The translations under genes were made by a program, and so were the position numbers. From Eledone cirrhosa (taxonomy: Eukaryota), in assembly GCA_964016885.1 (NCBI GenBank), contig OZ024742.1, positions 333,126,001-333,190,000 of the forward strand: a DNA stretch of 64,000 nt. The letters run 5' to 3'. Positions within the stretch are counted from its first letter, which is position 1. Each line of letters starts with the position of its first letter. Shown here piece after piece: positions 1 to 64,000 of the stretch. The notes under the pieces are model-generated. The model saw only the letters and a list, made by a program, of their open reading frames with translations. It was not told the origin of the DNA and ran no database searches.

Positions 1-150
1 TCTTCACCCATTGGTCATCCTCCATATGCATCACATGTCCATACCATCGCAGTCTCCACTCCTGCACACGACAATCTATCGCTCTTAGACACAGTTTCTC
101 TCTCAACACATCCATGCTCGGTCGTTCACACACATTAACATTTCACATTC
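1..150 (-). mobile_element. RTE-clade LINE ORF C-terminal fragment (runs off window start)
   Basis: Reverse strand translates NVNVCERPSMDVLREKLCLRAIDCRVQEWRLRWYGHVMHMEDDQWVK; RLRWxGHV is typical of the post-RT region of RTE elements; abuts (TA)n. Confidence 0.8.
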
Positions 151-1193
151 ATATACTACGTATATATATATATATATATATTTCCTTTGGCATTATTAGG
201 CTTCATGTCGATATGAATATACGTGGAATTAGCTGATGTTTTAAATTAATAGGGTTAAAATAAAATTCTCTACTGTACACTAGTATGAAAAAAATAACAC
301 TGTAAATGAGCTGTGTCAACGTACATACATTCGCACTAATCAAATATTTTGAATTTTTTATTTTATTTTACCGAGTGAAGATCATTAGAGAATTGTTCCA
401 GTTGCTGGCACCGAATCAAACAAATTCCTTTCCATAGGCCAAATACGTTAACCTTTGACCATTACAGAATAATTGTTTGTCTGTTAGAGTGAAAAAGCGA
501 TCAAGATTCTAAAACAACAGACTAGTAAATTAGATCAGGTCTTTGTAGAGAACCACCATAGTAGCTAGCAGCTGTCTTTAACACATTTCACTAGTTCATT
601 GCTTTCCAATTGTGATCAGCTTTTTGGAAAGAAAACAAAACAAACAAATCGAAAAAGCAATATGGTAGCGAGCAGAAGTGAAGAGTAATGGGAGATTGAT
701 GAGAATGAAGAAAGATTGTAGAAAAATAACAACAACAAATAAAAACAAATAGCAGGAAAAGACGGACAAAGAGAAATAAACCAAAGAGAGTCGGCGTGTT
801 TGTGTGTATAGGTTGGCATTGGTGAGTTTCACTAATTGAAGTGTCTCGTTTAACACCAACATGAAATTCTACTTACCATTAGTTTTGATCCACACCACAC
901 ACACCACCACCCCTTAACACATCCCTTCCTCCTCACCAAATACTGTCGACTGTTTTACTCAAATTACAATGATTTTTAATTAAACTAGTAATTAGATCGA
1001 GATAAAATGAAAGGAAAACCACAAGAAGCACAAATAAAAAATGCAATCTATCTTTCAACAAAGCCATTTACACCCCAAAACACTATCAATGCATAAATCT
1101 TACACAGCCACCCACTCTTTCCCTTTCAAATATACGCTCACACACATACCCACTCACACGCAAACACCCACGTGTATTGGAGGATAGTATCCA

Positions 1194-1239
<46 letters not shown>

Positions 1240-1268
1240 TAAATAGATAGATGTATGTTTATATTTAT

Positions 1269-1460
1269 ATAGACAATTATTAAATATATAAATAAATAAA
1301 TGACATTGTTAATTAATAAATAAATTAACTAATACCTTAACATTTCACACAAAGTAAAATATTTTGTTTTAAACATTTTCTAAGCTAGTAAAAAAAGACA
1401 AGTATAAAAGAAATAAAAAAAATGTTCTTCCTAATAATCGTCTTTTTCTCCCTATTTATA
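1269..1460 (+). mobile_element. Family A (TA)n-embedded element, 3' part only
   Basis: Aligns by eye to 2265-2466 and 25684-25883; flanked by (TA)n. Confidence 0.75.
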
Positions 1461-1484
1461 TATGTATATATATATATATATTCA

Positions 1485-1504
1485 AACTCGTGTGCTCCTC
1501 CACA

Positions 1505-1535
<31 letters not shown>

Positions 1536-1558
1536 TTATATATATATATAGGTATGTT

Positions 1559-1600
<42 letters not shown>

Positions 1601-1610
1601 TATGTGTGTG

Positions 1611-1698
<88 letters not shown>

Positions 1699-1728
1699 AA
1701 TAAAATGTGGAGGGGAAGCACACGAGTT
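1485..1728. repeat. Short inverted repeat pair (aactcgtgtgct..cctccacattttatt) bracketing a (TA)n tract
   Basis: 1485-1535 is the near reverse complement of 1684-1728. Confidence 0.75.
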
Positions 1729-1729
1729 A

Positions 1730-3277
<1,548 letters not shown>

Positions 3278-3828
3278 GTGTGTGTTTGTGTCTCATTCTA
3301 TTGAAAATTACTCTAGTGACGCTCTATTCCGGTTTGTTCCTTATCAAACTATTATTCTCATATGGACCAGATTTACATTTATCAAACAACTTGCATGATA
3401 TTATCGCTAGTTAACATATATATTTTGTAATCCCTTTTCGTTCACTATTCTATGATGTGAGATACCGTGAGTTGTTTTAGTGGTCGGGAAATAATCTGAC
3501 TCAAATTTTGTTTACCCTTTAGAATAGAAGTATGTGTCATGTGCATCTTTGCCATTGCTAATTTCATAGGTTTTCTCAGAACTCTGGTCTAGACCATTGG
3601 TACATAATGTTATGCTGACGGACAAACATTGGTCCATACCAATGTATTGGTAGTCCATGATGGCATAATTCAATTTAAACAAAACTTATATTTGACCGTC
3701 TCTAAATCTTTCTTCATGAGTATTGGTGATCATCTGTAAAATGTGCGTCATAGGTCTAGGAAATGTAATGACCTAAATTGTTCAGTTTTCTTTCTTCTGA
3801 CACGAAACATTTATATTATTTGTTTGAG

Positions 3829-4009
3829 AGCGGTGAATTGACAGTATCGGTAGAAGGTCGGAAATGCTTTCCACCATAGTTACGTTCCATTACGATGTGA
3901 GTTCAAATCCCGCCGGGGTTATCTTTGCCTTTCATCCTTATGGGGTCGATAAAATAAAGTACCAGTAATATACTGACTAATTGCTGGCCTTGTGCCAACA
4001 GTAGACATA
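3829..4009 (+). mobile_element. tRNA-derived SINE family 1 with 14-bp TSD
   Basis: A-box-like TGACAGTATCGG, B box GTTCAAATCC, shared core gcctttcatcc..ggggtcgataaaataaagtaccag; TSD ATTATTTGTTTGAG at 3815-3828 and 4010-4023. Confidence 0.9.
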
Positions 4010-4204
4010 ATTATTTGTTTGAGTATAAATGTGTCTGCTGATTATACTGAGATGTCAGGTGTATAAATGACATATGTATGCTTTTCTTGAAGATGTTATG
4101 AGGTGATACAGAGGGAATTGTATGGCTCAGAAGCATTTTAATAACTGTCTATGTTGTTTCCATTTTTATTGTTGGTATAGGTTAATGAGTAACAAACACT
4201 ATTC

Positions 4205-4440
4205 AATTGGTATATCCAGGCCAGCAGACGGGCCTTACTGAAGTAGTTTGACCTGCTAAGTCAGCAGCCAAATCTCCGTGAGATAACGGCCTATTTTATT
4301 AATAAAAAGACAAATTGGATAGCGTAGGCCTAGGTTCCCAGCACTAGGGAAACAACATTGAATTTGTTACACCTAGAAAGCTGGTTATCATAAGTTTGCC
4401 CTTAAAAGTTTGACAAGGTACTAATCAACATCAACAACAA
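4205..4440 (+). mobile_element. Old dispersed repeat with (CAA) tail
   Basis: Motif ttgacctgcta..cagccaaatctc recurs near 50800 and 51290. Confidence 0.45.
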
Positions 4441-5732
4441 CTGGAATCATTCTACAAAGTAGTGAGTTTTGAACTCGTGAAAAACAATTGGGTAGCATAT
4501 GGGATGGCATTGACCTGTAACTTATTAAAGTGTGGGTGTGAGCGTATTTTTTAGGTGTATCCGTGTACGTGTATGTGCCTGTTAACGAATATGAGCATTT
4601 AAAAGAATATACGTATAATGTTCTAGTTTATAAATAAGATTTACAATATATCCGTATTTACTCATAAGTATGAGAGCCCAAACACGACATATAGGAGCAG
4701 GTGTAACAGTGGTTACAAAATAGAATTCAGTCACCTAGTTTCCTTTTAAGTTCAGGCAAATATATATTTACATATATATTTCGGTCCACTCACACCTGAG
4801 AAAGAATATTGCTTGATAGAAACTATTTGAAAATCCGTAAAATGGATTATATTATGAATCATGATTTCGTCCTCTATTCCATAAGTCTCGGATATTCTGG
4901 AGAAAAGGTCATGTAGAGCGCTGCCATTCCTTTTAATGACTAATTCTTTAAAAGAAAATATCTCTTGGCAGTTGATTTAATCGAGTGTTGAAAAGATATC
5001 ATTTTACTTCAAATGAGTCATGTTGCTTTATGTTGCCAAACAACAAACCCACCTTTTATGAATTACTTATTCATATTGATTTGGTTCTACCAGGTCTCTA
5101 ACTCTCGAAAGTATAATTCTCAGAAAAGAAGAACTGTGCAGTGATCTTTTGAATTTTCTTCACTTCAGCACACAAAATAATTATCTGTTGTAATAGATAT
5201 CTATTTACAACTAGCATACAATGATTCAGACTAAGGTGCCACATATAATAATTATACGCATAAAAACATATATTTACTCATGGTGTGAGTATATTAGGCT
5301 GTGATGATTTCACTGCTACCTCAACATTGGAGTAAAAGCAGTGGATTTGTTTAACTTCCTAGGTGTTGCTATCCGTCAGCTATTCCACGTATCACAATAT
5401 GCCGAGCCATGACATAGGATACCATTTTAAAAATTTTGTAAAGAAACCATTCTTCATGAAACATTATTTAGAGCAACCTTGACCAGCTACTATTTATCAA
5501 CGATAGCAGAATAGATGTATGTATGAACCAATACGCAATAAGTTTACATATATTTAGTGCAGATAAATATATTTTGAGACATTTAATACATTGTCGTTTC
5601 GTGATACAACACGTTACAGGACTCCCTACATTCTAGTATTAATATTATATATAACATTGTCATCATTAATGTAGCCTGATAAAGCTTACTGATTGTTACT
5701 GTATTATACACATTGATAAATTGAGTATTGAT

Positions 5733-6045
5733 GAGGGCATGTGGCTTAGTGTTTAAGGTTTTGTGCCTACGATCCTAAGGTTCTGAGTTCGATTCCAGGA
5801 ACAATCGGTGTGGTGCTACATTGAGTAAGACACTTTATTTGTTGCGCCAGTTCATTTAGCTGGAAAACATTAGTTGCGATAACATTACTGCCAAGCTCTA
5901 CTGACATTTAGTTTTGGCTTGGAATCATCTATGTCATAGAAAGAAGAAACTTACATGTAAAAGCGACAGTTTGACGTTCAGAAACCACCATGTACAGGCT
6001 TGTGCATCAATGCCGGAAAACCATGGTTAATCAGGCATGCGTATA
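5733..6045 (+). mobile_element. tRNA-derived SINE family 2 (CORE-like)
   Basis: Head gtggcttagtg..gttcgattcc followed by ttgagtaagacacttt; related copies at 13.0, 15.5, 34.6 and 48.1 kb. Confidence 0.7.
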
Positions 6046-6164
6046 AAATCTTAAAATAGTGTCAGTGTAAATATCAAAATAAGTTTTATCTCTACTGTTG
6101 AAGGTAATTATGCATTTTTTATGAACAATAAATTATTTTCAAACAATCATTTAATTCTTTTATT

Positions 6165-6660
6165 ATTATATTGTTTCAGTCATAAGAGTGCAGCCATCCT
6201 CGAGCAATGCTTTGATTTAGTCGATCATATACACCCGATTATTTATTTTTCGTGGGTGGCTCTTAATTCATCAATATTATTGTTATCGAACTTCTAAGTT
6301 ATTGAACACAGACAGGTTCATACAGACATCCGCATACGTGTAAACATATATATATATATATGTGTATGTGTGTGTGTATGTGTATGTGTGTGTGTGTGTG
6401 TGTATGTGTGTGTGTGTATGTATATATATATAGAGAGAGAGAGGAGGAGAGAAAGAGAAAGCGATGTGTAATATACCGACCACGGTGCCTAGTGGTTTCG
6501 GCTTGTGTTCAACAAGACCTTTTCAAAGGTTTCTGCTGTTTCTGCCAAAGAAATTCAAATGAGAAGTCACAAGTCACTTGGGGCTCTAATAAAAGACACT
6601 TGCCCAAGGTAACTCGCAGGAAGGTTGCGAAGAGAACTTCTCAAATATATATTCAATGCC
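6165..6660 (-). mobile_element. Decayed CORE-type SINE with internal microsatellite
   Basis: aagacacttgcccaagg (reverse complement of a CORE-like motif); tail similar to the copy at 8905. Confidence 0.55.
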
Positions 6661-7832
6661 TGCACCTGTTTCTACATGTATCCATCAATAAAATTTCTAT
6701 AATGATTGGAGATCAAACCCGAATATGTTTTATCTCTAAAGTTGAGGTTAATAGTGTGAGAAATTGTAATTTTATGAACTATAACTCATATCAGACATAT
6801 GAACATTTAATAATTCTTAGTGGTTGGTTTCATTGGTATAAGAAGAAAATTACTTGACTGTTACAAAAGAGAAATTACTGCTCTTCATTGATGAATGATG
6901 TGGCACATTATTAGAATTTATCACACAATTAGCCCACCAACCACAGCCAGTTCTTACAATTTCTTCCCCCTTGATTTTCTTTCTAACTTTCAGACATGAT
7001 AGTTTCCAATGATCTGTGTAGGCGTACTCGTGCGCACGTGTATGTGTAGGCTTATGTGAATATTTGTGCTTATACGTATGCGTGTTTGCGTAAATATGCA
7101 TGCCATTATATGAGTGCGTATGTGAATGTTTCCGTTTCTGGAGACATGTGTGTGGATGTGTAATTTTGTGCGTCAGTATGTGTATTTGAATGTTTGTGTA
7201 TGTATACATGTACATTTCATTGGGATACCGATGGATGCGATACTTGTCTCAATCTATCACTGTGTGTGATTATATATGAATTGTAGTGTTTGTATAAGAT
7301 TTTGTGAGATCATGAGAATGCTATATATCTATCTATTTTCGTCTGTCATAACCGGCACCCCCCTCCCATCCGACACCTACACAAACAAACGCAGACACAC
7401 ACAGATGGAGGTAGGTTATATTTTCTTTTTGAAAAGGTTATTACAATGCATATTGGCTATAATGTAGTGGAATAAAATAGGAAATAAAACCCTTTCAGAT
7501 TTAATGTATGCATGTATATATGTGAGTTTGTATGTATGTATATATGTTTGTATGCATAGAATGAGGGTTGGTTGGATGGAATGTAATGTAGTGTATGTAT
7601 ATATATATGCTTGGGTGAATATATGAATGCAAATTTTGTTATATCTAAGTGAGCATGCTTGTATGTATGTATGATGCATGTATGTACGGGTACATTTCTG
7701 TGCAATTTTGTGTGATTCAGTGTTTGTAAATATGCACTTAAAACTATATTGGTGTGTAAGTTTATGTGCATGTACACTGTAGCGTGAAAGTCTATGGGTG
7801 TGTGTTTGTGTATATACGTGTGTGTGCCTGTG

Positions 7833-7947
<115 letters not shown>

Positions 7948-8283
7948 CTCTGGTGACATCCTTTGTTGATGTAACGTATATAATTGTATGTATTCATGTA
8001 TATATATGTATGTATGTATGCAGGTATGCATATATGTATGTATTTATGCATGTATGTTTGTATGTGTATATGCATGTATCTATGTATGAAAGTATGCACT
8101 TCATGCTTTATATGTATGAGTATTCATTAATGTGTTTCATGCTTCATTGAAAATAAAAGATTACTAAATAATTTTTGTGGCTCATTTTATTGCAGTTGTC
8201 TAATTTTTGTTTCATGAAAAATACAATTTAAATTTTTAATTGCTAACGGTAATATTGTTCCCATCATCATTTTCGTTATAATG

Positions 8284-8331
<48 letters not shown>

Positions 8332-8375
8332 TCAGCTGCGACGACAACAACGACGACGACAACGACAAAAACGAC
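8284..8375. repeat. (CAA)n/(CGA)n trinucleotide repeat
   Basis: Direct inspection. Confidence 0.95.
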
Positions 8376-8904
8376 AATTCTTTCTAACCATCACGAGCAT
8401 CATGTTACACAGCATCATCATCTCACTCGTCATCATCATGTTCTTCATCGCAACCATTATTATTGCTATTATCCTTATTATTTTATTGTTGTTGATTGTT
8501 GTACTTTTTGTTGCTACTAGAGTTGACATTTAGCTGTTGCAATAAATGCATTCTGATTTTTTAAAAGCGCCATTTTTACGATTTTACGACCGTAGAAACA
8601 TTAGCATCCACAAACACACCGCTTCACTAAAGCACTGTGGTTTCTCAGATTATGAATTATCTCTTATTTTTTTTCTTGTGTTATTACTTTTCTTATTTTC
8701 ACTTTTCTTTCTCTCCCTATCGGTTCCAACCAACTCCTTTCTTAAAAGTCTTGCAAAGATTTATTGGAATTCCCATCACTTGTTTCTTTGTTTCCTTTAA
8801 ATTCTATGTTATTTTATTGTTTTCCCATTCAGATTAAGTTCTCTCTTTCTATATTTTATTTCCTTCATTGCAAACAATTTATTTATTTATTATGCTCTTT
8901 TATT

Positions 8905-9262
8905 ATTTTACTGTTTTCAGTTATTAGACTGAGGCAATTGGTGGGGCACTGCTATGAAGTGATTTAGTCAATCCCAATTTTTTGGAACCGCTACGTTATA
9001 GGAGATAAACACACACACATACACACACATGCATACATATATATATACATAAATACATACATGCATACATACATGCATACATACATACATATATATATAC
9101 ATGCATACATACATATATACATACATGCATACATGTATACATACGACGGGTTTTCTCCTGAATTTCTTTCACGAAGTGTTACTCAACCTTAGACGATATA
9201 TAGTAGAAGACGCTTGCTGATGTAGTTGCGTGGTGAACTTCTTCGCCACACACTCATGCTCG
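8905..9262 (-). mobile_element. Decayed CORE-type SINE with internal (CATA)n
   Basis: Similar organisation to 6165-6660 (tttcagt..tagactg, gacggg.., tagaagac). Confidence 0.5.
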
Positions 9263-9922
9263 CGTTAAATTGTTTATTTTTATTTTTATTTTCCCTCTAT
9301 TTCTTTTATCACTCATATTGTGTTCTCTCTCTATTTTATTTCATTCAGTGCAATCACTATTATATTTTCTTTCGGTGTAGTATTTTATTGTATTTATGCC
9401 TATCTCTGTGACATCTAAACCTCTGTTTAACCATTCATCCTCTTTTGCTTTCTATATTTCTTTCTTTTGTTTCATTTCGAATGTATGACATTTTTAGCAT
9501 CACCATTTATACAATATAGTAACGAAATATTGAATGAAGTTACTCTTTCTTTTATTTAGCGTTATTGTTTATAAGCTATATATGTTTATGCCAATTGCGA
9601 TTGTATGTACGTATGTAGTGTGTATGTTTATATTGTATATTTATGTATTTATGTATTCATTGTGTATTTATGTATTTATGTATGTATTGTGTATGTATGT
9701 ATGTAAGTTACATATACATATATGTATGTGTATACATAGTTTAGTATGCACGAATGCATGTATCGCCACGGTGGGAAGCCATTTTTTTTATTTTCTATGA
9801 CAGGCTGGAAGAGTTGGGTAAACAACCCAATGAAAGTTACGTAGCTGTGTATATCACTCTTGTAATTAAATATAATTAACCCTTGGATATTTATACCGAA
9901 TTAGTACTACAATATATACACT

Positions 9923-9982
<60 letters not shown>

Positions 9983-11228
9983 AGGGGCTGACCAATTTTA
10001 CTTTCAAGGAATGCAAGAAAGTTTAATGCAAACGTATACTTCTGTTTCTAAGTGGTTCTTTCCGTGACGTTTCTGCAGTTAATTTGTTTGCGAAGTCATA
10101 GGGACAAAGATCCTGTCATAGCTCTAACACTTGTATTGCTGAGAACAATTATATTCAGTTCCGGTTAATGCTTTTGTTCGTTAACCTCATGTGGTCACAC
10201 ACTGATCAAAGCTTTTAGTAAAAGCGATCCAGCTTTGAGCAAAATTTCTTCTTTATTTTGTTATGTATCTTCTATCGAATACAATCACTTTCCAATACAA
10301 TTCTACATATTTTTGGTTTAAGAGATTATGATGTGAATTGAGGGAAATATTCCTAATAATTTAACAAAAAAAAAGGGTGTAAGTTAAGTCTCGTATGTTG
10401 GTTTGTTTTCTTTCATAACTCTAGTTAAATCCCTAATTTAATCTGGCGATAATAGAGGTTGGCAAAACAAATAAATTATAAGGAATTTAGTGTGCAGAAA
10501 AATGCCTGACTAAACATAACATAGTAATGACAACAGATAAATCCTATTATCCGAGACTTAATGTTTCCTAACATTACGTTTAGCAATACAGACAGCTAAA
10601 TTTATCTTTGAAGTGTTGAATGGCTACTAGCCAAAAATATTCTTGGTTTGCTAAATGCGAAACTACCTGTAATGCAAAATTTATCTCTGTATTTTGTTAT
10701 GACAAAGATTATGCATCAAACTAACGTCCGAGACAATTGATATCAAGTAATCATTTATATATCAAAGAGCAAGTGTTCAAATGTTCAAAAGATATACTAT
10801 CATATGCAAAATGAGAAATATTTCAACGATATCAGGAAACGGGTGTGTTTCCAATTCAACTTTGTTGAAAATATGTTTGATTGGAATATTTTCCATCTCC
10901 ATTGGTTCGGAAGACATATGTTCCACCTTCTTGAACAATGGAACAAATTGCTTTTAAAATTAACATGCACGTGACAGAATATTCCACAGACAGCAGTACG
11001 CTAACGTAGATCAAAGTGAATTTCAATGTGATGCAGTTTGTGTAATCTTTTAACCTGTAACCAACAATTCATTATCCAGAAATGTATGTCTTTAGCCTAA
11101 ACTGAGAAAACTTGGGAAGAATTTATATTTAGTTCAGGGCCCATATTCATGTACTTGTGTGCTCTGAGCTCAACCTCTCCCTTCTTCTACCAGGAATTGC
11201 AACAAAGAACAAAACAATAGAAATATTG

Positions 11229-11436
11229 GTTCCTTATATAGGCCTGTAATTTGGAGGGAGGAGAAAGTCAATTTAAATCGACCCCAGTACGCTACTGGTG
11301 CTTTATTTTATCGACTCCATAAGGATGAAAGGATAAGTTAACCTCGGTGGGATTTGAACTCAGATCATAAAAGGCCGGAACTCTATGCCGTGAAGTATGA
11401 TGTCCGACGCTCTACCGAGACCGTCAATCCACCGCC
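11229..11436 (-). mobile_element. SINE family 1, long variant, 11-bp TSD
   Basis: ggatttgaactcaga (B box, reverse), core, 5' end ggcggtgga; TSD TAGAAATATTG on both sides. Confidence 0.9.
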
Positions 11437-11502
11437 TAGAAATATTGCTTCCTTGCTCCCTTCCTTCCTTCGTTTGCCGCTGCTACCACTGTTGCCATGG
11501 TA

Positions 11503-11507
11503 GTTGC

Positions 11508-11547
<40 letters not shown>

Positions 11548-11640
11548 CTTCTTCTTCTTCTTCTTCTTCTTCTTCTTCTTCTTCTTCTTCTTCTTCTTCT
11601 TCTTCTTCTTCTTCTTCTTCTTCTTCTGTTGTTGCTGTTG
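11503..11640. repeat. Compound (TTG)n-(TTC)n microsatellite
   Basis: Direct inspection. Confidence 0.95.
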
Positions 11641-12226
11641 CTGTCGCTGTATTTGAATTCATTATTTTTGCTGCTACTGTTGAGGTTGTCATTGCATTTA
11701 GATATGTTATTGCTGATATTGCATTGTTGTTGTTGTTAATGTTGTTGTAGTTCTTGATGTTGTCGTACATCAGCAATCAGACACATAGGACAAATCACAG
11801 ACAAAAAAGAAACAAAACAAAAATCAAATAAACTATAGAAAAAACAAAACAAAAATCAAATAAACTATAGAATAATAATAAACCAATCAAATATGTATTA
11901 AATTTTCATATTTAGACGTCTGCAAGATTATAAAAATATCGATTCGGCCAGCACAATATTCTAGCTTCTAACTTAATAACCTCCTTTCTCTCCGTCATTT
12001 TAATCATAACTTACTTTTGCTAGCGACATTAAGATAACAAGGGAGACTATCAAGAACAGCATACTCTAACTTCTTAGTATTCTTACTATTCTGCATTTAT
12101 CCTTTTAATGCATTTATCCTTTTAATGATTTCACTCATTAAAGTTCGGCCATAATGTCACATCTCCTTATCTGTTTTTCTCTATTTATCTCTCTCTCCAT
12201 CCTCCCTCTCTCCCGCTCTCTCTCTA

Positions 12227-12301
<75 letters not shown>

Positions 12302-12350
12302 AAAAATATAAACGTGTGTGTCTACATATATATATCTAAACATATGCGTG

Positions 12351-12481
<131 letters not shown>

Positions 12482-12959
12482 ATGTGTGTGTGTGTGTGTG
12501 TATGTCTGTGTGTATAAATGCATGAGTGTATGTATGTGTGGTTCAACAGTAAGTATGATGAGCTGCTACACAGTTTCACTTACTCGGATATTTTAATTAA
12601 GTAAAGAACTGAAAAGGTGTTTGTTAAATAGACTAATGAATATCTAATATTTTATACCGCTTCTCACTCAGTCTTTCAGTTAATTAATCTGTGACACACC
12701 TAAATGTGCTCTATGTAAATGAGAAAATGCTGTGCATGTTGATAATGGTATTTCAGAATAGTAACTGTAAACCATATCTACTCCTCTATGTAAAACGGGT
12801 GAAGTAAGGAAACAACAGCCGAGCCTGTGCGCTTGTCCAACATATTGGTCATTACAGTGAAGCCCTGATATTAAACCAATAACGTATATTCGTACAGTGA
12901 TATTTATTCATATTAAACGAATATATAATATTTCAAATGTACAGACTCTCTCACACTCA

Positions 12960-13198
12960 GTGGTTCAAGCTCAGTACTTAAATCATTTCCCTCGGCGTTA
13001 AGCGATTGAGAGTACAAGGCGTCACCTTGGAAGGAAGACAGTTCATTTCAATGTTAACCCCCGATACTCCCCTGGTATTCATTTTAAAAGGAGTATCAGC
13101 AACGTGAGATGAAGTGTTTTGCTCAAGAGCTCAACACGCAAGTCAGTTAGGGAATCGAATCAATGACGTGATGATCGTAAGTCCAATCGCAAGCCGAA
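12960..13198 (-). mobile_element. SINE family 2, decayed
   Basis: gcaacgtgagatgaagtgttttgctcaag and ggaatcgaa match the reverse complement of the copies at 5733 and 34630. Confidence 0.6.
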
Positions 13199-13243
13199 AA
13201 TCATCACAAAACACACCATCACAAAACACACCATCACAAAACC

Positions 13244-13288
<45 letters not shown>

Positions 13289-13690
13289 CCTCTCGCTTTC
13301 TCTCTCTGTTAACGTAGCCAGGACCGATTGGGCTAATCTTCAGCGGAGTTCAGTCCTAATACTAGTTTGGGATTTTGCACGAGATACTGGCAGAATCAAA
13401 AGTTAAGCCCACTGTTTATGTGGTAGCATTTACACACTGTGTAGCATCAGGGGACCTTCTAAAGGAAGGGAGTAGAATTCCACTGTTACAAAAATGAACA
13501 CTATTGGAGGTTAGATTCAATTGATTTGAAATATTCTCAAAGTAGTTAGGTAAATAAGAAAAACGTGTGCATAATACGTAGGAACTGACGTAATATAAAA
13601 GAAATTGTGTTCAACTTACGATTGAAGGCAAATATGTTATTGTGGCGAAATAATATTTATACGTATATATATATATATATATTTCGTTTC

Positions 13691-13725
13691 TTATTGGCAA
13701 CATGACCCCCCCCAAAGCATAACAA
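13691..13725 (+). mobile_element. Family C terminal stub inside (TA)n
   Basis: ttattggcaacatgacc..ccaaagcataacaa matches 30295 and 61608-61643. Confidence 0.7.
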
Positions 13726-13796
13726 TATATATATATATATGCGTGTATAGATGCACATACACACACACACACACCCATTAATATATATATATATAT

Positions 13797-13856
<60 letters not shown>

Positions 13857-13945
13857 TGTAAGTATGTATGTTTACGTACATACATATATGTATACAGGCG
13901 TACAGTTGTATGTATATATATACATACATGCACATATATATATAT

Positions 13946-14094
13946 GCACGTATCGGTTTACCGAACATTTATTGTAATGTTCGCTTTGTTTGTAAACAGA
14001 CAAACAGCCCGAATTACGCCGTACAGTGTTTAGGCAACCACGTCACCTTTTTGTTCAACACTCACACGGGAACGATGTACTAGTTTCAAGCTTA
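13946..14094 (-). mobile_element. Family D element, truncated inside its hammerhead
   Basis: Close match to 57256-57404; begins at (TA)n. Confidence 0.8.
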
Positions 14095-14658
14095 GATAGA
14101 TAGATATAGATATATGTATACTTTCACGCATCATATACGTAGATACACGGGCCCAAATTCAATGATAGAAAACTGGGGGACATTAAAATATAATAAATTA
14201 TGCGTTAAGAATTGTAATTGTGATTGTGAATTTGTGTAAAGCACACCACATCATTGTTTCAGTATGTGTTTAATATCATTATCGCCATCTTGGTTTCTTT
14301 CATCATGCTAAAGTTTTTACAATGATAGTTGCCGGAAATCTGTACATTCCATACAAATATATGTGTGAAATGTGATAATCTTCCTTATTAGGATCACAAT
14401 TTTCAGCTGATATATATCGTGGTTGGATTGGAAGTGAAACAAATACGAATAACAACTCTCATCAGCTACTTCACTGTCGCTACCATCAGCGCTACGTGTA
14501 CCTGCGGAACGTATGTATGTTTTTACAACCATCTACTGGAAATAATAGCCAGATATCCTTCAAATCAGATAACACCTTCTTAAATAATATATTCATTACA
14601 AAATGGAATATTTGATCCATCTCACTTTCACAGTAATATATATACACACACGCACACA

Positions 14659-14759
<101 letters not shown>

Positions 14760-14814
14760 GTATATATATAAAGAACCGTGGACACAGGTGTAACACGTTT
14801 GAACAATCATTGTT

Positions 14815-15005
14815 CGGTGGATTGGCAGTATTGGTAGAGGGTCAGACGCCATGCTTTGCAGCAAAGAGTTACGGCCCTTTATCGTCTGAGTTCAAATCCC
14901 GCCGAGGTTAACTTTGCCTTTCATCTTTACGGGTCGATAAAATAAAATACCAGTAATGCACTGGATAAGTGCTGGCATTGTGCCAAAAGTAGAAACAATT
15001 ATTAT
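14815..15005 (+). mobile_element. SINE family 1, short variant
   Basis: TGGCAGTATTGG A box, GTTCAAATCC B box, core, (ATT) tail. Confidence 0.9.
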
Positions 15006-15300
15006 TTGATATTTGCCTGAATAAATAGAAAAACAGGTGCCACTCAGGATAGTGATCTATTATAGATTAGTGTTATTTAATAGATAATTTGACTATTTAT
15101 TCCTGGATTATACTTGTGATACGCTCTGTAATGCTGATCGTGCTAGAGAATTATACTAGCTATACGTACCTGGGAGATACTCTGCCAGTTACATAATATT
15201 TAACGATTGAGGTTAACGAAAAATATATTGCAATATTTGATTTGGCTTGAGTTGCAATACCGGGGAAGTGAACGCTGATTTGATCATGACTGGGTTCGAT

Positions 15301-15351
<51 letters not shown>

Positions 15352-15499
15352 TTCTATTTCATGCTCAATCTCTTTCTGTACCCTCCTTCCAAATGAAATT
15401 GAATACTCCAGTCTTTGTCACACAGTATCACGCTGATTTGGATTGAGACATGTTGTAAAGCTATACCTATCTTTAAAACTCTGGGACTGCAAGTTTAAT

Positions 15500-15720
15500 T
15501 ACATATGGTTTGTGAGTGGGGTGTTAGCTATTGATTACAACTCGTGAATTCGATTTTAGGCAGAGCGTTTTGTCCTTAAACAGCTGGAAAACGTGATTTA
15601 GAACAGTAATTGAAGGGGCCATGTTTGTCACAAATATTATCTCGCTGAATCTCGTTACGTTAACAGTAAGCTATTCTGTTTTTTAACAACTGGCACACTA
15701 GCTGTCGGAAATGTCGGAGG
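15500..15720 (+). mobile_element. SINE family 2, heavily decayed
   Basis: Residual ttcgatt..gcgttttgtcctt and tail similarity. Confidence 0.4.
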
Positions 15721-16430
15721 TCCAACGAACACTAATAGATAAAAAAAATCACTGATTGCGAGAGAAATGGGTTTTAGGTTACACAATGTATACATATATT
15801 TTGTGCCCTACAATGATAAAAAAGATTACTCAACGCATATACACTACAAGTGCTCAACACTAATAGAGAAATACTCAATTGAATACACACTTCCATTGAT
15901 GTAATCGTCATGAGCGGCATTCGAAAACGATACATTGAAGAAGGAGCGAAAATATTGACAATATAATAACTCGCTCAAAGATAAACATGAATATAGCATT
16001 CACATGCACATACAGACATACATACATATATGCATGCTTGCATGCATAAATACAAAATTATATAAATACATACATTCATACATACAAACATACATATATA
16101 CTCATACAAATAATTACACAAACTCTTACATACACATATGTATGAAAAATGAAAAAATGTGGCATAAATATAGAGAGAACAGCCAAGATGATCAAAGAAG
16201 ATAAAAGAATACACGGTCACACACAAGCACAATATAGACACACAGGCACGTATAAGCACACCAACAAACACACAAACAGTAACGCCACAAGCACCTATAA
16301 GCTAAATGCGTAAGAGTTCATTTACCCAGATATGTCATACACACAGACACACATACATGGATATATACAGACACCCAAGAAACGTCAACAATTCATGCAT
16401 CCATAGGTACATACTTATATAGAAGCATAG

Positions 16431-16496
<66 letters not shown>

Positions 16497-16526
16497 GTGC
16501 GTGTGTACGTATTTATGTATGTTTGT

Positions 16527-16565
<39 letters not shown>

Positions 16566-16837
16566 TGGATGTGTTTGTGTGTGCGTGTGTGTGTGAGCAT
16601 ATATATATATATATATATATACATATACTTCTCCAACGCACAGAGCAAAAACCAATTAGTTTAAGAAGAGATATGTTGCACCTGCCATGATGAAATATGT
16701 TGTTATTGTTGTTGACCATATCAATTGCCAGGTGGTGTAATGCACTTGCTGCACTAGTGTACTAGATATTGTGCATGTTTTCATTCCCCGAAATACTATT
16801 CTTTTACAACTAAACATTCATCGGGAACGCACCATAC

Positions 16838-17830
<993 letters not shown>

Positions 17831-17879
17831 TCATCAACATATGAAGTCTGACGAATTGGTATGAAAGTATAATAATCGA

Positions 17880-18080
17880 TCATATCCGCTCGTACTTCTC
17901 CGTCTGGCATCAACTTTTTACATGCTATATTTAACTACGTACTATTGGAATCATACAGCAGTGGGTAGAGTATTTGTCGTTGACATAGAGTTTCTTAATA
18001 TGAATCACATGCCCAGGCCAGGTGAAATTTCGTCGCGCCAATATCTCCTCAGTGCTACACAATTTGGATACATTTGGAAA
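17880..18080 (-). mobile_element. Decayed RTE LINE fragment
   Basis: Reverse frame reads TEEILARRNFTWPGHVIHI, a degenerate RRLRWxGHV motif. Confidence 0.45.
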
Positions 18081-18454
18081 GAGACTTTTTTCTGACATTT
18101 ATTATCGTAATAGCTACCATATCTCTTATACAAATACATAAATACATAAAGCCTGTATAAAACTGCTTCAATTTTTGACGTATTTCGTGAGAAAGTATTA
18201 AGAATGCTAACCTTGAAATCTTTCAGGAGCCAACCATCGTAAGATAGACAAACCCACACACACACACATATATATGTATATATATATATATATGGCTTGT
18301 TTTCCACGTGCCTTGTTTATACATAGTGCATTATATTATTGCTTGCGTTTGTTCTATATAAGTGTAGTATAAGTGTATGTATATCTAGCGTGATAATCGA
18401 AGGTAAATAGGATAGCTGGAGCAATAAGTCTTGTTTACGTATATATATAATAAT

Positions 18455-18650
18455 AATTATTATTATTATTTCTACTTTTGGTACAAGGCGAGCAATTACC
18501 AAGTACATTACTGGTACTTTATTTTATCGACCCCATAAGGATGAAAGGCAAACTTAACCTCGGTGGGATTTGAACTCAGTCCGTAAAGGGACGTAACTCC
18601 ATGCTAGTAATCATCGCGTCCGACTCTCTACCGACACTGCAAATCTACCA
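18455..18650 (-). mobile_element. SINE family 1, short variant
   Basis: Reverse complement of the family consensus; sits in (AAT)n. Confidence 0.9.
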
Positions 18651-19012
18651 ATAATAATAATAATAATATTTATACATATGTGTGTGTTTGTGTTTCTGTG
18701 TGCGTGTGTCTGTGTTACGAAAGCTTGTACAATTCAATTAAGAAACACAGCAGTGGAAACTAGATTAAAAAAAAAAAAAAAGTTTACACTTTTACTTTAT
18801 AGTTCATGATATTACAGGCATATCACTAGTGGATAATTAATTTTGCTCCAGATTTGATTCTGCATTTCTAGCTTGCATCGTATTGGTTTTACCAAGACAT
18901 TTCTACCAACATATTTCACAAGCCTTCATATAGATTTCACGTATGTAAATAAGTATGTGTGTATGTGAGTAAGTATGAATGATGTATGTACAATTATATG
19001 TATAAATATACG

Positions 19013-19070
<58 letters not shown>

Positions 19071-19987
19071 TATATATATATATATATATACTTGCGTATG
19101 TCGGGGGGGGGGTCTGTTAGTGTGGGTATGCGTGTGTGTGATTGCGTGTGGGTATAAATGTATGTGTTTGTACGTATTCGAACTCGCATGCGTAAGACGT
19201 TTTTTTTTTCTTTCTTCAAAGAATTCTTCATATTGTACAATTTACTTTCACCTGATGCATTATCACATGACCTGGTGTTTGCTGCATCAGGTGGCAGTTA
19301 GACGAAATTGAATTTCTCACAAAAATCACCCCCACCTCTTTACATCCAAACCACAAATTTAGAAAATACAGAAAAAAAAATAAGGAAAGATTGTTATGAA
19401 ACTTAAGTAATATAATTGAACCAACAACAACAATAACAAAACATAATTTCAAAAGTAAAGCAATAGCAGTAATATCAACGACAGACAATAACAACAACAA
19501 CAACAACGATAATTTCCCACAACAGTATCAGAAACGTTTAAAAAAAACACAAAGAAAAAATCAACAATAATATAATTAATGATGATAATTACAGCAATAG
19601 CAACCATGACGATAAACCATTACAAAAACAATATGAACAACAACAATAGCAAACAATAAGAAAACCCATTACAATAATATCGACAACAACAAGGACAGTA
19701 GCAGCAGCAGCAGCAACAACAATATCAACCATTAAGTAAACCCATTACATCAATAATAGCAACAATAATACCAACAAAATGAGGAAAAACTATAATAAAC
19801 GAAATTACAAACAATAATAATATTTATAAATTAAACAATTTGATTTATTGATTTAGTAAAACTTTCATTACCTTGGTTTAATTAACGGAATAGTCTCCCT
19901 TGAATGATTACTGTAAATGACTAATTACATTGCGGCAGACATCAAAGGATATAATACTCAGTGTAATATTATCGCTGCTTCCACATA

Positions 19988-20072
<85 letters not shown>

Positions 20073-20427
20073 ACACACACACACACCCACACACCCACAC
20101 ACACACATACACACACATATATATATAAATATATATACATATATATATACATACATACTTGCATACATACATACATGCATATACATACATATTTAGATAT
20201 ATACATGCATACACACATAAATACGTACAGAAGCACACACACTCACATAAATACATATCCATATATACACAGAATATATATATACAATACACACATATAC
20301 ATATCAATATACACACAGAATATACATATACAAAATATATATGTACAGACACAACATATTCACACGCACAGTGATACACACAGATTCACATACTATAGTG
20401 TTTCTGGTATACTCATTGTCGTTGATT

Positions 20428-20460
20428 GTGATGATGATGATGATGCTGAAGATGATAGCA

Positions 20461-20492
<32 letters not shown>

Positions 20493-21180
20493 GATGATAA
20501 TGATAATGATGATGATGATTGCGACGATCATGGCGGTGATGAAGATAATGTTCAGAATGTCGATGGCAATGATGAGGAAACTGGCGACGACGGTAATAGT
20601 GAATATTTATGGTGAAAATCATGGGAATGACAATGGTAATATACTGGTGCTGCTGCTGATGATGATGATGATGACGACGTTAGCGATGATGATGGTGGTG
20701 ATGATGATGATGATGATGATGACGACGACGACGATGATGATGACGACGACGACGACGACGACGATGATGATGGTGATGATGGTGATTTTGATAATGATGA
20801 TGATGATGATTTTGATGATGGTGATGATGATGATGATGAAGATAGCGATGATGATGATGATGGTGATGATGATGATGATGATGATTTTGATGATGATGAT
20901 GATACTGATAGCGATGATGATGATGGTTTTGATGATGGTGATGATGATGATGATTGTGATGATGATGATGATTGTGATGATGATGATGATAGCCATGATG
21001 ATGATGATTTTGATGATGGTGATGATGATGATTTTGATGATTATGATGATGGTGATGATGATTTTGATGATGATGATGATGATGATGATTTTGATGATGA
21101 TGATGCTGATGATAGCGATGATGATGATGATGATTTAGATGATGTTGATGATGACGATGATGTCGATAAATATAATGATG
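20428..21180. repeat. Long imperfect (GAT)n tract
   Basis: Direct inspection; source of the poly-Met/Asp/Ile ORFs. Confidence 0.95.
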
Positions 21181-21407
21181 ATTGTGAGCTTATTTAAAAT
21201 CATTGATATGGAAGAATAGTTACATAGTGATGTTAATGACAATTATGAAAAAACTGGTGCGGATTTTGTTGCTTATCCTCACCCCAACAGATAGTAGATT
21301 TGTTGTTGACTATGTGGGTGTTGTTGCTGTAGTTGTTGTTCCTGTTGATTCTGTTAATGTTACTGTAATTGCAATGTGGCATATTTATATATATGTATTC
21401 TATACAT

Positions 21408-21578
21408 TATCGGTAGAGGGTCGTTCGCCATGCTTTCCAGCATAGTTACGTCCCTTTACGATCTGAGTTCAAATCCCGCCGAGGTTGACTTTGCCTTTCA
21501 TCCTTACGGGGTCGATAAAATAAAGTACCAGTAATGTACTGGATAATTGCTGGCCTTGTGCCTAAAGTAGAAACAATT
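21408..21578 (+). mobile_element. SINE family 1, slightly 5' truncated
   Basis: Near-identical to the reverse complement of 43596-43782. Confidence 0.9.
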
Positions 21579-21612
21579 AAATATCTGACTAACAAAATGA
21601 CAAGTCAGTCAA

Positions 21613-21925
21613 TTATATTGGTGGTCTCTCCACATCCCCGACAGACAGAATAGAGAAGGCGTTTCCCCGGGGTACGGCAAGGGAGACGCGCTGGAAAAGC
21701 CACTCCAACTCGTGGGGCTCACACCTGCGGCTGGCCAGCTCAGCGCCTATGGTGGTGAGTAGGAAGGTAGCCCTAGGGCCGAGGACACCAGAAGTCTCCA
21801 CTGCCAAGGGTACAACCGCAAAACTGTCGGAGAGCGACCAGTATTTGAAGTGTTTGGCCTCCTCAGCTCGACGTGCAGCAGAACCTGGGTTAGTCACAGA
21901 CTGCACCAGGTTGCGGCTACAATAG
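21613..21925 (-). mobile_element. CRE-clade non-LTR retrotransposon 3' end (restriction-like endonuclease C-terminus)
   Basis: AARRAEEAKHFKY..FAVVPLAVETSGVLG..WLFQRVSLAVPRGNAFSIL matches the CRE ORF end pattern; GC-rich island. Confidence 0.85.
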
Positions 21926-21956
21926 TATGGTAATATTATCATTAGTATTATTAATC

Positions 21957-22450
21957 GAGCAGAGAATTGGCTCGGTAGTCAGAGTAAACATAGTATTTGT
22001 TCCAGCTCCTTACTTTCTGAAAATCAACTTTGCCTGTCATCCTTCAAGTATCAATAAAATAAAAGTAACTTGATATAATCCACATTCGCTACCCCAAAAT
22101 TGCAGGCCTTGTGCCTAAATTAGAAATATTGTAGAGCTTTCATGAAGGCTGGTGGATTGGCAGTATCGGTAGGGCGTTGGACAATTTACGTTCTGAGTTC
22201 AATTCCTGTCGAGGATAACTTTCCTCGATAACATAAAGTAAGAGTAACGCTCTCTGTTCGATTTAATCAAATTTCCCCCTCCCATCAATTCGCTGGCTTT
22301 GTGCCAAACGTAAAAACTATTACTATATGGCGGTGGATCGGCTGCATTGACAGAGCTTCGGGCAAAATATTTGCAGTATTTAGTTAAAAGTCCCCACGTA
22401 TTTAGTTCAAATTTGCTTTCCAACCGTCTGGGTTCGATAAAACTTACTAA
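21957..22450 (+). mobile_element. Three consecutive decayed SINE family 1 copies (~21957, 22147, 22329)
   Basis: Repeated gg(c)ggtgga(t)tggc heads, gttcaa B boxes and ggccttgtgcc tails. Confidence 0.75.
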
Positions 22451-23469
22451 CAATTGAGAATAATTATTATCCATATGGTAGTGGTATAACAGTATTAATA
22501 AAACCATCAAAACAATGATAGAAATCAATATTAATATCATTAGTATGATGGGTAACATGTTGAAATGTTTGAATTCTGAACGAAATACGTTGATTACGAA
22601 ACTTTTTTTCTGATTTCAAATAATGCTTTTGTAATTTTTACCATTAATCATTCCGTCGTCGATGAAATAAAGTACCACACCGGTACTTGCGTCAGTTTAA
22701 TAGATTATGTCCAAACAATACGTTTTTAAACGGAGCATTTCTTTATTTCGTTATCATTATAATATTTTCGTTCCAAGATTCAATCTCGGAATATTACCAA
22801 CTTTATGTCTTTCTGTTGAATACCTTCTCCTTGAGTTATTAGCTTTACGAGGCGTCCCAGAACTTGCAACTCATTGTTCGGCAATTATATTTTTTATTAG
22901 TCATATCATGTGTTTCTTAATATAGCGTGAATCCCTGTTAATAATGATATATCCACAACCGATAGCCAAGGTTTAACTCTTAATATCTTATAATGATTCA
23001 TAAGAAAACATCTAAAACATGATTTGTTTATGCAAATGTTTACAGTACGTATATTAGTGAGTAGACCACTGTGAAAACTCGAAACATTAAGTAAAGACCT
23101 GACTGTTTAATCTGGTGCAGTCAAAGTGCTCTTTCGTACTATTCATTAATATCTGGCTAATATGGTTTCATGTGGTACAGGAAGTTGGGTTTTTCAAATT
23201 TCGCACCTAGGGCGACGAATCTGCTCACAGGGATCATAAATCAGCTTAGAATCCTTAGAATTCCATGTACATTTAACATTTAAATTTTCTACTGGTTTCA
23301 GGGCTTTACCTTCACAATAAGGGTTGATATTTTTAGACAATTATAAACATTCCCATGCATTGCTCTATATTCCAGTTATGCGTTTCTATTGATCGAATTT
23401 CTGAGATTATCCCTTCAGTTATTTCAGATTTAAATTGTTTCATACTATAGTGCGCAATGATGATGATGA

Positions 23470-24015
23470 TGTTAATGTACGTGTGTGCGTTAATGTCCTC
23501 TATGTTTCACTCACTGCCTCCATTTCTGTCACTCTCCCCATTTCTGGCTATTATATGCACATGGGAGCTCACAAGCCAACAGCCCCGCATTCCCGGTGGA
23601 CAGAATAGAGAAGTCGTTTCCCTGGAGGATGGAGAGGGATATGCATTGGAAGAGCCATTCCATCTTGCTGGGATCACACCTGCGGATAGCCAACTCCGTG
23701 CAGATAGTGGTGAGTAGGGAGTTAGCCATAGTGCTAAGAACACCTGACGTATCCACAACTACAGGCTCGATCACAAACCTATTGGAGAGCGACCTATATT
23801 TGAAGAGCTTACCCTCGTGGATTAGTTGCAGACTGTACCAGGTAGCCGCTGAAGAAAGTGTCGAATAATGTGGCTTTCCCAGATGAGGGGTTTACCGCCC
23901 GGGAACGGGGAGAGGGTTATGCTGTTCGCTCGGTCCAGCCCCGCCAGCTGGACCTGGTAGAGGAATCCTGCAGAATCTAAACCAGGTTTATGCTCTCGTT
24001 GAGTGCTGCGGTTTC
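23470..24015 (-). mobile_element. Second, more decayed CRE fragment
   Basis: Frameshifted AALNESI..GLDSAG..GLDRA.NSITLSPFPGGKPLIW..DTF..KYRSLS.RF..PVVVDTSG..WLFQCISLSILQGN; homologous to 21613. Confidence 0.8.
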
Positions 24016-24808
24016 CTAAGTCGCCAACAAATCCGTTCGAACTCGAGGCCTAAATAGTAATTCGGCCGCTGTCTGACACTGTATTAAATATGTTAAAATT
24101 AACGTGAGTTTAGTTTTCCACCAGATGGTGTCACTGTGCATGTTTTTCTCTGTATTTTTTTTTTATATTTACTTTAATCCCTACAGGGTTAGCAAAAAAC
24201 GTTTTACATTTTCTCTTTTTGCCGGAACAGAAAATGTATTACGTGAGAAATGTCAATAGTCTCAAGCAATTTTCCATTTAAAGTTTTTATTTAATTCTTT
24301 CAAATTTACTTCAATAAAAATAACAACAACGATAAAAATATAATTATTAAAAAAGATGTTTAGATGGAATAATCGATAAAAAATGAATTATAGAACAGAA
24401 AAACATACAGGAAAGACATTGTCTTAAGGGAAAATAATAAATATGATGAAAATTGATTTTAAAAAAATGAAAAAAACATGAAACATTTAGAAATAAAAAG
24501 AATCACAAAATAATTGTTTGAAATTAATTATGAAATTAATAATGTGATTAACTGTCAAAATGTTGTCCATTAAGATAGCACTTTTCAGAATAATTAATAT
24601 AAAACTGTGTTCTTTTATCACTTATATGATGGAACTAAACATATCACACTGTGGCTAAGGTACATCTACATATCCATCTATACATGGTCCCTTCACCCCC
24701 GTTGAAGATATTGGCTTGTGGTTGTAATATACGTGGTATTTTCAGTACTAAACATAGAATAGTCAATTTCGCAGGAAAATGAGCTAGGTATATATACATA
24801 TATAAATA

Positions 24809-24984
<176 letters not shown>

Positions 24985-25024
24985 TATTTCCACAATAGTT
25001 AATAATACACAGGGGCAATAATTA

Positions 25025-25066
<42 letters not shown>

Positions 25067-25347
25067 TAATTTTGAAGATATATATATATATATCTTCAAA
25101 ATTAAAATGATATCCAAAATAAAAATTAAGGGTTGTTATGTCTTAGAGTCAGACATGAAATGTATATCTTACTTAAAGAAATATATACAAAGGAGATTAA
25201 TCATTTTAAAAGGTATCTATATTTGAAGTTCTAGTTAAACTTTAATTAGTTACCAACCTAACTATGTGTGCTTACATTCTTTACAAATTATTCCCTGTGA
25301 TTGTTTCATATGTTTATTTTATACATATATATATGTCAATCTATTTC

Positions 25348-25403
<56 letters not shown>

Positions 25404-25405
<2 letters not shown>

Positions 25406-25883
25406 CGGAATCATGGATCAACTAAGTACTCTTGCTATATTAGCACATTTTGATCTGCTTAACTTCAATGACTATGCTTGTAAATAACATTATTTTTTCT
25501 TCCACATTGACTGTTTACGTTCCACATTATGCACGTTTTTTTTCCTATTTCTTTTTTTTTTCACTTCATAAACCTTGTTTGTAAATAACATTATTCTTTC
25601 TGCACCTTCTGTTTAACATGTCCGACACCACACTAATACATTTCACTATCATTTGATAATGCATAAATAAGCCGAAACCGGTAATAGACAATAATTATAT
25701 ATATAAATAGATAAATAAATGCCATTGTTAAATAATAAATAAAACAACTAATACCATAACACTACACACAACGTAAAACATTTAGTTTTAATCATTTTCT
25801 AACACAGAAAAGAGAGAGAGAGAAACAATAAAGGGAAACAAATATATTTTTCTTCCTAATAATCGTCTCTTTCTCTCTGTTTA
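25404..25883 (+). mobile_element. Family A, second long copy (no inverted arm)
   Basis: Colinear with 1986-2466; (TA)n on both sides; hammerhead-like motif at 25646-25687. Confidence 0.8.
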
Positions 25884-25888
25884 AATAA

Positions 25889-25921
<33 letters not shown>

Positions 25922-25952
25922 GTTGTATACAAATATATATATATATTTATAT

Positions 25953-26152
25953 ATAGTAATAATAATAAAGTTGAAGACTAAAATCCAAAGAGGGCTTGAT
26001 AAGGATAAATATATATCAAATATATAAGAATCGTAGAGCAAATATTTATTAAAACGGGATTTTTTGAAACTAACTTTGTTAGTTTCAGAAGAACCCGTTA
26101 AGGGTAAAGGCAGCGATTCTTTGCTTAAACTTTAATCTGTTATTTTAATAAA

Positions 26153-26153
<1 letters not shown>
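25953..26153. mobile_element. Family B (PLE terminal repeat) head-to-head fragment
   Basis: Shares gttagtttcagaaga..gcagcgattctttgcttaaactttaatctgttattttaataaa with the reverse of 61780-61860; in (TA)n. Confidence 0.8.
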
Positions 26154-26189
<36 letters not shown>

Positions 26190-26388
26190 GTATGGTTGCA
26201 AGGTAAATGCTTCCGTAGGCGGTATGCCGGTTGAGCACTCCATGCTCATGCAGAGCAGAGCATAATCTTATAAAGAACGAGGATTCAGTGTTGCGTCATA
26301 TCGCATTTATCAAAATATTACATATGTTTCTCTATCGATCAGCTCCAAGCAAGATTTATTACAGATCGAACCCGATATATATATATAT

Positions 26389-26456
<68 letters not shown>

Positions 26457-26869
26457 AGAGACGGACAGAGAGACACAAATATATATATACTGAGAGAGAG
26501 GGGGAGAAATTGAGTGATATATAGAAGAACAAAGATCAAACCGGAACAACTATTGCAATACTTTGACGTACCAATTGACCATAAATTTTACACAGGTGCA
26601 ATAATTATAATTGAACTTGCATTCTGTTTTACAATATAAAAAATTAAGGAAGCGGAAACTATTTTTGAGAATAAAATATATAATTAATTAAAATGAAATT
26701 GAATAAAACAATTTTTTTTATTTGTATATTTGCATTAAATGTACATTACGAAACAATAATACCGTTTAACAATCAATTAATTTCAGATGTAACATATTGA
26801 TTAATTCCATCGACTATTTTTTATGAGACAAGCGGAAAAACAAAGACTATTGTTGTTATTGATATGTAG

Positions 26870-26903
<34 letters not shown>

Positions 26904-26952
26904 AAGTGTGTATATAGTAATATATAGTAATAATATATATATATATATATAT

Positions 26953-27048
<96 letters not shown>

Positions 27049-27050
<2 letters not shown>

Positions 27051-27285
27051 GTAATAATAATAAATTTGAAGACTAAAATCCAAAGAGGGCTCGATAAGGA
27101 TAAATATATATCAAATATATAAGAATCGTAGAGCAAATATTTATAAAAATAACAGATTAAAGTGTAACAAAGAATCGCTGCTTTCACCCTTAACGGGATC
27201 TTCTGAAGCAGAGTTTCAGAAGATCCCGTTAAGGGTGAAAGCAGCGATTCTTTGTTACACTTTAATCTGTTATTTTAATAAATAT
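27049..27285. mobile_element. Family B fold-back copy with ~70-bp near-perfect hairpin
   Basis: Arms 27136-27207 and 27215-27284; in (TA)n. Confidence 0.85.
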
Positions 27286-27312
27286 ATATATATATATATA
27301 ATTGTATATATA

Positions 27313-27376
<64 letters not shown>

Positions 27377-27534
27377 GAGACAAAGAGAGAAGAGAGAGTT
27401 AGATAGACAGATAGATGCCCGCATGTCTGTATGAATGTATGTATCAGGATGTGTATGTGTTAAAAACACGGCTATGTACAAGTTACAATCTTTCCTATTC
27501 GAGATTTTACTCATTTCCTGATACGATGTTTGCA

Positions 27535-27688
27535 ATAATTGTTTCTGCTTTTGGCACAATGCCAGCAATTATCACAGTTTATTGCTGGTACTTTATTTTT
27601 ATCGGCCCCGTAAGGATGAAAGGCAAAGTTAACCTCGGCGGGATTTGATCTCAAATCATAAAGGTTGAAATCCCGCCGAGCTTAACTT
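27535..27688 (-). mobile_element. SINE family 1, 5' truncated with a short inversion
   Basis: Core and tail present; ends in an inverted copy of aagttaacctcggcgggattt. Confidence 0.8.
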
Positions 27689-28184
27689 AAGAGGTTGCCT
27701 TTTCTAGGCACACGCAAGCCCACATCCATACGCAAACGCAAACGTACATACACATGCATATATGTATATGTCTAAGTAGGCACATACATATATATGGGTG
27801 TGTGTGGTTAGATTGACTGCTTGTCGCAACCATAGCGGTAAAAATATATTGATTTCTAGTTCCATAGACCTTCTACTTACTTACCGTATCGGGATTGAAA
27901 TTGCTACTTGCAAGATAACCAGCTTCGCGAGATAAACTACAGTCGTTTCAAGTTGAAGGGAAAACATTTGTCGTCTTCATTTCAGAAACAAACGTTTTTA
28001 TATAAGAACAAGGCTCAACCGTTTTTTTTTATGTCAAGATATCGGTGTCGATATCACCGGGCTAACGCATTGCCAGTCTATCGACTGCGAACATGATTAA
28101 AAATCCAACTGATGTTTTTCCTCCAACATCTATAGGAAGATGAGGGAAAGATTGAACCATCACAGCAAAGCGGTGTCAGATGAT

Positions 28185-28400
28185 AAGTGTTTCTGATATA
28201 ACCCAAGGCCAACCATTTTAAGGGAGAGGAAAGGTGATTAAATCGTCCACAGCGCAGTACTGGTACTTTATTTTATCGAACACGTAAAGATGAAAGGGAA
28301 AGCTAACCGCGACGGTATTTGTACTCGCAACTTAAATGTCCTTAACAATAAAGTGCAAATCATGCTGCTTGGCATTCTAACGATACGGCTATTTCAACGA
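28185..28400 (-). mobile_element. SINE family 1, long variant, decayed
   Basis: tactggtactttattttatcga core and aaggcc tail. Confidence 0.7.
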
Positions 28401-28819
28401 GCTTGATGTGAGATAAGAAAAACAGGATTATTTTTGCTAATTCTACCGAAAATACAATCACTTCATTCGCATAAAAATTACAACATTCGGAAGATTAAAC
28501 AAGTGAAAATACGCATACCACAAGCTCGTATAAACGCATACACATGTACTCTTAAATTAATCATAGCAAAAACATATAAACACGCAAACACACACACAAA
28601 CACAGAAACACACACACACACAAACGCATGCACTCGTAAAATACCACACATGCACGCATAATCACACATATATACACACCCAATTCAGACATATCTATAA
28701 TGTGAATTATTAATGTAAAATAATCTTCTTCACATGTTTCCATAGAAAGCATGTCCCCGCCTCGCTAACCCATACCCACTGCAGATAAACACACACACAT
28801 ATATATATCCATTGTGATA

Positions 28820-28827
28820 TATATGTA

Positions 28828-28925
<98 letters not shown>

Positions 28926-29214
28926 TGAATATATACATCTATATATACATACATATATATATACATATATACATATATATTTATGTAAAGCATTTATGTA
29001 AAGTGAAATATATTTAAATATATATATATATATATGTATATGTGTATATATATATATTCATATATATATATAAATATGTATGTATATATGTATATGTATG
29101 TATGTATATACGTATACATATGTAATTATATATATGTATATATATATATGTATTTATATATATATATATATGTATGTATGGTTATATAAATGTATATGTA
29201 TATATATGTATAAA

Positions 29215-29245
<31 letters not shown>

Positions 29246-29413
29246 GCATATATATATATATATATATACATATATACATATAAATCATATACATATATTT
29301 ATACATATACATCTATATAAACATTTATATATATATATGTATATACATATATATAAATATACTGTATATATACATATATACATACGTATTTATATATATA
29401 TATGAATATATAT

Positions 29414-29480
<67 letters not shown>

Positions 29481-29926
29481 AATATATTTGTCTTTATATA
29501 AATGCTTATATAATCAGTTTTCTTAAAAACTAATTTTTCATAATATCTTCGTTGTTAATGGCTTGGGTGGAATGGTTCGATGGAGAACTGTTCATTGTTT
29601 GGATTTCATTGAATGAGGAACATGTAATTTTTATTGAAACGTCTTGAGTCATATTTCCACTTAAGGATACCGCTGGATACATACACTTATTTCTATCCGT
29701 ATTGTCAGACACCGTAGTAGAGAAAGAGAAATAATACACACACAATCACTCACACACACTTGGAAAAATGACATAATATCCAAAGTCAAAAAAAAAGACA
29801 CACATACTCTTTTATTTCTATTTCTATAACGGTATCAATAACGTTCTCCAGCTCGTTGACTATCTCTCTATATATTTGTATGTGTATGTGTGTGTCTATG
29901 TGTGTGAGTGTATGTTTAGGATTACA

Positions 29927-29989
<63 letters not shown>

Positions 29990-30109
29990 TCCCAAGCACA
30001 CACACACACATGTATATATATATATGACTATCATATATATATATATATATAATATAAATATACATATAGACATATATTAATAATAATAATAATAATATAT
30101 ATATATAAG

Positions 30110-30197
<88 letters not shown>

Positions 30198-30321
30198 ATA
30201 TAATATATATATATATATATGTCTATCATATATATATATGTAAATATATACAGGCACACACACACACACTTATATATATTGGCAACATATATATATTGGC
30301 AACATGACCCTCCCAAAGTAT

Positions 30322-30390
<69 letters not shown>

Positions 30391-30539
30391 CTGCTGTAAC
30401 ATATGATTCAGGAATGTACATATAATTGTGTTTGTCTGAAAATGTCATTATCTGTGCAGCGAATACATAATCTGACCCCATTTTGGGAAAAGTATAATAG
30501 TGCTACTGGTGTGTACACACACACACATACATATATATA

Positions 30540-30604
<65 letters not shown>

Positions 30605-30947
30605 ATATACATGTATGTATGTATATATACATGTATGTATGTATATATATGTATGTATGTACATATATATTTATGTATGTGTGTATATATATATATATGT
30701 ATGTATGCATATATATATTTATGTATGTATATATATATATATATATTTATGTATGTATATATATATATATATTTATGTATGTATATATATATATTTATTT
30801 ATGTATGTATGTATATATGTATGTATGTATGTATATATATATATATATATATATATTTATGTATGTATATATATATGTGTGTGTGTGTATGCATATATAT
30901 ATATATATATATATGTATGGATATATATATATTTATATATATGTATA

Positions 30948-30996
<49 letters not shown>

Positions 30997-31017
30997 ATAT
31001 ATATATACAAATATATG

Positions 31018-31085
<68 letters not shown>

Positions 31086-31136
31086 AATATATATATACAA
31101 ATATATGTATATGTGTGTATGATTACACACACACAC

Positions 31137-31194
<58 letters not shown>

Positions 31195-31201
31195 TATATA
31201 T

Positions 31202-31232
<31 letters not shown>
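28820..31232. repeat. Extended (TA)n/(TATG)n field with small unique islands
   Basis: Direct inspection. Confidence 0.95.
30278..30325 (+). mobile_element. Family C terminal stub with 11-bp stutter
   Basis: attggcaacat-(AT)n-attggcaacatgaccctcccaaagtataacaa. Confidence 0.7.
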
Positions 31233-31235
<3 letters not shown>

Positions 31236-31509
31236 TATCCATTACATATTATACTCTTGTACTCTTCTAAGTGGTAATTTCATATATTTTATATGCTCTT
31301 TTAGAACCCGGAGTGCTTAATGACACGTGTCTGTTATGATTGTAATGTAGTATTTATTTGAAATTATATGAGACTGCAGCCATTTATGCCAGCTTGAATT
31401 GCTAATGTCGATCAAATTTTACATTTTCCACACACTTCAACCGCGGAAGAAATCTATTCTTTTACAGATGGGGTTGGTAGCGAGAGTGAGAAATCTCATG
31501 ATAAAAATA

Positions 31510-32340
31510 ACGGTCTCCGATGAAAGCACCAGGCCAGCAATTTTGAGGCCGGGGAAAGTCGATTAAACGACCCAAGTGCATTACTGGTGCTTTAATTTAC
31601 CGAACCTGTAAGGATAAAAGTCAAAGCTAACCTCGGCGGGATTTGAACCTAGAACACAAAGGGAGGTAACTATGCCACGAAACATGATGTCCGATGCCCT
31701 ATCGATTCTGCGATGGCTTCTAATTGAAGGACAGAGCCAGCAATGTTAGAAGAGGCTAAAGATGAATACATCAACACGAATACGCAACTGGTACTTCATA
31801 TCATTGACTGTGGAAGCTTGAAAATAATTGTTTGAAATTTAAGAGAGATAGAATCGATTATATCGACTATAGCAATTAACTGATAATGTTTCATTTTTAC
31901 CCTGAAAAGATGGGAAAAGGCATGATTTTCGCCTGTATTGAATTTATTATTAAAGAGTCGAAACAAATACTGCATAATATTGTGACAGACGGTCTAGCAT
32001 TTGCCATTTAGAATGAATGCAAATTATTATGTAGTATAGCATTTAACTGGTAATGTTTTTTTGTTTTGTTTTTTTTCTTCTGGTTCTTCTGACTCTGTGG
32101 TGCACAGTCTCTCAGATTTACTTCATCGACCGCCAAATATACCCTACACCTATATAAGCAATTGTCTCTGATTTAGGCATAAGTTCAACAATGTTTGAGG
32201 AAAAGTAAGTCACTAAAATCGATTTATGATGAAAAGCGAAGCTATCCTCAGCGGAATTTGAACATCATAACGTAAAGCGACGTAGTTTTGTGCCGCGAAG
32301 CATTGTGTTCGACGCTCTACCGATACTGGCAATACACCGC
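31510..32340 (-). mobile_element. Cluster of 3-4 decayed SINE family 1 copies
   Basis: Recognisable copies at 31510-31712, ~31715-31810, ~31840-32010 and 32160-32340. Confidence 0.75.
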
Positions 32341-33033
32341 TCATCAATAATAGTATTAATCATGGCCACTGCATGAAATATTGTGAGCTTAATGTTCTTG
32401 TAGTTTGAAAAGAATAACACCTGCTGGGTGGAGTTCCGTTGCTAAAAGCCATAATGAAATTAGATAACTCCTACAAAATTGGATTATTCCAACATTTTGG
32501 GATGTACAAAAATGCAAAGAGAAGTCGTTTTCGTTTGATAGTTATTGATAAAATCCGGGGCATGTGCTTCAGTTTTGTTTGAACTCATCAGTAAGCCATT
32601 CTTCATGGCATAGTTTTTTTACTTGCCAAAATGAGTTATTTTCTTGTTCATCGATTTTAGACAAAGAGTCTTCTTGTGTTAAAATTGCAAGGTCAAACGT
32701 TTCAGCACGCTACATCATTTTATGTGTTAGATATCATCATCATCATCATATATATATATGTGTGTGTGTATATACATATATACATATATACGTATCAAAT
32801 ATATATATATATAATAGGTAGATATCCGACGGGGATCGGGAGGTAACTATAGTTCAAGAGGATACTCATTACGTTGACAGGGCATAAGCACCTTTATTTA
32901 ATATAGAAGTAGATTCTACATGACTAGAACTGTTTCATTCATAGGAAATCATAAATAATGCCCTGGTCATTTAAGAATGTAGTTGTTCTAGTCCGGTAGA
33001 CATCATTTCCTTATTACATTAATCTATCTATCT

Positions 33034-33143
<110 letters not shown>

Positions 33144-33649
33144 ATGTATATTTGTGTACAGAGTATGACACAAACATACAAGCACACTCACATACACACA
33201 TACAAATACACACGCAAACACACACACACATAGATACGCACATATATCTGTGCATATTCATATACGTTGCCCTTACCCAGTACTAGAGACTGAGTTTAAA
33301 TAATTTATTTGATTCATTCAGACAGTGAGAGTACTAACTGGTACTTCATGTTTCTCCAGACATGATGTGTCGTGTATGTTTGAAACGTTTCCAGAACATT
33401 GCGGAACGTATCACTGAGTTAATACATATATAATAAACCAATGAGAAAATTATGCAAATCATATCTAATACAACAGATAATGGGATCAATATTGAACATG
33501 ACACCAAATGTCAAAATGACGCCCTCCAGAAAGGCAACGGTACTGGCGTTTATGGTCAATGGAATATTAATAATGATGATGATGGTGATGACGATGATGA
33601 CAACAATAACGATAACGATAAAACTTAATGGCATCATTAGCATCATCAG

Positions 33650-33706
33650 CAGCAGTAGTAGTAGCAACGGCAGCAGGGCCTGGAGCAGCAGCAGCAGCAG
33701 ATACAA

Positions 33707-33741
<35 letters not shown>

Positions 33742-33820
33742 GTAGTAGTAGTAGTGTGTAGGAGGAGGAGGAGGAGGAGGAGGAGGAGGAGGAGGAGGTA
33801 GAAAGCAGCAGTAGTAGTAG
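33650..33820. repeat. (AGC)/(AGT)/(GGA) compound microsatellite
   Basis: Direct inspection. Confidence 0.9.
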
Positions 33821-34174
33821 TATAATATATTTAGTATAATATCAATAACAGTAACAATTATTAGGCTACAGACAAAAGCGAAATTTTCACTTAGACTGCA
33901 TCAATTGCTTTATCAACCGAAATCATTTATTTGATATCGGCGCCAGACAGAGGGATGGAAAAAAGAGCATATTAAAGCAGCACGTTAAATTAATAATAAT
34001 AATTAGAAGAAGAAGAGGAAGTCGAAGGAGAAGGAGAATAATAATAAGAAGTTTAACTCTTTTTCCTCTTTGTAACTCTGCGAAATTGTGCTTGTGTGTG
34101 TGTGCGACTACTTCATTTCTTTATATCTATTCACTTTTACCGTCTCTTTCTCACAACATGTAGCAACACACAAA

Positions 34175-34311
<137 letters not shown>

Positions 34312-34500
34312 CTCTTCTTCGTCCACTTATTACTGACATAGTCGTGGAAGCAGAGTCCTGGAACACTCCTTCCAGCATGTCCTGTCAGACGCATCCGTTT
34401 CCATCTGTTCCGGCGGGATCCACAAGGAAGTCAAGACGAGCTCATGGATGTTATTCAACCATCTTGCTCGGGGTTAAATATGCGTCTCCTGCCGTTGCAA
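34312..34500 (-). mobile_element. RTE LINE 3' end with (GAA) tail
   Basis: Reverse reads GRRR..PRARWLNNIHELVLTSLWIPPEQMETDASDRTCWKE; homologous to 53630-53790. Confidence 0.65.
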
Positions 34501-34629
34501 TGACGTAAGAGAACTCAAATCATAGCAATACTCGATGCCTGATGAGATGCAGTGTATGGATATTTAAAAGTTATTGTCTCCATGAGGAACGCACCCGTTT
34601 CTTCATGACAGATAACTAACACCTCCTAC

Positions 34630-34805
34630 ACGTGTGGCTTAGTGGTTACAGAATTGGATTTTCGGACCGGGCGATGCGTTATGTCCTTGAGCAAGACACT
34701 TTATTTCACGTTGCTTTTCTACCTGGAGTTGCGACCGATAGAGAGCATTAGCAATTGGAAAGACCAATGGGGACATTGTCTCCTCGGTCTGATTTGACGA
34801 AAGTT
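34630..34805 (+). mobile_element. SINE family 2 with internal deletion
   Basis: gtgtggcttagtggtta head; gtccttgagcaagacactttatttcacgttgct. Confidence 0.75.
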
Positions 34806-34820
34806 GATTTTCTTTTATTT

Positions 34821-34932
<112 letters not shown>

Positions 34933-35330
34933 GAGTGAGAGAGAGTGAGAGAGAGATAATTCACAAGAATCAAAGCTATGTTCAAAGCATTTATTCACTT
35001 ACAGTTGTTTCATCCAAACCTAGGCTTGGATTCTTCGGACCATTTTTCAATGTTTGTAGTTGTTTGGTGGTTGTAGTGGTAAGGTATTTTTTGTATAGAA
35101 CAAAAAAGTATGTGTGCAGAAAAATTAAAATAAAAAGAAGAAGCAAAAGAAAGTTATGGTTTTCGTATCCAGCAGCATTTTCACATTCAGAAAAAGAAGA
35201 TATAGTTTCTACATCCATCACATAAGTAACGATGCTTCCGTATTGAATATTTGATGCATTAAAATAAATTATTATAGCGCATTAAGGCTCAGTGTTATTT
35301 AATCCTAGTTTATAGAATAGGTTGATTCTG

Positions 35331-35380
35331 CTGCAAGAATTTACAGCGGATTATTAATAAACCGCTGTAAATTCTCGCAG
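35331..35380. repeat. 50-bp near-perfect palindrome
   Basis: ctgcaagaatttacagcggatta-ttaa-taaaccgctgtaaattctcgcag. Confidence 0.85.
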
Positions 35381-35665
35381 CATGTACGTCAATGTACGTC
35401 AATATTCATCTTTTTCCATTTCTCCATTTCTTTAATTTCTTTAGTCCAAATACGGCGATAGCTTACATTTCTAATATATATATATACATACATATATATC
35501 CTACGTACATATATATCATATATACATACATATATATATACACACTCATATATATATATATATGGGTGTGTATATATAATATATATATGTGTGTATATAT
35601 ACATATATGTGTGTGTGTGTGCGTGTGTGTGTGTGTGTGTGCATTCATACACACACACACACACC

Positions 35666-35700
<35 letters not shown>

Positions 35701-36075
35701 GGCCCCCAGTCATTCGTGCTAGAATTTCAATAATTCCTGAACTTCTATGGTGGTGTATTTTCTTGATTTCAATAGAAACGTTCTTTACCAACAAAAATGA
35801 ATAACTGATTCTACAACAACACCAACACCTCGACCTATCTTTTTCATACATTACAATCATTTCATTTGTTTCATCATCATCATCATCATGCTTATCATCA
35901 CCACCACCACAACACCACCAAGTCGCATCATCAACACTTCTAACAGTATTCTCATCATCATCATCGTCAATACCACCAAGCACCATCATCAACACTACCA
36001 ACAATATTCTCATCATCTTCAACCTAGTCGTATTCATCATAGTCGCCATCGAATACGTCATTATCATCGTCATCG

Positions 36076-36171
36076 ACGTCATCATCATAGTCATCTACGT
36101 CATCATCATAGTCATCTACGTCATCATCATAGTCATCCACGTCATCATCATAGTCATCTACGTCATCATCA
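36076..36171. repeat. 21-bp minisatellite, ~4.5 copies (acgtcatcatcatagtcatct)
   Basis: Direct inspection. Confidence 0.9.
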
Positions 36172-36544
36172 CCATTTATAGTCATTAGAATTGTTCTAAT
36201 CCACATCGTTATTGTTAACGTTTTCTAATGAAGGTACAAAGCCACAGATTTTGTTAAGTTTTATCCTAATTTCTCAACAGTGGAATAGTGAATATACAAA
36301 TAAGATATCGGCGGTCTTTGACTTCTAAATGTAAAGGATTGTAACACATCTTAAAGCATTGCAGCTTAAAGGTTTTTTAATTCAAAATGGCCCTATAGGA
36401 TACATTGGATACTGAATATGAAGCGGGATGGTCAAGACAAAGTTGCCTTTAAAACATGTTGTCAAGTTTAGGGTTCCCTTAGAGATAAACAAGAGAATAA
36501 GCAAAAAACGCAATCAACATGGCCATCATAAACATTACGACCAT

Positions 36545-36935
36545 TGCTACACCACCTCTAACACAACCACTACCGCCTCCACCACCACAACCAACTACAG
36601 CAACAACAATATCACCGATACCAAGAGCACGAGCACCACAACCACCACAACCACCACAACCGCCAACAGCAAAACCAACATCACCACCACCACCAATGTT
36701 ACAACCACTACCACAACCAACAACACTAAAGCCATCACTACCACCACCACCACCACCACCTCCACCGCCGGCACATAGACCAACACCACCAGCAACACCG
36801 GCACCACCACCACCACCACTACCACAACCAACAACACCACCACTACGACAACCAACAACACCACCGCCGCCAACTCAACCATCACCACCACCACAACCAT
36901 CACCACAGTCTCCACCGTCGCCACCACTACAACAA
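36545..36935. repeat. Imperfect (ACC/AAC)n tract
   Basis: Direct inspection; gives the poly-Thr/Pro/Val ORFs. Confidence 0.9.
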
Positions 36936-37261
36936 AAATAACAAGTACATAACTTCTCCTATCACCAATAACGCTACATTCTCTCAGATGTTTGCTAAGG
37001 AATGCCGACATTCTAGTTAACAGTGACACTTGTCAGTGCAAAGGTTGATGGGTAGAGTTATTGTAATACCTACCCTACATGTGTATATATATATATGAGT
37101 GTGTGTGATTGTATGCGTCTGTGTGTGCGTGTGTGCATGTGTGCGTGTGCGCAAGTATGTGTCTATGTGTAAACATATTTACATATTTACATATATATAT
37201 ATATATAAATATATATAGAGAGATATCATATATACTAACACATACACACACACACACAGAT

Positions 37262-37296
<35 letters not shown>

Positions 37297-38850
37297 CGTT
37301 TCTCTTACACTCTCTAGATACATATGTGTTGTTGATAACATTTGCTGTTTATGTTTAGCGTTCCACACATTGTCAGAAGTGTGAAGTAGTGAAGCTGGGT
37401 GTAATGGTGAGACTAGGAGATGGCGGGGAGGTAGTCGCTTCTGATAACCGCCTTGATTCCACCAGTTTCGGTGCTGCTTGTGTCAGAAAATTTCATCTCC
37501 GAGCTCCATCATCATATCAAGAACTTGTACACGTTGGCCCACCTAGATCCATACATACATCAACCTACACTTATGTATGTATGTATGTATGTATGTATGT
37601 ATGTATGTATGTATGTATGTATGTATGTATGTATGTATGTATGTATGTATGTATGTATGTATGTATGCATGTATGTATGTATGTGTGTGTGTTTGAGTGT
37701 ATGTGCATGTATGCATGTGTGTGCATGTATGCATGTGTGTGTATGTAATCATATATGTATGTAGATACGTAAGTGTTCATATATATATATATGTGTGTGT
37801 GTGTAGGTATATACGTATGAATGTATATATGTGTATATATATATATATATATGTGTATATATATATATATATGTGTGTATATATATATATATGTGTATAT
37901 ATATATATGTGTATATATATATATATATGTGTATATATATATGTGTATATATATATATATATATATGTGTGTATATATATATATATGTATATATATATAT
38001 GTGTATATATATATATGTGTTTATTATATATATATATATGTGTGTATATATATATATATGTATATATATATGTGTATATATATATACCTGCAACCCTGAT
38101 GGTATCCAATGATGTTGACTTGTTCTTCTTTTTGGTAAATATCATCTTGGTTAAGAGAGTGGGACTGGCTTTGTGCAGTGCCTTTGCTCACTATAAAAGC
38201 TTCTCGGCACAGGCATTGCTTTATATCTGGAGATCTCTCTGCACTTGTCATCACATGGTACCATGGGCCCAGCACTATGTGTCAATAATTGTCACAAGTG
38301 TAGTGTTTGTACCAGATTTTTTAAGTAGCTGGCTGTACTAAAATGTCACACTCGTTCAGCGCATAGGTAGGGGTTCTCCTATATGGATATAAATTAGTGG
38401 CCGTACTCGAAAACGAGTTGGCAGCCACCATATATATATGTATATATGTGCGAATGTTTATGTGCTTGTCTGTGTGTATCAATTCCTACTTTGAAATATA
38501 TATATAGAGACAGACAGAGACTCAGTTGGTTCCAATCCATGCAGAGTGCATAAAATACATTTTAAAAAGTTAACTTTTGTAAAATATTGTATATTTTGCG
38601 AGAGGTGAATGGTTATATCGTTGGTTAAAATGGGATGTTTGTTAACATTTTTCTTGCTTTAGATTTCGAAGTCATGGGAGTAATGTTGATTGTTTTGACC
38701 TAGGACAATGGTGATTTATGAAAATGTATATCGAAGGTTTAGTAGGTGTAACGTAGCTAGTGTGTCGCGCAGGGCAGCCCTTCAGTATGCTGCCCCGGAC
38801 CCCTACGAAATACATATCGCTATATATATATATATATATATAGTAAAAAT

Positions 38851-38983
38851 AATAATAATAAATGCGAATACTAAAATCCGAAGAGGGTTCGATAAGGTTA
38901 GTATATATAACATATATAGAACCATTGATCCCGTTGAGGGTGAAAGCAGCGATTCTTTCCTTAAGCTTTAATCTGTTATTTTA

Positions 38984-38985
<2 letters not shown>
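38851..38985. mobile_element. Family B head-to-head fragment
   Basis: ctaaaatccgaagagggttcgataagg joined to gatcccgttgagggtgaaagcagcgattc; in (TA)n. Confidence 0.8.
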
Positions 38986-39037
<52 letters not shown>

Positions 39038-39451
39038 TTTACAACTACGGTCGGACGTGTCTTGTTTCTCTCGATTACTCGGTCTCGAACGATTTCCTAC
39101 CTATAGCTGTTCGCACATTGCTCGATTTGTGTCTTTTTTCGGTGTGTTCTTACTGTTTCTCTTTTTTCCCCTTTGCTTTCCTTCCCTCGTTCCTTCGTTT
39201 TCCCTATAACTTATCCTGCTATTGACACCCTGGGGTGAAGTGGTATCTTGTCTTTAAAGCGTAGAAATATCTTAGACCCTAGTAGACAACTGATGAGGAA
39301 AACTTCCCCGCCCCGCCCTGTTCTTGCTTTCTTCGTATTCCCACTACATTTTAATTTAACTTAAATAGGAACTACACAGCCATTTCTATTAATTTCATAT
39401 ATAAATGATCAAAAGGACGATTGATTATTCCTTCATTGCATTTATTACCTC

Positions 39452-40017
39452 ATGCGGATTATCAGCTCGGACTGGTAATTGTTATATAGGAAGAATAACC
39501 GTATGAACGCACATGCGCAGAAACGGTCACTTCGCCCAAGAAAACCAAAACCACGGACGAAAGGGAGATAACTGCCAATCGCCGGAATAAAAAGTTCAAG
39601 TTGATTCGAAAATTAGAATGTTGTTGTTATTCAATCCGGAGCTTTGTAGTTATTCAAGAGGTGTTTCCAGGCATGTGGACAACGTGAGAATATTTCAGCC
39701 TTTGATTTAGGCAATCACTATTGCGTAAATTTAGGTAATCGCTATTGCCTAAATGAAAGAAAGAAATATTCTCGCGTTGTCCACATGTCTGGAAACACAT
39801 CTTGCATAACTGCAAAGTTCCGGATTGAATAACAACATCATTCTAATTTTCTAATCAACTTGAACATTTTATTCCGGAGATTCGCAGTTTTCTGCCTTAC
39901 ACCTTCCGAACGTGTTTTTTTTATCGCTTGGGTGAAGTGACCGTTTCTGCGTATGCACGTTCATACGGTTGTTCCTGTTCCGTATAACTATTACTAGTCC
40001 GAGCTGAAGATCTGCAT
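39452..40017. mobile_element. ~570-bp palindromic MITE-like element, no central spacer
   Basis: Arms align from atgcggattatcagctcggactggtaa to ttactagtccgagctgaagatctgcat; centre at 39729/39730. Confidence 0.85.
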
Positions 40018-40257
40018 AACGTGAAACAATTGTTCTCGGGATGGTAAACTAACTGTTGTGTTACTACTTCTACCCAACTCGTCCCATGGACTGAGTGCTC
40101 TACCACTACCCATATTACCTCCAGTGTTTTACCTCCTCTCTCTCTATATATATATATCTATCTATCTATCTTTCTCTCTCTCTCTTTTTCTTTCTCTCTC
40201 TCTCTTTTTCTCTCTCTCTCTCTCTCTCACACACTCTATATATATATATATATATAT

Positions 40258-40400
40258 TTATTAAAATAACAGATTAAAGTTTAAGCAAATAATCGCTGCT
40301 TTCACTCTTAACGGGATCTTCTTGAACTAAAAAAGTCAATCTGTCAACGCAGAGCCTTATCGAGCCCTCTTCGCATTTTAGTCTTCAAAATGATTATTAT

Positions 40401-40405
<5 letters not shown>
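40258..40405. mobile_element. Family B head-to-head fragment
   Basis: Matches 61780-61876, then switches to ccttatcgagccctct..ttttagtcttcaaa; in (TA)n. Confidence 0.8.
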
Positions 40406-40480
<75 letters not shown>

Positions 40481-40704
40481 TAACTTGTCTGTGTACCAAT
40501 GTAATATGCTGCAGCATTAAACGAACGCTTATTTTTTACAGCAGACCCAAATGTGCCGTACCCATAAAAGTGTCACGCGAGGTGCTCCTCCTCTTCCTAC
40601 GCTACTGCCTAGTAGCAATTCACACATATGTGTAGCAACTCAATTGTCTGATGAAAAATGTGTCTAAAAGCAAAGTAGTAGAAGCAACGATACGATAAAA
40701 TAGA

Positions 40705-40895
40705 AAAATAATTGTTTCTTCTTTTGGCACAAGACCAGCAAATAGACCCAGTGTATTACTGGTGCTTTATTTCATTGACCCCGTAACGATGAAAGGCAAA
40801 GTTTACCTCGGCGGTATTTGATCTCAGACCGTAAAAGGGGCGTAACTCTATGCTGCAACGCATGACGTCCGACCCTTTACCGGTACAGCCATTCC
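40705..40895 (-). mobile_element. SINE family 1
   Basis: Reverse complement of the family consensus. Confidence 0.85.
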
Positions 40896-41154
40896 AAATA
40901 ATATGTGCAGACAAAATGACTGTTAAACTGAGGTTTTCCTTGTGTCCCACCAGTATATAAAACATTTACTGAAATCATCGCTTGTTTCCTCAGCTATATA
41001 ACCCATTTAAAACTTAACCCTGGTCTATGTTCAGTTTTAATTCATATAGCTGTGGAAATGAAATACTTGTGAAGTAATGATGGTAAACGTAGCACGCAAA
41101 AAATATTGTAACCATGCAAAGAAAACAATTGTGTGTGTGTGTGTGTGTGTGTGC

Positions 41155-41221
<67 letters not shown>

Positions 41222-41379
41222 TGTGTGTGTGAGTGTGTGTGTTTGTGTGCGTGTGTGCACATATATATTTATATATATATGTATATGTGTGTGTGTATTA
41301 TACTATTATACAGAGAGATAAAGATAAAGAAATGGGGAGAGAGAAATAGCGATGTGGGAGCGAATGAGAGAGTGAGTGA

Positions 41380-41463
<84 letters not shown>

Positions 41464-42235
41464 TATTAATTGCCGGCTGTGAATAAATCAAAAGGATAAG
41501 TCGATATGATATGAAAATCGTGTGAGTAATTATGAGGAAAAGAGAAAGTAGGCGAGTAAGAGTGAAAGGGAGAGTGGGGAGTAAGGCAGATTAAGAGGGG
41601 AAAAAATAATAAAAGAGAGGGACATAGAAATACGATATATTAGAGAAAACAAAATCCAGTTTTGGAGCTTTGAGAGCAGGTCAGGTCATCAGTCAAAAAG
41701 GAATTATTGTTATTCATAAGATCATAACATATCTGACAGTACTTCCGGTATTGTCATAAAGGCCATTTAGCCCATTGAAAATGAAAAACAAGTCTCATAT
41801 TCAACTGTCAGAAAAGATATACTTCATATCGCAGCTTTCTATTGTACTATAGACGTCAGTCAAATACCCTTAGCTTTGTGTCAGTCTCAAATTTCTCCGA
41901 CTATTTATCACTAGCTGGCATTTAAAACGAGAGGTCAAATGGATTTTTTTTCTAATTCTGGTCAATTCATTTCGCTCTGTTGAAAGTATACTGCTGTACA
42001 AGTTATGAAATAACAAAAGTCAACCAGTAAATCTTAATTATATTCTTAATTATATAGATTAGGCACACCCAGCGAATACGAGAACGCTATAGACACGTAT
42101 AGACACACGTGCACATAAGGCATACATACATAAACACACAATTTTGTAGATATACTTATATACAACAAGATGTGTCATTTTCTTTATGTGTGTGTGTATA
42201 AATATTTGTATGTATGCGTATATGTGTATTTATGT

Positions 42236-42286
<51 letters not shown>

Positions 42287-42654
42287 CGTGTATGTAAGTG
42301 TGTGTGTGTGAGAGAGAGAGTGGAGACAGAGGGAGAAAGAGTGTGTGTGTTTGTTTATGTGTATGCGCGTATGATTTCGTTCTAGTGCGTGAGTGTCAAG
42401 ATTAGGCAGAGTAAAAAACGTACTGAAGTAAGGAAAACAATAAAAAAAAACGACATAAACAAGGAAATACAACATTAGTTTTCAACTTTATATCAACGTG
42501 ATTTCGACACCTTCACTCCATCAAGCAATGTCAAGAACATTAAAACTATTAAGGAATTAAGAATTATTTGACCCTCAAACCATAATCCTATAGAGAAAAT
42601 ACCAGAATATATTGTCGCTTTTCTAGGTAAGCTTAAAAAAGGACAACAATAAAA

Positions 42655-42841
42655 AATAATTCTTTCAACTTTTGGCACAAGGCCAGTAATTGACCAGTAC
42701 ATTACTGGTACTTTATTTTGTCGACCCCGAAAGGATGAAAGACAAAGTTAACCTCGGCGGGATTTGAACTCAGTCCGTAAAGGACCGTAACTCTATACTG
42801 CAAAGCATAGCGTCCGACCCTCTGCCCCTCTGCCGATGCTG
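42655..42841 (-). mobile_element. SINE family 1
   Basis: Reverse complement of the family consensus. Confidence 0.9.
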
Positions 42842-43595
42842 GGTAATAGCAGAGAATATTTGTGGTTCGACCTAAATGGGAATGAGGTAACGCAAGTGTC
42901 CTCAGAATAAAAAAAAATACACTGATGGCAGAAAAGGGGAGAGTAATATCTTCGAATAATCGGACTTAAGCACCGTAGATAAGAGGGTAAAATCAGGACT
43001 ATCAGAAAGTTTTGTGAAGAGTGACGAAGCCAGAAAGTAAAAGGACAGTAAAAAATGGTAGTAGTGACAAAAGATGAGAGCATAATTGCCTCCTTGGTAA
43101 AGAAAGAACCAACATGAGAAGAATGAAAAAAGATAATGGAGTAAATGATTGAAAGGAAGAAAAAGAGAAAGAAGATATTATAAACACAAGTGCCATGAGA
43201 ACAGTGTGAAACTGAAGAACTAGAAATGGGTGAATTGCAGAGAGTACAACACCTGTAGATCTGGTAAACGTCCCTGTGTAACGTTTGAAATAACAATGAA
43301 TTTTACTGTGGGAAGATAATTTGTTTAAAGAATTTTATGAAAGAATGTTTTTTGTTATCTTTTGCGTAAGAGTGGGTGCTTGTAGGCGTTTCCTGTAGAT
43401 ATGGAATAGTGTAAGAGTAAAAAAAGTGTGGGTCGTTGAAACCAAATATAATGTAGTGCTTGTTTATAACCAAGGAGCGGATTATCAGGTTTTGGAGGTC
43501 AATACTTGATCCGAATAACTACAGTTTGTTGCGCCTTCCCTTATTTTGTTCCACATAACTTCCTTAATAATAATAATGATAAAAATAATAATAAT

Positions 43596-43782
43596 AATTG
43601 TTTCTACTTTAGGCACAAGGCCAGAAATAACCCAGTGCATTACTGGTACTTTATTGTATCGACCCCGTAAGGATGAAAGGCAAAGTCAACCTCGGCGGGA
43701 TTTGAACTCAGATCGTAAAGGGACGTAACTATGCTGGAAAGCATGGCGTCCGACCCTCTACCGATACTGCCAATCCACCGCC
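43596..43782 (-). mobile_element. SINE family 1, full length, in (AAT)n
   Basis: Intact 5' GGCGGTGGATTGGCAGTATCGG, B box, core and tail. Confidence 0.92.
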
Positions 43783-43800
43783 CTAATAATAATAATAATA

Positions 43801-44220
43801 ATGACAATAATGCTTTCTTTATTAACCACAAGGGTTTACATAAAGTAGACATTAAGGACAGTATCGGACAATACAGGTCGGTACAAATGGGTATTTCTGC
43901 GTGTAAAAAAACAAAAACAGAGGATGTAACAAAAAAATAACAATCAAAAATTCCCCAATAGGAGGAGACTTCCGAGAGATATTTGTGGAGAAAGCTCATT
44001 AAAAAGCCACAGTAAACCTGACCACCAGGGCAAGAGCCCTCTCCCAGTTTTCTACCTTTAATTTACAGACACATACTCAGAGTAGGCCCGGCCCATTCAC
44101 TCGGGCCATTCTTGCTTCTCTCACCCATCTTTCAACAAAATGCTGGGAAGAGAGCACCTCCCTCTCTACCCTGATTTTCCTTTTCAAATGAAATTTGAAA
44201 AAGTTAATCAGGGCATGACA
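43801..44220 (-). mobile_element. Tx1/L1-like LINE 3' end
   Basis: Reverse reads HALINFFKFHLKRKIRVEREVLSSQHFVERWVREARM, then a 3' UTR with AATAAA and an (ATT) tail. Confidence 0.6.
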
Positions 44221-44725
44221 ATAATGATGATGATTTCTTCATTAACCACAAAGGGTTTACAAAAAATAATAATAAATTCCGTATAATATATCTCTGTGTG
44301 TGTGCGTGCGTGTGGGCGAGTAAGTTTCAGTGCGGTGTGGAGAGGGGGTTTGTTTGATATTCTGCTAATATTGTAGCACCAGGACACAGAGCCGTACGTG
44401 ATGTTTGAGTCAGCTGCGGATATACGCATCAAAATTACTTTCTTTGTTCTCATTAATTTGTATTTGTATAAGTGACATGATTAAACATAAGTTGAAGCAC
44501 GAATGCTTACACGGACACACAGACACACGCATGGGCACAAATACATACATATATATGTAAATATATATATGTGTGTGTGTGTGTGTGAAAATGTATGTGT
44601 GTGTGTATGTGTACACTTTTAAGACAACCAGTTTCGTATATATGTCCTAAAACAAAGATAATTAATGGTTCTATTGTACAAAAAAAAATATCATGAAATG
44701 TTGCCTTTTTGGAGGTTTTGTTGGA

Positions 44726-45667
<942 letters not shown>

Positions 45668-46451
45668 TGCGTGTGAGTGTGTGTGTTTTCACTAATGAAT
45701 ATATATATATGTATGTATATATGTATTTACTACGAAATCAGGTCATACAATGAGTTATAGTTACATTAGGAAGGAAATGTATTCAAACATATATACGGTC
45801 ATACATACACACACGCAGACACACATGCACACACGCACACACACACATGCACACTCACCCATATGTGTATGTAAGCATGTATTTATATATCTGTATGTGT
45901 GTGAATGTATATTTGTGTGACTGTGTGTTGCTGTGAGTCTCAATGTAGTTTATAGCAATTAATCGGACAGTGTCGTTTTATAAATCGATCATGTTAATGG
46001 AAATCAGCAACACAGCACGTTATTTCCGTTCAAACTTATAGAATCGTGTGGATTTGTAGTTGTTTTCCCGCTGTGGATGGCAAATTGTAAAACTTACATA
46101 TATATGATAGGTGGATTCACACAATCTTACTTGCATACATACATTCTTACATACACATACATACATACATAATACATACATAATACATACATACATACAT
46201 ACATACATACATACATACATACATACTTATATTTATTTGTGTGATAGGATTGTATGTGTGTATCTACATGTAAGTATGTAAAAGTGTGTAAATGTATATT
46301 TGTCTATAAATATCTCTTGTAATTACATAAGCGCATGTACGTTTCAGTATATAAATTTCGCACACACACACTCATACATACACACACCCACACTCACACG
46401 CATACATACCACACACACACGCATACACACACACATACACACATATATATG

Positions 46452-46513
<62 letters not shown>

Positions 46514-46606
46514 TATACATATACACACACACACATATATATACTTACATATATGTTTACGCATATATATATATGTGTGTGTGCATGTATGTGTGTGTAT
46601 GTGTGC

Positions 46607-46643
<37 letters not shown>

Positions 46644-48133
46644 TGTGTATGTGTGCGTGCGTGTGTACGCATACACATGTATTCTCCTATGTAGAACCCA
46701 ATACAGCGGCTCTCGTTTACTGAAGTGGAGATGGTAAATTGGGTGTGGGGGGGGTGGGGTGATTTTTTAGAATCACCAAACTGTACAAATATTTAATTTC
46801 ATGGCCCTTCAAATCTATTGTGTTTACTTCTGTAGTGGTGAAAGTGGCGGTGACAGTGACGTTGTTATTTTGGGTTATGATGGTGGGTTTGAGGGTCGTA
46901 TTAATCCCGTGGTAGTTTTAATGGTTGTAGAGGTGATGCTGATTGTTCTGGTGGAGTCAGCACTATCGTTTTCATGACGGTGATAGAGATATATAGGTTG
47001 AGATAATGGTGTGCTGTTGGTGTTTATAATGAGGACGATGATGCTGTTAATGTTGGTGAATACTTCAATTTGTGTTGATATTTGTTCGGGTGATGATATT
47101 TGGTTTGGTGACTATTTTGGTGTGCAGTACTTTCATTGCGACTTTTACCTTTGTTGATAATGAGGTTGATCAGCTTGATATTGACGTTGATGAAAATTAC
47201 CCCAAGTTGCTAAGGTGGAATATCGCTTATTGGGATTTGAACTCAGAATGCAGGGAGCCAGAACAATTTCCAGAGAGTAGTTTGTCGACGTTCTACCATT
47301 GTCAATACAACAAACTGTTGAACGTGATAATGTTGATCATACTTGTATGTCATGTATGCTATGGACTACTGAGGAATGAACGGTCAGTGATCGATAGTAG
47401 ATGGACAGCGATCGATAATTGGTGGTCAGTGATCAGTATTTCATGGTCCCTGTGATTAATGTGGAGAAGAAAAATCGAATATTCGTGCGTGGACAATAAA
47501 AAGCGTTGATATCTACAAACATGGCGCCAAATATCTTAATGTGAATATCTAACTACAGACACGTATACTTACAGTCACATACACATATGTGCACACACCT
47601 GGCTTTCTCTCTGTATATATGCACTCACATATACATACCCCCCCCCCCACACACACACATACACACACACATATATGTGTGTGTGTGTGTGCATATATAT
47701 GTGCATAAGTGTGTGTGTACACATGCGTATATATAATATGCCGTTTACTTTGTGATCTCATTGTCTTAAATATAAACAGTGTTTTGAATACTATTTTTGA
47801 TCAGCATTGTGCAAAGTCAGGTTCCTGTTAATGAGATTAAACAGGTGCACGTGACTCAATTGATGCTCCGCTAATACGAAACGAACAAGTGTGGATATTG
47901 AAAGTGGGTTTTCAAATGTCAATGTAGTAAAGTTGCAGCAGTATTTACCTTTTCCAGGTTAGCCAAATTAACACATTGCTAATTCATTCAACACCGTGGG
48001 AGTTTTGCTGTCGGCCATTGTAAACTATCACGTTATGTAGACATATGCCAGGTATTTCGGCGCTCACCCGCCGATAGCGAATCAGTTTTATTAATCTTTG
48101 GACCTTTTACTACAGTTATTTATCTTAGGTAAC

Positions 48134-48430
48134 TGCACATAGCTTCGTGGTTAAGGTGTTCGATTCAGGATCGTACGACTGTTAGTTAAATACCCGGCAA
48201 TTTATTGTGGCTTCGCCCAAGAGATTTTGTTTCGCGTTGCTCAAGTTTTCTCAGCGCGCAGATGTGAGTTTTACCTGAAATTCACAACACCACTATGTCA
48301 GTTTGAATCTCCATACGAACAACAACATTAAATGAGTACATGTAGAATACTTAGGCACTTGCATGTTAATGTCAAGAACAGACCATTTTATTGTTCGAAT
48401 AACTGGAACAAACGTCGTCGGAACTGATGC
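48134..48430 (+). mobile_element. SINE family 2, decayed
   Basis: tagcttcgtggttaaggtgttcga head; tttcgcgttgctc. Confidence 0.55.
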
Positions 48431-51400
48431 GAAACAGAGTTACCATATGTAGTGTGTTTCTGCTGTTTTCCTGTATATATAAACACAAATTTAGAAGTTG
48501 ATGTCGAATATTATACAATTTTATAACTGTCGATTCAGGTATAGTTGAGTCGTTAAACAGTTCGATTTGCAATAGGGATATCTCAGGTGCGATCACACTG
48601 TACATCTAACTGGCTTAATTGTTGTTCAGAGTTCAAAAATAAAATGTTAAATGTATTCACATTAAGTTTTTGCCTGCGTTGGATTTAAAACATTGATTGA
48701 AATCAGGAAAAAATTTGGCAGTTACTTTAATGTGTAAGATTAAGTGCCACAGTAACTGCTCTGACTCATTGCACTCTGATTTCAAATCTCGTTGTTGTAT
48801 ATTCATCATTCATCTTTTCACAGTCAATAAATAATGTAACACACAATGGCGATGTATTGGAATTGTTACAGCTTAAGACGGTTTGCTATACAAGGTCTGA
48901 TTCGTCTTAGGTGGGTACATGTTCTACCTCTTCCTGTCATGAGTTACGACCGGCAGATAGTATCTGCAATAGAAACAGATAATACCACTAATGGAAACAT
49001 TATTCCGATCTGATGATCAGCTTACTTCCTTTATGAGATTTTGATATTAATTAGGAATTTGCCATCGTTTTACATATTAATGGGTCAATATCTTGTAGTT
49101 GAATTTTCGAATCAGCGAAACATTTCTAAATAGCTGTCGCTGAAATATTGCTGTTGAATATTCCTGTAGTCTCTTAATGAGGATTGTGTGTTAATCCTAC
49201 TGCCTGAAATGTTGATTATTACACTTCATTTGTTTCATACTTTTGTGTTTGTTGGTGACATATGTCACATTCATAGACTTCAAAATGTTTACAATCAGAA
49301 GTGTTGCAACGATTAAGACGAACTAGGCAGCCGCGTATGTAGTCTTCATCAGCATTACGCTTCCTTGAACTTTAATTTTTCACAGCTTTATACAAATTTG
49401 CGTTCAATATACAAAAGCTATATGAGCAATTTTTTTTTGTGTGATCAGAGGAAGAATTGTCAAAATCTAGGTGTGTTGGCGTAAAAAGCTGTGGGTTGAA
49501 GTAATTTTATTTGGAAGAATATAGTCCACGATCTAGATGGCTGCATACCCTTTGCCGGCTCGATTACTGGGCTTTTGAACTCTTGACACTCTTGCTCAGA
49601 TCAGCCAGTAATATTTCAATCGTGGTCAGAGAGGGTAAAGGTACAAGACACATTTACTCTAATATATGACAATAGTTGCCAAGATAATACAGTTAATAAT
49701 AATTGTGGTACTAAAATAACATGTAAAGTAGAGCGTTTTGAAGAATTAAGGAAAAGAGGAATATTTGATGTATGGGAATGAAAGTATTTGTTGAGTTTTG
49801 CTTCATGCTCAAAGAAGTATTAAGGAACATTTTGAAGCTTTCTAGGCCAAGAGTTTAAAGAATTGCACCATTTGCTCATTGAAGCGTTCAAATTCTTTCA
49901 GTTTACCACGGTAGGTGAACATGTCAGAACAATACGCAGTTATATAGAAGATAAAGATTATTTCAAACCTCAATTCAATGAAAATTTCAATAACAATCAC
50001 GTGATTTAGTCTCATGATCTTGTTGAAATTTTCCTTTCTTTAAATTTCCCTTTTGCTCTTTCTTGTATTTACTCTTGTTCGTGTTTTTGTTGCCAATATG
50101 ATAGTGGTAGTAGTGGTGGTGGTTGATGTTAATATTGTGGTTGTTGTTGTTTTTGTTGTTATTTGTTTTTCATTCAAAGAGAATTAGTCATCCGAATGTG
50201 AAATATATTTAATTAAACTATTTGAAGAAGTTCTAAGAAGAGAAATAAAACAGTAGAAATGTCAAATAGCGGAAACACATTAAGTTTGACTTATCATGAA
50301 ATCAACACACCACTACCAATAACTACCACAACAAACGCCATCGCACAAACTACAACAACAACCAACACATCATACACAACCAACAACTACCACAATAAAC
50401 ACCACCGCACATAAAACTAACAAAAACTAACACGTGACACTACGCCGCAGATATCGCAACTCTCGCAAGAACTACCACGTTATACCCCATCGCACATTTC
50501 ATAACAATAAAAACAACTATCGCAGCAAATTCCACTACCGTAAACTACATCACTAACATCAGATAACACAACAAACGCTACTACAAAGTAAATAACAAAC
50601 CACAGCTTACATCAACATCTACAACAACATCATAACCAACCAACATCGCCTTTGATGCCAAAACAAATAGAAATACTCGCAGAAAATTCAAACTCATTTC
50701 TTTGTATCTCGATTTCTCCCATAACTTGATAACTATTTTCATCATTATCTCGATAACTATCCCATTAGACATTAGCGCGAATATGGTAGTATCTACACTC
50801 AATCTGCTAGAAATAACAGCCAAATCTCTCTTAAATAAAATATGATCATCTTGAAAATGAAATAACTATAGATCGTGTACTTCCAAATATATATAGATGA
50901 TAATTGATGAGATAAAGCGCCGTTATATTAATCTCCATTTTATAACATCGATATTAATAAACTCTTTTGTTAAGAAATCAACTGAAAGTGTCCCTGCTTC
51001 TATGATATGTTTCTTTTAGAGTGTTTATATTTTTCTAAAACGCCTTCTGTCATATAGAGTAATATTTCAAACAACACCACAACATATTTCTAAATTCCTT
51101 ACTTTTAAAATTATTGGAAATTCATAGGCTCTTTATAAGATATATATATGATAATGAATTGGTCAAACTACATTTCTATACGTAAGTGGTTACCTGTGGT
51201 AAACGGCTTAAATACCACAATCTACTTTGATTCTATGTATTGTGACAACTTGTGGGAGCCGATTAATGATGCTAGACATGCTAGAAATAGCAGCAAAACC
51301 ACCTCGGAATCACTCAACAAGCATTTTATTAAAAATGAAAGTAAAGATAAATGTACTGTGTACAAACAGAAAGACACAAAATGTTAGGTAGAGGTATCAG

Positions 51401-51702
51401 TCCTGGGGCCGATTAAAATTCGACTCGCTCTTTGTCTCACTTTCTCTGGAAAAAAAAATCGGTTTTGGCCAGCTATGATGAGGAATACGTCTTCTGTTAC
51501 AATGGCGTCCTAACGACAACATAACAAATTCAGGGCCCATGGATGAATTAATGAAATTAAAATATCGAATACGTAACATTTGAGACGATGCTATAACCAA
51601 AATTTCAATATCTAAAGAGATGTATATGACGTGCACATGCAGCAAAAAACTGAGATTTGAAAAATTAATTGCATCTAAAATTATATGAATAACATAAATA
51701 AT

Positions 51703-51780
<78 letters not shown>

Positions 51781-52305
51781 GTGTGCGTGTACATTTAGAT
51801 ACGTAGATATTAACATTATATATATATATATATAAGCTGCAACATACATTTCACCTCTTCCTACTTCAGTTTCTTCAACGTCGTCGTCTTCGTCGTTACT
51901 TTCATGATTTTTTATATCTAAGGTGTAGTGGGAGGAAATAATACTGCTTTTTCAAGCGAAATACCACGATAAATACAACGATAAATATAACAACAGCAAT
52001 AACAACGAGAATGGAACAACAAAGTGCGTGTATACAACTTACAACATTAACAAAAATGACAATACCAGAAAAACGGAAATAAATCGATAAATATGAGTAA
52101 ATTTTATTTCAAGGAACTGTCAAGCCTATTGTAGTTAGAAAATAAACGATGGCCACCCCGCTGGGGTATTGAAATGTTTTCTTAAATGGAGATAAACTTT
52201 CAAGTCACAACGAAAGAGCAATGGATGTTGAAGATAAAATATCAATGTACATATTACATACATACATAGAAATGGGTATATATTCATAAGTGCTTAAGAG
52301 CATAA

Positions 52306-52381
<76 letters not shown>

Positions 52382-52434
52382 GCATGCATACATATATATA
52401 TGAATATGAGCATACAGACACATATATTTGCATT

Positions 52435-52468
<34 letters not shown>

Positions 52469-52492
52469 AATCCACTCACACATATATATTTA

Positions 52493-52571
52493 CAGGGTGT
52501 CCCCAATATTGTATATACAATTTGATTAGAATGCTGTTGAAGTGTATATATACATATTTTAGGACACCCTA
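52493..52571. mobile_element. Tiny Tc1/mariner-type MITE
   Basis: TA-CAGGGTGTCC...GGACACCCTA-TA, with imperfect inverted arms. Confidence 0.7.
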
Positions 52572-53629
52572 TATATATGTATATATACTTCAACACCTGG
52601 TACATCTATATACTTACATCTACATATGTTGTCTAGTTGTAAATAACTAATAACAAAACAAAATCCCTTTTCTACACTTCATGGGATAACATATCGTATT
52701 TTTCATTAATTTTCCTCACCCAAATTCAACAACAATAGCTATATCAGCAACAGTACAGCTACTACAATAACAGAACTGTAAGAATACTACTATAACAACG
52801 AGAAAATCAGCACAGCACACTAAAACTCCTAAAAAAACAACAACACAACAATAGCATGTATAACAACCACAACATCACAATAATATCAATACAAGAACAC
52901 TAACAAGATCAGCATGAATAATACGAACATCAACGGAACCAAGAGCAACACCTGATATCAAAAACAAGAATAGTAACACTTCCAATATCTACAAATCGTG
53001 CCACTACCGTCACCCTAACTACAACAACGAAAACATCAACAACAATTATAACAATAACATAGTGGTAACAAAATTCAGCGAACAAAACTCGATATTTGCT
53101 TCCTTTTTAACGTTGTATTTCTCATATTTTATTCCTATTTTTTAACCCTCTGCATTTATTTTAAAACATTACTCTTCTGTTTTCTTGTGTAACCCCCACC
53201 CCCACCCTCTTACTCGTGAATTATTTTTGGTTAGAAAAGAAACAAATATCTTTCAACAAACAATTTTGATCATAAATCTTGGCTGTTTTAGCAAAGAAAC
53301 ACATAACTTTACAACAAATATGTTGTTGTTTTGCATATACGAAAGCTGTATATACTAAAAGGTTGTAGAAGCAATAAAAAAAAAATTTAAAGTATTTTTT
53401 TTTAGAATCAGCTTTGCTTACAATGAAATAGACTATATATTCAAATATATAACACATTTCCTTCTTCGTCAGAAGGGAACAACCTGTTTTGGTTAATTTT
53501 TACTCATTTGGCACAACGTGGGCTGAATTATTTTATTGATAACTAGAGTCAATCACATTTTTAACACCACTACAACGGTGTGGGTCTGCTCAATTGGAAT
53601 ACGCAATTTGCTGCTGCTGTTGCTGCTGC

Positions 53630-53790
53630 TTCTTCTTCTTCGCCCACATATTTCTGAGAGAGTCGTGGGACCAGCGGGTCCTTTCAGAAGCAACACATTC
53701 CAAACGAGACCAGCTAAGCTGATGGATGTTATCCAACCATCATGCTCGGGGTCTAACCCTGAGTCTGCTGCCGGTCGGTTTTGCCCGTAA
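53630..53790 (-). mobile_element. RTE LINE 3' end with (GAA) tail
   Basis: Shares atggatgttat.caaccatc.tgctcgggg with 34445-34473. Confidence 0.6.
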
Positions 53791-55339
53791 CATTTTTTGC
53801 AAACAAGAATATGAAAACAAAAAGAATATATTCTTGTTTGCAATTAGAAGCGATTAATATTAGAATTATCATATGATGACTAGGTTAAGTCCGCTCTATC
53901 AGAGAAATCTTTCCTCGCAGTATTTCTTTTCATCTATTGAAGTTGAAAGGCCGAATCTTCCAAGGTCAAATTTACATTTCAACTCCCACCCCCTGTGTCA
54001 ATAAAAGAACACATCTGTCAAGTAGTGAGGTTAATGTTAGTCGACTATACACATTTTTTCCAAATTTGATTTATTGTGATTATTGTTTGAAACGATTGAA
54101 CTTTAGATTAAATAACTTGTCGCATTTACTTTCATCTCAGTACTTTATAAGTTCAAAGGTATTACTAAAATCATGACGTGGGGTAATTTAATTTAATTTT
54201 GAAAAAGAAAGGAAAGCAGAGTCGATGGTCAGATCAGAACAAGGAAATTATGTTTCTATTGGTCCTTCCATTGCTAATGATATCTGCCGATTTCAATCCC
54301 TGGCTAGGGAGAAAGGATTTGAAGACTCGGAGCCGAATCATAGGTAACAAATCACCACATCAAATTATGTAACAATCCTGGCAATCTATCACCCTATATC
54401 TCGTACTTTATTTATCAAACCCGAAAGACTGAAAGGCATGTTGATTGCGAGAGGGGTGTAAATTCAGACAACCGGAAAAATTATTAAGACATTTGATACG
54501 ATGCTCTAATGACCCTGTCAATTCGCTGAACATAGTCTCTCTCCAAATATTTGGCCTGTTACAAATCAATATATAAGTGGCTTTGAATTACGCTGGCTTG
54601 ATTTACTTAGATTGGCAATAATGCGATTCATTTTTTCGGCAATTTGCCCCCTCTACAAGCGTAATATCAAGATTTTATTTTCGGTTTATTTTCCAGCTTC
54701 ATTTGTGTCGAATTCCTACATTGTCCGAAATTTTGACGTGATAACATTTGTATCCTTACAACTTATATACAATAACTAGTGAATTAGTTATTATTCAGAT
54801 ATTATTTATCTACTTCAAATGAGATTTTCTGATTTAATTGTGATTATAAGGCTTGCTTGCGATTCCAAACTGTTCACTCTTCATAGGGTATTTTACCATT
54901 TTAATGTAAAGTTATTTTGAAATAATAAGAATAGAAAAAAAGAGAAGTCATTTCAGATAAGAGGAAATTAGTTAATCTGAGTGATCAACTTGTCAAGAAA
55001 TCAAACCAACCCATCAATTTTCAAGATAAAATGAAAGTCATTCACCGAATAGAAGAGGGTGAGACTTAGACTAAGAGACGTAAAGTGACTGAAATGACGA
55101 TAATGAAAAATGTTGAGAAAATGATAAGTTTAATGTAGTTTAATTAGAGTAAAAGTGGTGTAAGCGATCTAATTTTTTTAAAATTAATAGTTCAAATGTA
55201 ATACGTGAAAGTCTAAGGAGATAAGGGAAAGAGTTGTGAAGAATGAAATCAAGAAACTGAATCTCACAAACCAATTTGCCGTACTACAAAAGGCGCGCAC
55301 AGCACTCCAAGCAGAGTGACAATGAAAGTAAATATGGAG

Positions 55340-55770
55340 AGATATCTGCGACTACACTGAGAGGTCTCTTAAGCCTGCAGTGGAAGACAGCGTAGTTGGT
55401 GTCACAACGAAACGCACTCGGTACTCCTCACTCAAACATTGATATCTGAACAGACCAAGATAACATACGATGGAGATTCGTCTGAAATTGTCGAGCACAT
55501 GTCACACACCTGAGAGTGAATGACACAGCAAGGTTCACCCAGTGCATTCGTAACGAGTAGGGATTGTGCTAAGATAGAATGAACCCAATAAACCTTAAGA
55601 AATGCTACAACTAGTGTCACGATAAAATGCGGCGTGTACAATGTGGAAAGTTGTTGGCGTTAGGACGGATAACCACATTATGGGGGATACAAGCAAGACA
55701 AATCATCCAAACTATCTTGTCTCTGACGTGAACATCCATCCAATCCATATCAGAGGATATGGGTGATGAC
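55340..55770 (+). mobile_element. Possible very old RTE RT remnant
   Basis: KITYDGDSSEIVEH weakly resembles IxxDGxxLExVxxF; locally higher GC. Confidence 0.25.
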
Positions 55771-56065
55771 AGACAGAATGGGTAAGAAGGAATCACACGC
55801 TAGTAGCAATCACAGAGTATAAATATCTCACATAATGTTGAAATTACTGTAGTTGAGTTACAACAATTTTAATTATGTTAGTAGACTTTCTTGAATATAT
55901 AAAATTTTTAACGAATAAAATCTTCTTCACACAAAATGTGTATGTATGTACGTGTATATGTATGTGTGTATGCATGTATATATAGTTATATGTATATATG
56001 TAAATATGTATGTAAGTATGATATACGTATGTATGGATGTACGTAAGGATCCAAGCATGTAGGAA

Positions 56066-56146
<81 letters not shown>

Positions 56147-56149
<3 letters not shown>

Positions 56150-56840
56150 GGTAAATATCTTTAAGTCGTTTGGAAGCCTCGACAATGCAAATGGGTAAAT
56201 CTCCGGGTATCAAGATCCGGTGGTGGAGGGAGAGATGTAAGTGGGTGTACGTTGAGATGCGTGGTGTGTATAAGACGTGTAGAGGAATGAAGGAAAGAGT
56301 ATAAAGGATAAAATAAAAATAACAACACGAGAGAGAGTTACCTTGGGAGAGATTTAATTGTCCCTATATATTTCGGATTCACATCCATCAACTGGGGGTT
56401 TTTCCGGGGTGGGGGAAAGGTTGTCTGTCGGAAAGGTGCGAAACGCGTCCTCTGCTGTTTGTTGTTTTGAATATCGATATTCAAACAACAAACAGCGGAG
56501 GACGCGTTTCGTTCCATTCCGACAGACGACCTTTCCCCCACCCCGGAAAAAACCTCAGTTGATGGATGTGAATCCGAAATATATAGGGACAATTAAATCT
56601 CTCCCAAGGTAACTCTCTCTCGTGTTGTTATTTTTATTTTATCCTTTATACTCTTTCCTTCATTCTTCTACACATCTCATACCCACCACGCATCTCAACG
56701 TACACCCACTTACATCTCTCCCTCCACCACCGGATCTTGATACCCGGAGATTTACCCATTTGCATTGTCGAGGCTTCCAAACGACTTAAAGATATTTACC
56801 TATTATTCCACAATGCTTTAAGCAAACTTCAATACTCTCC
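56147..56840. mobile_element. Family E: ~655-bp spacerless palindrome in (TA)n
   Basis: Arms 56147-56475 and 56476-56803, about 11 differences counted by eye; centre gaatatc|gatattc; right arm extends to 56840. Confidence 0.9.
56553..56588 (+). ncRNA. Hammerhead-like motif with divergent core (mirror copy 56362-56397 on -)
   Basis: CC(U/C)-CAGUUGA-U-GGAU(GUGA)AUCC-GAAA-U(AU)A-UA/GGG. Confidence 0.35.
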
Positions 56841-56878
56841 TATATATGTATATATATGTTATATATATATATTATATA

Positions 56879-56981
<103 letters not shown>

Positions 56982-57002
56982 TATATATATTATATATATA
57001 TA

Positions 57003-57113
<111 letters not shown>

Positions 57114-57131
57114 CATATATATATATTATAT

Positions 57132-57165
<34 letters not shown>

Positions 57166-57255
57166 ATATATATATATATATAATATATATATATGTATGA
57201 TATATATGTACAGTAGAATATATATATATATACATACATGCACACATATATATAT

Positions 57256-57540
57256 GCACGTATCGGTTTACCGAACATTTATTATAATGCTCGGTTTGTT
57301 TGTAAACAAACAAACAACCCGAATTACGCCGTACAGTGTTTAGGCACCCACGTCACCTTTTTGTTCAACACTGACACAGGAACGATGTACTAGTTTCAAG
57401 CTTATTAGCTATCATCAGCATCGTATACCTTCCTGCCAGATGGTTGAACGTCTGAAAGTATATACTTTCCTTATGCATATTAACGGCTGAGCAGCCTAAT
57501 TTGCATCGAATGAGTTTAGACGGCCGGGCACACCGAAAAC
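57256..57540 (-). mobile_element. Family D element carrying an intact hammerhead
   Basis: Repeat of 13946-14094 extended through the ribozyme; ends in (TA)n. Confidence 0.8.
57382..57424 (-). ncRNA. Minimal type I hammerhead ribozyme
   Basis: ACGAUG-CUGAUGA-U-AGCU(AAUA)AGCU-U-GAAA-C(UA)G-UA/CAUCGU: 6-bp stem I, canonical core, palindromic stem III ACUAGU. Confidence 0.85.
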
Positions 57541-57541
57541 G

Positions 57542-57699
57542 ATAAATGGAATAGAATGAAACGAAATTTTTATGTCTCACTCTTAGTACGGCATACATAT
57601 ATGTATACATATATGTATGTACGTATACATACATACTTACATTTAAGTGAGTGCTGTACTAAGAGTGAGAAATGCAATTTCGTTTCATTCTATTCCATT

Positions 57700-57703
<4 letters not shown>
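57542..57703. repeat. ~52-bp inverted repeat pair
   Basis: ataaatggaatagaatgaaacgaaatt..tctcactcttagtac versus gtactaagagtgaga..aatttcgtttcattctattccatttat. Confidence 0.8.
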
Positions 57704-57730
<27 letters not shown>

Positions 57731-57744
57731 CTGTGTGTGTGTGT

Positions 57745-57909
<165 letters not shown>

Positions 57910-57967
57910 GGTATCTGTGTGTGTGTGTGTATACATTATATATATATATATTTATATAATATATTTA

Positions 57968-58052
57968 TTTTCATCGTTACGGGGTCGATAAAATAAAGTA
58001 CCAGTGGTACACTGGAATAATTGCTGGCCTTGTGCTAAAAGTAGAAACAATT
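57968..58052 (+). mobile_element. SINE family 1, 3' half
   Basis: tttcatcgttacggggtcgataaaataaagtaccag..ggccttgtgc. Confidence 0.85.
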
Positions 58053-58055
58053 GTA

Positions 58056-58101
<46 letters not shown>

Positions 58102-58894
58102 GTTTTCTTCATAGAGTAACTGCCACAGCGTTAAACCTCAAGTAGACGTTCGACAAGTTACATATAACAAGAAAAAGCCTCTACAATAATTGAATTCTTA
58201 GAAATTCTAAAGAAAACATTGTCTGGAAAATATGAATATAAATACTTAAAACAGGAATAGTCACAGCTGGAACTTCTTTGATAACATTTCTGCTTGATCG
58301 AAAAAATCCTTGGGCAGAAGTGTAAAAAGAGAATTAATACAGCACCATGTTGTTATAGCAAGAGTGAAAAAGGTGTTACCTATATATTCAATGATTATAA
58401 TATCTTCAAAATTAAGTATGGAGAGTGCACAAATATAAACATACGTACGAAAATGCGATTAACTGACAGAAAATAGTGATTATAGATTACTTGTAGTTAT
58501 AGATATATTAAATATTGGAGTTCCTATATACTTTTAAATGTATGAAATAACGTCAATCTTAAAAGCCAATCCAGAATGAAGAGATTCACACATTCTACCT
58601 CTGTCGATCAGACTACTTATCGATCCATGTATCTGTCTATCTATCTCTCTATCTATCTCTCCTCTGTTTCTTGATGTTAATATATATATATAGAGAGAGA
58701 GTTATATATATAGATGAAATCGCGACCGGTGATGTTACCTATCTCATATTTATACCTATACATATATGTGTGTGCGTCTTTTGTCTCAAATCATGGAGAC
58801 GGTTGCTTCGGAGAGGAAACTCGAGAAAGAAGGCTAGTATGGCTTTCAACACGCATGACCCTATCAGAAATTACCGATTATGATGAAGACGAAG

Positions 58895-58981
<87 letters not shown>

Positions 58982-59270
58982 TGTATATAGGTATACATGG
59001 AAATACAGAAATATGATATCTATTTTGTATACGATTTCAGCCGAAATAATATATATGAGAATATGCTCTCGCTTTAGAAAAATCTTTTCTTTCATTGCAT
59101 ATGCAAATATAGATGATTTGCGTCTGCATATGTTTATTGCAATGTACGTTTGTGTGCATACGAATATGCTATGTCATGTGTACGTGTGGGCAAGACGTAC
59201 AAACAAACGTCAATCCTTTATATAACAGTGGGCATGCACACACAAACACGTATGTAGATGCTCGCACAAA

Positions 59271-59343
<73 letters not shown>

Positions 59344-60024
59344 CACTCGTGTTCACTTGTATACGTATGTAATTACTTACCTACATATTGAAATATGCTT
59401 ATGAGCCTGCAGTTATGAATAAAGTACAATCTGAAAGCACGCACATAAGTACAGACATACACACATACCCATTTCACTCTTTAGTTTTTAATCTCATATA
59501 TCTGATGCAGCTGTGAGTGGTATCTTATATGTATTATATCCCTCCATACCACCCCGCGCCAAATGTAACAAGTCAGATTTGCCTATGATTTATAGGGTTA
59601 GATCCTACTTATTATAGTTTTATATATGTGTATAGTAGTGTCTTGAAATAAGAGGAGGTGGGCTTTTTGCAACGTGTAAGTTGGTTCCTTGGTATATATA
59701 ATTATGTGTATCAACATACAAACATATATATATATATATATATAGATATATATATATATAATGGGGACGTGGGGCGTGTGTGCGTGTGTATATATATGTA
59801 TATGTGTGTGTGTGTACAAACTCACATACAGATATACATATATATAAATCTGAGTGTGTGTCTGCATGAGTCTGTGAGTCCGCGCGTGCTTTCGGACAAA
59901 AAATATGATTGCATCGGTGTGTGCGTTTAGAAATCACCAGCGTATGGAAAATAAGGACATATAAGTCTGACAGATATATCTATATCTTCACGTACACACA
60001 CACATATTCATATTTATATAGTCT

Positions 60025-60092
<68 letters not shown>

Positions 60093-60093
60093 T

Positions 60094-60156
<63 letters not shown>

Positions 60157-60377
60157 CACTACACACTTTTATCCGTTCTCTTTTTTGGCTTCATCAAAGT
60201 CAAAGTTTCTTTTCATTTTCCTGTTTCCTTACCAAGATTTCATTTAACTTCCCCTCCTCATATCTTTGATTCTTTGTCTACTTACTCCTTTCATGCATAT
60301 TGTTGATGTTTTTTTTCTGATGTACACACAGAGACACACACAAGTACACGCTCACAGACTCACACACATATAAATAC

Positions 60378-60408
<31 letters not shown>

Positions 60409-60440
60409 CACATGTATATATATACATATATATGTGTGTG

Positions 60441-60473
<33 letters not shown>

Positions 60474-60507
60474 ATATATGTGTGTGTGTATAAATTTATA
60501 TAAGAGA

Positions 60508-60539
<32 letters not shown>

Positions 60540-60727
60540 AAGAGAGAAAGAGAGAGAGAGAGAGAGAATTTCCTTTGCGATTTGTTTTTCAATATTTTCC
60601 ATACGTATTTATTCCTGCCAGACATGAAAACATTGACTGCTTGGATGTAAATAAGAATCATTCTGTTTCTTATCAATATGTCTATGTATTTTTGTGTATG
60701 TATTCTTATATATATAAATATATATAC

Positions 60728-60783
<56 letters not shown>

Positions 60784-60941
60784 TTATATATATATATATA
60801 TATATATGCAGAGGTTATATTTAATTTGTTGGGATTGAACAAGCTTAAACATTTTTATAACTGATATAAAGCACTCAACAGTTTAGTGGAGTAAATACAC
60901 GATATATTGATAAATGGAAACTATACTTATAAAACCATATT

Positions 60942-61007
60942 TATTTTATTATACATATTTCAAGGGCAACCAAGGCAAATTATGGTGCGCTTTCATCAGA
61001 TAAAATA
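60942..61007 (-). ncRNA. Type I hammerhead ribozyme (left arm of family F)
   Basis: UAUUUUAU-CUGAUGA-AAGCGCACCA..UGGUUGCCCUU-GAAA-UA(UG)UA-UA/AUAAAAUA. Confidence 0.85.
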
Positions 61008-61100
61008 CAGATTTGTTTTACAAATAAATATAGACATACCCGGAAAAAAGACAACCTTAACGGAGGCTCCATGTCAATATTTATTTGTAAAACAAATATG

Positions 61101-61166
61101 TATTTTATCTGATGAAAGCGCACCATAATTTGCCTTGGTTGCCCTTGAAATATATATAATAAAATA
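61101..61166 (+). ncRNA. Type I hammerhead ribozyme (right arm of family F)
   Basis: 8-bp stem I 61101-61108/61159-61166, CUGAUGA 61109-61115, long stem II, GAAA 61147-61150, stem III AUA(UA)UAU, predicted cut after A61158. Confidence 0.88.
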
Positions 61167-61208
61167 AATATGGTTTTATAAATATAGTTTCCATTTATTA
61201 ATATATTG

Positions 61209-61244
<36 letters not shown>

Positions 61245-61300
61245 ATGATGTATATATGCGCGTGTGTGAGTTTCAATGTGTGTTTCTGTGTAGGTGTGTT

Positions 61301-61347
<47 letters not shown>

Positions 61348-61353
61348 ATATAA

Positions 61354-61643
61354 ATATTGTCATACTTTGAGAGGGTCAAGCTGCCAAAAAAAAACACACG
61401 CACCTTATGTATTTCACTTCTTCGTCACACATTCTGAGACTTCTTCAGTGACTGGGTTTTTATTTTGTGTTTCTCCTTTGTTCTGTCCTATTTCCTCTTG
61501 TTTTTTAGGTCACAAAATATTTTACGAAACAGATTTGTCATCGAACCAACCAAACAAATGGAAATTTATAATAAATTGAAGTGAAAATCAATAATGTGCG
61601 TGTCTCATTATTGGCAGCATGACCCTCCAAAGTATAACAATAT
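61354..61643. mobile_element. Family C element with ~66-bp diverged inverted ends
   Basis: 61354-61420 is the reverse complement of 61578-61643; the same end occurs as stubs at 13691 and 30295. Confidence 0.75.
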
Positions 61644-61791
61644 ATGTTTCAACACACGCTTCCAGATAAGAAATTTTGCAAAACAAATAAAAAAAAAACG
61701 AACTATATATAAATATATATATATATACCTATACACACACACATATGTATATATAAATATATAAATATATATATATATATTTATTAAAATA

Positions 61792-61867
61792 ACAGATTAA
61801 AGTTTAAGCAAAGAATCGCTGCTTTCACCCTTAACGGGATCTTCTGAAACTAACAAAGTCAATCTGC
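61792..61867 (-). ncRNA. Variant extended type I hammerhead in the PLE terminal repeat (family B)
   Basis: GCAGAUUGA-CUUUGUU-AGUUU-CAGAAGA-U-CCC(GUUAA)GGG-U-GAA-AGCA..UGCU-U/AAACU-UUAAUCUGU; all three stems form; A at position 4. Confidence 0.65.
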
Positions 61868-62168
61868 AAACGCAGAACTGGATATTTCAAAAAACATTGC
61901 AACCGGAGGAAGACAGTAAGACGATACTTTGGTTCGTGGAAACTTTTGCTGGCTATGCAAATAAGTAAAGGTATACACAAAACATATACTTATCTCCCAC
62001 ATCGAGACGTAAAATATCCACGTATAGATCGTACTATCCGTCACGGTACAAACCACCGCCCGCGTTGGGGAATTCGTCCTTGATAGAGAAAAGAAGGAAA
62101 AGGCCGATGAGATCAGTAACCTCCGCAGAATCACTGGCGCCCATACTCACGTCGAATGGGGTACTATT

Positions 62169-63949
62169 AAGGATTCTAATGCCGTGCACGTCCATTCCGA
62201 CAAAACTGGCTATCTATATCAAGTGGAGCGCAGTACCTACCATCAACTACTACATAATGCTCTCATTAATGAAATCAACGATGCTGGGTTTAAAATCACA
62301 TCTGATCTCAACATCCTGGACCGGACCGAACCTCTGGACCCTATTTCTCCCCACTTTACCCTGAAGGATCACAAATCCAATTTTCCGAACAACCCGTCTA
62401 TTCGGCTTATTAACCCTACGAAGTCCGATTTAGGTAGACTTAGTAAGACGATTCTTGATAGAATTATACCTGAAATTAGAAGTTTGGCCCGTCTTGCACT
62501 GTGGAAGAATTCCTTCGCGGTGATTGATTGGTTCAACGGCATATGTAACAAGGAACATTGCCGTTTTATCCAATTCGACATCAACAATTACTACTCCTCC
62601 ATCACTTTACCACTTCTCCTTAGAGCTATCAATTTCGCTAAAACACTCACAGTGGTTAAGGATTTCTAAGTTGATGTCATCCTCAATGCCCGAAAGTCGG
62701 TGATTAATTTCGACGACTCTATTTGGATTAAAAAATCCAATAGTACCCCATTCGACATGAGTATGGGCGCCAGTGATTCTGCAGAGGTTACTGATCGTAT
62801 CGCCTTTTCCTTTTTTCTCTATCAAGGACGAATTCCCCAACGCGGGCGGTGGTTTGTACCGTGACGATGGGCTTTTGACCATGACTAAGTGCGGACCTCG
62901 TGCTTGCGACAGGTTCAGAAAAGAACTCACAGCCTTCTTTAAAGGCTTCAACCTCTCTATACAGGTTGCGGCCAATCTCTCGGTCGTTAATTACCTCGAC
63001 GTTACCCTCAACTTATTGAATGGGTTGTATTACCCGTATAGAAAGCCGAATGATACGCTTAATTACATAAGTAAGCATTCCAACCATCCTGCCAGCATAA
63101 CCAAGAACCTGGTAAGAAACGTTTCGTTGAGGCTTTCGCGTCTTTCCACCAACGAGCGTATTTTCAACGACCATTCCACTCATTACAATGAAGCTCTTGC
63201 TCGAAGTGGATTTGTCGATAAGGTAGCATATAATGAGTACGAAAATAGACCTAGGAGCAATAGATCCCGTCGCATTCGTTGGTATAACCCACCATATAAT
63301 ATGGAGGTGGCCACACCATTAGCTAAGATCTTTCTTTCCCTTATTACGAAGCATTTCCCCCCTACACATAAATATAGTAAAATTTTTAATAGAAATACTA
63401 TTAAAATTTCTTACTCTACGACTCCTAACCTTGCACATAGCATCACAGCTTCAGATTTAGCTAAACTACCTAGCCGTAGGAACACGTGCAACCTTGTAGT
63501 TAGTACTAACTGTAATTGTAGGAATCGGGTTGAATGCCCCCTATCCGGGAAATGCCTCTCTAGTAACATTGTCTACAAATGTAAGGTTGTAACACCCACC
63601 CCCGTAGGGCCTACATAGGGTTAACCGCCAACAGATTCAAGCAGCGTCTTTACATGCATACCCATTCTTTTCGATACCCTCTAAGAATGAATATGACGTC
63701 ACTTTTAGCTTATATCTGGAGTCTAAAAGACAACCACACCCAATTTAAGTTACACTGGGAGATCCTAGCAAGGGCTAGATCGTATAACGGAAGTAAAAGA
63801 CCACGTGACCTCTGCGCCGCTGAGGCCCTGGAAATACTCTACGCACAGACCACATCTTAAACAAAAAATCTGAGGCAATTTCGGCTTGTAAACATAAATT
63901 GCACAAAACCTTCCTGTATTACAGCCCCACGTTATACCCTAACGGATAG
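62169..63949 (+). pseudogene. PLE reverse transcriptase-GIY-YIG endonuclease ORF, disrupted
   Basis: Motifs SDKT, TLKDHK, RLINP, FIQFDINNYYSSI, FDMSMGASDSAE, LYRDDGL, NYLDVTL, YRKP, WYNPPY, CNCRNRVECPLSGKC, NIVY..YIG, FKQR, DLCAAE, LNKKSE..CKH; stop at 62667 and frameshifts near 62802, 63610 and 63852. Confidence 0.93.
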
Positions 63950-64000
63950 TACGATCTATACGTGGATATTTTACGTCTCGATGTGGGAGCTAAGTATATG

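What the first reader, a model, noticed from the sequence alone, without database searches (positions are those of the whole stretch)
60902..61206. Hairpin with two canonical-core hammerheads, one on each strand
Each 136-bp arm holds a complete hammerhead (plus strand 61101-61166, minus strand 60942-61007) with an 8-bp stem I, CUGAUGA/GAAA core, long stem II and AUA site. Transcription in either direction gives an RNA containing a ribozyme and its own upstream antisense copy, so hairpin formation would compete with ribozyme folding. Stem III is the (AU)n palindrome itself, the same sequence as the target microsatellite, and could support dimeric cleavage as described for minimal hammerheads.
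Basis: partly seen in the sequence, partly recalled or inferred. Interest (0 to 1): 0.75.

Follow-up and report, generated by a model that had tools for sequence, protein, structure and literature searches.

The report
Two-armed Penelope insertion, twin hammerheads
This hairpin is two back-to-back end pieces of a very common Penelope-type jumping gene, each carrying that element's hammerhead-ribozyme motif, and it is most likely a leftover of how the element inserts rather than a purpose-built RNA switch.

Summary
The hairpin and both hammerhead motifs are real, but they are not a stand-alone device. Each arm is the 3' end of an abundant Hydra-type Penelope-like retroelement (3,749 exact 30-mer matches in the genome). 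Longer copies link the arm to an RT plus endonuclease ORF. The insertion is larger than reported (60807-61209): the left arm carries an extra 93-nt 'tail'. In 47 of 50 cleanly classed head-to-head pairs one arm is tailed and the other not, and paired arms share variants. That points to one RNA copied from two fixed start points into both ends of a cut (TA)n. Opposite-strand hammerhead pairs, inverted 5'-truncated copies and one-sided tails are published for PLEs (PMC4209133, PMC8557442). The scan noted the same architecture earlier elsewhere in this genome. In a read-through RNA the hairpin would suppress the ribozyme, but the arms drift independently, so nothing suggests a selected switch. 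The stem III/(TA)n link fails: most copies read AUAUGUAU, and sister families use other palindromes.

The parts
60807..61063 (-). Left arm: 5'-truncated 3' end (pLTR) of a Hydra-type Penelope-like element, ending at the distal (tailed) terminus
   Evidence: Aligns to positions 1-242 of the family 5' region taken from L054; family reads continue past 61063 with other letters (table 7)
60807..60899 (-). 93-nt 'tail', the stretch between the family's two fixed 3' termini; in full-length copies it runs on to the ORF start about 50 nt further
60873..60892 (-). Small bulged hairpin motif just behind the proximal terminus; a second, similar copy lies just behind the distal terminus in full-length elements
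   Evidence: L044 and L038 show both copies; L054 and L056 the second
60942..61007 (-). Type I hammerhead motif of the left arm (core 60999-60993, GAAA 60961-60958, stem III AUAUGUAU, predicted cut 60950/60949)
61064..61070 (+). 7-nt junction resembling family sequence that normally lies about 35-43 nt upstream of the arm; probably the remnant of a partly deleted palindromic centre (inferred)
61071..61209 (+). Right arm: 5'-truncated 3' end of the same element, ending at the proximal (untailed) terminus
61101..61166 (+). Type I hammerhead motif of the right arm (core 61109-61115, stem II 61116-61146, GAAA 61147-61150, stem III AUAUAUAU, predicted cut 61158/61159); stem I predicted to extend to 61082/61184
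60708..60806 (.). Left flank, (TA)n-rich target microsatellite
61210..61225 (.). Right flank, (TA)n target microsatellite followed by (TG)n

Best explanation
The hairpin is a short two-armed insertion of an abundant Hydra-type Penelope-like retroelement into a (TA)n tract, likely made when the element's enzyme cut the target and copied one RNA from two fixed start points, one onto each DNA end. Shown: family membership, linkage to an RT plus C-terminal endonuclease ORF on the hammerhead's strand, two fixed 3' termini about 90 nt apart, the one-tailed/one-untailed pairing, and shared variants between paired arms. Inferred: priming on both target strands, a single RNA template, and joining of the two cDNA 5' ends near the transcript start (5' ends cluster 25-55 nt upstream of the arm). 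Each arm carries a hammerhead only because the motif lies just upstream of the start points. In the element's own tandem transcript the motif would cleave weakly, as a dimer or with protein help. In any read-through RNA of this locus the antisense arm comes first and would lock it in a duplex, so this copy is most likely catalytically silent and neutral.
For: Family: 43 matches, 41 of them full-length at 95-100% identity, from 40 scored of 226 candidates; 3,749 exact 30-mer matches, reversed control 0. ORF linkage: L032, L033 and L034; 18 of 20 RT-selected loci have an arm downstream on the same strand (L042 and L044 do not). In L054, L047, L044 and L038 arm and tail (L056: tail only) run on into an ORF start. 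Termini: of 159 end calls, 82 fall in the short bin (63 at one position), 65 in the tail bin (61 at one position), 6 read through and 6 are other. Head-to-head pairs within 8 kb: 58, of which 47 short+tail, 2 short+short, 1 tail+tail, 8 not classable; only 1 tail-to-tail pair. The rule holds in all three samples: 18, 9 and 20 pairs. Two pairs dropped by the 85% filter are also short+tail. Paired arms are 97.35% identical against 94.96% between loci (29 pairs, 0 of 5000 permutations); 63 shared variants, 7 of them rare. In 15 of 47 pairs the tailed arm begins at or within the tail, as expected if it stalls at the second primed site. Literature: PMC4209133 (dual motifs 100-700 bp apart on opposite strands, low activity, dimers), PMC8557442 (inverted 5'-truncated copy, one-sided tail, Penelope-13_HM listed with a hammerhead on each strand), PMC11167929 (both strands cut and extended; two RT start sites bound the tail; hammerhead not needed in vitro).
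Against: No insertion intermediate or RNA was observed; the mechanism is read from genomic footprints. Shared variants could also come from two RNAs of one source locus or from later conversion between arms. L039 and L043 are near-duplicates (99% over 10 kb) and the window's own pair is counted, so the pairs are not all independent. 12 of the first 30 exact matches have no head-to-head partner within 1.3 kb. [quoted passage not shown] The window's two arms differ at 5 positions and share only 1 non-majority variant.
Confidence: 0.85

Rival explanations
1. A selected RNA switch: the antisense arm regulates ribozyme cleavage of a host or element transcript.
For: The geometry permits it; the whole hairpin abolishes the hammerhead fold in both directions. 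Both cores are intact here.
Against: The arrangement is common: 27 of 47 pairs have two whole motifs and 20 have both cores intact. Arms accumulate private, unpaired changes (68 short-only, 80 tail-only). Core conservation among ORF-selected copies (0.97-0.98) is like the flanks (0.97-0.98). At about -200 kcal/mol the hairpin is a lock, not a switch. No Pfam domain was found in 60 of 140 candidate window ORFs, so no host gene was identified.
Confidence: 0.03
2. A non-autonomous foldback/MITE-type DNA transposon whose terminal inverted repeats happen to contain a hammerhead.
For: Long inverted repeats, TA flanks, no coding capacity, many copies.
Against: The two termini differ (tail on one side only); spacers range from 0 to 7.6 kb and hold 5'-truncated RT/endonuclease sequence; junctions differ between loci.
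Confidence: 0.03
3. The inverted arm arose after insertion, by DNA-level foldback repair or recombination of a single copy, or from two independent head-to-head insertions into one (TA)n tract.
For: Paired arms are more alike than random copies, which foldback copying would also give; (TA)n tracts attract clustered insertions.
Against: Copying one arm cannot give the partner a different fixed terminus; independent insertions would give about half same-type pairs, not 3 of 50 (binomial p about 2e-11), and would leave (TA)n between arms, which this locus lacks.
Confidence: 0.08

Closest known systems
Hydra clade of C-terminal-endonuclease Penelope-like elements (Craig et al. 2021, PMC8557442; e.g. 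Penelope-13_HM, Hydra-1_Obim)
   Same: DKT motif, CxCX5C linker, CxxC and CxH around the conserved E/N, (TA)n targets, canonical hammerhead near the 3' end, inverted 5'-truncated copy. Penelope-13_HM is listed with a hammerhead on each strand.
   Different: RWR instead of RWK. The unit is longer (about 4.2 kb arm to arm in L054, with a 3' UTR of over 1 kb, against generally under 3 kb). The tail is 93 nt against 30-40. The hammerhead sequence matches none of the Hydra rows in File S2.
PLE minimal/type I hammerheads (Cervera and de la Pena 2014, PMC4209133)
   Same: Type I topology, short palindromic stem III predicted to need a dimer, pairs on opposite strands 100-700 bp apart attributed to truncated PLEs.
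   Different: A-U rather than G10.1-C11.1 at the base of stem II; longer stem I with internal loops; longer, imperfect stem II.
PAc (Poseidon, Anolis) in vitro system (PMC11167929)
   Same: Two fixed termini bounding a tail; AT-rich target; hammerhead close to the RT start region.
   Different: Different clade. Here both termini lie in the 5' UTR before the ATG, not inside the ORF. The one-of-each pairing in inverted pairs is not reported in the section read.
Neptune PLEs
   Same: C-terminal GIY-YIG-type endonuclease, cysteine linker, microsatellite targeting.
   Different: The linker is CxCX5C rather than CX2-5CxxC; DKT is present and no DKG was found. My first guess of Neptune was dropped.

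Membership tests
Penelope-like element (EN+) | Single ORF with RT followed by a GIY-YIG-type endonuclease, linked to the repeat on the same strand | tested here: met
   YRDD, linker and NYVGST in linked copies, read from motifs; Pfam gave no RT or GIY-YIG hit for 2 family proteins
Penelope-like element (EN+) | pLTR structure: partial tandems, inverted 5'-truncated copies, one-sided tail | tested here: met
Penelope-like element (EN+) | Hammerhead in the pLTR | tested here: met
   99 of 118 spanning copies keep an intact core; 25 of 33 in the ORF-selected set
Hydra clade | DKT in place of DKG | tested here: met
   SDKT in L054, L047, L044, L038 and L056; no DKG in the 6 loci scanned
Hydra clade | CxCX5C linker; CxxC and CxH flanking E/N | tested here: met
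   Linker in 5 of 6 loci, CxxC in 5 of 6, CxH in 5 of 6
Hydra clade | RWK motif present, GxKF/Y absent | tested here: inconclusive
   RWR in 4 copies and RWQ in 1: similar, not identical; no GxKF seen in those translations
Hydra clade | Absence of the CCHH motif in the endonuclease | not tested
   No alignment to canonical PLE endonucleases was made
Hydra clade | RT phylogeny groups with Hydra | not tested
   No reference proteins were loaded; assignment rests on motifs in PMC8557442 section 11
Hydra clade | (TA)n insertion preference | tested here: met
   Most end calls in the pair table continue into (TA)n
Type I hammerhead ribozyme | CUGANGA and GAAA core, NUH site, stems I-III around the core | tested here: met
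   stem III only 2 bp; AUA occurs in a natural viroid hammerhead (PMC1636495, search listing)
Type I hammerhead ribozyme | G10.1-C11.1 base pair | tested here: not met
   A-U in both arms; called highly conserved in PMC4209133
Type I hammerhead ribozyme | Self-cleavage | not testable with these tools
   Needs an in vitro assay
Non-LTR retrozyme | Short tandem non-coding units with no ORF | tested here: not met
   The family has its own ORF, and no tandem array of the arm was seen
MITE / foldback DNA transposon | Matching termini and fixed internal structure | tested here: not met

The most novel reading that the evidence does not exclude
Penelope-type enzymes insert by obligate twin priming: a dimer cuts both strands of (TA)n and starts one cDNA just before each of two copies of a small RNA hairpin on the same RNA. 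Every two-armed insertion therefore has exactly one tailed and one untailed end, and short hammerhead hairpins form when both cDNAs run off the transcript's 5' end. This would explain the PLE tail and the inverted copies in one step. A weaker add-on: in this family the first hairpin's 3' strand can alternatively pair with the hammerhead core (18 of 32 tailed copies), so protein binding there could release the ribozyme.
Probability: 0.5. Interest if true: 0.45.

Novelty: new member of a known kind. Interest (0 to 1): 0.17.

Why it matters
The locus itself is one of many and probably neutral. Its value is as a footprint. The 47-of-50 one-tail rule, the two fixed ends and the shared variants turn the known but unexplained inverted-plus-tail structure of Penelope-like elements into a testable twin-priming model. 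Many such hairpins could also supply double-stranded RNA when read through, which is untested here.

Tried and rejected
Rfam scan of the window: no match at gathering threshold. Pfam: nothing relevant for 2 family and 2 neighbour proteins; 0 hits for 60 of 140 candidate window ORFs, so no host gene was found and none is excluded. RNA: no RNA holder listed. The 4 runs laid are contigs from one study; no piece spans the stretch, so they show family abundance only. Neptune clade: first guess, dropped after PMC8557442 section 11 and motif checks. An apparent strand-biased variant at reference position 34 was a selection artefact: it occurs in 21 BLAST-selected copies, 0 ORF-selected and 1 pattern-selected. 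Tail-to-core pairing as a conserved switch: strong in the window's left arm (-16.0 kcal/mol, 0 of 200 shuffles), but p at least 0.095 in all 20 other testable hits from other families (6 more were too short). It is also absent in two native-context folds whose motif is mutated or deleted, so it is likely incidental. Selection on the core within the family: not distinguishable from the flanks. The neighbouring PLE from 61.8 kb on as source of the hairpin: different family, 39% protein identity. A genome-wide count of close pairs could not be obtained; frequencies come from sampled loci. The junction probe found nothing and is uninformative. A search for Penelope + twin priming + inverted + tail returned 1 unrelated review; this is too thin to claim that the pairing rule is not in print.

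Full report
Observation. The region holds a near-perfect inverted repeat, arms 60892-61037 and 61071-61216, 95% complementary, folding at -194.5 kcal/mol with z -29.9. Each arm has CUGAUGA, a 31-nt stem II, GAAA, a 2-bp stem III and an AUA site inside an 8-bp stem I. Stem I is predicted to extend through two internal loops. The base of stem II is A-U, not the usual G-C. The right arm's stem III reads AUAUAUAU and the left arm's AUAUGUAU. Rfam has no hit.

What it is. The window comes from a 3.0-Gb, microsatellite-rich animal genome; a cephalopod is my guess, not a result. The arm is a dispersed repeat: 43 matches from 40 scored candidates and 3,749 exact matches of a 30-mer over the core, with 0 for the reversed control. 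Walking upstream in longer copies reaches a 3' UTR of over 1 kb and an ORF with YRDD, a CxCX5C linker and a C-terminal endonuclease on the hammerhead's strand. 18 of 20 RT-selected loci end in the arm. In full-length copies the same arm also lies 5' of the ORF, followed by the 93-nt tail and an ATG about 50 nt later. That is the pLTR-and-tail organisation of Penelope-like elements. DKT, CxCX5C, CxxC/CxH and (TA)n targeting match the Hydra clade as defined in PMC8557442 section 11. RWK is RWR here; the tree and the CCHH test were not done. The Hydra lead came from earlier scan notes and replaced my Neptune guess.

True extent. The left copy runs 61063 to 60807 and ends at the distal terminus with the tail. 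The right copy runs 61071 to 61209 and ends at the proximal terminus. Both abut (TA)n. The 7-nt junction resembles family sequence from just upstream, and many copies turn there: 5' ends fall 25-55 nt upstream of the arm in 18 of 33 BLAST-selected, 15 of 38 pattern-selected and 1 of 38 ORF-selected copies. A partly deleted palindromic centre is inferred.

Family pattern. Among 159 end calls (hits under 85% identity, 10 in number, and hits at locus edges were dropped), 82 are short, 65 tailed, 6 read-through and 6 other. Of 58 head-to-head pairs within 8 kb, 47 are short+tail, 2 short+short, 1 tail+tail and 8 unclassable; there is 1 tail-to-tail pair. L039 and L043 are duplicates, and the window's own pair is included. 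Two dropped pairs are also short+tail. Paired arms are more alike than unpaired ones (97.35% against 94.96%, 29 pairs, 0 of 5000 permutations) and share subfamily and rare variants, while 148 private changes show independent drift since insertion. In 15 of 47 pairs the tailed arm covers only the tail. Each terminus lies a few bases before a copy of a small bulged hairpin motif. Of the first 30 exact matches on contig C1, 18 have a head-to-head partner within 1.3 kb, 7 of them with a whole second hammerhead, and 12 have none.

Mechanism. The simplest reading (inferred) is that the element's protein cuts (TA)n on both strands, primes one cDNA at each of two sites on one RNA, and the two cDNAs are joined at their far ends. 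This agrees with the PAc system, which cuts and extends both strands and starts at two sites that bound the tail, and in which hammerhead mutants do not block insertion (PMC11167929). The hammerhead is duplicated only because it lies just upstream of both start sites. Alone, the right arm forms stems I and II (0.62-0.92) but not stem III (0.002); the stem III self-duplex is weak (-3.2 and -2.2 kcal/mol). In the whole hairpin the fold is abolished in both directions. The two motifs face away from each other on opposite strands and cannot dimerise in cis.

Competition between hairpin and ribozyme is real on paper but is a by-product: 27 of 47 pairs carry two whole motifs, and other hammerhead families in the fetched loci also show opposite-strand pairs (L012, L036, L049, L088). 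The stem III/(TA)n identity is incidental: 76 of 118 copies read AUAUGUAU, and sister families keep palindromes of other sequence. This fits selection for a palindrome, as in the dimer model. The core is intact in 99 of 118 copies, but within this young family it is no more conserved than its flanks in the ORF-selected set.

What is known. PMC4209133 (parts 1-2 of 4 read) reports dual motifs 100-700 bp apart on opposite strands as truncated PLEs, no monomer cleavage and low dimer cleavage. PMC8557442 (passages, section 11, supplement part 2 of 59 and a supplement search) describes inverted 5'-truncated copies, a one-sided tail, and Penelope-13_HM with a hammerhead on each strand. PMC11167929: passages and the whole main-text section. 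bioRxiv 10.64898/2026.07.22.740005: part 1 of 5 (its supplements are closed); it links retrozymes to PLE pLTRs and does not bear further. PMC1636495: search listing only. Earlier scan notes describe the same two-armed architecture, twin hairpins and run-off model elsewhere in this genome; I re-tested these in this family.

Verdict. A real feature and a member of an apparently uncatalogued family (checked only against File S2 of PMC8557442) of a known kind, in a published arrangement. Interest 0.17. The remaining interest is the quantitative one-tail rule as a handle on PLE insertion.

Noticed in passing
window 61780-64000 and L031:1000-1290: A second Hydra-like PLE family (39% protein identity to the hairpin's family) with its own inverted, internally deleted 5' copy (inverted arms 61983-62051/63932-64000 and 62039-62168/62739-62866). 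Its 3' end has a hammerhead-shaped motif with CAGAAGA (A at position 4) and, by eye, a 4-5-bp stem III.
   Followed up: partly
window 27051-27281: Another two-armed (TA)n insertion of that second family, with two outward-facing CAGAAGA-core motifs and a longer left arm.
   Followed up: partly
window 61347-61703: A decayed insertion resembling a third hammerhead family (that of L088, L031 and L076), directly between the hairpin and the neighbouring PLE; seen by eye.
   Followed up: no
window 39561-39898: A 169-bp palindrome with no spacer, 87% complementary; possibly another two-armed insertion.
   Followed up: no
L032:4752-6450: Exact 424-bp tandem units carrying a hammerhead with an ACUAGU stem III, plus an inverted copy: retrozyme-like.
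   Followed up: no
window 61036-61043 (- strand) and 60855-60864 (- strand): A donor-like GG/GTATGT just upstream of the arm and an acceptor-like TATATCAG in the tail could place the hammerhead inside a 5' UTR intron; motif resemblance recalled, no RNA data.
   Followed up: no
L077, L087, L092, L096: A subfamily with linked changes, including loss of the stem II bulge, present in both arms of each pair.
   Followed up: partly
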